Position numbers and translations under genes: made by a program
NCBI GenBank assembly: GCA_964252035.1
Contig: OZ176208.1
Origin: Podarcis erhardii
Lineage: Eukaryota
Length of the DNA: 64,000 nt
Reading direction: 5' to 3' (one strand)
In this document: in pieces, positions 1-64,000 of the stretch
How the letters are laid out: each line of letters begins with the position of its first letter
How positions within the stretch are numbered: the stretch's first letter is position 1
Notes under the pieces: model-generated
What the model saw: only the letters and a program-made list of their open reading frames with translations
Told to the model about the DNA's origin: nothing
Databases searched by the model: none

Positions 1-32
1 CCTTCTGATCGGCAAGTCCTAGGCTGCGTCCC
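1..32 (-). mobile_element. 5' fragment of a Sauria SINE at the window edge
   Basis: ccttctgatcggcaagtcctaggct is identical to 27604-27628 in the Sauria SINE copy. Confidence 0.75.
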
Positions 33-443
33 CTGTGAAGCCCTTAGTTGTACTAAATATAGGATATTCACTATTCTTTTCCAAAGGATTTCTTTAGCAA
101 TAGATTCTCTTTCATGAATCCATTCTGGAACATTTCATTTTGGGTTGCTGCCATGTTCATCCTGTTCTAACCTAGTTGACAAAAGTTTTCTGTCTACTTT
201 TCCCCTTCTGTGCTACCTACTGCTTTGCGTTTTCAACGGCGGATTTCTTTCATTTATATTCTGTTTGCAGTTGGAATTGTTTTTGGCCAGTTATGCGTGG
301 GGAACATTGGTATTTATTATTCATACATTTTGTTCCTTGGTACTGACTAAGATCAGATTAAAGATGTTACTCCCCTGAATAATAATTCCTCTGATGTGTG
401 CAGGAGTAACATCATGATTCATCAAGTGAGCGGTAACACTTAC

Positions 444-720
444 CTTTTCCAGCAACTCTTCTTCATATCTTTCTGACTCTTCTGGGTGTTCATCAATTGA
501 TTCCACAATCACCAGACTATTTTTCCTTGGATAAAGATCTTCTTGGTGGTCTTCAGGTTCTTGCACAATGGGTGAATCTGTTCGTTCACTAGATGTTGGG
601 GTATGAAGGTATGGCCTTTCAAGATCCTCAGAGCCTGCAGTAGTGCCCTCAGACTTTTCACTGGGAATGCTTGTTGCTTTTTCTCCTTTTGGTGCCTGTG
701 TTGCTCCAGAAGTTGTGACA
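444..720 (-). CDS. ANK2: ANK2 C-terminal regulatory exon (277 nt): FVTTSG...YLHTPTSSER...RKNSLVIVES...ELLEK
   Basis: CAG acceptor at 722-721, AAG|GTAAGT donor; contained in ORF 321..743. Confidence 0.93.
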
Positions 721-1261
721 CTGTGAATTAAAGTTGAATTCAAGGTACCTAATTATTATATGTTCTCTGTTTCTAGTGAATAAGTATACAGATGAATGTC
801 AGGGTAAATATTCAACATGACTTTAATATAAACCTTAGGAGGACCACTCTCCATCCTTGCTCTTAACAGTTCAACACTCTTCATTCTTGCTTGGAAATAT
901 ATTGGAACTTCCCTATTATGTTTTCATATTTTATTTTCTTACACTTATATCTTGCCTTTCTCCCATCATGGAACTCAAGACAGTGCAATCGTGTTCCCAG
1001 TCCCAGGTGGTCACCCATCCCAAATCATCCTCTACCTTCTGTTCATAGACTCCCCTGGAGGAAAAATCCTTCTGTGAGTTGAGGGATACCATTGGATACA
1101 ACCCCTAATTTATTTATTTTTTTAAAAAAATTCTCTTTTGTCCTTTGGAAATTCACTGGCTCAGTAATTTCTCTGACATATGTCTATAGTCACATAGAGT
1201 TCATATTTGACTGAGCATATAACACTTTCTAATGTGCGTCTGCTCTGAATGCATGAGCATG

Positions 1262-1328
1262 AAGAATCATAGAATCATAGAGTTGGAAGAGACCACAAGG
1301 GCCATCGAGTCCAACCCCCTGCCAAGAA
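1262..1328 (-). mobile_element. CR1-type 3' terminus
   Basis: agaatcatagaatcatagagttggaagagaccacaagggccatcgagtccaacccc is the reverse of the CR1 (ATTCTATG)n end. Confidence 0.75.
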
Positions 1329-1503
1329 CTTGCAGCTCTGAAAGCAGGTGTCTTAAATCAATTTTGTTTGTGAAACAGAAAACATAATATATGGAATCTA
1401 AATAGTGCACTTGTGTGTGTGTGTTTTATAGAGGTCAACAGAGCGTACGGTACATTTCTCACAATATGCCATCATTTTGGGTCTGCAATCTTGGGATTCT
1501 TAC

Positions 1504-1783
1504 AAGTATTCTTGTGTAGTAGATGAATCTTCTGGCAGCGCATGAGATTTCCCTGAGAATTCAGCTTCCACTCGCTCCTTGTGTGCTTGTCGTAGGAGTT
1601 CTGTAATGGATAGTTCCGCCTCACCTCTAGGTGTGCCGTCATGCAAGGGTGAGTAACTCACAGAAATGTCTTCCTCAGAGACAAGGGGAGGGTGATCTGA
1701 TGGCTCACTGTCTTTAGAAAAAGAATGCTCTTCTTCCTTCTTATCTCTTGTGCTGTACAAATCTTCACGGAGTGCAGAAAAAC
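1504..1783 (-). CDS. ANK2: ANK2 C-terminal regulatory exon (280 nt): GFSALREDLY...DHPPLVSEEDISVSYS...TTQEY
   Basis: TAG acceptor, TT|GTAAG donor; contained in ORF 1500..1820. Confidence 0.93.
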
Positions 1784-2270
1784 CTACAGCAAGGTAAAAA
1801 CAGTTATTTGGTCTTCCCATGTAAAGTAGGAAGGTCTGCTCAGTTTACATCTACCTGCAGATTTGTGGTGGTGCTGAGTAGGGAGAGGCAAATCTGTCAG
1901 TTTTGGTTTCTCTCTGTTTCTTGTTTTTTCAATCTTAAATTCTATGCCTTTCCACATCAGCTTGCAATTTTTTTAAAAAAAAAATGCTCCTGAAAATTCA
2001 TCATTATTTTAGTGCAAATTTCTCCATTGCATAATTTTTTTTTGCCTAATATACATATTTCTGCAAAGCAATGTCCCCCAATATTTGCATTTTAATGCAC
2101 ACTTTACCCTCATACAAATTACTTGGCTGGAGAACCGCACTACATAATTTGCAGAAGTGTGAATTTCAAAGGATCACTGTGTTTCACTTTCACTGAATTG
2201 AATTTCTCCCACTTCCTAAGGTTTCATGTAGAGGCACCACACACAAAAGCGCATACAAAAATGTCTGCTG

Positions 2271-2470
2271 ACATAGAGCATAGAACCATAGAGTGGGGGG
2301 GGGGGGTTCAGAGGCCAATCCCCAGCTTGATCCAGATAACCCAGAGCTGGAGCATCCACAAGACATTACTCTTTAGCTTCTGTTTGAAGAACTCCAGTGA
2401 GGAAGAGCCCACCACTCCTCTAGGTCATTGTCCCCATTGCTTAACTACTCTTACCATCAGACAACTTCCG
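2271..2470 (-). mobile_element. CR1 LINE 3' end
   Basis: Minus strand VRVVKQW...SSLEFFKQKL-like ORF2 end, with a (CATAGA)-type terminal repeat on the plus strand. Confidence 0.75.
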
Positions 2471-3091
2471 CAGACGGCAACCTGGACAGCTTTCCTTCCA
2501 GATAAACATGTTCCCATTTGTGCTGTATATTGATATTTTAGGGTTTCATTATCCTACACATGCCTCCTACTAAGCTTAGCATTAAAAGCATTTAGAGATG
2601 ATTCCAACACACATGCAGACATCTTGACACTCACGGAATGACTCACACCTTGAGTGTGAGTCTGCTAATACTGCTAATACTGCTAATACTGAAAGGCATC
2701 ATTGTTGATGTAATGAGCTCTGTATGAATGCTCTGTCTTTGGGTGCCTCCAGATTGTCCCTATCTTGTGGGAGGGATTCAAGCATATATCAGAAATTTAG
2801 ATTTAAAAGGCGCTGTTGCCCTAGTGCAGCAAATGCACTTAAAAAAAAATAATCTGCCATCTTGAGGGTTGGTAAGCGACAGGGAAATGCATTGAAAAGT
2901 GTGGGATAAACAAACACCCCACAAGCAAAACAGGATGAGTAATCAACAAAGACTGTCTATAATCTAACCACTGCCTAATTTTTGTGCAAGCAAATCAGGT
3001 TGAATTCTCAATAAGCAGGGCTTTGATGGTTGTGTCATCAATGCTGACAAGTTACAAAAGAGTGAGCAGAGATGTGTGAGTTCACCTTTAC

Positions 3092-3232
3092 CTTCACTAT
3101 GATCCAGTCCTATTGTCTGTTCAATTTCTGCATAGGTGCGATTATGGTCTCGGGATGTTTCCATGGTGTTCTCCATGAGATGAACAATATCCATACGATT
3201 TATTTTTGTAAGACACTCAGTAAGGCTTGAAT
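3092..3232 (-). CDS. ANK2: ANK2 exon, end of death domain (141 nt): [21 protein letters not shown]...GLDHSE
   Basis: CAG acceptor, GTAAAG donor; overlaps ORF 2964..3194. Confidence 0.95.
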
Positions 3233-3968
3233 CTGTGATACAGAAGAGACCAGACTTTATTTGAGCTGTGTGTGCTCTTTTCCCTGTCCTCCAGATTCAC
3301 ACAGCAAAAGAGTATAACTCAGAAGTCTGCATTAGCACCTTGAATTTGGAGATGAATGATGAAAATATGTCTTTTTCTTCTGTCCGCCCTAAGGTTATCC
3401 CCAAACAATTGGAAAAGGTAGGCTACTTACCTATAACTCAAGGGTGTCCACCTATAAAAGTTCAAAGAAGCTTGCTACATCTGCTGACCAGCAGTTACAG
3501 CAACCCCCTTTGAGGTCCTGTCTGCGGAGCAAAAATGTCCACTTACAGGTGAGGTTTGAATCCAAATTGTGCCTGCAAATGGGCTTTATTGGGGGTCGCT
3601 GGCAGCTCCTCACCCTGCTGTGAGTGGTGCTGTGTCATAAATTTCTTCTGCGCTTTTTGTCTGCCATTCTCATCAATTTATTGGGGGGGGGGGTGTACCT
3701 CTCTTACAAAGACATTTTTTGCAAACTCTACATAGCTCAAGGGCAAACCAGGGCCATTCAATTCCTTCACAACAGCTGTGAGAATGTCAACCAAAGATGT
3801 CAACACTGGCAGTGGGGAAAGAGGGTGGAAATGTGGGACTGTACTGCCACTTTCCCCTTTGTATTATGCATGTGAATTCTTGTCAGTGTTGCACTTCAGC
3901 GAAGTACATGTATACTCACTAGGCTCCTTTGCCAAGAAAGAAAAGGTATCTACTAAAACTGAGCATAC

Positions 3969-4100
3969 CAGTAGCATGTTTCCCATCACGTTCCAGCCAA
4001 TATTTCAGCAGTGCGTGACTCTGGTCCTGCAGTGAATTAGGATTCTCAATTCGGATCTGATGAATTTGTTCCTCTGTGAAATCCAGTTCTCTTGCTAGCT
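3969..4100 (-). CDS. ANK2: ANK2 death-domain exon (132 nt): [44 protein letters not shown]
   Basis: CAG acceptor, GTATG donor. Confidence 0.96.
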
Positions 4101-5286
4101 CTGAAAACGCACATTATTAAAATAATTTCAAACAGTCACACATTTCCTTTTAAATACTTAACACCTATTTTAAGTGCATTTAACATTTACCTGGGAGCAA
4201 AGCCTGATTAAAAAAATGAGACTTACTTCTGAGTAGATATTTATAAGGTTAAGCCATTATAGGGTCAAGCAGTAGCCCCAGAAATCTAGCATTCTGGGAG
4301 CAGGCTGGAGGAAGCCTTGAATCTGTTGAATCCAAAGCCCATTCTTTTTCCTGAGATACCTCAGAATATGCCATACTGCAACTGAATTCAAAGAGTCAAA
4401 TATCCAGCCTATTCCCTGAAAAACTTGTGGGGATTTTGAAGATGGAATGGCATCATCCACCATTTCACCTTCCCTCTCTGTCCCACTTAAATTTAATCTG
4501 TTAGGCTTCATTCTTGTGCCAGCTTTCTGAGAGCAAGCCCTATGGACTCAATAAAACTGAGTAGATATGTCTAGAATTATACTGTTTGGTGCATCCTTGC
4601 TAACTTTTAGGTTATTAGGAGACTTGCCTTTCTTGTGAACCCAATATCCTCCTGTGTATTACCTGGAGACTATTTGGGCTTCAACTACATTTAGGGTATT
4701 AGCTATTTTCATTCACATTTGTCACATCTCAGCTTCAATTTAGAGGATACAGTAGTTATATCTGGTTTTCTTCTCCAGGGCCAGTCCTACCATTAGGTAG
4801 AATAAGGCAGTTGCTTTAAGCTGATTTGGTGCATCACAAAAGGGAAGCAAATTGTTAATGATTTGAGTTTTGGATGTCATGCATCATGCTGTGCGAAGAT
4901 AACTTGATCGGCCTTGGGTGCTGTATACCTTGGGTGGATGAGAACCATCTGCTGTTCTGCCTCAGAAAGCCAAATGTGTTGCTCTTCACTCAAAAAACAA
5001 AAGTGGCCGTACAGGGATTACTTTTACTATCCAGCACCTGTATTCTGGCAGCCATTTTGGATCAAAATCTCAGCATGTTCTCTGTGTTAAGAATTCACAC
5101 AATGTTTTTCCTGAGCATGTAGGAATAACTTATGTAAAATCTGTAATAAAACATGCCAGTCGGATCTACAGCTACTGTCCCTGGTAGGCAGCTGTAATTC
5201 CAGTTTGTGTCACAACAGATAAGGAAGAAGAGCTAGAAATTTCATTTCCCTAAGATGGTTGTGATCTCAACCACATTAGAGCTTAC

Positions 5287-5361
5287 CTGTCCAGCTGAAT
5301 CCAAGGTGATCAGCGATATGTGCCAGTCTTTCCTCTATCCTTTCTTGATCATCCTGTTGAT
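5287..5361 (-). CDS. ANK2: ANK2 death-domain exon (75 nt): [25 protein letters not shown]
   Basis: TAG acceptor, GTAAG donor; contained in ORF 5276..5527. Confidence 0.96.
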
Positions 5362-6317
5362 CTAAAGCAAGGTCAAATAGGACAGGTTTTTGTTTTGTTT
5401 TTAGGGCAAAACTGATCTGCCTCACGGGGAGAGACTCCATAAAATAAGGCCAGTGTTTAACAGTGTCTGCTTTCAAAGGAAACCAAAGCTCTTGGTATGC
5501 AGCTAGAATGGAAATATTTGAATACAAAGCACTTTATTTAAAATGCCTGCTTAATTGAGTATGGTAATGGAGGCTTTGGAAAACACTGTCCTCAATTTTA
5601 TTTTGGAGCTCATAACTCCTAAACATTTAAAATAAAACAGAACAAAGGGAAAGATAAATAATTTGCTGGAGCAGGAAATATGGTTTTTCATGCCTCTTTA
5701 AAGTAATGGCAAATGGCCATCAAACTCATATTTGCAATATTAGGTGATGTATCCGTAACTTCATTCCAAACATTAAGAGCATCATATTTTAAAAGTTGCA
5801 CTGCTTACAACTATCAAAAAGATTTCCAGATCACATCTGTGCAGCATTAGTATTTAGCAGTATTAAGTTTGTTTGTTTTTTTGCTAGAACATGTTGCATT
5901 CCTAGCTCTTTACAAAGAAGGCATGCAAAAGCAAGTGCACACTTTTTCTCAGCGATATTTGCACCAAAGCAGCAAGAATTAACCCCAACAGCCAATCTGT
6001 TACCAGCAGAGTTTGAGTTTTTGTTTTCCTATGTGTGCATTTGAAGTCATAGTCTCTACAGCTCAAAATTCAGTTACCATATTTTCCTCTTATTGCTCCT
6101 TAGTGCTATTATAGGAAGTTCTTTTTTTAAAAAAAAATGGATCCAAACATTGGGCATTAAATTTAACATAAATCCAGTGAACCAGCTTCCATTAGTAAAT
6201 GGTGCCAAGCAAAAGTACAACAACAATAAAAGGGTTGGAGTTTTTTTTAAGGCACTAATAACTTTGCTTTTGGCACAGCTATATGGACTTGCATATCCTG
6301 AATTATAGTTATCTTAC

Positions 6318-6326
6318 CTGGTTCAT
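6318..6326 (-). CDS. ANK2: ANK2 candidate 9-nt microexon ATGAACCAG (adds three residues; DEP after the giant exon; phase 1-1)
   Basis: tacttttgacacag acceptor, consensus CAG|GTAAGA donor, frame-preserving. Confidence 0.6.
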
Positions 6327-6750
6327 CTGTGTCAAAAGTAATTCATGGCAAAGTGATTCAATTATAGTGAAGAGAATCCAAAAACTAAAACTTGCGTGGT
6401 CAGCTGTATTAGAAGCGAAATAATAATGCTCTAAATTTGTTAGTTAAACAACATGAACAAATGTTGTTGTTTTAGCAAAAAAGACTATATTGCTATGTTT
6501 TATCCTTTGCGTAAGCATTTGCAGTGTGCAATCTTGAGATTGTTTCAGGGATAGTAAAATACATACACGACATAAAACAAAACAAACGGAGCTTACACAA
6601 AACACATTGGCAACCACAGGAAGCTTTAAAAAGGAGACACACAAACCACACACAAAAAAAAGCAAGGGGGAAAGAAGGGAAGAAACAACAACCAAAGAAT
6701 TGCGATTCATGACATGCGTAGCAAAGGGAATCCCAATGGCTGGCAAATAC

Positions 6751-9700
6751 CTTCAACATGGTCAGGGACATTTTCATCAGGAATACGCTCAATCAGAGTC
6801 TCAATAGACTCATCCCAAATGGGCCTGGTGTCAAAGATGTCCTCGGCAACTGACTGCTGGGTCTCAATGGATGGCACATTTTCAATAACTGAAACTTCTA
6901 GGGCGCTACTACTTTCATCATCTGAAACTAATTCTTGTTCTTTCTCTGACTGAGTAAGTCTATCCACTAATTTGGAAGCTTCATCGCTAATCTCTTCAAA
7001 GAACTCTATGGAGTTTTTGTAAAGGTCAAAAAAATGTTCCTTACTTTCTTTAGTGGGACTAACAGCACTGCGGGAAGCTGAGGCGCTTCTGTTCTTAACG
7101 GGCAACCGCGAAGGAAATATCTTTGGTCGTGAAGTCGTCTGCTCGTCTGATTCTACCTCAAGCTTCATCTCACCCACCCTCTCTCTGGTTTCTGCTTCGG
7201 CCTCAGCATAACTTCTAGCTTTGACTGAACGCTTAGCCTTTGAGTCCACGGAGGCACTTTCATCAGATTCAGATTTGCTCCTAATGTCTTGTTTCGCAGG
7301 TAGCTTGCATGTTTTGTCAAGCGCTTTAGCTGACTCTGGCTTCCAGACAGACGTCTCTGTATACAAACACTCTTGTTCAACTCTTTGGAAAACTGCCTTG
7401 ACTGGAATCTTAGACTTTGGTTTGGACGGGTCATCCTCTGATTCCTCTAGGGCCTCAACAAAGCTATCTGAAGGAAGGCTCTCATGCTCTGATTGTTGCA
7501 ATGAGTGGGATGCAGCGGGAGTTGTCCTAATGGGAATTTTGGATTTGCTTTCAGAAGGCACACTTTCCATGATGGCAGTGGGGATTTCAATCACAGATTT
7601 CTGCTCCTCTGGTGAGGAGTCTGGGGAATCATCTTCCTGCTCAGCATACACCGACCTAGTGACTGTTGAAAAATCTAACTGTACATCAATCACAGTCTGC
7701 TCGGGAGAGACAGGGCAAGGCACCTGGGAGCTGTCAAACATGTCTTCAGTATCAGCTCTAGGGAAGAAGTCATCATCATCAGAAGCAGCAGTTTCTTTCT
7801 TTGGTGACTTTGAAGAGGCTGAAATGCCCATTTTAATAGGGATTCTAGATTTAATATCCCCTTTTGTGGTGTAGAAACCACTGGCCTCATCTTCTGATAC
7901 AGATGTGAGTGAGCCTTTTATAGGCATCTCTGCTTCATCTAGTTCAGAAGACGCAAATAGAACTGGGGGTTGCTCCTGCTGGAGAGATTCCAGGCCTTCA
8001 GCTTCTCTCATTTCTTCAGATAAGGACACATCTTCCTGAGACTGCTCTCCCATTTGGAAAAAGTGTAAGTTTTCATCAGAATAATTCCTCTTGGTCATGT
8101 CAATGGCACCACTCCTTGTCATTTCAAACAATTTCCCTTCCTGGAAAAGAAAGGGGTTTTGTTCACTGGTAGGTGTCCCTTCTTCTGTAGGAGTCCTGGC
8201 TGGTGTCGTGTCAGGTGTGGTGCCTTGTGATCTCCTGTCTACCATTAAGCCAAATATCCTTTGTTCTTCCTCTTTCACCCGAGCCTCAAAAGCATCATCA
8301 TCTTCACGTATCTGACTCCACTTGTCAGAATCCACATCTGTCCTGGTTATGATCACTTGGTTGATTATTTTCTCAGCTTCATCTCTGATATCTTGTAGAG
8401 CAGCTTCATCTAGTGATGTGGCCTCTGATGTTGATTGTTTCTGAAAGATGCCCACATGTTTGGATTCTAACTCCATATAGATATCTTCTGAGGTCTGAAC
8501 CTCAGAACCTACAGATGCTGGTGTACAAAGGGAACTGGTCAGTGCAATTTCCTCACTGAAGGTAGTTTCTACCTCAGTAGAATGATGAACCCCAGATGAC
8601 TGGTCTGTTGTCATCCTTAAACCAGTTCCTGAACTAATTTCAGTGCTAGTAAAAAAGTGCTGTGAAGGGACATTTTCATAAGGGCTTGTTATAGGCAGAG
8701 AACTGCTTTCATCAACATCATCTGCATTCTTTTCAGGGTCACCCTTTTGGGTTGTTTGAGGTGAATGGTCTGCAGAGTGTTCTACACTACAAAAATCCCT
8801 TTGTGCCATCTCAACAATGTTGTTAGTTTCAGCCAAATCACTTCCCAAAGGGGAGTGAACAGGTGAAACAACAGTAGCCAATTCATCATTTGGGGATATA
8901 CAGCAATGAGAGGAGCCAGGGATACAGGAGCCCCCTCTGGTTCCCATGGCAACCATGTCTCTGTGTGTTACCTCCTCAGATGCTCCACCATCTTTCTCAG
9001 AATCATCCTGGTTGTGTGACGCCACTGAGGTTTCATATAACTCAGCTATTTTGGGGGCGTCACCACCCACAGAATGATAGAATGCCTCCTCAGGCTGCAT
9101 CATGGGGCCATTAGGGCTAGCAGTGTCACTCTCATCAGTGCTGTAGCACTTGGACTCGCTAGCTTGTGCTATGATGCTAGTATCTGAGGCAAGAGAGGTG
9201 TCACCAGACATTTTGGTTTCCTCTGTTGGCTTATCTGATTCTGTGTTGTCCTCTTCGGTACCAAATTCATGCTGCTTGGATTCAATAGGCTGAAACCTTG
9301 TTTCTTCAGGACTAGAACTGGAATCCCTATGACAAAGATGAGGTGAAGGAGGCTGCACCCTAATTACAGGCTCCATCAGCAGCCCAGAGTCAGCCTCCTT
9401 TTTCAGCTTTGTTAATTCTGGCTCACTTTCTGAAGAGGAAGAAGTCTTTCTAGATTCAGCTGCAGAAGTGAGTACAGTAGGTATGCCACCATCTTCTACA
9501 GGCGTTGAGGGTGCAAATTCAAGTTCAGACGCAGCTTCCAAATCAGAAGCTGAAGCAGCATCTTCTTGTTTGGGGTCCTTTCTATAGTCCCGCTTCTGCT
9601 TCGCTTCCTGTTCCAGCTCATCAAACATTTTGACTTTAGTCACCATTTTAAACATCTCTTCTTCTGGTGTGAACCTCCTCGTCGGCTCACCTTCGGGGTC

Positions 9701-12700
9701 ATCTTCTGGCTCTTCGCTGACTTCAGGAATCACAGCTGACTTGGGTATGTTTGAGAGCATTTGTGAATCTGTTGTCTTGGGTGTGATTTCATAGCTAATC
9801 TCTTCGGAGCTGGGAGTCTCGGGTGAAAGAGGGCTTTTCCCTGAGCTTTCCATAAGAGAGGTTTGCTCTAAACTGTCATCTTCAGCACTGCCATCAGGGT
9901 CACGTAAAAGTCTAGATCGCACAGGTGTCAGCTCTGGGAAGTTTTCTGCTTTGGCAAAGGCAGCCTGCATGGGACCAGGTCCTGGAGGGAAGCCAGTCTT
10001 TGTTTTCTGTTCTACGGGGCTGCTTTCAAGAGAATCACGGCAGGGGGATTCTTTGGTAGGACTAGGCTCAAGGGAATCGGGTGTTTTACGGGAGGAATTA
10101 TCTTCCAGTACTGGGCTTGCTTCTAATGAATCTTTATGGCTTATAGCTAAGGATTCATCTGCAACTGGGCTAAGACCTTCACTGTCTTGGCTAGGAAGTG
10201 AAAGCTCCAGTCCTCTACTAATGGCATGGTGCTCAAAGGATACCTGATCCTCTTTCTCTAAAATAGTATCATGCAGTTCAGGTAACTTAGTTAAATGTCC
10301 TTGCTCAGTAGCCATAGATAACTCATCCCTGACAGCATCTTTTTCAATCAATGTTGAGCTAGAATCTGTACATTTGCCTATCTCTTCTTTGGAGGTTGTA
10401 ACTTCTACTTCTTCTGACAAACGAGGAGAGAGGGACTCTGAGCCGATTATAACTTTTATGTCTTTGTCAGCAACAGTCCTTTCACTTTTTGTTGGAGAAA
10501 GTCCCTTTGGTGAATGTGCCTCTGCTGCTTTCTGCACTGTACTGGCTAATTCTGTTTCTTCCATCTGGTCAGCAGTTTCTGTTTTCTTTGGTGAAAAAGA
10601 GAGGCTCTCGGGGCTTGTTTCTGGAGTTTCGGCCAATCCCTCATGCTTATAACTTTCCTCAGAGCTGATCTGAGGGGTCCCATCGAGCAGGCTACCAACT
10701 GGAGAATCTGCTATGCCTTCATGTTTAAGGCTTTCTGAGCTGCCATCCAGAGCAGCACTTTGCAAGGAGAGAGCGGGCAAAAAACCATCTTTCACATATT
10801 CTGATGGAAATGTAACATTGAATGGACTGGTCAGTACTTGATCTAAGTGAAGCTCACCTTCCTCGGTAATTGAAATGTGCCGGAACTGTTGGTATTTATC
10901 ATTCTCCTCAAGCTCTTCCTTTATGACATCAGTAAAATCTGTGGACGTCTTTCTGTCTGGGCTGATTTGAAGGTCAGTATCCCCTTGGTCATCAAATGTC
11001 AGGGCCACACCCTTTGCATTGTCATCATCAGTTGTTGGAACATCTTTTTCTGCAGTTTTACTACTCTGCTGCCTTGTCTGCTGCATGGCTAAATCTTTTT
11101 TCAGAGTACCCTGTGCCTCTTTCTTAGATTGCAAGCCTGCCTCTGCCTGAGGTTCCTGGCTCTTTTTACCTTTCGGACTATCTTTTTTGTGTGTGTCTCT
11201 TTGTGTCATTGCCTGCTTCTTTTCAGTGTCTGCCTGAGCAGCTCCTTTCTTAGCCGGCTCTTTCTCAGAGACCTGCTGTTTCTGTTTCACAGACTTATGC
11301 TCAAAAAGTCCAGCCTTATGCTTTGATGGATCTTGACCTGACTGGAAGGCTTTCATCAGTTCACGAACAGACATCGTTTCTTCAAGTCTCTCTGTTTTAG
11401 AAGAAGGTGAAACAGGCGGCTTCTTGGTTGTGGGAGAAACAGGTGGCTTCTTAGATGTGGGAGAAACGGGTGGCTTTTTAGATGTGGGAGAAACAGCTGG
11501 CTTCTTAGTTGTGGGAGAAACAGCTGGCTTCTTAGTAGAGGGAGAGGAGAGTTTTGAAGGAGAGGGGGAAGCTGCAGTCTTTGAGGCAGAGGGAGAAGCG
11601 GGAATCTTTGAGGCAGAGGAGGAGGCTGCAGTCTTTGAGGCAGAGGGAGAAGCTGGTGTTTTTGAGGCAGAAGGGGAAGCTGGCGTTTTTGAGGCAGAGG
11701 GGGAAGCTGGGGTCTTTGAGGCAGAGGGAGAAGATGGGGGTTTCGCTTTGTAAATAATTTTTTTAGGCTGCGATAGCTTTGCAACAGACTTCTCGGTTGC
11801 CCCTTCTTTTCCTGGGGTGCGAACAGGCAATTTTGAACGTCCTTTCTGCTCATCTTCCACTCTCTTCTGAAGGGCTTTCACTTTATCTTTGATTGAGCCA
11901 ATAGGAGTTTCTTCTATAACAGGAGACACAGCTGTTGCCTTGGAAGGCTCTGCAGGGGCTAACCCTACCTCTTCATCTATAGACTCATCTGAGCTGAACT
12001 TTGTTAGTCCTGAATGTTCTTTCTTTCCTTTGGTTTCTTCATCCTTTGGCTTTTGTTTATCTTTTAATTTCTTCCTAACTGGTTTTTTAATTTCCAAGGT
12101 AGGTTTTTGCTGGACCTGCTTCTTTTCTTGGCTTCCCCCACCTTTTTCAGAGCCCCTGCTTACAACCACAGCTTCAAATCTCTCTTCTACTATGTCTTCT
12201 TGTAATGTCTTAGGCTGCATTTCATTAAGTGACATGTAATCTTTTAGATCTTGGCTGAGATGATCGATCATTCCCGCCATGTCTTTCTTTTCTTTCTCTG
12301 TTTTCCCTTTGCCTATTCTAGTTTCTGTGCAAACAGGCTCGGTAACTTCCAGTGGAGCATTCTGCTTAGCCTCTTCTATTTCTTCATCGCTTACAAGGAC
12401 CCATTCTTCTTCCACCAGCTCTTTCTCAGAACTGGATCTTTGAAGAACTGGCCCTTCTTTTGGACAGCTTCCACTTCTCAGGATTTCGTTCACTTTTTCC
12501 AAATCCTCCTTAACTCTTTCCACAATCTCAAATGGTTCTCCAGGTTCTTCATCGGCAGATTTCACAAGGTCCTTCACCTTAATGGAGCCTGACTTTTCAG
12601 CTGAGTCTGTGGTCAAGATGGCACTCATTTTAATCAAATCTTGTTTCATCTCAGAGACTTCAGATAGCAAGTCTGGGCTGGCTAGGACAGGGACTTCATT

Positions 12701-12753
12701 GACAAGGTGACTTTTCAGGACAGATGTTTCTGTAGATTCTGTTTCATCATCAT
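6751..12753 (-). CDS. ANK2: ANK2 giant exon (6003 nt, 2001 codons, phase 1-1) of giant (440-kDa-type) ankyrin-B
   Basis: Uninterrupted ORF 6707..12895; AAG acceptor at 12755-12754 before DDETESTETSVLKSH; GTATTT donor after VPDHVE; length divisible by 3, so skippable in frame. Confidence 0.96.
11404..11750 (-). repeat. Coding tandem repeat in the giant exon, 27-bp / 9-aa period (6 x ASKTPASPS-like, then 5 x (T/S)KKP(P/A)VSP(T/S))
   Basis: Periodicity visible in both DNA (tttgaggcagagggagaag units) and protein. Confidence 0.95.
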
Positions 12754-13493
12754 CTTTGATGCAAATGGGGAAAAACATTGGAAATAAATGGAAATCGAAA
12801 ATAGAGATTGAAAAAATGTAATCAGGACTGAAATGACTGTCTTTGATTGCAGCGGTAGGAGGGTCAACAAAACTGTCTGGGTATGGTGGATCCACAAATC
12901 TGAGGGTGGAAAAAAAAGCAAAGCAAAGCTAACGGGGGGAAAACTGAAAAGGAAAGTGGGCAGGAAATAACTTGCTTAGTTTTCGCAGTACAGCACACAC
13001 ACACATACAACACCAAAGCTTTTATCAACCAAGGACACTAGAAAAACAAAAGTGGGCAAGAAAAAGAAACAGTGGAATTTACACAAAGATAGGCATCTCA
13101 AGATTGTCCAGATGTTACAGATCAATGTTCAAATAAAAACAGAGAACAAAGGTGTGTGGGGTGGGGGGGAGATTGTTAAATTGGTTGGAAGTTGATCTCC
13201 TCAAAGAGAAAGCCAGTGGTAGCAAACTTCAGAACCAAAATTAGGTAAACGGTTGTAAACTTTTGTTTAAGAACCAAAGTTAGAAGTTGTGTATTTACAT
13301 TTAATTCTGAGATAATCTAGAGTAAATGAAATGCATTGATATCTGAGGCAGCTGCAAACCGGCATTTCATCTAAGGGGAATCTTACATTCAGATGGTGAC
13401 ACAAACACACACAGGCTTTTATTTCAAGAGGAATGGTCCTTTCCTTGGAACATCCTCATTATTCAAACAAATGGAGGGGAAATCAAGGGAAAG

Positions 13494-13494
13494 A

Positions 13495-13532
<38 letters not shown>
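13494..13532. repeat. (GAT)n microsatellite
   Basis: Directly visible. Confidence 0.95.
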
Positions 13533-13533
<1 letters not shown>

Positions 13534-14248
13534 ATAAAAAAGTGGGAAGGGAAATTTTAAATAGTGACTAGCTCAACAGAGAATTCATAGGTTAGGGGGG
13601 AATGTAATGCATGGCAACCAAAAACATTCATACAGGGCACATACACACACACAGACACAAATAGACACAGTACATATACATATATATGTAAGCCAAGTTA
13701 TTTCCATGCAAAGCAAAGCTGTTGCATACATTGCAGGGTAAGTATCCTTACAATAAAATAAAAGGAAAAAAGACACCAACAAAACTTAAGATGGTTATAA
13801 ATGAAAAAGGCTTAAAATCATATGCAACATACTATGGTGAAGTATTGTCCCCACCCCCACTATTAACATATAAAGCATCAGGAATATGTTTACAGTAAAA
13901 CTTACTTCAGAGTAATGTGTCTCCCCTCCCCCATATTTGTTCAGGGGTTTTGTGTGAACGAAAGCATTTTAAAATTTCTTATCATTTAGCAACACAAACG
14001 CGTGGAATTGGTTAAACTTTGAGACTATATGATATTGTAACTTGACCAAAAGGCCAAGAAATGAGCATCATGGAGAAGAAAAGCAGAGCAGAGGAGGAGC
14101 CCAACTAGAGAGGAGGTAAAGACAGAGGAACCTGACCCAAGGCAGCCTGCAATTCTGCATGAAAAGATTTATTTAATGATGTATTTTAAGAATGTTTACC
14201 TCCCATTCTTCTGCTGAAAAGTAGCTTCCAGTGTAGCTTCCTGATCAT

Positions 14249-14520
14249 TTGAGGTCCAGCTCCGAGGGCCTGGCAGTTCCCTCACTGCAAGAAGTGAAGT
14301 TACAGGGAACAGAGGGCCTTCTCGGTAGTGGCGCCCGCCCTGTGGAATGCCCTCCCATCAGATGTAAAGGAAATAAAGAACTATACAACTCTCCGAAGAT
14401 ACCTGAAGGCAGCCCTATATTGGGAAGTTTTAAATGTTTGATGTTTTATTATACTTTTAGTTTTTTTGGAGGCCACCCAGAGTTGCTGGGGCAACCCCAT
14501 CAGATGGGCGGGGTATAAGT
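14249..14520 (+). mobile_element. L2 LINE 3' end
   Basis: Encodes an AFSVVAP.LWNALP-type L2 C-terminal motif; closely similar to the inverted copy at 24950-25210. Confidence 0.85.
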
Positions 14521-15913
14521 AATTTTGTTTTCATTTATTTATTATTAACAGAAGTCATTTTACAAAACAGTTCATTATTTAAGAATGTAACGATCTCTTT
14601 TTTAATTTATACTTCTTACTTCCCTTAGCCACGGACTTCGACTGTGCCCAGTGGAAGAATGGGGCTGCCTTGCACAGCTCCCACCTAGACCAAACCACTA
14701 TGGCCTGGAAACTGTCTTTGGCAATTCAGCACTGCCTGGTGACCTTTCTTGGGTGAGTTTTTAGGGTGAACTAGGGAGAGAACTTTGCCACCTGATCTAC
14801 TCCAGGGCTGTAGGTTCAAGTCCCTGCCTGGACTCATGGCAGTGTTTTCCTTCCCTGCCCTTCCAGGCTTCTGAAAAAGCAGCTGTTTCTTTTACTGCAT
14901 GTTTCCAGCTGCTGGCTGATGGGGCCATGAAAGAATTTCACTTGCCTGTGTCAATGGCTGTTTAGTTCCAGAATTTTTGCCTCCCTTATAGCAAATGTTA
15001 ATTGTTTCATTTTTCATTTTCGTGTCAGGAACTCTGGCCCAACTAACTGAGGACTGGCACTGGGCAGGGGCCACAGCATTAGGGCAAGTAGGCTGAGTAC
15101 GGCCTTATGGGCCCAATGGCTCACTTCCACTCAATTTGCACTCTGCAGTATCTTCCATAGCTTCTGGTTCGTGAAAGCAGACAACATGAGTGGCGTAAGC
15201 TGACCTTCCAGCAACTGGGTTGAAAAGTATCACTGGTAGCAGGGCTGCCATGTTGTTTTGGTCCTTTGCCCATGCTGTGATCTGCCTGGAAGCTGTAATT
15301 TAGTGAACTTGTGACCTGATTTTACCCCAACACTTGTTGCCATCATTCCCCTTCCTGTCCTGCTCCACTTCCAACTACAGGTATAATCAATAATAGCTAG
15401 TGACAATGTCCCAATACATAAATATGCTTTTCAGAAATACTTCACCAAAGTAAGAGAGGGTGAATGGATTATGGAACTTTGTTACTTAAAACAGTATCAC
15501 TTTTATACACAGGGACATGCATATTGCATGTAAACAATTTAATGAAGGTAGTTTATAGAAGCTGAATCTTTAAAGGTGATACTGTAATTAACTTATAAAA
15601 TGCAATGACTTTATGTGAACATACATACAAAATAAAAAATGAAATAAAATATGGGGATTTATACAAGCCTAACAGCAATAGCAGGGGTCACCAGGGGATG
15701 TCAAAAGGAAAGTGAATGCTTAGATGAACTGTCTTAGTACTTTTATTTTAATTATTAGTAACATATTAAATAACATCTAAAAGCTAAAAGCTAAATTTAC
15801 ATTATTATATCATTCTTTTAGAAAATTAATATCATCAGTGGCAATTAGAATTTGCACACTCTCTTATGCTTAACTTAATGATTAGACAAATAGCATTTTT
15901 ATTACAATCTTAC

Positions 15914-15935
15914 GTTTTTCTGATGTCATGTCAGT
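15914..15935 (-). CDS. ANK2: ANK2 22-nt exon (phase 0-1): TDMTSEK(H)
   Basis: ttcag acceptor, GTAAG donor; phase fits both the giant exon and exon 5361. Confidence 0.92.
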
Positions 15936-16118
15936 CTGAAAGAGAACACAGAGTGAAATGGTTACAGCACTTTGAGTCATAACAACCAGTGAGAAATATC
16001 ACCTAGAACACCAGCTAATTTACCATTGAAGCCTGTAGGTCAATCCTAAATACACTTTCTTGGAAGTAAAACCCACCGGATTCAATTGGAGTGCCTTCCT
16101 GATAAGTATTGCAACTTA

Positions 16119-16362
16119 CCGTATTTTTTGTTCTATAGGACGCACCTGACCATAGGACGCACCGACCCCTCTCTCTCTCCAGGCTTCAGCGAAAGCAACG
16201 CGTAACCTCCGGAGCGCAGAGGGAGCGCTCCCTCTGTGCTTTGGAGGTTTCGCATTGCTTTCGCTGAAGCCAAGGAGCTTACATTTGCTCCATAGGACGC
16301 ACACACATTTCCCCTTAATTTTTGGAGGGGGGAAAGTGTGTCCTATAGAGCGAAAAATATGG
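16119..16362. mobile_element. Tc1/mariner-superfamily MITE (Tc2-like CCGTA TIR)
   Basis: About 28-bp imperfect TIRs ccgtattttttgttctataggacgcac / gtgtgtcctatagagcgaaaaatatgg; TA TSD on both sides. Confidence 0.85.
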
Positions 16363-17339
16363 TAACTGGTTGTCCAGACAAGCTGAATTCTAATAAGAGC
16401 TAGCAATGCCTTTAAGCCACTGATGAACCTTGGTAATTAGTTCCTGCTATTATCAAACTATATAATCTAAATTGTTAATTTGTTGCATTTAGGCTCTAAG
16501 TTGGAATTTGCACAGAAAGATCACTGAGCAGGACAGGGAGAAACAGTGAAGAAGGTGGAAGCAGCAAGCAGGTTATTCGTATCTCGACTTGCAAAAGTGC
16601 AAGAACAATATATTGGCACATTTGTTAGTAAAAAAGTAGGAGCCACGTACATAGCTTGAGATGTCCTAAGATGCCAGCTATGCATCTGATATCACAGTAG
16701 GTGTCTAAGGTTCTATTACCTTGTGGAAATTCTTTGGAGGGAGAGGGCAATATTTGCTGGGGGGGGGGATAGAAACAATACAGCTCTATTATAATATTCA
16801 TCACCACCTTTCTAAATTTTAAAATGCAAGGTGAGAGATGGAGATAATAAACTGTGGCTAAAACAAAAACGTGGAAGGAATAGAGAGGAGGGAGGAGTGC
16901 ACAAACCTAAGGCTCATTCATATAATAGGTAAGCATTGCATCTGAATGAGTTTTAGTATGTAGTGTATCACTGCACTGATTTCTGACTTTTTTAAATAAA
17001 AAAATCAACTTCATATTTATTTCTGCATCTAAACAGTTCTGATTTTTATTTTTAAAAAATCAATTTTATTTATTTATTTTTAAATGCATTTATAAACAAT
17101 GACTCAGATTCTCAAATAAAAATTTAAAAGATCACACGTAGTATGTTTTTATCTTCCCCCCCCCCCCTCCTGCTGCAGCTCTTTACAATTTTAAGAGTTG
17201 CTCCTCAGAGTTCAAGGGCTCTGGAGCCATGAGTGAGTGCATTGCAGGGAGACTTGGTGAACTTCCGCATGCATACCCAAGGGAATTTTAATTTTGGTCA
17301 CAGAGGTTTTATAGAGTACTGATCTATTGGCAAGATTAC

Positions 17340-17372
17340 CTCTTCTTCCTGTTCTTGATCTGATTCTGATTC
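17340..17372 (-). CDS. ANK2: ANK2 33-nt exon: ESESDQEQEEE
   Basis: AAG acceptor, GTAAT donor; matches the ANK2 acidic linker. Confidence 0.92.
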
Positions 17373-18771
17373 CTTTCAGCCCAATATGCCATGCAAGAAA
17401 AGAGAAAAACAGAGCAGGAAAAGATAGGATGCAGTTAACGGAAAAGAATGATTTCTGGTCATATTCAATTGGCAAGAGTACAAAACGAACACTATTTCTG
17501 CACTTTTTCCTAAGGAGGAAAAAAAGGGAACAAGAGAATCAGTTCATTATTTTTCTTAACCTGGGGACTTAAGATAATTAAAAAGTGGGAAGCTGTTTGG
17601 ATATTTTAGGCTCTTTCTTGATTTTTATTACTGCATTTCAAAGAAGCCAAGATACTATTTCTCAACCACCAAGCCTGACCCAAGTATACAAGATTGGACC
17701 TGCCATTTGCCACGCTGGCTCAGGCAGTGGATTGGGAGAGGCAGCAGATTGTGAACCTCCATTCACCACCTGTAGGGCTGCCCCCACCATCACTACTGTT
17801 GCCTGCTTGGCATGTCCTGTTCTGAGGAATGTCACCGAATTGCTGTGACAACAGCAAATACTGTTGAAAGCAAGCAGGGCAATGCTACGCTGCTACCCCC
17901 CAAAAGTGAGGAGGTGGCGGTGGAGGTCTTGTGCCAACCCTGAAAATACATGGTTGGAATGTCAAAGAAAATGTAACAAAATTTTGCATGTGTTAATTGC
18001 TCTCTCTTCATATTTGATTTTTCAAGCTTAAATCTGTAATACTTTAAATTCCAATGAAAGTGAGAAGACACACATCGTGCACATGAGACTCTGTTCTATG
18101 CATTTAATTGCTTATGTGAATGACTTAGCTATGAACACAAATAAACAGAAGATCACAGATCAACTTGGAATGGGCATGAAGGTGATATATATGAAAACCC
18201 AGACTCTAAAGTGCCTTTGCAGTCTTTCTCCTCCAGCACTACACTTCTGCCTGAGCAAACTACTAGGCTTAATGCTCAAGAAATCTGCAAAGTATCATAT
18301 GATGGGTTCTTTTGGTATTGGCTCTTTGGATATATATAATCCCCAGTATTTACACTTTTAACTCAGAAAATCGATGCTGCTGAGCCAATTCAAGGTCATG
18401 GTGTGAGAGCCACCCACCTAGAGAATACTCTATAATTAATGCACCCTCTATGTTAGGGGTGAGGAACCTATGACCTTACAGATGATGATCTAACTGCCAT
18501 CCACTCCATCCAGCACAGCCAATGGGAGGAGATGTTGAGAGATGTAATTTGGCAACATCTGGAGGGCCACGGGCTCCCCAATCCTACTCTATATGTAATA
18601 TTAAAAAATGTTTAATTAAAGTCTTAAAAATAAAAACTCACAGCCACTTAACCCAAAAGATAAGCCACTCCTTGTAGTTTGTGCAAAACAAAGCCAGGGA
18701 TTAGGAGCTCTGAAATTTCAGTGTGCGGGCTAGTATGTGAGCAAAGATCTTTTCATTGTATTATGCAGTAC

Positions 18772-18894
18772 CTTTGTGTAATTTGGCAATGTGATATTCA
18801 GATTGCAGATGGCTTGATGTACGAGGCCTCTAGAAGATTTAGGCTCCTTCATAAATGACAAGCGCCCACAAGGTTCTTGTGTTGTGTCTCGGAC
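18772..18894 (-). CDS. ANK2: ANK2 UPA exon (123 nt): [41 protein letters not shown]
   Basis: TAG acceptor, GTACT donor. Confidence 0.96.
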
Positions 18895-19017
18895 CTAGTG
18901 CAAAAAGCAAAGCAAAACACACACAATGCTACAGCTTAAAGAGATACAAAATACTACAGAGACAAAATTATAAAATATTTATGATGCAAATGTATTAAAT
19001 GTACGGATGAAGACATA

Positions 19018-19201
19018 CAGTCATACCTCGGGTTATGAACGCTGCGGGTTGCACGTTTTTGGGTTGCGGACCGCTTGCACATGCGCAGAAGCACCAAATT
19101 GTGTCACGTGCGTGCGCAGACGCAGCGCTTAAGGCTGCGAATGCTGCGAGTTGTGAACGTGCCTCTCGCACGGATCATTTTCGCAACCAGAGGTATGACA
19201 G
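19018..19201. mobile_element. Tigger/mariner-like MITE
   Basis: TIR CAGTCATACCTC / GAGGTATGACAG with TA TSD; CpG-rich interior. Confidence 0.8.
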
Positions 19202-19634
19202 TACCTAAGTAAAGTTCTATTTACCCACTGCCATTAAACCCTGCTTAAAGAAACTTTAATATTTTTGCCTTAAAGTGAAAATGTTGAATCTCCAAAGGGA
19301 GATCTAAAGCCAGAGGACAGATATCAACATTTTTATAGATCTTCGGTTTTTATTTGAAACATGGTGAATGTTCAGGCAACTACTCTCCCCCCCCCCCCAA
19401 TTTGCCGTTTTTCATTCCATTGCATAAAATGCCGAAGCACTGTTGCACATCTAGATGCATAAAAGGAGATAAAGTAGACCACTGCCCTTGAAATGCAGTT
19501 CATCAGCTTTGGTGCTATTATTAAAATAGTTAAAGAATGGTGGTTTCTGGCTGTATATGGATGGGCTGTTTCTGCTTGTTGAATAGTCGCCACCAAATAA
19601 AATGAAAGTTTAGATATGGACTTGTATCTATTAC

Positions 19635-19760
19635 CTTGACAAACAATGGAAGTCTATTTTCTTTGAAGGCATAAAAACTGAATATGTGATGTTGGCCACT
19701 CTTTGTTAGTGGTACTAGATTCCCAAAGCAGTCCACATAGATGGGCTTTCCTTCTAATAC
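19635..19760 (-). CDS. ANK2: ANK2 UPA exon (126 nt): [42 protein letters not shown]
   Basis: TAG acceptor, GTAA donor. Confidence 0.96.
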
Positions 19761-20469
19761 CTACATATGGTTGATAAAGAACAAAATATAATAGCAGTAA
19801 GTATCATGGAAATGTAGAAGAGAGTTCATTATTACCTTTATTCAATTCCTAGAATGCACTGGTCCACTGGCTGGGATTGACAGAAGTGGAAGTTCATCTG
19901 AGGGGCCACAGATTCCACAGCCCTCTAGAACCACCACTTTGCTAAATGGCAATAAAGCGTTTTGGGAGATGACAGCCGGCCCTCAAGTACTATATAGTAT
20001 AACAGAAAGTCTTATACGCAAACAAGGAAGATAAAAAATATTTTCCCCTGCTTAAAATCCAAAACTGATCTGAACTATGGCTGTTCTAGGTTGGGAAGAA
20101 TATTGAACAGGAGAATTCCTCTTAGAGGGTGGAGATAGGTGCCACATATTGGTTCAGATCCCAATCTGGACAATGTGCTATGTGATTGTATTTGCCACTA
20201 AACAAAATTGCAGGGGGACTTGATCTGCAACACGAACATGGCATAGAAATGGTGGTGGAGAGAGAAGGATTAACCCTTTTTCCTTCGACCATTTCCTCTT
20301 GAAAGCTGCTATTTGCACCTATGGCAAATAGTTTTTCCTCCCATAGCAAAAGCAGCTTTCCACCCATGGCAGGGCTGGGAAGAATGTCAAGGAAAAACGA
20401 AACAAGAGTAGGAAAGGTTCAGTTCCACCCTCCATATAAATGTTTTAATCTGGACCGGGAGTCCCTGTA

Positions 20470-20710
20470 CAGTGGTACCTCAGTTTACAAACTTAATCTG
20501 TTCCGGAAGTCCGTTCTTAATCCGAAACCATTCTTAAACCGAGGTGCGCTTTCCCTAATGAGGCCTCCCGCCGCCGGTGCCCTTCCACCGTTCGGATTCT
20601 GTTCTTAGACCGAGGTAAAGTTCTCAAACCAGGACACTATTTTCGGTTTTGCGGAGTTCGTAAACCAAATCATTCCTAAACAGGACTGTTCTGAAACTGA
20701 GGTACCACTG
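20470..20710. mobile_element. Tigger/pogo-like MITE
   Basis: TIR CAGTGGTACCTCAGTTT / AAACTGAGGTACCACTG with TA TSD. Confidence 0.88.
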
Positions 20711-21101
20711 TAGTTCCTTTTCTTCCCAATAAAAAGAAATATCTGCATGTGTTCTAACATATTTTTGTTAGGTATTTTAATATTTGTATATATTTCATAC
20801 CCCATTCCGGTATCTGTATAGATTAAGGGTGGGCTATAAAATATTTCTAATAAACAAACAAAGAAACAAGCAGATAAAGAATATACAGTAATGACCAGTT
20901 TTAATTCTACACAGAGTACACCAATTGAAATCAGTGGGTATTCTTGGAGGGTGACTTAGCTGGATATTACCCACATTAAGATTTAAAATGAGAGATTTTC
21001 TTTTTCTTTCTACCTACAAAAGGAAATTAAGACAATGGTTTTAAAAATACATGTACTAAAATGTGAATGAAGGAATTCATTTTGCATGTTTAATTCCATA
21101 C

Positions 21102-21330
21102 CTCTACATCTCTGCTTCGGGCAACTTCAGCAAAGTTTTCTTGCTGTTCTAGCGTTTTATCCACTTTATCATCCGTCATGCAGAAACATCTTAATCGGGC
21201 TTCTATAGGATCATGTGATTTGGCAAACACTACAAATTTGGCCATGTAGGGCACACAGATAATCTCTCTGTATACTTGGGAAGCAAACGTAACAGATTCC
21301 TGTATCTGTCGACAGTCTATCAACCAAAAC
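21102..21330 (-). CDS. ANK2: ANK2 exon, ZU5 end and UPA domain (229 nt): [32 protein letters not shown]...RSRDVE
   Basis: CAG acceptor, GTATGG donor; contained in ORF 21090..21344. Confidence 0.96.
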
Positions 21331-21849
21331 CTGCAAATAAACAAACATGGAAAACTGTTACATAGTTAAGTCCAACATAACGCACACACAAGTTCAGAAT
21401 TTGGAAAATACATCCAGGAATCACACTAGTATTGATTTCAAATAACTTGCGCTTTAGCTTGAAATAAACAAATTCTTAATTGGGGGGGGGGGTCATCTAG
21501 ATTCTGCATTGGGTGTGGCCCAAGCCTGAGTGTAATTTGAAATGGATCTCTACTGATTCCCAGATTACCAAAATGCATTGGAACAGTCATTTTCAGCTGG
21601 GATATATGAACTGGGATATGTACACAGTCCCTTCACCCCCTTTGCAGCGCACAGGTGATTAAACCAGGAAATCTCTAATTAACCACAGTTTCTCCTTTTG
21701 TCCATATTAGGATACCATGGCTGCCAGCTTCAGAACAGATATTAAAACAACATTAGACTCTTCAGACTCCAGAATTAATCATTATTTTAGGGTCAGGCCA
21801 GAGGATGGGTTATTTTGCAAACACTACAATACCAGAATTAGCACATTAG

Positions 21850-22270
21850 CACAATACCTTAAGGACTTCCTGTCTCCATACAAACCTACCTAGACCCTGC
21901 ACTTGTTATCTGAGGCTCTTTGCTAAGTCTCTCCTCCCCAACAGGTTTAGAGGGTGGCAACACAAGAACGGACCTTTTCTGTGGTAGCTCCCTGTCTGAG
22001 AAAGGCTCTCCCCAGAGAGGCTTGTCTGGTGCCATCATTACGTATCTTTAGGCACCAGGCAAAAATATACCTCTTTACCCAAGCCTTTGGCCATTAATCT
22101 ATGGCCTGTTAAAGCTGGGGGGGGACGACTTATGATTATTTTATTATTATGCTATCTATTACTATGCTTTTCATTATGTTTTTACTATTATGCCCCATAA
22201 AATGTGATCTTAATGTTGTACACTGCCCTGGGATCTTTTGATAAAGTATATAAATCAAATAAGTAAATAA
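21850..22270 (+). mobile_element. Decayed L2 LINE 3' end
   Basis: ggaccttttctgtggtagctccc (AFSVVAP-like) followed by an AT-rich 3' UTR and taaa tail. Confidence 0.65.
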
Positions 22271-22389
22271 TGACAAATAAAACTTTAGTGGGGTACTTGT
22301 GTCCAATTAATAAGTAATCAAGCTGAAAATATAGTGCCGAAACACTTAAATACAGTTTAAAGAAAATATACTATTCTGGACAGTGGTAC

Positions 22390-22486
22390 CTGGCAGATAC
22401 GTTTGTGGTGAAGGAAACACATTCATTGACAAAAGTTAATGGTGTTGTTCCTGTGATGTCTTCCCACTGAGCAGGTGTTGTTCCAC
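22390..22486 (-). CDS. ANK2: ANK2 exon (97 nt): [32 protein letters not shown]
   Basis: CAG acceptor, GTACC donor; contained in ORF 22371..22556. Confidence 0.96.
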
Positions 22487-22585
22487 CTGAAACAATTGAG
22501 GACAAAGAGAAAAAATGTTCAGCAATCCTACAAGAAGTCAATGGCCTGGTTGTCATGACGTAGTAAGCCTAAGTATGGCTTGGTG

Positions 22586-22721
22586 CAGTCATCCCCAAAC
22601 TCAGTCCTCTAGCTGTTTGGGGACTATACTTCCCACCATCCCTGACCACTGGTCCTGTTAGCTAGGGATGGTGGGAGTTGTAGCCCTAAAACAGCTGGAG
22701 GGCCAAGTTTGGGGATGCCTG
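22586..22721. mobile_element. Short hAT-type MITE (136 bp)
   Basis: TIR cagtcatccccaaact / agtttggggatgcctg; decayed 8-bp TSD (gcttggtg / gcttagta); related decayed copies near 18452-18580, 36130-36275, 45725-45852 and 55965-56060. Confidence 0.75.
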
Positions 22722-23108
22722 GCTTAGTAAGACCACAAGAACAGGAGAGGAGCTGACAGCCAATTTGCGTCTCCAGAGTCCTCCTTACTCCTGCACCGAG
22801 TGACTCCCAAGATTTGGCACAGCATTTCACTTGAATCTGAGCTTGTGGTGAAGCTCTAACTTTACAAGCTGTAGCCAAGGTCTGTTCTTGGGTGTTGCTC
22901 ATGGTTAATAACTTGACGTTAAAATAAATAAATAAATAAATACACACCCACATTTTTTTGGTACCAAGATGCAAAATCTTATTTCAACTATAAACTATGG
23001 ATGTCATTATTTTCACTTTGCAAATATGGGCTAAGCAAGAGCTTTCAATGAGTTCTCTACAACATCAACATACAATGCCACCCTTCTCAATGGACCCATC
23101 AGTGCATT

Positions 23109-24258
23109 TAGAATCATGGAACTGTAGAGTTGGAAGGGACCATGAGAGTCATCTAGCCCAGTGTTTCCCAACCTTTTTTGGGCAAAGGCACACTTGTTTG
23201 ATGAAAAAAATCTCGAGGCACACCACCATTACAGCCCCGTGACGTCAGCGCGCAGCGTCACGCCGGGAGGGACGCACGAAAGTGTAACTTTCAATTTTTT
23301 TTCCCTCCCCCTTGCCGGGGAACCTCCAAGCTTTGGGGGTGGGGGGGGAGGAGGCAGCAAAGCGAGGGACTGAGGGACTCCTCCAACGACAAGGGTTGGG
23401 GAAGAAGAGAAAGGGCTATTCCGCTCCAGTCACGGGAGGGGAATATGTACTGGCCCAACTGGTGTGCGGTCTTCGGAAAGCGGGGTGCGGGAAGGAAGCC
23501 TAGGCTCGGGGTCCACCGACCTCGGCGGAGAAAGGCAACAACCGGAGCCGATTACGAGCCGGCGCGTGCGTGCAGCGGCTGGCCTCAAGCTCGGGAAGCT
23601 GCGCGCAACGATGTTGACGCGGGGCGCGCGAGAGCTTGGGGGGGGCCGGAGAGAGAGAGAAAGAGTTGGCAGCACCAGGCGCTGTTACTTATTGCGCTGC
23701 GGACGCTGCCAGCACCTGTGGTGGTTGTGCGGCGGCCGCCGCCGCAGAACGTCCTCGTCAGTCAGCTGAGCTGCCTGGCGGCGTAGGGAGCCGAGGGGCG
23801 GGGCTTCCTTTCTGAAGGAGCTGAGGGTGGGGGTCCTCCGGCGCCTTCGGTGAAACGGCGCCGGCCCAGAGCGCTTCTAGGAGGCTGCCTTTGTGCGCGA
23901 CGTAAAGCCCTCTTTCCCTCCCTCCAGCCCCGTGTCACATGTGGAAAAGGGGGCTGGATCCAGTGACGCAACTCGGAAAACTGTTAGGGAAGCCAGAGCA
24001 GGAAAGTGAGTGGGAGGCGGTGTCGCCGCTTTAACCCACGTTTCCTTTTTGAAAGAGAAACCAGTGTTTCCCAACCTTTTTTGGACTCGCTCGCGGCACA
24101 CCAGGCAACATCTCGCGGCACACTAGTGTGCCGCGGAACACCGGTTGGGAAACACTGATCTAGCCCAACTCACTGCAATACAGGGATTTATTACCCAACA
24201 TGGGGCTTGAATCCACAACTTTGAGATTAAGAGTATTATGCTCTACCGACCGAGCTAT
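23109..24258 (-). mobile_element. tRNA-Lys-derived SINE with CR1-like 3' tail, split by the hAT insertion (pieces about 24258-24158 and 23158-23109)
   Basis: Minus strand TAGCTCGGTCGGTAGAGCAT..CTCTTAATCTC..GTGGATTCAAGCCCCATGTTGGG resembles tRNA-Lys(CTT); it continues across the TSD into GGTCCCTTCCAACTCTAC..ATGATTCTA, a CR1-type terminus. Confidence 0.8.
23159..24157. mobile_element. Non-autonomous hAT (Charlie-like) DNA transposon, 999 bp, CpG-rich
   Basis: 15-bp TIRs CAGTGTTTCCCAACC / GGTTGGGAAACACTG; perfect 8-bp TSD ATCTAGCC at 23151-23158 and 24158-24165; subterminal GGCACAC repeats; no transposase ORF. Confidence 0.93.
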
Positions 24259-24282
24259 TCAAGGTACTTCTTATGAGCTTAC

Positions 24283-24487
24283 CTGTTATGCTGCATAGTA
24301 GTCTCAGAGTGGGTGCATCACCCCCATATCCATTAATCATCAGATCACTAGAGGCTTTAGGAACAGGAATAGTCATTGTTATTGGCTTATGGAATTTTCT
24401 TCTCCTGGGTTCCAATGTGACAATAGGGCTGAATGTGGCTTTGTTGCCTAAAATCTTCTTTACAAGCTCATTGTGCATAGGTTGAGC
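24283..24487 (-). CDS. ANK2: ANK2 exon, second ZU5 domain (205 nt): [35 protein letters not shown]...LLCSIT
   Basis: TAG acceptor, GTAAG donor; overlaps ORF 24236..24478. Confidence 0.96.
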
Positions 24488-24913
24488 CTAACCAAAGACA
24501 TGTACAAAATGAAAGTCTTAATTATTGGTATCTGAACAATCATAACAACATCCTCTTCTTCTCCACAGTGGCCAACCAGATGCCCTTGGCAGGTCCACAA
24601 TCAGGACGTAAACACAACAATCTTCTCTCACTTTTGTTCACAAGTGACTGGTGTCTTTGTTTCTGGCAATAGCATATATTCATCATCATTCGTAGACATT
24701 GGGCAATGTCTTCTATGAATTTGACTATATATTTAAAGCTATATAAATCTGATTACCCATTGCACATTCCATGTGCCTCAATTAATTACAATTCCATTTT
24801 CTGCTTACTCCTGTCTTCTGCCCCTAATTTATTTATTCGTTTAAATATTTATAAACCACACTTTCATAAAAGTTCATGTCAGTGTACATCATACAAGAAT
24901 TACATCAATGAAA

Positions 24914-24945
<32 letters not shown>

Positions 24946-24949
24946 AATA

Positions 24950-25210
24950 ATAATTTATTATTTATACCCCGCCCATCTGGCTGGGTTTCACCAGCCACTC
25001 TGGGCGGCTTCCAAAAGAATATTAAAGTACTGTGATACATCAAACATTAAAAGCTTCCCTAAACAGGGCTGCCTTCAGATGTCTTCTAAAAGTCTGGTAG
25101 TTGTTGACATCTGGTGGGAGGGCGTTCCACAGGGAGGGCGCCACTACCGAGAAGGCCCTCTGCCTGGTTCCCTGTAACTTGGCTTCTCGCAGTGAGGGAA
25201 CCGCCAGAAT
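24950..25210 (-). mobile_element. L2 LINE 3' end
   Basis: ORF 25040..25231 RAFSVVAPSLWNALP...FRRHLKAALF; adjacent (TAAA)/(TAA) microsatellite. Confidence 0.85.
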
Positions 25211-25439
25211 TGAAACAATTAATAAAAGCATCCATAAATACTGGCTAGTGATTTCAAAGGGCTATCTAAATAACATAATTTTTAGTAAAGACAGGGATGA
25301 TTCTTCAGGCTGGGAGCTCCATGGGACCCCCTACTGGCAGGGATTTCCACAGCCTGTCATACTATAGGCTCAGTCCCTCCAAAGGCCAACCAAACCTCAG
25401 GAGGATCAAAGGATTTCAGTGATTGAAATGGCGCATTAT

Positions 25440-25680
25440 GGTCCTTAAAGTACTTGCAATCCAAGTTGCTTAAGGCTTTGTGAATTAGCACTAGGGACCT
25501 TGAGCCTCACCTGATGGCAAATTGGCAAGTGCTGTCAGCATGCTGCCAGTAGCCAGCTCTTGCATTCTGTACTAGCTTCAGTTTTCAGACCAGATACAGG
25601 GGTAGCCCCACATAGAGCATGTTACAGTAATCAAGTCTTGAGGTTATCAATGCATGGACCACTTTGGTAAGGCTATTACG
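25440..25680 (-). mobile_element. Decayed L2 LINE ORF2 fragment
   Basis: Minus strand translates VVHALITSRLDYCNMLYVGLP...LVQNA, an L2 post-RT motif, with an internal stop. Confidence 0.8.
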
Positions 25681-27043
25681 GCCTTGTTAAGGAATGCAAT
25701 TAATGAGTTAATACTCTACGAGCCAGCAGAGATGAGTCAATGCACCTGAAGGAACTTGAGATTCTCTTATCTGCGTTACTGGGCAGATTTGACAAGTTTC
25801 TTTGTGTATAAAAGGGCTATAGCCTGCTGTGTGGGTTGTGGTAGAAGACGGCAAGAATTGCGGAAGGCTGTCTGTTGGAACTATGGATTTGAGTGAAGAC
25901 TTTTTGAAGAGTTTTTGGACCTCCAGTGACAGAGATGGCTCAAGATGTACCTTGCACTCCTGTTCCTTCAGAGGGACTTCAACCCCAACCAGAACAGACA
26001 ATTGCTATTAGTGCTAAAGGGTGCTCCCAGTGCAAATATCCATCGGAATCATAGATTACCAAGCCTTCTATGTCCTTAGAGAGGTTGCCACAGAGCTCCT
26101 GGGGAAACCCAAGTTCCTTCTGAGAATTCTTTGAAAAATCTTCAAGCCCATTCAGTAGCTTCTGTTATTATTTTCTCTGAATAAAATAGATACCATTCCA
26201 GCCAGCTCCATGCACCCAGCTCATTCCTTCACTCCTACTTCTCTTCTCCTTTAGCATAAGTGGGAATACATAGCTGGAAACGTCAGTTAACCATTGCTTC
26301 TTGTTATGTGTACAGCAAGAACTATGCTTAGCAGCTTCCAAATAAACCAGCATTCGAAAGCTAACTTTAAACATGGCTCCATCTCCTTGTTTATTTGGAA
26401 GCCATGAAGCAGTACCTCAGTTATGTCATAACAAGAAGCAATTGTTAACAAGCGGCTTCTGGGCTGGTTTCCCTGCTCAATTGAAGGTAGGTGCAAAGGA
26501 ACTGTTGCAGATTCATTGAGTACATGCATATCCTGGTTTATAAAGGCAGGAATTGTTTGTGCAAAGATAACCAGCAGTCTCCAGAGAAATGAGGGTTGTT
26601 TCTCAAATTCTGAATTACGTGCTGCGACTGCTCAAATGGGAGCCAATGCTTTAGTAATTCTCCATTGCTGTTGCTTTTTTATTTCCAAATTTTGTACAGA
26701 ATAGTGTGCAAGCATAGTAAGACAATGCCAAATGGATACCAGTGTGCACATCTGCAAAAAGGATCTAAACGCAATCTTATGTGTGATTGCATCAATGTGG
26801 TTTTTTTGTTTTGTTTGTTTTGTAAAGTTTTACCAATGTGCATGTCTGTTATGATTAACTGTAGGAAGGAACCAGAGGTCCAGAAATAGTTTTATTAATT
26901 CTTCTAGCTACTGGAATTCAGGGGGAGTGACATACAGGAAAGAGAACCCAGATAAATAATTAAAAATGGAATGAAGAAACTCCTCTCATCAACAGAAATG
27001 CTGCCAGTTAGATAATGCAAAGTCTTGTCCTCATTTCTCTTAC

Positions 27044-27255
27044 CTGCAGACCAACACGAATTCGCTTGGTTAGTGCTCCCTCTGGAAAGACAGCCTGTAC
27101 TTGAGGTACTACTGTACTGCTTAGCACACCACCCTCAGGTCCAATGAGGTTACTGTCTTGTTTGACTCGGGACACCACTGCAAAGTACTGTGGGAAGTCC
27201 CGAGTGATGATACGACAAATGCGTTTCTTCTCCAGCTCCTCTGGTGTGTCAAGGA
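27044..27255 (-). CDS. ANK2: ANK2 exon, ZU5 to second ZU5 (212 nt): [30 protein letters not shown]...RIRVGLQ
   Basis: TAG acceptor, GTAAG donor; contained in ORF 27008..27307. Confidence 0.96.
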
Positions 27256-27305
27256 CTAAGTAAAAAGAAACCATAGTTAAACCATAATTATTTCCTACAC
27301 TAAAC

Positions 27306-27355
<50 letters not shown>

Positions 27356-27357
<2 letters not shown>

Positions 27358-27661
27358 GTTGCGGCGCTCATCTTGCCTTATTGACCGAGGGAGCCGGCGT
27401 ACAGCTTCCGGGGCATGTGCCCAGCATGACTAAGCCACTTCTGGCGAACCAGAGCAGCGCATGGAAATACTGTTTACCTTCCCGCCGGAGTGGTACCTAT
27501 TTGGTATCTACTTGCACTTTGACGTGCTTTCGAACTGCTAGGTTGGCAGGAGTAGGGACCGAGCAACAGGAGCTCACCCCGTTGCGGGGATTCAAACCAC
27601 CGACCTTCTGATCGGCAAGTCCTAGGCTCTGTGGTTTAACCGACAGCACCATCCGCATCCC
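27356..27661 (-). mobile_element. Sauria SINE, lacking its 3' tail, flanked by (TA)n on both sides
   Basis: Matches the Sauria SINE sequence as I recall it (GGTTAAACCACAGAGCCTAGGACTTGCCGATCAGAAGGTCGG...CTAGCAGTTCGAAAGCACGTCAAAGTGCAAGTAGATA...GAGCGCCGCAACCC). Confidence 0.9.
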
Positions 27662-28535
27662 ATATATATATATATATATATATATGAATGCTTCCTTTCT
27701 GTAGATACAATTTGAGATTGTTCTTAAGTAATGGTTGCAGAATCATAGCCATAGTCAGATAGAAAACTACTGGCAGATCTTATTATATTAAAAATTGTGT
27801 AGTATATTAACTGACTTTTCAGATCGTGCATTGACCAGCCAAAGTAAACCCTCAAAGCTATAAAATTCAAAATTTACTTCTTGCTACTCCTAATGGCCAG
27901 TTTTCCACCCAACACAACACTTCTCTAATTTTCTAGAGATTAGATGTCTCCATGGCTACAGAAAGATTTGTGAACTCTACGTTCAGACTATGTTAATCTT
28001 ATTTGCCACTATGGCCCTACTATTGAATGTAAATGTGGTTGGCAGAAGACCACAGAATGTGTTAGGATTGCCATTAAAGGGTTTCTTCAGATTTTTGCAG
28101 TTTTGTCCAGAATAACAAATCAAAAACTTCATGTCACTTGGATACCCAAATAGATCTTTTACTTAGTGCAGGGAGATTTGACCACAAATTGGCAAATGTG
28201 TTTGTCTTACCCATGAGTCATTTTAAACTGTTCTGACTTACAGAAAGAAGGCAAATGCCACAAGTCTTTTGATGTTCTATTTGTCTTTTTCTACTTATTC
28301 CATCGTATGCCAGGTTAATAGACTGAATGGTCTTGCACACAAATATTCATTGGCCACATGGCATTGTACATGTCAGCTCAGGGGAGAGTTAGCCGCACAG
28401 AAACTACATATAGCAAATATGCATAGCAAATGCATGCAGTGGTTGCAGAATAATGTTTTTATTTATTTTTTAAGTTCATTATCATTTCCTTTCTGTGGCT
28501 TTCAGACCTTTCTCCTTTCTTAGCAGACTGTGTAC

Positions 28536-28690
28536 CTTCATCCATCCCGTTTAGGATTTCATTCAGCTCATCCTCTGTAAATTCACAGAAATGCTCCTTC
28601 CAGTTGTCTCCATTCTCACTGCGCAGGATCACCAGCTCCCTTTCTTTACCACGTAAAGCCGCAAAGTGAGGAATCTCGACAATCACAGGC
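28536..28690 (-). CDS. ANK2: ANK2 ZU5 exon (155 nt): [18 protein letters not shown]...[11 protein letters not shown]
   Basis: TAG acceptor, GTAC donor; contained in ORF 28459..28728. Confidence 0.96.
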
Positions 28691-29818
28691 CTATTACAGC
28701 AACACAGCACGTTAAAGGACTGTGCCAAATGGGCAGCAAATCAATACAAGTTTTCTCAGTCTGTTACAAAGTGACCTGGAATACGGCCGGCTTCTTTGCC
28801 ATTCCTGGATACGATCCTGAAAAAAGCATACTAGAACCACTTTGGCATTATATAGCTTGTTGTTAGGACCAGTGAGCAATGTACTCCCACTTTTTTATTA
28901 TTTAAATAAAAATCACACAGCATCTATGGGACTTGCCAAAGCAGCAGGGGCTGGCATTGGGGCTGTAGAATTATAATCTGGAATGAATAAAGCCCACACA
29001 TTTGAAACTTGTTTTGATGTGTGGAATCCTGTGCAATCACATTTATCATGCAGAATCTACTGTTATCTATGTATATACATATATGGACACATTAAAGAAA
29101 AAATATGATTTATAGGAGAATACAAATCTATTTAAGAAACAGGCCACATCTGTCATCAATCTGCATTGATTTTATATTGGCTCTTTGTTTCAGTTGACAT
29201 TTTCCAGACTCCTAATTTATAGTGAAAATGCCCAAATGATTATTCTATATTAATCTACAAGCGCAAAATCAAATTTCTGCTCATTGTGCCCATATTGTAT
29301 ATATGTTTCATCATAACTTGTGTTTCCCATTTTTGCAAAAACTATAAATACATTTGTGTATCAATAGTCTCACAATAATAACTGAATTACATAGGCCATC
29401 TTGTATATATCATGCTAAGTTCTATGTTATATCCAATATATAACATATCACCGTTGTGTTGGTGACAATAGAGGCAAAATATTGTACAGTAGATTCCTAC
29501 AGTTCCAGTCCAGGTTGCTTTGCGACAGACGTCAAGCACACAACAGCTATAACAACTGTTACATTTCACAGCTAGGAAGTTCTCATGCTAAATCATAAGT
29601 GGAGTTCAAGGAACTTTAAGAAAAGGTACAAACATATCACCAAAACAAAAACCACATACCACAAGGGCTGGAAAATGGTCCACTAAAGGTTAGGTAAATA
29701 CAGAATTTAAAATCATAGAAAGGGACAATGTCATGGGCACAATGACATAAAAATAATATTGCAGAAGGAGAAGAATGGGAAGGCCAGCATCCATCAATTT
29801 GTTTTAAGTCTCTCCTAC

Positions 29819-29917
29819 CCAAGAAATTTGGTCCCTGGAGGCCCCAGCTGAAGGATTCGGCTGACCAAACTTTCTCCCTCATTAAGTGGGGGAGGAGCCG
29901 TAGGCAGGTGAAGTTTA
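29819..29917 (-). CDS. ANK2: ANK2 99-nt exon (phase 2-2): KLHLPTAPPPLNEGESLVSRILQLGPPGTKFLG
   Basis: CAG acceptor, GTAGG donor; matches the ANK2 ZU5 insert peptide. Confidence 0.93.
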
Positions 29918-31545
29918 CTGAGTACATCCAAAGCAGCAGTGAAAGAAAGAAAATAAATAAGCTTTATGTATTTTGTTTTCCAAAACCCCAGTGCACTGTC
30001 TGCTCAAGAGTGGAATTAGGCTGTACACTGAACAGGTTTCTGCCTTGATTTGTTTAGGTATGCCCCACTGATCCTGATAATTCATAAAAAGAGCTCCCCA
30101 TAATTTTGTAACCTTATCTTGTCCTCAGTAGGTTCAGTGGTATGCTAGCCTTGCTTCTAATATTAATGGGAGCAAGATCCAGTCTTCAGGACTTATGAGC
30201 AAATGAATTAATGTAAGGCTTGGCTTGGCAGGAAGTGTTCAGTGACTTTGATTTCACTGCCAGGACGCCACTCAGGAAAGTGCCAGCGGTGTAAGACATG
30301 CCCTTGAGAAATGGTATGTAAACTCTTAGTACATGTGAGTTTCCATAGACATTCCCCACTAGGCTGAAAGGGTGGGGGGGAAAACCAAAAGTTGTTGAGT
30401 TTACTGTGAGTGTATTGGAAGGAGGAGAAACAGGTAGATAGAGGAAGAGAAGAACTGAAAATACAAAATGTGACAGCAAAGGCTTTCCTTAGTTTGGGTT
30501 TGATGCTTTTCTTTAAACAATTTTCTAGTATTCAAGGGCGCTTTCGTAAACCCTAAAAGCAACCCTTTTATCACAGATGTGCATCTACCCATCTTTTCAG
30601 GCTTAGGAATCTTCTAGTTCCTCTATTGAAACACAGCAACAACAAAATAATGAGTTAAATGGTTGATGGTTTTTCCTCCTATGCTGTATTCTAGAGATAT
30701 ATCCCATTCTTTCCCCAAACCCCATTCTCCAGAACTAAATGCTAGTTAAGATAACTGGCTGAAAGTCTAGGGACTACGGGGCCTTAAATTTGCTTCACGC
30801 TGGATTTACGCTGTTCCTTTGACATCTTCATCCTTTTATCGGTTTTCAGCTGAAGCCATTCGCTCTAAGCAGAGGGGGGTTTTCCTTTGATCATCCACTT
30901 TTGGATGCCACCATTGGTAAGGGAAATTGCTGATAAAATAAAAGTGTTGAAAACTGCTGGTTTCAGCAGAAAATTGCTAAAACAAGTGCAGCACGTCTGA
31001 TCTTTCTGTGGGGTACTGCAGTAGAAGGAATAAAATGCAGCCCCAGAAAAATCATAGGTTTGTGCTTCCCAGGCAGTCCCAATTACTGAGAAAATATCCA
31101 CTGAGAGAACACAAGTCCCCCTTGAAAGCAGCTTTAGCTTTTCTTGCATCTTTCAACAGATGTTATATTTACATTTGCAACATTTGTGCTATTTTCATTT
31201 TACCCTTAAAAGCGAATATGTAATTAATTGACTGCAATCACGAAACGATTTCTGCTTTAAAAGCCCAGCGTGGATTAAACAGACTTATTCCAGGAAGCAC
31301 ACTAAACCTTGAGTTGTAGCTACTGGTGCTTTAAATAAGGGGGGAAAACAAAACAAGCTAATTGAATTATTGCTGGCCTAACAGTGTTGCACTTTTCATT
31401 GCAGAGCCCATCAGCATAAAACAAATCAGATACAACATTTTCACTTCGAGCACTGAAGTGCTGAGCCACCCCAGAGTAGATCACAAAACGAAACCATCTT
31501 TTTCATGTTTTTAAAAATTATCTTGGATAATTAAAAAATTCTTAC

Positions 31546-31770
31546 CCAAGAAACTGAGCACCAGAAGGCCCAACTTCAATTAAACGGCTAGCCAGACCTT
31601 CTCCTTCCACCATTGGAGGCATTGTGGCCAGTCTATGACGTTTGACCAACCGGCAGGTAACTCGTGTTGGAGCAGTGCACTTCCGGGGTGGAATAATTAT
31701 TCGAAGTCCATTGTGCCTGCAACCCCGCATAGCACCACCTCGAGCATCCACCATAAAACTGACGAGGAAA
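31546..31770 (-). CDS. ANK2: ANK2 exon, first ZU5 domain (225 nt): [21 protein letters not shown]...GPSGAQFLG
   Basis: CAG acceptor, GTAAG donor; ORF 31542..31754. Confidence 0.97.
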
Positions 31771-34084
31771 CTGAAATTTGGGAGAAATAATGCAATCTGA
31801 TTTGTAAGTCAATCATAATGTTCGTTACTAAATGTCCATTCTTACTGTCCTGTGTCAACCAAAATTATGTGCTGTGTGCTACCCTATATCCACAGCTTTA
31901 ATTGCAATGAAGTAGGTGTGACTATTACTGTATCTCTTTTCAGTAATAAAATAAATAGTAATCAGACCTAAGAAGATAACACATATTTAAACTCATGACA
32001 GTTAAGAGAAATGCAGAGAGACATGATGTGTATTCCTCAGCCTGTAAATATCTCATTTCAACGGGTTGTGTTATGCAACTGCCCACAAAATTCATGGTTG
32101 GCTGTGCTGGTTTGTATATGTCCATCAGCAACATAGTAAAATAAGATTAGGAATAACACTGAATAAAAATAGTATTCGGATACTCAGAGATTACATAATT
32201 ACTGTAAATAAGAAGTCCATTTCAATTTTTGTAAATTTTGTATCTAGCGACTGAAATGAGTAAAGATTCTAGGACAGCAGGCCAGATCCTTATCTGAACC
32301 TAGCCTTGTGGGCCAAATCTGACAGTAGGCAGGGCCCATTTGACATCTCAGTGATGCCATGCCAGCTGATTGAGCACTTTGAAGTCCCTAAACTGTGGGA
32401 CTCCAAACCAACATGCAGAGCTTGGAAGAGTCTGATGCTTTCACTTTACCACCTCTCAGCTAATAGATGGTAGAGGCAAGGCCAGCTTTCTACAGGAGTT
32501 GGCTATGTGAGAAAGTTCCCTGCAGGGAGCACATCCTATCTGGCAGGCTTTGGTTTTACCCCACATCAGTTGGTGGAGGGCAGAGTTGGAACCTGCCTTG
32601 CCAACGCGCAATCAGGTCCACACTTTAAGTTGTGCATTGGCAGTGGTGTCTCTACCTGTCCCACACTGAAGTCACATATGATGCCAGATGTGAGGTGGTT
32701 GGCACAATTCAGGGGAAATGGCCTTGCAGGCTATATTCGAACCCCTGGCAGGTAAAGTGGTGCCAGAGGGTGCATAAGACCTTGATTTGTTTTCATAAAA
32801 ACTATGAATGAAAGCAAGCACATTGCTGGCATTCTTTAACAGCTGGCAAGATCCCCACCAAATGGTTAAGGAAATGTAAAATGGGCTGAAATTGGTGAGA
32901 AAATGTCAACACTATTTTCCCTTCCCAGTTTTCTCTAATGTTGCTTCCCCTTGTTTCCTGCTTTCTCCCATCCTCAGTCCCTTGAAGCAAAATTGCATCC
33001 TTTAATACCTTATACAAATGTATATCAAATACAATACATCACTCTTCACAATCAGAACCTTTCCCCAGTGAGATCTACATGCAGTTATAACAACCCTCCA
33101 AGCTAATGGGTGATAATTAGGAGACACGATTTACCATCCTGAAGCATGCCATGCGCCCTGCATCTTCCCTATTTCACCTCTCTAAGGCTGCCAATACTTT
33201 TTCCCAGCAGGGTTCTTGCCCCTCAACATCCTCATGAAAAGGAAATGAGACATTATGGAACTTCCAGCTACAGCGACAGAAATTATTTCACCTTCCGAAT
33301 TTTCATTTTTTGTGTACATCTCTTAAAAACACACACACACACACACGAAGTTGGCAACTCTACTTCCTACGTAGAGTGCAATTCAGTGTGGTGATTCTGC
33401 CGCAGTCTACAAACTGTTTGTATGCCTCTGGTCTAAATGTGCAAATGTGCTATTTCTTTAGAGATGGAGCTTCTTGGTTTTAACAGGATAATGACATAAT
33501 TCGGGATGCTATTTACACACATTCTCTCTGGGCTGTTTCAGTTAGATAGCATTGAATCTTGAGTTTCAGTTTCCCTCCTACCAGTACTTATGGGTTGATT
33601 TTTCCTTTCTTGAGTCAAAGGTATAATTGATATACTTGTTTTCATAATAATTTAATATGTAAATATATTATTCCTTCTAAGAGTAAAACATTATTCTGGG
33701 TATGTGTCATAGGCCAGATGATCCAATGAAAACTGCAGAGATTCTGGTTCTCTGGTTCTCCCTAAACAGTCTCTTTGGAGTGATCCCTAAACATTTCAGA
33801 ATAATTTCTACAAGGTCACACTTTATATGCACTAATATAAATATAATTCATAATAATTTATTATATGCAACCAATTTTCATAAAGGCATGGAATATCACT
33901 TTTGGATAGAAGGATAAATAATTATTTTCAACAACTCAACCCTACATCTAAAAATGATATAAACTGCAGGAAGGGTCATGCAAAACTTTTTCAGGGAGGT
34001 TTAATTTCAAATGCACAGAACTTGCTTTCATCTGTAAACCTCTGCTCCTACAAGAAAACAAGCTATATCAAATATGATAGTACA

Positions 34085-34086
<2 letters not shown>

Positions 34087-34151
<65 letters not shown>
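34087..34151. repeat. (CT)n(CA)n compound microsatellite
   Basis: Directly visible. Confidence 0.95.
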
Positions 34152-34152
<1 letters not shown>

Positions 34153-35648
34153 GGCTTATCTAGTTGGCCCCTTATGCTCCAATCACGTAACAGAAAGACT
34201 GTCCATGGAGATATGGTAGCAAAAAACTTGCAGAGCTGTACTCATAGTAGGCAACGGGAAGGTTGCGGCATCTATGGATAATTATGAATTGGATGTTTAT
34301 GTTTGCATAGCATCCAGCTAGCAGTCAGAAGACGCTAGACGCTGCTTTTAGCCCACTTCTCATTCTTCCTTCTTACATACTACCATCCCAGAGGATGATC
34401 CTGGTGGTTAGCTTTCTCCTCCTTAGTTTCAGCATTGCCTTTGTAGAATTCAACAGGGACAAGGATGGGGAGAAAACTAGAATTAGTTGGATCTGGCTGC
34501 CATCGCCTCTAGCACCTGCCTTCTGTCCTACCAGTCCCAGTAGTCCTATAGTCACACCAGAGCAAGTGAAACTATGGTTGTAGTCTTTTTACTAATGAAA
34601 ACAGGCAAAAGAGACAGCATGCTACACACAAAACATTCAGATATGCTGTTACATTTGAATTAGTTGGTTAAACAGGCAGGCAGACATGGTTCTCATCACC
34701 CAGCTGGAAACAACAGCCCTCAATAGACTACATCCACCACAGCCTCACACAGGAGGTCTTCAAATTGTGATTACCATTTGATGCAGGGAAACAAGGAGAT
34801 AGCAGCAGACAGTTAGTCACAGTGAGGAATATTAGATACAAAACAGCTTGATCAGGTTGCTTCAGCATTTTTATCAAGTTTGCAAATAATAATAATGCAG
34901 CAAAATAGTTGTGCTGCATTTTAGTGGGACAGCAAAAAACTAAGAGACCAATCAAACGCCTATTTAAAGTTAGTGGGCATGTTTCTCCTTGCATGAAGTC
35001 TACTGAATAGAATTCAAAATGATCTTTGAGAAAGTAAGGACAGATTTTCTCTCGATAAAGGGTACTGCCTACATTTATCTGCATTTAGTTATGCATGATA
35101 ACGTTCCTTAAACTTCAAATGATGTATGCATTTTGTATGCATTTTTAATTACATGAAGGATTTCAACTCAAGACTTGACGGCTCCAGGCATCTGCAATAT
35201 AATTACAACACACTATGCATCTGAATTTATTGAAGAAAATCTGAAATAGAGCTAACGATTTGTAATGCACAATTCTAATTGTAGACTGAATTTTGTTCAT
35301 GTAAAAATATTGCAAGCCTAAGCACTACTTTTAACTTTTTCCAGTTACTTTAGGTATCCAATTAATAATTGCTTACAATATTTTTGTGAGGCAGGGAGTG
35401 TGGGAGAAAAGGATTGCATATGACAAGATTTTGGAGGTTTCTTGCGGGGAGACAATGTATTTCCTTTGTACTCTTCAAATGTAGGCTGTTAACATATTCA
35501 ACAGACAGGCAGAAATATTTCTCCTATACTAAGCAATGAATGGCATCAATGCACCAGAGCATCCTGAGGTGAATAAACAAAAAGGATGACAGAAGAAGGA
35601 AGGCAAAAGGAAGGCAAGTATTAAAAATGAAATTATATATAAGTTCAC

Positions 35649-35684
35649 CTGCTGTTGTCATGGTCAAAACATGGAGATGAGCGG
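35649..35684 (-). CDS. ANK2: ANK2 36-nt alternative microexon (phase 2-2): RSSPCFDHDNSS
   Basis: ttttgctactgttgcag acceptor, AG|GTGAAC donor; resembles the RASPCLERDNSS cassette I recall from mammalian ANK2 isoforms. Confidence 0.85.
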
Positions 35685-38600
35685 CTGCAACAGTAGCAAA
35701 ACAAAAAAAGAGTGGATGAATAAATGAAATAAAAGGAGGAAGAGAAGCTGTTTTAACCTACAAATGGAGAGATGTAAAGTGAATATGTAAACACAGATTA
35801 CAGAGAGAATATATATATAGGTGCAAAGATGAATGAAACAGGATGTCCCTCTCTGATCTCTGCTGATTGGGGGGGGGGGCTCAAGCCCTCATTGCAAATT
35901 TATTCCACCTCCAAAAAATATGGAGGCCACATAGAAACACTTGCCTGTATCAGTGTTCCAGGCAGCTCCATATGTGTGCAGACTCTGTGTGCCAGATGTA
36001 TAAATAGCAGGGAACGGTTGTGCTTTAATGCATCTAGTTCATGGGCAACTGCATATAGAAATAGCCTCTTCAATGTTATATCTTCCATATGATACAGTTA
36101 AGACATTTTCAGTGGTCTCCATATGGCAGGCTATAAAGCTTTAATCCAAAGGTAGCCAACATGGTGCCTTCCAAATGTTATCGGATTGTAATTCCCATTA
36201 TAACTAGCCACTGGCTATGCTGGTTGGGAGTTACTTCAATTATATTGAGAAGGCAACACACTGGCTACCCCTGTTTTAATCGGTCATCAGGTACGAGTTC
36301 TCTAGAGAAGTTTTTTTTTTCATGGGCTAAAATAAACCAACAACAGCTGCAGCACAAATTGGGTGTCAAACTCGTAACACTGAACATAGTACTACACAAT
36401 TCTGAATTCACTGCACAATCCTATGTATACATACTCAGAAGTAAGCAACACTGCATTCAATTGAGCTTAATTCCAGGAAAACACTATAGCATTACAGTCT
36501 TGGTTATATATTGAAATTTAATTCTACTGAGAAATCGTTAACATTAAATGCATTGAGCATTGATGTCAGTAATGTATTGTTATGATAGACCCATCTTCAC
36601 TCTTAGCTGCCTTTTTTCATTCCTGCCTCCCTGAAAACAAAACCTATTGATTATCGTTGAATTGGCCAATATAGGCCCATTTCCATTCTGATTTCCAGAT
36701 TAACACATTTGACTTTATAATTAATTATATGTCTTTATTTTTTCAAGTTGTTCATATGTTCATATTAGGCTTCATTTTTGTTTATTTTTCTGACTTAGGT
36801 TCCTTGTTTCCAATTTCTTATCCTATCTGCTTCAAAATTGATGCATTCATTGCCATCGTTCCCTTGTCCGTGATTATGAGGGGAAATTGCATCTTGTTAT
36901 TTTCAAGGATATGAAACTGCTGTTCATAAGAAGCTTTTTTTAAAAATAAAAAACTTTATTGTAGGAAGTTTAGAAATACTTTATTAAAGGAACAGCATAG
37001 AAATACTATTTGGTTCAGAAATACTTTAAAAGCTTATATGTAATTTTATTTTTATTTAAAGATCTTCCAGCTGCTAGGTCCTGTTTCCACTGCTGTTTGT
37101 GAGAATACCATACTGGGTTAAAAATAAATAAATCAGTTACCTTGTTAGCAGTGATCCAATCTCCTTTTTTGAAGACAGGCAGCTAAGAATGATAACTCTA
37201 ATTATTTATCAACTTTATGCACCAGTGCTACATTCCCTCCATAATCCTCCCACCTCCATCAAAAATGAGATAAATTTGGAAAATTATCATGGGAATTACA
37301 ATATCCTGAGTTTTACAATTGAAAATCTTTCAGAAATATTATTCACTAATTGGTATTGGCCATTAGAATAATGGAGAACAAAAACGTTAGATTATCTGTG
37401 TGAACACTCATAGTAAGAATCAAACGGGATAAAAAACAACAACCTACCATGCAGTCCAGCCCGTACTAACAGAGGAGACTTACCCAACCAATATAGTTCA
37501 ATTTAATCTGTACAATCTAGCGGACCATTCAGATGTTTCCCTGTAGAAGTGTGTTGAGGAAATACAGATTGTGTGGGCAAAGCCTATGCATGAACAGCTT
37601 GTACACCCATAGGCTCTGTGCAGATAACACAATCAATGTGTGGATACTTGGAGTCAGGGGTAGCAGGTGAGATCCCAATCCATCCTTCACAAATTGATCA
37701 CATGAAGATACAGTATGTTTTCTAAACAAACCCTTTAGTCTAGTGCTCTGTTTCAGGCATGAACTTCAGAGCTTCTCCATTTCATTAGAAGTAGCCAATT
37801 TATACGTGCATTCCCTTCCTTTGTGGAATAAATGAATGCATTTTCTGCAGGCACACATACACACGTTCTCTGTGCACTGAGGTAGTTACACGGAGAAGCT
37901 CTGAAAACAGAATCCATCATATGCTGATACTTATTCACAGAGTAAACGTAATTGAACTCCATGTATTTTTACCTATTGCATTTATTTTTTGCTTCCAAGT
38001 TAAAAAAAAAAAATCTAGCTGATATTGTGCCATCATTTTACCAAGCACACAGCTGGAAAAAAATATGGGTGCCAATATACATGAGTTCTGATGTAAAGAC
38101 CATCTGTTCATTCCAGGCTTTTTCTTCCTCTTGCCACTCTTTCTAAATGCATCCAAACTGTTGATAGATATAATCCTGTTCAAAATTTGACACTATCAAT
38201 TTGTATTTTGTAATCTAAGGTATAATAATGAAAGACCCAGCTCTTCAAAGTACCATAACATCAAATTAGGATAATTGATAATGAAACTATGTTATTAAGA
38301 ACATTATATTTGCCAGATTGCTTAAATGGGTTTGGTGCTGGTATCCCTTCTCTCTTGACATTTTCCATGTCCTACAGATTCTAGCTCGAGTCAATTGTTC
38401 TTCATATCTAGGTGATGCAGGAGTTCCAATCATGTGGAAACATATGTGTGGGCCTTTACTCATGCATAGGCTCTTGGTATGCACATGGCCAGTGATGTGC
38501 AAGACATTGGGGGTGGAGTCAACTGTGTACTCTCACTGCCCTGTTTAATCCATGACTGGATTATATGACTGAATGGGAATTTTTATGGTTCATTGTCTCT

Positions 38601-39379
38601 TGAAGCCTTCACCTCTAAACTGATGAAGGCCTCCTGAAAGCAGCTAAGAACTGTGATTGCCAATTTTATCCATTATTACAAGTATAACAAACTGTAAAAC
38701 TGGATGCCAGTTACTAGCTAGTATAAAACTACACCTTTCCAAAGGCACTGACATTCACTGGTTCAATTGGGTATTTTGTGGACTTTACACTTTACACTTT
38801 AGATGTAATGTATATTCTCCTCTTATTTTGAAATGTAGTAAGCCATCACTGTTGAGTCTGAGAGTCCTCCTGTCAATTATGCTGAATGAGGCCTTTGACT
38901 TCTGCCCCGAAGCCCCACATGAAAGCACCACTGATATTTGCTTCAAGTGGTAATATCTTCAATAGAAAATGGTCATACAAGGTCTGAGCCTTAACCTGCT
39001 GAAATCTGGACTCCCAGTGATTTCAAGATCCAACAGTATATTCAAGAGATTTAGGTCTGTCTTAGGGCATGTCCACATTACCAATTTGCATTTGTTTCAA
39101 ACAAGTTTAACCGCCATTGCTTCTAGCAAAGAAATTTGTTGGGATCTGCAAAAAAATACTTTTCATTGACTGTTGAAGTCACAAATTCTTTGGGGTGTGG
39201 AGTCGTAATGCTACAAAATGGCTTCAATATGAAGTGTAATTGAGTCCTTTAATCTGAATGGTTAGAACTTTTGCATTGAAACAATAACACAGGAAAATGC
39301 ACATCCAAAATAAGCATTAGTTCAAGCTGACGAGATTCTAATTATTATCTTCCTTTGTCTTCTGTTGTGTATTACTTAC

Positions 39380-39483
39380 CCAGAATGAACGGGGCTAGCA
39401 GAAAGAGTGACATTGTCCAGGTTGTCAGGGCTCCAGCTTAAGCGATATGAATTTCTCTCACCTTCTTTGGCCAATGTGGATAC
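39380..39483 (-). CDS. ANK2: ANK2 linker exon (104 nt, phase 0-2): [35 protein letters not shown]
   Basis: AAG acceptor, GTAAGT donor. Confidence 0.94.
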
Positions 39484-40668
39484 CTTGAAAAGCAAATAAA
39501 TTTAACTTTTCTGTTTTTGTACCTTTGTTCTTCTCTTTATTTACGACACTGAACCAACCCAAACCAATGTTTTCTATGCCTCTGATGGAGTTGGTTCACA
39601 AAAAGCTATAAAATTCTAAAATGAAAGTGAAAAAGGTCATGTGTGTAATTTAGTTAATGACCAACTAAATATACTTCTGAGTTATTTAGATATCAAGCTC
39701 TACTCTGGAATCACTGTGGCAGCATTTCATTGCTCCTATATGATTCCAGCCCAAAGGATTGCCATCCAACTAAGTTATAGTCAGAGTAAACTCAGTGAAA
39801 TCAGCTAACATAACGTGAGTCCATAGATTTAAATGGGTCTATGTCGAGTATGCCTTAACTGGATACACTCCTGTAGCTTCTAACACTAAAAAGTGGCTAC
39901 ATAAAACAGTATCAATTGCTGAAATGGTGGAACATGCTCAAATTGTCCAAATACGAGAACAAAAAAGAAATATATAAATATTTGAACTACATTTTTTACC
40001 ATTTATTAATTTTGGGGGAAATCAAAACAACCTAGATTTGCCTCACCATGTCCTAATGTTTCTTGTGCCAGTACTATTTCCTCTGTCAGTTAATTTCTGT
40101 CAGCAAATTATAGAACCTGGATATACAAGACTTATAGTCATTCCTCCCTTTAGACATGTATATTACTGTGAAGCACATAGATAATATTTATATTCTCAGA
40201 ACAGTGTATATACCTCAACTGGGACAAATGTGATTGCAAAGGACACTGCCCCCCCCCCAAAAAACACACCACACAGCTATACAGAAAATGCACTTGCAAA
40301 TATTGTGTCTTATGAAGCAGTTATCTGCTTTATACTAAGTGGAAAATAATCTCTGTCCTCATTTGGAAAACCTAAGCAGCTGACAAAATAAAACTGCCAA
40401 AAATTGGGTGAAATTTTGCTGTAGATGTATTTAAGCATTTCTTTCATGCTACTTTTTTTTGCTGTCAGCCATAAAACAGTATTGTGAATGATACAGAGGG
40501 AAATTATTCAGCTAGACAACATTATAAAATCAGGCAAGACCCAAGAAACACACAGCAGTTGACAGTTGACAGTTCACCCAAACAGTGACAATGCATAAAA
40601 GACAATTAAGAATGGCAACATTAAAGTTACCAGTTTGAGAGGTTTGCAAAGCTACCATAACATCTCAC

Positions 40669-40771
40669 CTGGTGGCTGGGGATAACAACCGTGTCATCAA
40701 TCATGGCGCTGTCTCTCAAGTAGGAGGCGTGGCTCAGAGTATGGGACCTGTCTGAACTGAAGGATCGTAGG
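40669..40771 (-). CDS. ANK2: ANK2 linker exon (103 nt, phase 2-0): [35 protein letters not shown]
   Basis: CAG acceptor, GTGAG donor; an in-frame internal acceptor 15 nt downstream would start the exon at 40756. Confidence 0.94.
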
Positions 40772-43588
40772 CTGGTAGGTTGGCAACATTATCAGCAGTT
40801 GAGATGGTGTTGTGAAGATGGGATTGTGGGCAGAGCAAAGGAGTGAAGAAAGCATGCTATTAGCAAATAGAGTGCAACTTCCAGGGGGATGATTTAAGCA
40901 CTCCAATAAAACCCTCCACTCTTCCTCCCCCCCCCCCACCAACTTTTTTTCTTTTTTCTCAAAACCATTGGAATCCAACAGAATCCCATTCTGTTCAATC
41001 TACAGTATGGAAATAGTTTGAAGTAGTAACCCTGTGGCTTATTGGTTTCCCTTATACTTAAAAGTAACAAGCAACCCATTCCATCATTCTTTGTCCTGTT
41101 GAAATATATATATCACTCATAATTTTAAGGGAATTATTCAGGAAGGAAAAAAAATGAAGTAAGTTCCTCTGACAAGCAACGGTATGCTACTTAGTCCCCT
41201 GGAAGGTACACAGAAGGTAGCCAGCCATATGCTCTTTTCATAGTGCACAATTCTGCTTTTATATACCAGCAGAATTTATAAACAAGCAAAAACAAAACAA
41301 AACACTGTCACCTTTACGTCACCTTTATATGCACAACATATAAAATCATTTGCAGTAGCAATGATAGATGCAAAGCAAAATAAGCTACTTTCGTACACCA
41401 ACTAATGGCTTAATTGAACTAACTGCTATCACCTCAAATATCAAAATGCAAACATACTAAGCTACATGGAGTTTTGGCTATAATTTTGTACCTCAAATAT
41501 TGATTAAGAAGCTTAAATCACTGAAACTATTACCAAGCTATAGTTCATATATTTGTGTTTTGTGCGCAATACTTAATATGTTTCCAGTTGCCAAGTAACA
41601 TAATAATGTTAGGAATGAATTAAGATTGAAGAAACAGTTGAGTAGCAACATTTATTTACACAGCACATTTTACTACCTCAGTGTTAACTATTAATGGATA
41701 TTAAATTTATAAATAATGGAAAAAAATATTTCCCATCATTAGTACATAAGTATATGTAGCTTACTCTCTCTCTCTATATATATATAAAGATTATATTTGA
41801 TATGTTCTTAATAGTTCTTATATTGTGATCTGTGGTTGCAATTCTGCATGCAATGACATGTACAGAAATCCTGCCAGTTTTGATTGGATTAAACTGAACT
41901 GAACTGATTTCAGCCGATTGATTGATTTCAAGAAGTGGCTTTCCAGGGACCCTAGCTTTCCTCCCATGACCAGAACAGAGTTCACCGAAGAGGGTTTTAG
42001 TGCTTGGGGAATTTTTGGGAATGGCATAGGCTATAGTGCAAAGGGCTGCTGATGGAGAAAACAGTTGGTCCCTCCCTCGCATAAATGGAGAGAGAAGCAA
42101 CTTAGGACCCAAGTCAATGTCATCAGGACATTTCAGCTCTAAAATTGTATGATTATCTTCTAGTCACATTTTAACTGCTGAGGTATGATATGCAATGCAA
42201 TCCTAAACATGTTTACAACACATGTGCCTCTGTGCTAAAAGGGAGTTAGTCCCCAAATTTGCAAAGGCTGGTAATAGCAACCTTGCATTTTTAAATAAAC
42301 CTTGGAAGTGACAATAGCTGTTACGCGTGTATCATTTTTAACTGAAGGAAGTTGAGCTAAGTCAACTTGTGGGGTGAGTGTTATATTAAAAAACAAATAG
42401 AATTGTTCCTTTAAAAATCAATGTAAGTCTTAAATATGTGGATAATATCGTGTCTGCTTTGGCCACGAAAACTTGGTCCTCAGAAAAATTGCTTGGCCTT
42501 CATTCAATTTTATCCTTTCTTTAAAAAAAAACAAAAAACTTCAGTAGCAAAACCCCATTCTTTATAAATTATTGAAGCATCTGGAGCACTACCATGCAAG
42601 GTTGGCAAAGGACCCCAAATGATGCTTTGTTAATTGAACGTTACAATAGTTAACATCATCCAATCAACCAGACATATGTAAGGCTGAAATTACTACAGGC
42701 CTTTAAAGATGTTACTTGGTTTTTCTCTGGTGGTTGCAAACCACAACAACTGCAATTCATTCAAGTTCCTATCTGGATCCTGGGACTTGGTTATGCATAT
42801 ACCCCATTTGTGCAAAATATGGACTTTAGCCATTGATGGCTGTACGAAGTAAACAAAAATTAGTGATAAATCAGGGGTCAAAATACCCCATTAACATTTT
42901 CAGGCAGATAGCAACATACTGTTGTCTATGAAAAGCAAAATGTAATTTATTTCAGATATGCTATTGAGGTATCTTAAGTAAAGGTGACCTAACAAAAAGA
43001 AACTCAAAGTTGTTGATCATAAACAGATGCTATCCATTAATTTCATGCTATCCTCAGCCACACCAATTATTTATCTTTTCTTCTCCTGACACCTTTTGTA
43101 CTTTCTAACATTGAGTTAGTGATTCATAGAATCTCACATAAAAGGACCGAGGAGCAGTGAGACTAGGATCTCCAGAGCATTTACTCATACTTGTCAGAGA
43201 CTGGTTTTCTTCTTGTAAGTCTTATTGAGCAAAGTCAGGTACAAACAGTTCTTTCTATCTATTGTAATAGCTATTTATAATTGAAAATGGGCAGCATGTT
43301 AACGTTGTTATCTTTCTGAAATCAATATGTGTCTTGATTGTTTTTTAAGCCTGCCTTCAGCTGGCAGCATTGCACATGCCGCAAAATAATGAGTTAAGAT
43401 TTTGGTTGAGATCATCGTTAATTGCAACCACAATGGTATTTTAGTTGTTCCTTCAAAACTGACCAACTGTAATAAACAAAACCTTCAAAATCCTCCAGCA
43501 CATCTACAGCATGGATGCGGGTATTTAATGACAGATGCCACAAGGGAGCACTGAAGAGAACATCATTTTCATGCTGTATAATACCTAC

Positions 43589-43600
43589 CTGGGCACAGTG
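43589..43600 (-). CDS. ANK2: ANK2 candidate 12-nt microexon CACTGTGCCCAG (adds STVP, phase 2-2)
   Basis: Long pyrimidine tract with TGC before TAG, strong CAG|GTAGGT donor, frame-preserving between exons 44173 and 40771. Confidence 0.7.
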
Positions 43601-44172
43601 CTAATGAAAGCATACAAAGAGGGGAGAGAGAAATAATAAACATGGAACATGATTGTGAAAGAAAAACCATGATTGTGAAAGAAAAACCAGAGGATCTAAA
43701 GCTGAGCTTCTTAAAATAAGTCAGTTCCATAAGCCTCGGCTGGCTAATAGATAGAAGAAGGTACATTTCCCATAGCAGAAAGCAATGGCATAACCACTGA
43801 ACTGCATAGGCTTTCTTTACTGCAATGAAGATCCATATATTTAAGCTAACAATATCATATGTTTAGTGCTTTTAATATTCAGATGGAACATCTCTGTACC
43901 TTTTCATTTTCATGTGAGCTGTGATTAGGGTATTTGGCTGAAATCTGAGGGGGGAGCTTTATGTACACATTTCGAGCCAGTTCTCCCTCAGTAAATATTC
44001 TTCCTCAGTAAATATTCTTCTGTGAATCTACAAGGTAGGCATTCTCTATGCCCACCAAGTCTCTGGGCTTTGAAAGTGTCCTAAAATTCATCCACATACT
44101 GTACTGGGAGTATATTCAGCAAAAATACTATAGATGTGTTAGAAAAATATAATATTCTTGCTGTAGTAGTAC

Positions 44173-44317
44173 CTGTCAGATCGGCCTCCTTCCAGGCTGT
44201 ACCTCAGGTAGTTCATACCATCTAAGAACTGGCTGCTGGGTAAGGAATCATCGCCTAATTCTTTCAGATCTTCCGGTCTAAGATATTCTCCCCCATCTCC
44301 TGTCATAGTGTCGTCAC
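44173..44317 (-). CDS. ANK2: ANK2 linker exon (145 nt, phase 1-2): [48 protein letters not shown]
   Basis: AAG acceptor, GTAC donor; contained in ORF 44139..44327. Confidence 0.96.
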
Positions 44318-44869
44318 CTTGAGCCAAAACACATACAAATTCACAAGATCAATAAACTAATGAAGCCCTACAGCACTGGAAAAGTATGGTCACATATTAG
44401 GTGGATCACCTCAAACACAAACAAACAAAACAGGGAACATTATCCTCATTCTTGAAGCACAGCAAGCACAAGCTGTTAATACACACTAAGAAAACACTGG
44501 CAGATTAAGTGGGATGATATCAGTGTAAGTTTTAAAAAAAAACATCAACTGCACCTCACATTGAATCAGTCTTTTGTCCTTTGCCATTATACATACTGTT
44601 GGCTGAACTAATTTTACTTTTGTTCCTTTTTTCCACTTAGTTTCTTGGACACAGCTGGCCTCTGACAGAAACTGCTTCCACATGAGACATTAAAATTTGA
44701 CTTTGAGCCCCTATTGCACTATTATGTGCCATATGAGAATGTCATTAATGTGGGACAGAATGTAGAAAAGAAACAGAAATATATTTTCTAGCCAGCAGGG
44801 AGTTTATATTGGCACTATACTCTCATTTTCAGAAAAGCTCAATTAAATATCAGATGTGAACAGAGAAAG

Positions 44870-45030
44870 CTGCCTAATGTTTGGATCAGGCTATTTGCCC
44901 ATTTAGTTCAGCATTGTCTACTCATACTGGCAGCAGAGGTCTTTCCCATCAGCTCCTACCTGATCCTCTTAAATGGAGGTGACAATGACTACACCTGGGA
45001 CCTTCTGCATGCAAAGCAAGGAAGAAACAG
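44870..45030 (-). mobile_element. Old SINE fragment, same family as 47575-47750
   Basis: Minus-strand GCATGCAGAAGGTCCCAGG head and shared tail ccatttagttcagcattgtctac. Confidence 0.5.
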
Positions 45031-47043
45031 CATATATAAAACCTGGTGGGGAATATATGTATATATAAAGGGGGGGGGAGAGCTTGTGCAAATAGAAGAG
45101 CTTCTCTGGACCTGTGGTGGGGAGCATTTTTCTTTTGCAGTGATCTTCCACTAAGACAGAAACAGGCCTTTTATGAACTGTGAAAATGTTTGGATCCAAG
45201 CAAGCGTAAGTTCTGGATCTTAATTCAAACTTTGTAAGGCACCAAGGCAAAACTGACTTTCAGATTACTTTCAAAATAATAATAAAAAAGTGTCACATTA
45301 AACATTCCAACCATAACAGAAAATGGTTCACATTCATTATGAGGCAATGATGCACTGGATCCAGACTTAGTCATGCGTAGAGCAGACCCAGTGAAATTTG
45401 TCTTAAGTTTGTCCATTCCAAACATGAATGAATCCGAGTCAAACCCTATGACTACACATTATTCACCTTGAACCAGCAGCATCTAGTAATGACTGCTGAC
45501 CTAACAGTCTTGCACCGAACCAATGAACCAGACACTCTCTCTATAGTAAACACAGTTACCATGAGAAAGAGTGAAGACGTATCTGTTCTGATGATGCTCA
45601 CATGGAAAAGCAGATCAGGAACTGGGGGATGTATTCCTCTTTTAAAGGAAACCATACTCTTGTATCCTCCTCTCTCCAGGTACTTTTCACTTAAACTTAA
45701 ATCATGTCAGGGATTTATAACAGGGAAGGGGAGCCTGTGACCCTCTGGACATTCTTGGGCTCCAACTCCCATCAGCCCCAGTCATCATGGCCAATGGTCA
45801 GGGATGATGGGAGATGTAGTTCAACAACACCTGGAGGGTCACAGGTTTGCCATCTCTGGTTTGGCGAGTTATTCTTTGTGCAAATCTTTGTAACCATAGC
45901 TACTTCAGGGTATTATATTGCCGCTTTGACCAGCCATGCTGTCTAGACCCAAATAATTGTCAGTTAAGTGATTACAGATGGGCATCACATTATGTCAGCT
46001 GCACACAGCTCCCAGAGGCTCTAATGGAACTGTCGGCAACTGAACCGCTAAAATGGAAATACTGAACATCTGTCCCTGCTGCGTCGTGAGAGCAGCAGCA
46101 TACAAAAACCGTATTCTTGCAATCGTCTGATGGGGGAGGGGAAGAACACCCCCCTCCTGAAATAAAGGCAAACACTGGGGCATTTTGCTGGAATCTTTAG
46201 AAACCTGTTTCAGTGGTAATGGCAGGTAAAGCATCCACTACATTAACGAAGCCTTTCTGCAGGAGCTGCATATTCATCATATTTCACTATATTCATCGCT
46301 TTTTTGAACAACCTGGTAGGTGGCCATATGCCAATACAGAGGCTACCTAGTTAAACTCTGCAAAAATCCTTAACTTTCCTCTCAGAAGAATTTTCAAGGC
46401 CTTGAACAAATATATTGGGTTATTGAAATACACTTCGGGGTGGGGTGGAGCATTCTTTCTTAACATGAATCTGAAACTTTTAGTATTCTATCAAAACTGC
46501 ATTCTACACAGCATAACATGATTTCAAATAAGAACTTGACATTTTCTTCTAAAGAGGAAGCCATCTTGACAAACGTCACACAGTGAAGAAAAATCACCAT
46601 TGTTGTTTCTTAATATTTATCAGTGGTCTCTCTGTTAATGAATCCTAATGCCCTAGGAGGGTACAATACTTATTTAACTTACAATAATACAACCATACAA
46701 AACTAGCAACTAAATAGTAAGATCACAGAAGGTAATTTTATCATTCCAATATACTTTATTTAAATCTGAATTTGTAGAACATGAACTATGTCTTAAACAT
46801 TCTTAAAAGGCAGAACTAACTATCCAGAGAGCCAGCTACAAAATTAAGGCTCTGTTTTGGGGGCCAGTGTGGGCAAAACTGAAATCATGCAGAGACCCAC
46901 ACACAAATTCACTGGCATAGATCAGAGTTAGGCATTCCATAAACACGTGTCTCTGTTTCAGAAAAGAGGTGGGACAGTAAACAATTAAACAATAAAAATA
47001 AAAACAGTTTTGTGCCTCACTCTAAGAACTCTTAACACTGTAC

Positions 47044-47100
47044 CTGCATCACTAAAGGCATCCTCATCAGTGAAATGATCATAGTCAGAGTGTTTAAAAG
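47044..47100 (-). CDS. ANK2: ANK2 probable alternative cassette exon (57 nt, phase 1-1): (A)FKHSDYDHFTDEDAFSDA
   Basis: tgttatgcag acceptor, GTACAG donor, symmetric phase, no stop in the ANK2 frame, acidic linker-like peptide. Confidence 0.75.
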
Positions 47101-47574
47101 CTGCATAACACATAAGTTAAATTTCAGGAACAGGGTCAAAAGGGAGCAACTAACGGCATATGGTAGACTGGGAAAAAATTCCATTACCTTGCAACCAAGA
47201 GAAAACCAAAATTATTTAAAATAAACATGGAGGGGGTGAGGGAGCGGTATATATACTGAACAACAGGAGGAGGATTAGAGAAAATCAAAGTAATTCTTCA
47301 CATGGTAGATCAGTCTAGAGGCCAACACTCGATGAATCACTGGAGATTCATGATCTGATCCTCCTACCTTCAAATTTCTCTTTAAAAGCAGCCATTTGAT
47401 GAGTTGCCCTTTCACCTCTGGCATTTTCCAAATACAAATAATGTGCTCTGCCCACCCAGCTATTTGCTCCAGTGGAGAAAATATACAGGTACACATATGC
47501 TTATTGTAACAGGGCAAACAGCAGCTGCAAGATGGTAGGGAGGGCTAAAAAGACCTCCCAATAAATGAGATGAT

Positions 47575-47750
47575 AAGAAGCTGCCAGACCATTGGTCCAT
47601 CTAACTCAGTATGATCCATGTGGACTGGCCAAGACTCCTCAATGTTTTCCACAGGACTGTTTCCTAATTCTACCTGAAGATGCCAAGGATTGAATCTGGA
47701 ACCTTTTGCAATCAAACCACATACATTATCACTTAGCTATGGCCCACCTT
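47575..47750 (-). mobile_element. Old tRNA-headed SINE with CR1-like tail
   Basis: Minus-strand AAGGTTCCAGATTCAATCCTTGGCATCTTC B-box region; a similar copy lies near 44870-45030. Confidence 0.55.
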
Positions 47751-47971
47751 CATCTAATCACAAATCTTTAATGTCTCTTATATTTGATGCTAACTTATCT
47801 TTTTAATAAATAAATTAATTAATTAACAAGCATCTGTACATTTGTTTTTTAGCTTATGGTTTTTTTTCAATCTTTTGAATTAGCCACTTTAAGTAATGTG
47901 ATAGTTTCTTAAATGCAAAGTTCAGTATATATTATAACCAGTCTGGCTTATGTGGTTTGTGGTCAGCTTAC

Positions 47972-48044
47972 CTTCCTCATCAGACACATCCAAGACTTCA
48001 GTCATAGTTTCAGGTACATTGAGCTTGTGTTTCTCAGTTACAGT
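47972..48044 (-). CDS. ANK2: ANK2 linker exon (73 nt, phase 0-1): [24 protein letters not shown]
   Basis: Strong polypyrimidine CAG acceptor, GTAAG donor; contained in ORF 47922..48224. Confidence 0.96.
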
Positions 48045-48111
48045 CTGGAAAAGAGAGAGAGAAAGAGACATCAATAAACAGGTTAAATAGTGGGGAAAAC
48101 AAACAAACACA

Positions 48112-48145
<34 letters not shown>

Positions 48146-48190
48146 GGTTTTGGTGTCCTCGGGTGTCTTCCCGTGTAAAAGTTGGGGTGT

Positions 48191-48236
48191 CTAGGCGACG
48201 TTTCGACGAGGTCTCACTCGTCATCTTCAGGCTGGT
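48191..48236 (-). ncRNA. Minimal type I hammerhead ribozyme motif in the PLE 3' region
   Basis: Minus strand CUGAAGA-U-GACGAG(UGAGAC)CUCGUC-GAAA-C-GUC: complete core, 6-bp stem II, palindromic ACGU in place of stem III; stem I has only 2 clear base pairs. Confidence 0.7.
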
Positions 48237-49677
48237 GCTTTCGGCTTCTTGTTACTGGAACAGAGCTGGATCTCAGTGTTTGAGTTCCTATAAATACTGT
48301 AGAGGGGGTGTGGTGTATAGCCTCCAATGTTCTGGGCAGAGAGGAAGTTCCCAGGCTAGTGTGCCTTTTCTTCTTTTGTTCCTTAATTACTTGAGAGATA
48401 TCTTGAGTGATTTCTTGAGTGATATCCTGAGTACCACTTAGGTGGGTCATTAGGTGTGGATTAGTTGTTAAAGTCTTTGTGTCTTGACCTCTTGAACTTT
48501 GTGAAGAGTTTTCCTGAGAAGATGGCTGTACTGTACTTTGTTGTGCTCTGGCTTGGCTTCGTGTATAGGGGCGAGCTGTGGTTTTGTGGCTTGTGTCAGC
48601 CAGGTCTGTGTAGGGATTGCAGGGGGGTGCAGCATCCGGAGGTGCCACCATGGATTGGCTACTGGATGGTGTCTGTAATTCATCTGTGGAGAGGGTCTGG
48701 GTTTGGGTCTGGTGTGGTTGATTGGTGTTGGCGTTCTGTGTGCCTCTGGATCTGGTGTCAGTTTTTGTGGGGAGGGCTAATTTCCAGATGTCTGGCAAGC
48801 GGGATGTGTCGTCACGCTTGTTCATGTTGTGAGGGTGTTTCTCTATCTCGATGGCTTCCATGATTATTCTCTTGTGGTGATGTTCCGTGTTAAAGAGCAA
48901 TTTGGAATCTGCAAAATTAATTTCGTGTCCTGTTTCTTTCATGTGTTGGAAAAGAGAGGAAGTTTTTTCTTCTTTTTTGACGGCATTCTTGTGTTCTGCG
49001 ATACGTGCATTTATTCGTCTGTTTGTTTGTCCAATGTACGTGGCTGGGCAGACTTTGCAGGGTATTTCATAGATCCCTTGGTTTTCCAACTGGATTTTAT
49101 CCTTGGGGTTTCTGAGGATATTGGCTATTTTTTGGTTGGTGCAAAAGGCTGTTTTGATATTGTGTTTATGGAGGATTTTGCTAATTTTATCTGTAGTGCC
49201 CTTGATATAAGGAAGGAGGGCCATGCCATTGTTTTCTTCTGTGTCTTGGTTTTTGGGGGGTGTTTCCTTTTGGATTAGCTTCGTAATCCTGTTTTGCTGG
49301 TATCCATTGGCAATTAACACATTTGAGAGATTCTGTAACTCAGTTGTCAAGTGGTCTTTGTCCGCCAGGCGTTTGGTTCTGGAGATGAGAGTCTTGGCTA
49401 CGGAGTTTATTTGTGCAGGGTGGTGGTGTGATTGTGCATGTAAGTAGCGGTTGGTGTGTGTTTTTTTCCGGTAGATAGTGTGTCCTAGGGAGCCATCAGG
49501 TTTTTTGTAGATTAGGACGTCAAGGAAGGGAAGTTGGTTGTTGGCTTCTATTTCCATAGTGAATTGTATTTTGGGGTGTAAGTTGTTGAGATGTGTGAGG
49601 AAGCTATCCAGTTTTTCCTTCCCGTGTGGCCAAATTACAAAGGTGTCGTCAACATATCTGAGCCAAAGTTTGGGTTT
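48214..49677 (-). CDS. PLE reverse transcriptase C-terminal half plus GIY-YIG endonuclease (partial, 488 codons, no natural start)
   Basis: ORF 48214..49557 extends 40 codons upstream without a stop ([19 protein letters not shown]...). Confidence 0.9.
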
Positions 49678-49749
49678 TCAAAAAAAGTTTTCAAACAAAG
49701 TTTGAGGACACCAAAACCTGCATTCCTGTACCCGTGAAAATCTACGAAA

Positions 49750-49786
<37 letters not shown>

Positions 49787-50850
49787 CATACACACACTCA
49801 GGCTTATACACATTTATCATAGTATTTTTCAGTTAATTCACATTTCAGTCTCACTCTGACATTTGAATCACGTTCTGTAGTTCTCATGGTTTTTCCCCCT
49901 CCACAAAAGATGTCATTTCCTTTTATTGCTGAAGAAAACTTGGTCATGTGATGTAATGAAGATGTAATGAAGAGCAGTTTCCTTTAGCAACTGGTTTTGC
50001 ATTTTAAAATGCTTTTAGCAGATTTGTTAATTGATTTGTTAATTGTTAATTGATATACATGCAAAACATATTCAACCCTTTTGAGGCAGGATGAGTTCTA
50101 AAAATACATTAGGTAACGTCTACAGAAAGAAGTAAAAGGATGCATATGGAACTTGTTAAAGCTGTAAAAGCCCTTAGAAATGAAGCTTTGAACGATGCAA
50201 AATATTCAGATTGAAAAAAGATGCGAATTCTGAGCAACATGTCCATGAACCTGCACTAAAATAGTAACTTTATTACTTTCTCATGTTTTACCAGTATATT
50301 TCTATTGGCATTTTATTCATGTATTTGTTTCTTAAAGCTTGTAAAATTACATTTTGTAAAAATTCAGAATAATTCTGTTTTTTTATTTAAGCATACAGAT
50401 TCCTATTTAATTCTTGCTAAGTAAACCAGCCATATTAGCTTATGGAAAGACAAAATAAGTTGAGTTGAACGTTGAGACATTACCAGAAGAAAGTATTAGA
50501 GGGAAGCATATGAGAGTTGTATTTGGCCAAGTCATACCCATGGCAGACCCATCAAAATCAGTTGAACTGAATAACTTAATCCAGAAATTTTCATGGGTCT
50601 ATTCTGAGCATAATTTAGTTGAATATAACATATAAAAATAAATAGGTTTTCAACAAAAATCTCTTAAAAGTGTAGTTCATCATTTAAAACTGAAACCAAG
50701 ATTTAAAAGGTGAAAAACTAATATGACTGTGAGAAATCTTAAGGGATAGACTAGACAACAACTGACATAGACAGCACCAGAGGAGGGCAGTGTAGCAATG
50801 TCCCCCCTAGGTAAGCAGTGTGCACACATACACACACATTGCTCTATGGA

Positions 50851-50851
<1 letters not shown>

Positions 50852-50895
<44 letters not shown>

Positions 50896-50897
50896 TA
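50852..50897. repeat. (AAT)n microsatellite
   Basis: Directly visible. Confidence 0.95.
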
Positions 50898-53289
50898 TTA
50901 GAATTATACACATCAAATTAAAATAAATCCATTTAAAATGAGCATATTTATTTGAAAGGTAACAAAACAAAAACAAAAACAAAAAAATCATTAACATACA
51001 AATATCCTGTCCACTGCCCAATGTGCTCAAAACCAGAGCATATTGTTGGTTTTCTGTATTTCTTTAATATAAATGTTCTATAAATATCAACGTTCTCATC
51101 ACAGCCAAACATGAATCATGTTGAATCATGATGGCATCCAATATAAGGACCAATTCATTTGGGTGTGGAAAACAGGCCTCAAATTACTCTCTTGTAGTGA
51201 AGACACGAGGAGTGAAAATACAAACTGATACCCAGTGTTAATGTTTTTAATATTAACTGATTTAAGAGACTAGTGATTCTTCTTTTTTCCTTTACATGCA
51301 TTACTGATTCAATTTATTGCACTTATATGCTTCAGCTGAATCTCAAAGCAGCTTACAAACAGTAACTACGGCAGCAATAAACATAACAGAACATCAGTGC
51401 AAAACATCACAATTACAATACCTGGGCCAAATAAAAGTTGGCCTTACCAAATCATATACAATCTTTAACAAATCAACAATTATAAGTACTTATAAACTAT
51501 ACAACAATACTAATGAAACAGCAGCTTAAAAAAACCATTATTACAGGGTGTGATCACCCTGGCAGACAAACTGCTTCAGTAACCATTATCCCTACTCAAT
51601 GTATTAAATGCAGAGAGCCCAGCATCTTGAGAGGAAATTGATGAAATAAGAATACCTAGAAGCACTTCCATACTATAACAAACACTTTCCCCAAATCACA
51701 TAATGTTGTTCTTGTGGGCAATAGCCCTACTGCTGTAACTCAAACCCACAAACTCATAAAGAGACTGAGGAAAAATACCCCTGTCCTTGGGACTGCATAC
51801 TATCACACACCCCCTCAAAAAAAACAAAAAAACAAAAAACCAGTAGCTATCCAAATAATTAAAGGGAACAATATCCTTTTACAGAACTATGGGCCAGGTG
51901 AGCAGCAATCGGCAGCAGGCACAGCCCATCATTCTTCCCAAAGGTTCTGCTCAACAGCTCAACAATGCTTAAAAGTCACATGGCTTTTCTTTTGTAAAAC
52001 CAATAAGTTTTTTCTTCATTAGAAAGGTCAAACAACAGCAGGAAATCAAAGCCTGCCGAGATAGATTAAATGCACACTGCGGGGCATATGTTTCCAACAT
52101 CTCTCTTTTCAGCAGCAAAGAAATGAGTTAGCAACTACATTCAAAGAAGGAAAGCCTGCTGATGGAATGATACTGCCTAAAAGCAGAAAGAAAGTAAAAT
52201 GCTTACTTGCAAAGTGATGTGCGGTATAGTGGGAAGTAGCATGTTTGAGTTTTCTGGGTTTTTCTGAGTAAAAGCAAAGATGAAATGGACCTTCTGTTCT
52301 CAAATGGAAAAGGGCCTGGGCAATAATATGAATACTCAAGCTCAGACAATATCTGAGCTGTTCTCTTACCATTGCTGGTTGAATGCAGAGAAAGATTATC
52401 TGGCACTGTCAGAAGCCGTGTGGACTGTCCTACTAACTACATGATGGAGTTCCACTTGGAGGTGTATTTGGGGTTTGGGGATCAGGATGAAATTTTTTAA
52501 CCTTTCCTCCTCAAAACAGTGGGGATAACAAATTTGTTCATGGTGGTATACATTCACCATGTAAACTTTACAATCACAGGGATTTGTGGATGCTTCATAA
52601 AGATGGCAGCCTATCCAGTTATCTGCACCACGTATTTCTTCTACTGCCATTGCTGGTTTGAGATTTATTTTTCATTGGATTTCCCTCCTAACTTCAGAAC
52701 TAGCCTCTCCTAGAGGGTGTTACCATATTTATTTTCTTAAAATAGGCTCTTTAATAGTAGTCAATAGCAACTTGCCCAGTGGGGTGGAAGGGCAACCATA
52801 GCATCCTGGCAGGTGTGTTGTTGCTGTTTACAGGGAAGGAGGGAGGGAGGGGTGAGGAGATTGGCACAGAACAGTACTCTGCAATACTACTACCAGCAGT
52901 TGCAGTTATCACAGTGATCATTAATGTATTTTTTGTGAGTATGAAGTGACTGAGTCTTATGAACAGATATAGAGAGTCATTCTTCTTTTGCAGTTTGTTT
53001 GGGTTTTTGCCTTGCCCAGTTCAAGTCATCCTACTGCCTACATCTCATTAATAACCCATAGCTCACTCTATTTATAATTCCCAACAAACCATTTTGATTC
53101 TATCTTTATCAGAACATAACATCTGAGACTTACTGTAATCCTGCATTGCAAAAACAAAATTGCTTTCACTCACACATCTGGACATTGTTCCAGTTCCAGA
53201 ACCAGTCCTCAGTTTAATGGGAATTGCTGGAATCTATGTACTACTCTGATGTTTATGTTCTTGAGTCCCTTGCATGGGATTGGGGTTAG

Positions 53290-53420
53290 AATGTCGGAAT
53301 AGGATCTGAGAGACCAGGGTTCAAATCCCCACTCCATAATGGGTCAGTCACTGCCTCTCAGTCTAACCTACCTCGGAGGGTAGAGGATTAAATGAGGAGG
53401 GGGAGAACCATGTATGCCAT
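53290..53420 (+). mobile_element. Old tRNA-derived SINE fragment (MIR/Squam3-like)
   Basis: B-box GGGTTCAAATCCC followed by a decayed CORE-like segment similar to 53979-54228. Confidence 0.55.
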
Positions 53421-53978
53421 TACAGGTTGACATTACACAAATGCACAAAAGGTGTAAGGTCCCCGCATGCTCTGGAAATGGACATCGGATCAATGTAAAA
53501 AAAGTTAAATGAACTATTCATCAGTATATCAAAGTACAAAATAAAAAATGAGTTACAAAGGTTCTAAATAAATATATAACAATAGATGCCCACTATGCAT
53601 ACTGTAGTCAAGAAGTTAGGAGACGTGTCCTTCTATGAATAGGACAAGGAATGTTGCTTAGGGAACAGCCCTCTAGTTGTCAGTAGGGTGCATGCACTCT
53701 CAGTGTGCACTCATGGCAAAAAGCCTGGCTTTGAACATGCCTCATACTAATTTCCCTTGCAGCTACTACACTTCTTGTGCCATTTGTACACTAGGGGTCC
53801 TTTGTAAAATGATACACACCCAAATCTCAGGTTTACTGATTTTCTGCTTGGTCTCTATAATACACTAGAAAGGTATCTCATTTTCTTTTAGATAAGTGAA
53901 CCACAGACAAGCAGAGACAAAAGGTGCAGAAAACACTCAATTAGCAATGTATGCATATGTACTTCATGGGATAGTGTT

Positions 53979-54228
53979 GAGAGCCAGTGTGCTGTAGTGG
54001 TTAAGAGCGGTAGTCTCGTAATCTGGTGAACCAGGTTCGCGTCTCCGCTCTTCCACATGCAGCTGCTGGGTGACCTTGGGCCAGTCACACTTCTTTGAAG
54101 TCTCTCAGCCCCACTCACCTCACAGAGTGTTTGTTGTGGGGGAGGAAGGGAAAGGAGAATGTTAGCCGCTTTGAGACTCCTTCGGGTAGTGATAAAGCGG
54201 GATATCAAATCCAAACTCTTCTTCTTCT
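53979..54228 (+). mobile_element. tRNA-derived SINE (Squam3/MIR-like) with (CTT)n tail
   Basis: A-box-like TGCTGTAGTGG, B-box-like GGTTCGCGTCTCC, CORE-like GTGACCTTGGGCCAGTCAC, ends in cttcttcttct. Confidence 0.8.
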
Positions 54229-54299
54229 AGGTGTGTCAGTTCTAAGCAGGCAAAAGATGGAAGCGCAATTCACTATATAGGCCCTCCAAGACTCAGGAT

Positions 54300-54638
54300 T
54301 CCAGTACCTGAAGGTGTACTTCACCTGGAATTGTCCCGCCTCTTAAGATCTGAATGAAATTCTCTTTCTGATTTCCCACATCCAAGGCTGGTAGCATGAG
54401 AACAGACCCTCTCAGTAGTGGCATCTCAAATATAGCAAACCCTCTCTGTGGCCATTTGGCTGGTGCCTATGCTGTTATACTTTTGTAGTCAGCAAAAAGC
54501 TCTGCTGTTTGGAGATTTTATGGACCTGTCTGTAGTATTTGTGTGGTTTATGCATTTTAATTGGTTCTATCTGTTCCTCATGTGCATTATTATGATATAT
54601 ATTGTTACCTGCCCTGAGGTCAAGGGTGAGGAAGGACA

Positions 54639-54678
<40 letters not shown>

Positions 54679-54680
54679 AA
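54300..54680 (+). mobile_element. Old L2 LINE 3' end with (TAAA)n tail
   Basis: Decayed similarity to the other L2 ends; (TAAA)n at 54639-54677. Confidence 0.55.
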
Positions 54681-55365
54681 AGTATCTTGTAAACATAACC
54701 AGAGTATGGCATTATAGCTAATTTGAATTCAACCAAGACCCATTAAGCCTGACGTGAGAGTGAATTTTCCTGTTCAAAGTTAAAGCAGATGAATATGACT
54801 CACAGTTTTACATCATGGTAATTTGGGGTATGTTCAACTCAGTTAAGCAAGACAATTTTAAATATTTTAGTCTCACGAACTTCACCAAATAGCAGCAGGG
54901 TTTAAACTCAAGGATTCTGCCGTAAGTAACTTGTGGACAAAAATGATAAAGTAGCACCAAGTTTATCAACAAGCAAATAGAGTGGTGAGCAGCAGGCACC
55001 TTCACTCATTTACAGTGTTTAAGTCTCATTCTGCAGCATCAGAAAGGGCAGAAAAAAAAGAAATAGCCAAGAACATGGAACTCAAAATGAGGACTTGGCA
55101 TGGCATCCAATTGGATCTTTTGGAGATGCAAGGCATACAAGCTACACAATACCATCTTAATATATTTTATGGTATGTATAAATAAATCTACATTTCCACA
55201 GCTAGATGTCCATGGGTACTGTCTACAAAAACTGAAAAATAATTGCTACATTTCAATTATACTTCTAAAACGATAAAATAAGAAAGGAAAAACAGAATCA
55301 AAAATAACTAAGAACAGAAATGCCCCTTTGAATAAAGAATGGAAGATAAGGCTGGTGATACTCAC

Positions 55366-55464
55366 AGTTGTGGTGGTAATCACTTCCTCGGTTACAACCT
55401 TCAATGTATCAACCACTGAGATATATCCCAGACGCTTAGCAATTGCTAAAGCAGTGTTGCCATT
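55366..55464 (-). CDS. ANK2: ANK2 exon, last ankyrin repeat and start of linker (99 nt): [33 protein letters not shown]
   Basis: CAG acceptor, GTGAGT donor; contained in ORF 55246..55566. Confidence 0.96.
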
Positions 55465-57507
55465 CTGAAAGGAGAAAAGAGGGAGAGAAGGAGAAGGAGA
55501 GGGAGGATTATGATATGAACCAATGAGATCACACCCTGCACTGAATGAGCCAGCATTTCCATCCAAAACAAGGCATTCGCTTAGGAAAATCAGTGTGCTT
55601 TACTGTTAAATCTGAATCTCTCTTTGCAACTTTGCTCAGACTACAGCCCCAATTGCCATGGTAACAAAACACACAGAACGTCTGCCTGTTACACTTAATA
55701 AAAATCTACTGCTTTTAATGGTTTAACCCACAACTTTCTATATTACACTTTATAAAATCTGGCTTTGCTGAAACTCCTGATTAATTTTACCAAACATGTT
55801 TTTAATTGAGAATAACTTGATTAATAAATAGCTTAAGAGGCTCCACTTGAAAAATAGAAAGATGAGATGATTCATGCAAATGGTGCAACAGGGGGAAAAA
55901 CCTAGACAAGGCAAAACAAATCAGAGACTGTATTTAAAATTCAATATACAAATGCCACTGCCAACAGGATGCCATCCAGATGTTGTTGAACTACAGCTCC
56001 CTTAATCTCTGGTGGGAATTGTAGTCCAACAGCATTTGAAGGAAACCACATTGGCTATCCCTAGACTGGGGGGATAGAATATTCAGCAATTATATGCCTC
56101 AATTTCTATTTGGGTGAACAAAATATATTTAATCCAAAAGTAGCACCACTAATTTGTGTTATGTTTGGGGCTGTACCAAATGTCCTTCAATTTCAGTTTT
56201 CAGGGGTTAAGTAGTATTTTCAGGGAGAATGAGAAATATTTCCTAGGAAAATCTAAACTGTGCAAACTCTTGCCATCTGAGAATACTTACACACACACAC
56301 CCAGTGCAGTTTCAGCACCAAATTTTGATTTTTCATATGTTGATTTTTGGCTGGAGGAGCTTCTAGACTGTTGCTATTTTCAGCTAAAATTTAATCATAC
56401 ATTAACAAATTCGGGTTGTGCCATTATTGTTGACTGACAAATCTTGCACATCAACCAGTTTCCCCTAAAGATTGGATTTTTTTGCAATAAGGAGGGTGAC
56501 TGGAAAATGTAGTGGGATGACACTTAATTTGATGCAACACTAACCTCCCCGCAAAGAGAAAGCTTTTCTATTCTATGTGAGAAATGACTGCGTGAACAGG
56601 GCACTGTTTCATCTCAGTTCTAGTCAGGCTACATAGAAAGCCAATTTGCCCTCTGGGGGTTTGTGGGACAGCTGCGCCGGGCCACAACTGCCGCCCACCT
56701 TCTGATCAGATAAGTGGTCATTCTTAACCTGAGAAGCCACGGTTTCCAATGTGAACCACCTTCTGAAGTTACACACCTTCCTATAGGAGCACCAGTTCCT
56801 GGGAGCTGACCCCTTTTGCCCCCTCAAATATTTTTGTGTGGGAGCTTCCCCCCCCCCATGTCCAAAAAGCAGAGGTGAAGCGTGGAGCCAAGCACAGCAT
56901 GGCACAGCTCCAACGGCCAGCTCCTTCTCTTTCTCCTCCTGCTGCGGAGGTGAAAGAGAGTCAAAGCAGCTTCCCGCTTGTGGTGGCACCAGGAGAGGAG
57001 CCACCAACCATTGAAGCTGTGCAGATGCTGTTTTTGATTCTGCCCCAGGTCCTCCTGATGTCCTGACATCAGGTGCATGACATTGTGCATGCCCCCATCG
57101 CCCTTGCAAGCAGGCGCCTCTGCCTCTATTCATGTTCCTCTGAAACTCTTTGAAGGAACAGATTTCAGAACTGATCTCAACAATCAGGCCCCATCCTCTT
57201 TTGAATGGAATACAGTATTCAGGTTGTCTTGACATTACACTTTCACTGAGTCTAACCTTTAGTCACACACTGGGGGAACGTGGTTATCAGTGAAATTACA
57301 CCATACTCTTATTCTTTGAGGAAACGGATACACACTATTGTGTCACAGTCAATCAGGAAACAATCTAAGATAATAAATTAGGCGCTACTCTTTCCCTATG
57401 CTGGATGGTATGCTGGATGCTTTATTATCATTAGCCTAAAACACAGAACCAGAAAGAGAAAACCACACCATGAAATGAAGGAAACAGTGTGGCAATACCA
57501 TGCTTAC

Positions 57508-57606
57508 CGCAGTGATTGCATTTGGTTTGGCCCCATGTTGGAGAAGAACGTTGATGATGTGTGTGTGACCTTGCTGAGCAGCTTGATGAAGAGGAGTGTA
57601 CCCATT
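57508..57606 (-). CDS. ANK2: ANK2 exon, ankyrin repeat (99 nt): [33 protein letters not shown]
   Basis: CAG acceptor, GTAAG donor. Confidence 0.96.
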
Positions 57607-59452
57607 CTGTAGTTAGTGGTAGTTCACACATTTAGGGGAGGGAAAAGCAGCAACATCAATATCTATATATTTGCATATTCCCTAGATTATTTTAATGAAG
57701 GTATAACTCATAACTGCTGGCAACCTTGCAATCATATCTGTTTGGATATTGCAATTTTCATTATTAATACATTTTATAGAAAATTATTCTTTCACCATTA
57801 ATAACTGAAGGCAAGTAATAGCTACCAGATCTATATTAAGGTATGGAAAAAGGGAGGTGGGGAGAAATTAATCAATGGGCCAAAGCTTATAGGACAAAGC
57901 AGTTATTAAGTAAAGACTAGTGATGCCATGGAAGTTTGTGAAGTTTTTATATTCTTTAAAACTGTTCACAACTTCCCCTCCATGCTTTTCTATGGGCTAG
58001 TCACTGAAAGAGAAGTATGAGCAATACATCACACAAACCCTTGTTGATCATCCAATTGATTTATTTTTCTTGGAGATTTCAGAGTGTAATATAGCAGATC
58101 CATGAAGAAAAAGCTAACACAGGCTTCAAAGTAAACTAACTTTTGGTTAGAAATTCATTTTTCCATTTGCTTTTCTTATATGCCGCCTATATTTCCGAAA
58201 GCAGGCTTGTGTTCTAAAAGCAACTTCAGCTAAATATAACACTGGGTGAGACAGAACATTTAGAGACAGAGGCAATGCCACAACATTTCCAATCCAGCCA
58301 TTCTTAAGGCCACACAGTAAACTACTGAAATGGAATTCTTCAGAAAGGGGGGACGTTATTACAGTAAAACAGCAAACTATAAAACTCTTCTTGCTAATAA
58401 CACATCATGTGCCAAACTTAACTGAATGTCTTGGATGCAATTTAAAGAGAAGTATATTCAAAATTGGTGCATCTTATCTTTTATGTTTCCATAGAGCAGA
58501 GGACATTTTAAAACAAAACAAAACCCCAACCCCTTTCCAGACTAACTGGCAGCCAGATGTATGGATTCACTCAGTTAAAAGAGCAGCTTCCTTTTGCTAG
58601 ATTTTCAAAGTATGTATCTACCTCTTAGAAGCATGGGAACGAGGTGTTCTTTTTCCTATAGACGGACTTCAAAACTTTCAGCTGCAGAATGCAACTTAAA
58701 AAAAAACTGCACTTATGCTGAAAGCAAGTTGGAATGTAAAGGAAAGAATTGGGAAGGGGTTAGAAACTGCAGTTAAGGTTCACTGCTTGCCCCCACATGG
58801 CTGCATTGTGGGACAAAGGCCATGCAAGTCAACTGAACTTCTTATCTTGTCCAGAGGGTTGTCAGAGAGTTCTGTCATTCTTGCATCAGCCCACTAGATT
58901 TCTTTGCTGGGTTCAGAGGAAGGGGCTTCCCTCCTCTGGTAGTCCAGAGATTTCCATGCTAGGAGCAGAGGAGGGCAGAATGTTCCATTCATTTCCTGCC
59001 GACCTGCTCAGTCAACTGCACACAATTCCTTATCAGCTATGGCTTATATACAAGACCACTCTAAAACTTGTATTCATCATTGATGAAGGCATGCCTGAAC
59101 CAAGATGTGTTTCAGAAAAATCACATCAAAGCACAAGTCTCTGGAGCATTATTCTGCTTCCATTTTATAACAAAATAATCCAAAAATTGAAATCCACATG
59201 AGTGATCATCTGTGTCTGCTTCTCATACATGCACATGTGTCCCTAGTCCACAAACAAATTATTAATGGTTCTCAGCTTGGCTTACTGAGTACTGCATTGC
59301 AATTTTGACCAAACTGGCTACAGTCAATGGGAACCACATTCTGCTTTCAGCATACTTCCCTGGAACAGTTAAAATACGAAGTGCAAATTACCATCACATG
59401 TTTGCAAAGCAGCAAAGGGGAGGGGGAGAGGAAATTATGAACAAATGTTTAC

Positions 59453-59551
59453 CTTTGTCTTTGCATTGACGTTAGCTCCCTGCTTCAGGAGAAAGTTGAC
59501 CATCTTGATGTTCCCATAGTGACAAGCCACTATTAATGGACTGTAACCCAG
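59453..59551 (-). CDS. ANK2: ANK2 exon, ankyrin repeat (99 nt): [33 protein letters not shown]
   Basis: TAG acceptor, GTAAA donor, ankyrin consensus. Confidence 0.96.
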
Positions 59552-59650
59552 CTACAAATAAAAAGCAACCCAAAAAACCACAAAAAATAAGTAGTGAATA
59601 TGATATCGCACTGGAAATTTATTTTATCATCTTGGAAGTTACTGATATAC

Positions 59651-59749
59651 CTTAGTCTGGGCATCTTTGTTTGCCCCATGTTTTATCAGGATATCTGCTA
59701 CATTCACTTTATCTTCTTGAGCTGCCAAATGTAAAGATGTCAATCCACT
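59651..59749 (-). CDS. ANK2: ANK2 exon, ankyrin repeat (99 nt): [33 protein letters not shown]
   Basis: CAG acceptor, GTATAT donor, ankyrin consensus. Confidence 0.95.
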
Positions 59750-59924
59750 CTGTAAATTAAATATAAACAGTCCTTTATTGTATTATAGATACAGCAGTAT
59801 TTGCAACAGCTGAACCTTCTGAAACAGTATCAGCAGCAACCAAGCATAAAGCTTTTTACCACAGTCAAGCCTCAGGCATACAAAGGCATGCATGGCAGTA
59901 GCTATATCTTCATTGAAGAGAAGA

Positions 59925-60020
59925 TGTCTTCTCACCATGAACATCCTAAGGCTGTGAACTAGTGCTACCAGGGGGCTGGAATCCCATCACTGGAGGGAAT
60001 CTTAATCACTTACAAGTCAG
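59925..60020 (+). mobile_element. Decayed CR1 3' fragment
   Basis: ggctgtgaactagtgctaccagggggctggaatcccatcactggag resembles the CR1 ORF2 end. Confidence 0.45.
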
Positions 60021-60664
60021 AAAGACTGCCAGCTATCATTCTGTCTATCACATCCGCCATGACTAGATTTAATTCTAGGAAGCTCACTCACAGCCAATCG
60101 CCAATTATGGCCCAACATGAAAGAGCAGCAAGTGTAGATCTGAAGAAGATGAATGCCAAAGGTAGAGTTGGATATCATGAGAGAACTGATAGCACTGAAT
60201 GCTATGGCCAGGGGCCTCATACACATATTGAACAGGAGAACATCTTGAAGAACATCCTATGAGGACAATGAGCAAATGTCCATCACAATCCTTTGGGGCC
60301 TTTCTCTCAGGAATGAACGAAACCTTCCAAGAACAGATCTCCCTACACAACTGACCAACTCCCACAGTCATGCCAACAACATCGCAGCACCAACATAATA
60401 AATGCATGAAAAACTCCTCTGTTATTCTATAGGCAGAGAACCAGGCCATGAGAACTGCCTAAGTATGGGACCCAAAACCAAGCAAGTAAGTGTTTTAGAA
60501 AGCTTCTACTATCCAGATTTTAGCGGGATAGAAACATATTTATCTGTTTCTGCATATTCAACATACAACAATATTTTTCTGTTAACTGTGTCACAATACT
60601 ATCCCTTCTTTCATTTTCCAGATAGCATTACGTGGGTTTATTTCCATTAACAGAAAGGCATTAC

Positions 60665-60862
60665 CTTTGTGGCCACGTGGATATTAGCTCCTTTCTCCAA
60701 AAGTAAGTTCACCAGGTCAGCATGACCTTCCTGAGAGGCCAGGTGAAGTGGAGTCACTCCTTGTTTGGTCAAAATATTGGTCTCTGCTCCATAGTTCAGC
60801 AGGGTTGTGGCTATTTGCATCTGATTCTTCTTAGCAGCAATATGTAGAGGGGTATATCCATT
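60665..60862 (-). CDS. ANK2: ANK2 exon, two ankyrin repeats (198 nt): [18 protein letters not shown]...[14 protein letters not shown]...IHVATK
   Basis: TAG acceptor, GTAA donor, open frame of 66 codons. Confidence 0.96.
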
Positions 60863-61315
60863 CTAAAAACCAGTTGCTTTGAATTAATATCTATTTGTAA
60901 TGTCTGCTTTCTTTCACAATAAATATCAATGCACTATTTCTCCAGAAAATGACCATTCTTTTCTTACTTTTACTGAGTCTAAATCCTCCACCTAAGGGAG
61001 GAATATTCTTCAGCAAGCAAGAAATCAGCCAGGGATTCTTGTGTCAGATCACAGGAGCATGGGATATTTTTGGGACATCAGTCAGTAGTGAAATCCTCAA
61101 AGGTTTGCACATTATTCAAGAACAGGACCATGCAATGGCTTTTCTTAAATCCTGTCAGTCCCCTGGAGATTTCCCCCTAAAGCTTAAAGGTCTACTTCTG
61201 TTAGACAGTATGCTATTTTAATGTAACTAATTATTTCATAGATAAAAACAGATAAGCATCACCTATACTGTCAGAACTCCAAGGAAACATTCTTGAATGG
61301 AATGGGAAATCTCAC

Positions 61316-61414
61316 CTTGGCAGTAGCATGGGGGGAAGAACCTTTCTCCAGCAACAGTAGGGCCACCTTCTGGTTGTCGTAATGAGCAGCAACATGGAGG
61401 GGGGTGAGGCCATT
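61316..61414 (-). CDS. ANK2: ANK2 exon, ankyrin repeat (99 nt): [33 protein letters not shown]
   Basis: CAG acceptor, GTGAG donor, ankyrin consensus. Confidence 0.96.
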
Positions 61415-62736
61415 CTGGAAAGGGCGGGTTTATGTTATGGCATTAAGTGATGGTTAGCTCTGCTTCAAGCTACCGTTACATTACAAAAAAATATGTTTAA
61501 TAAGAAGCGATTGACTGATAACAGCACAACACAAACATCGAACTCAGGGTGAATTATTTTCATATTAGAAAAGTTGCTTAGGAACAGAAAGGGCATTAAA
61601 GAAATCGTTAGTTAAGGGGCTTTGCTTTGAAAGCGGATAGGCTATTAATTAATTTAAATTGCCCTAGTTTACCGGTATATATTTTACAACTTTAGCCACA
61701 CTACTATGCCCTGTAGGCTAATGAGGCTCAAATATGAATTACAGAATGGAGTAAAACAAAATAATTCAGTCTTACCAACAGAATCATTTGTCAGGTTCGG
61801 AGGGGGGGGGACTTGATCCATATCACTGTACTTTTATCCTACCAGACTTACTACTGAGAAGTCAATGTGGAATTACATGTTTATGTAATCAGAACAAAAA
61901 TTTACATTACAGAGAACACGAACTCTGCTGAAAATGGTAGCCCTATCAAGTTCTCTCCCACCTGCTGTGTGCTATCTAGTTCAACTTGCTCTGATATCAT
62001 TCCCTGCCACTATTGCACATAATCAGCTGTAGCTGGCAGAGAAACATGGAGAAGCTTTACCTACAGATATTGTGGAGTGTGAGTAGGAAATTTGACTTGG
62101 GACCAGCACTACTGGCAAGAAACCAAAACTTTTACAATAAGATTGTGCAAAGTGTTCCATATGCATAATTAGACAGTGCTAAGATGCATGCATGAACTCT
62201 GCTTGAAGGTTATTACATCTCCAATAACTGCTTTGTGTATTTGGATAGATTTGACTTAGTTTATATGGAGTTAGATACTATTGATTAAAAGTTTTTTTTA
62301 AAAAAAATAATTTCAGAACTATGATATCATTCTTGCTAAAAAAATTAACCCCTATCCAGCTACTTTCTGCTGTATTTAATTCCTGCCCTGAGTCTCTTAA
62401 CCATTTCCCCATATAAGTTCCTGATTTGTTATCTAATTCTACAATTGTGGAATAAAATTTGTCTGTCAACTGCATGTCATTAATTGACTAATATAATATT
62501 TCAGATTTGTTTTCTGCAATGCTAATGATATTTCAGTGTTTGTTAACCACACTCCTGTGCATACAAGTCCTTTTTGGTGTCAAAAATTAATTTATGACAC
62601 TCTTGGGATCATCAGTTGCATTTTATTTATATTAATCTATAAACTAATATATAAATAAAAGCTACTTCTAATAACTGCAATGGAAAATTATTAACAGTAT
62701 TGACTGGAAAAAGCAAATTCAGACACTAATCCCTAC

Positions 62737-62835
62737 CTTTCCAGATGAATCAGGAGATGCACGGCGCTGCAGCAGGAGTTTCGCCACATCAATGCTTCCA
62801 TATTTAGCTGCCACATGCAGTGGTGTGAATCCTTT
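62737..62835 (-). CDS. ANK2: ANK2 exon, ankyrin repeat (99 nt, phase 0-0): [33 protein letters not shown]
   Basis: AG acceptor at 62837-62836, GT donor at 62736-62735; 33-aa ankyrin consensus. Confidence 0.96.
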
Positions 62836-63171
62836 CTAAAAATGTACAGTGGAAAAACCCAAAAACATTAATATAATCTTAATTACTTGGTTTTAAAGAA
62901 CAATCCCTACATATTCTCAATGCAATAACTGCTTAGCCCTCAAATTAAAAACAAATTTTATCATTAAAGGAAATAAAAAAATTATTAATCATAACTTCCC
63001 AAGGGTCCATAGCATATTTCCCAACTTGCTAAGTATTTCCACCCCTAAAAGGAAATATCCCATGCAGGCACTATGTCTGCTAAGTTTCAGGCGCCAAGTG
63101 AAACAGTTTTATTTCAGGAGGCCTTTGCACCATCAGTGTTGTTCTAATGTTCTAACCTGAAGTTTAATTTA

Positions 63172-63430
63172 CCGTATTTTTCGCTCTATAAGACGCACCA
63201 GACCACAAGACGCACCTAGTTTTTGGAGGAGGAAAACAAGAAAAAAAAATATCTGAATCTCAGAAGCCAGAACAGCAAAAGGGATCGCTGCACAGTGAAA
63301 GCAGCAATCCCTCTTGCTTTTCTGGCTTCTGGGATAGCTGTGCAGCCTGCATTCGCTCCATAAGACACACACACATTTCCCCTTACTTTTTAGGAGGGGA
63401 AAAATGAGTCTTATAGAGCAAAAAATATGG
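63172..63430. mobile_element. Second copy of the Tc2-like MITE family
   Basis: Same TIR type, TA TSD, shared segment ccataagacacacacacatttcccctta with 16119-16362. Confidence 0.85.
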
Positions 63431-63524
63431 TATATTTTGAAATTTGTATATTGTAGGTTTCAGTTTTTTTGTAAGCTGCTTTGAGAATTATTATTTTATT
63501 ATTATTATCTGAAGTTATAGATGC

Positions 63525-63573
<49 letters not shown>
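63525..63573. repeat. (TTTC)n microsatellite
   Basis: Directly visible. Confidence 0.95.
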
Positions 63574-63574
<1 letters not shown>

Positions 63575-64000
63575 ACAAAAAGTAAATGAACACAACTTAC
63601 AAAATTAAGACATCCCACTTATCAAATACATGTTGAAAGGCAGGGTGTGTGTGTTGAGTGTGTGTATACTGTATATATGCAGTATCTGACATGCAGTTGC
63701 GCATGTATTCAATTTTGCTATGAGATATTCCTTCTCAGCCACTGCCTTCACAGTACCCCCTGACTGTTTCCTAAACTCCCAGGAGTCTGAAAAAAGCAAT
63801 TTGTGGATTTGGTAATAGGAATCGTAGGTCAAAATACTCTGTATGCACTACAAGCAGGTTCCTGTACACAATTTTTGTGTCAACTTTGAAGGTGTGTGGA
63901 CTATTGATAAACTTGAACTCATGTCATATCTTCAAAATGTCTTCACTTCTTTTAACTGGTGTAAAACCATTTCACCTCCAATTTCCGTACTGGATGGAGC

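What the first reader, a model, noticed from the sequence alone, without database searches (positions are those of the whole stretch)
48191..48236. Hammerhead-ribozyme motif from a Penelope element sits in the sense strand of the ANK2 pre-mRNA, about 150 nt upstream of a splice acceptor
Seen: the minus strand reads C-CUGAAGA-U-GACGAG-UGAGAC-CUCGUC-GAAA-CGUC-G. This is the full hammerhead core with a perfect 6-bp stem II, an extra U between A9 and G10.1, and palindromic ACGU replacing stem III. The predicted cleavage site is after GUC (between 48197 and 48196), about 150 nt before the acceptor AG at 48046-48045. Established: Penelope-like elements carry minimal hammerheads that need dimerisation through the palindromic stem III (Cervera and de la Pena 2014). 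Inference: the element is co-oriented with ANK2, so every ANK2 pre-mRNA carries the motif, and cleavage in trans-dimers could cut the intron before exon 47972-48044 is spliced. Caveat: stem I has only 2 clear pairs, so this copy may be inactive.
Basis: partly seen in the sequence, partly recalled or inferred. Interest (0 to 1): 0.75.

Follow-up and report, generated by a model that had tools for sequence, protein, structure and literature searches.

The report
Penelope retroelement hammerhead in ANK2 intron
The motif is a real, family-typical minimal hammerhead ribozyme carried by a young, 5'-truncated Penelope-like retrotransposon that landed in a (TA)n microsatellite inside an ANK2 intron; it is an ordinary passenger of a known kind, and nothing found here suggests that it cuts the ANK2 pre-mRNA.

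Summary
The minus strand at 48195-48232 carries a complete hammerhead core: a 6-bp stem II, one extra U between A9 and G10.1, a palindromic ACGU in place of stem III, and a 2-bp stem I. The cut site lies 151 nt before the acceptor AG of an ANK2 exon.

It is not a chance match. It sits in a 5'-truncated Penelope/Poseidon-type element with an RT C-terminus and a GIY-YIG endonuclease. That element has the known insertion signature: (TA)n target, inverted 20-nt end and a 28-nt tail.

The same motif, letter for letter, is in three other copies, two in Podarcis muralis and one in a Logan contig. Copies in snakes, an agamid, a beetle and unplaced contigs differ by compensatory changes, including the known U3-A8 core variant. 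The extra U and the short stem I are therefore family traits, not decay. The A9-U-G10.1 triplet is the element's start codon, as published for the Anolis element PAc.

The proposed effect on ANK2 splicing is unsupported. There is only one copy in 64 kb, and the modelled hammerhead dimer is less stable than two monomers. Published minimal hammerheads are slow or need the element's protein. The acceptor is transcribed seconds after the motif.

The scan noted similar elements elsewhere in this genome.

The parts
48195..48232 (-). Minimal type-I hammerhead: stem I 2 bp (48232-48231 with 48196-48195), core C3-A9 48230-48224, extra U 48223, stem II 48222-48217 with 48210-48205, loop 48216-48211, G12-A14 48204-48202, palindromic ACGU 48201-48198, C17 48197. 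Predicted cut between 48197 and 48196.
   Evidence: Covariation among relatives. Own covariance model scores it 70.5 bits.
48222..48224 (-). AUG formed by A9, the extra U and G10.1. It is the start codon of the next unit of the element's ORF, so the hammerhead overlaps the start of the ORF.
   Evidence: ORF 47922..48224 begins here. All 9 aligned relatives keep AUG at this place. Gene calls in L010 start at it. [quoted passage not shown]
48141..49677 (-). Body of a 5'-truncated Penelope/Poseidon-type retroelement (1537 nt): RT C-terminus from the YVDD motif, GIY-YIG endonuclease, a long open C-terminal stretch, the hammerhead, and the first 84 nt after the AUG.
   Evidence: Translation. 92% identity to a Podarcis muralis RVT_1 + GIY-YIG protein. 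97.7-99% DNA identity to copies in L001 and L002.
48214..49677 (-). Open reading frame of 487 codons with no internal stop. Its stop codon UGA (48216-48214) lies in loop II of the hammerhead.
48955..49077 (-). GIY-YIG endonuclease core (residues 201-241 of the 487-aa translation).
   Evidence: Pfam PF01541, E 3.8e-4, 21.1 bits, just under the 22.6-bit cut-off. Relatives carry PF01541 and PF26215.
49704..49751 (+). Inverted 48-nt piece at the 5' junction: the element's last 20 nt (49704-49723, a perfect inverted repeat of 48141-48160) plus a 28-nt tail (49724-49751).
   Evidence: I16, 20 nt, 100%. The same tail follows the 3' end of the inverted copy in L001 (query 11-97 to L001 2355-2441).
49678..49703 (-). 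26-nt filler between the inverted piece and the truncated body. It has no match in the other copies.
   Evidence: Alignments to L001 start at query position 124, which is window 49677. Sequence.
48115..48140 (.). (TA)n microsatellite at the 3' junction of the element (insertion target).
   Evidence: The L001 copy ends in (TA)n at the same terminal bases.
49752..49782 (.). (TA)n microsatellite at the 5' junction of the element.
47972..48044 (-). ANK2 exon (73 nt) downstream of the motif. Acceptor AG at 48046-48045, donor GT at 47971-47970.
   Evidence: 23 of 24 residues identical to human ankyrin-2 in PDB 5y4f and 4rlv, E 2e-9.
55366..55464 (-). Upstream ANK2 exon (99 nt, last ANK repeat). Donor GT at 55365-55364. 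The intron holding the element is 55365-48045, 7321 nt.

Best explanation
The motif is the conserved minimal hammerhead that Penelope/Poseidon-type retroelements carry at the junction between one ORF unit and the next. A recently active lacertid family inserted a 5'-truncated, dead-on-arrival copy into a (TA)n microsatellite about 70 nt before the acceptor of a 7.3-kb ANK2 intron. By chance it went in the sense orientation. In the element's own life cycle the hammerhead is thought to process tandem, multi-unit transcripts. It is thought to act either as a double hammerhead formed by two copies or with help from the element's own protein. That part comes from the literature, not from this work. 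In the ANK2 pre-mRNA the motif is a lone passenger, transcribed with the intron and removed with the lariat. I infer that it has no measurable effect on splicing.
For: The motif and coordinates were read directly, and the match is unique and above chance. The host element has an RT C-terminus plus GIY-YIG. The best relative is a Podarcis muralis RVT_1 + GIY-YIG protein at 92% identity. The insertion signature matches published Penelope-like elements: (TA)n target, an inverted 5'-truncated piece and a 28-nt tail (PMC8557442; PMC11167929). The motif is identical in three other copies. In nine distinct relatives 85.9% of cells pair and 9 of 11 pairs show changes on both sides. None of 500 shuffles reached those values, and all slid controls were far lower. 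One relative has the published U3-A8 core covariant (PMC4209133). The family hallmarks listed in PMC4209133 are all present. The AUG lies at A9-U-G10.1, as in PAc (PAc start sequence). Only one copy is found in the window by descriptor and by covariance model. The ORF is open and copies are 97.7-99% identical, which points to a young insertion.
Against: Absence of cleavage in vivo is therefore inferred, not shown. The copy is letter-perfect relative to its family, so it keeps whatever activity the family's hammerhead has. The family looks recently active, so its protein or transcripts could be present in some cells. An insertion this close to an acceptor, in sense orientation, in an essential gene is somewhat unusual. 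I could not test whether it is fixed or conserved at the orthologous site.
Confidence: 0.9

Rival explanations
1. One reading: the hammerhead in the ANK2 pre-mRNA pairs in trans with a second copy, either another pre-mRNA or a transcript of the element. It then cuts the intron 151 nt before the acceptor and lowers or modulates inclusion of exon 48044-47972.
For: The core is intact and equal to the family form. It is in sense orientation in the intron. Stem I (GC/GC) and the ACGU palindrome are shared by the squamate copies examined, so hetero-dimers are formally possible. Intronic ribozymes can tune mRNA output, as CPEB3 does (PMC10919898).
Against: There is no second copy in 64 kb. The hammerhead-type dimer is modelled at -18.1 kcal/mol against -23.2 for two monomers. 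The ensemble dimer gain is about -5 kcal/mol, an estimated Kd near 0.2 mM, and it comes from a different pairing that sequesters C3-G5. Single minimal hammerheads showed no cleavage, and tandem constructs showed low cleavage at non-physiological Mg (PMC4209133). The PAc hammerhead needed the element's protein, and no RNA-seq reads began or ended at its cut site. A polymerase covers 151 nt in seconds, whereas CPEB3's effect relies on about 10 kb and a half-life of 2-3 min. Introns cut by slow hammerheads still splice.
Confidence: 0.04
2. The fragment has been co-opted in another way. The element's internal promoter, upstream of the hammerhead, starts a transcript whose AUG (48224) reads in frame through the (TA)n and the intron's 3' end into the ANK2 exon. 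That would give an N-terminally truncated ankyrin-B lacking the ANK repeats.
For: An ORF of 100 codons runs from 48224 through the retained intron end into the exon in the correct ANK2 frame. Promoters in the terminal repeats of such elements are reported (PMC6765202; PMC11167929).
Against: A correct frame with no stop over about 60 codons is expected by chance a few percent of the time. The frame depends on the length of a mutable (TA)14 run. It requires retention of the intron's 3' end. No promoter or transcript evidence could be obtained.
Confidence: 0.02
3. The motif is a chance resemblance in AC-rich repeat DNA, not a ribozyme-derived sequence.
For: Rfam hammerhead models give no hit even at E up to 10. 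Stem I has only 2 bp and stem III is absent.
Against: The full descriptor matched in 0 of 300 shuffles. The motif sits at the expected place in a retroelement with RT and GIY-YIG. It is conserved with compensatory changes from lizards to a beetle. Rfam also misses every relative that was scanned.
Confidence: 0.01

Closest known systems
Minimal hammerheads of metazoan Penelope-like elements (Cervera and de la Pena 2014, PMC4209133; dimer cleavage in Lunse, Weinberg and Breaker 2017, cited through PMC6765202)
   Same: The core is the same. There is an unpaired nucleotide between 9 and 10.1, a G10.1-C11.1 pair and a long stem II (6 bp). Stem I is short, and the palindromic 15.2-16.2 has no loop 3. 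It sits near the 3' end of an RT + GIY-YIG element.
   Different: Nothing of kind differs. This is a lacertid family with its own stem II sequence and only 2 bp in stem I. D. virilis Penelope also has 2 bp; relatives here have 3-4 bp.
PAc, Poseidon of Anolis carolinensis (PMC11167929)
   Same: The hammerhead overlaps the ORF start, with AUG at A9-U-G10.1. Stem II is 6 bp and GAAACGUC is present. Targets are AT-rich or (TA)n. The copy ends 84 nt after the AUG, and 112 nt with the tail, close to PAc's RT start sites at 111-118.
   Different: It is a different family. Stem II and the protein sequence differ. The cut site is 25 rather than 26 nt after the AUG, so the reading frame through the motif differs. 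PAc's hammerhead was shown to cleave with its protein; this one is untested.
[quoted passage not shown]
   Same: It is a self-cleaving-ribozyme motif on the sense strand of an intron of a neuronal gene.
   Different: Those are stable monomeric ribozymes, conserved at orthologous sites across mammals or amniotes. CPEB3's lies about 10 kb from the next exon. This one is a recent transposon copy with no stem III, 151 nt from the acceptor, and no conservation at the site has been shown.

Membership tests
Hammerhead ribozyme (catalytic motif) | Conserved core C3 U4 G5 A6 N7 G8 A9, G12 A13 A14, A15.1-U16.1, and a cleavage triplet ending in H17 | tested here: met
   All positions are present at 48230-48197, and the triplet is GUC.
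Hammerhead ribozyme (catalytic motif) | Three helices around the core in one molecule | tested here: not met
   Stem II has 6 bp and stem I only 2 bp. Stem III cannot form within one molecule because ACGU has no loop. It is a minimal variant that needs a partner or a helper.
Hammerhead ribozyme (catalytic motif) | Match to the Rfam hammerhead covariance models | tested here: not met
   No hammerhead family matched at gathering score or at E up to 10. The relatives scanned gave the same negative, so the models do not cover this variant.
Hammerhead ribozyme (catalytic motif) | Site-specific self-cleavage | not testable with these tools
   This needs in vitro transcription or end-mapping.
Minimal hammerhead of Penelope-like elements | Lies in the terminal-repeat or ORF-junction region of an element encoding RT and a GIY-YIG endonuclease | tested here: met
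   The motif lies at the end of the RT-EN ORF, 84 nt from the element's 3' end.
Minimal hammerhead of Penelope-like elements | Unpaired nucleotide between 9 and 10.1, G10.1-C11.1, stem II longer than canonical, short stem I, palindromic 15.2-16.2 | tested here: met
   One search compared with the list in PMC4209133.
Minimal hammerhead of Penelope-like elements | Conserved across copies with compensatory changes | tested here: met
   9 of 11 pairs change on both sides, 0 of 500 shuffles reach the observed values, and the U3-A8 covariant is seen.
Minimal hammerhead of Penelope-like elements | Cleaves as a dimer or with the element's protein | not testable with these tools
   Only modelling was possible. 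The hammerhead-type dimer scores -18.1 against -23.2 kcal/mol for two monomers.
Penelope/Poseidon-type insertion | AT-rich or (TA)n target, adjacent inverted 5'-truncated copy, optional 30-40 nt tail | tested here: met
   (TA)n lies on both sides, with an inverted 20 nt plus a 28-nt tail, slightly under the published 30-40 (PMC8557442).
Host-functional intronic ribozyme (CPEB3 or HH9/HH10 type) | Conserved at the orthologous intron position across species | not tested
   No orthologous ANK2 introns could be fetched. The window's own ORF is not on record.
Host-functional intronic ribozyme (CPEB3 or HH9/HH10 type) | Cleaved ends in vivo and an effect on the host mRNA | not testable with these tools

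The most novel reading that the evidence does not exclude
The copy is letter-perfect and the family looks recently active. In cells that express the element's protein or many of its transcripts, the lone hammerhead in the ANK2 intron could then be cleaved with protein assistance, as shown in vitro for PAc. That would couple transposon activity to loss of ankyrin-B pre-mRNA, or let the element's machinery use ANK2 pre-mRNA as a template.
Probability: 0.03. Interest if true: 0.6.

Novelty: new member of a known kind. Interest (0 to 1): 0.15.

Why it matters
Little rides on it as it stands. It is one more copy of a ribozyme class already catalogued in thousands of copies in fish, amphibian and reptile genomes. 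It is still a clean worked example. It shows the whole insertion signature of a Penelope-like element in a lacertid. It shows the hammerhead overlapping the element's start codon. It also shows that Rfam models do not detect this variant. If the motif were shown to cut ANK2 pre-mRNA in vivo, that would be a first case of a transposon-borne minimal hammerhead acting on a host gene. The published kinetics and the energetics modelled here argue against that.

Tried and rejected
Rfam at gathering score and at E up to 10 gave no hammerhead hit. I rejected this as evidence against the motif because the relatives' motifs are missed too.

I looked for a second copy in the window by exact pattern, relaxed descriptor, blastn, tblastn and my own covariance model. 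None was found.

A monomer fold of 160 nt keeps stem II but shows no stem I, and the z-score is -1.06, so the region is not unusually structured. I looked by eye for a longer or interrupted stem I in the flanks and found nothing convincing.

An exact look-up of the window's own ORF, meant to reach the same locus in another assembly, found nothing on record.

The Lunse et al. 2017 paper is not held, so it is cited only through a review.

Only the 55-nt motif region was aligned.

Full report
**Observation.**
- Stem I has two pairs: G48232-C48195 and C48231-G48196.
- The core CUGAAGA runs C3 to A9 (48230-48224), followed by one extra U (48223).
- Stem II is a perfect 6 bp, GACGAG with CUCGUC (48222-48217 and 48210-48205), with the loop UGAGAC between.
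- Then come GAAA (48204-48201) and CGUC (48200-48197).
- A15.1-C15.2-G16.2-U16.1 therefore form the palindrome ACGU with no loop, and C17 is 48197.

The predicted cut is between 48197 and 48196. The acceptor AG is at 48046-48045, 151 nt downstream. The exon is 48044-47972 and its donor GT is at 47971-47970.

The pattern occurs once in the window and never in 100 shuffles. A relaxed descriptor of my own found only this site. It hit 4 of 300 dinucleotide shuffles, and 0 of 300 once CGUH was required after GAAA.

**What carries the motif.**
The motif sits at the end of a 487-codon open frame on the minus strand (49677-48214).
- The frame starts in the RT motif YVDD and contains a GIY-YIG core. 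The Pfam hit is PF01541, E 3.8e-4, just under the cut-off.
- The closest database protein is from Podarcis muralis, 92% identical, and carries RVT_1 plus GIY-YIG.
- Further relatives are in snakes and an agamid (72-76%) and in many insects (about 50-60%).

The element body is 49677-48141. It is flanked on both sides by (TA)n (48115-48140 and 49752-49782).

At its 5' junction lies a 48-nt inverted piece. It comprises the element's last 20 nt (49704-49723, a perfect inverted repeat of 48141-48160) plus a 28-nt tail. In the Podarcis locus L001 the same tail directly follows the 3' end of a copy. Another L001 copy ends at the same terminal bases in a (TA)n run.

This combination is the published signature of Penelope-like insertions (PMC8557442; PMC11167929):
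- a (TA)n or AT-rich target,
- an adjacent inverted 5'-truncated copy,
- an optional tail of about 30-40 nt.

Copies in L001 and L002 are 97.7-99% identical to this one, and the frame here is still open. The family is therefore young. No other copy of the element lies in the window.

**Is the motif a decayed or an intact family member?**
It is identical, letter for letter, in two Podarcis copies and in a Logan contig. Copies differ by compensatory changes in Ahaetulla, Phrynocephalus and Vipera, in a beetle (Anoplophora), and in three contigs of unknown source.

I aligned nine distinct sequences (A1) and scored the hammerhead pairing on them:
- 85.9% of cells pair, against 69.6% in shuffles.
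- 9 of 11 pairs show changes on both sides.
- No shuffle in 500 reached the observed values, and every slid control was far lower.
- The first two stem I pairs always pair and co-vary (GC, AU, UA).
- Pairs 3 and 4 of stem I form in the more distant relatives but mostly not in squamates.
- The beetle copy has U3 with A8, the core covariation reported by Cervera and de la Pena.

That paper lists the hallmarks of metazoan minimal hammerheads: a nucleotide between 9 and 10.1, G10.1-C11.1, a long stem II, a short stem I, and palindromic 15.2-16.2. This copy has all of them.

All nine sequences read AUG at A9-U-G10.1, and gene calls in relatives start there. [quoted passage not shown] Here the distance is 25 nt.

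The copy ends 84 nt after the AUG, or 112 nt with the tail. That is close to PAc's mapped reverse-transcription start sites at 111-118.

Rfam sees none of these motifs. A covariance model built from A1 finds them all, and finds only one in the window.

**Host gene.**
- The exon downstream matches human ankyrin-2 at 23 of 24 residues (PDB 5y4f and 4rlv, E about 2e-9). The match to ankyrin-1 is much weaker.
- ANK-repeat exons lie upstream on the same strand.
- A 2062-codon open frame at 12895-6707 fits the giant exon.
- The upstream exon is 55464-55366 with its donor at 55365-55364, so the intron is 7321 nt.
- The element lies at the intron's 3' end. The (TA)n target is about 70 nt from the AG, upstream of the polypyrimidine tract and the likely branch sites.

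The motif is indeed on the sense strand of the ANK2 pre-mRNA.

**How it most likely works.**
In the element's own transcripts the hammerhead is thought to process multi-unit RNAs. It would do so as a double hammerhead between two copies, or with help from the element's protein (PMC4209133, PMC6765202, PMC11167929). That is taken from the literature, not shown here.

In ANK2 I infer it is a passenger, for five reasons.
1. No partner lies within 64 kb.
2. In a double hammerhead of this type both stem III and stem I form between molecules. With 4 + 2 + 2 pairs the structure evaluates to -18.1 kcal/mol, against -23.2 for two separate monomers. The predicted best dimer instead uses a CAG-C-CUG self-pairing that buries C3-G5. 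The ensemble gain of about 5 kcal/mol implies a dissociation constant near 0.2 mM.
3. Published single minimal hammerheads showed no cleavage, and tandem constructs cleaved poorly. PAc's hammerhead cleaved only with its protein, and no RNA-seq reads start or end at its cut site.
4. The acceptor is only 151 nt away, so the polymerase reaches it within seconds. The CPEB3 ribozyme's effect depends on a half-life of 2-3 min matched to about 10 kb of downstream intron.
5. Introns cut by slow hammerheads are still spliced, and only fast ribozymes abort splicing (Dye 2006 and Fong 2009, as summarised).

**What I could not do.**
I could not fetch orthologous ANK2 introns, so the age and fixation of the insertion are inferred only from copy identity and the open frame.

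**Verdict.**
The copy is an intact member of a known ribozyme class. The proposed action on ANK2 splicing is unsupported and mechanistically unlikely, at about 4%. First-stage notes from the scan report similar Penelope elements with minimal hammerheads elsewhere in this genome, which fits a dispersed repeat family. This is a new member of a known kind, of low interest.

Noticed in passing
window 47922-48224 (-): [quoted passage not shown] It enters the ANK2 exon in the correct ANK2 frame (100 codons). This is probably chance, and the frame depends on the microsatellite length.
   Followed up: partly
window 48214-48216 (-); L006 2447-2450; L010 2233-2241: The RT-EN frame here stays open about 190 codons past the endonuclease and stops at a UGA in hammerhead loop II. 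In relatives L006 and L010 the upstream ORF's stop codon is the UGA of the CUGA box, and the next ORF starts at the AUG three bases later. Stop, ribozyme core and start are packed into about 10 nt.
   Followed up: partly
window 49010-49015 (-): AATAAA in sense orientation inside the element's endonuclease region. It is a possible intronic polyadenylation signal in the ANK2 pre-mRNA.
   Followed up: no
proteins P0003 and P0056: Fragments of this retroelement family carry misleading names in public records: 'P2Y purinoceptor 1 isoform X3' in Ahaetulla prasina, and a partial 'Escherichia coli' hypothetical protein on a 2.6-kb contig, which is probably contamination.
   Followed up: no
one search hit list; L007 (Anoplophora glabripennis): Squamate copies of this family are 50-60% identical in protein to many insect elements (beetles, bees, a cockroach). 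These share the same hammerhead with the AUG overlap, and the beetle copy has the U3-A8 core variant. Whether this reflects an old shared clade or horizontal transfer was not examined.
   Followed up: no
window 48225-48234 (-): The stretch CAG-C-CUG, which spans stem I's 5' strand and C3-G5, is self-complementary between two molecules. It gives the predicted best dimer (-29.4 kcal/mol), a pairing that would compete with the active fold.
   Followed up: partly
   Followed up: no
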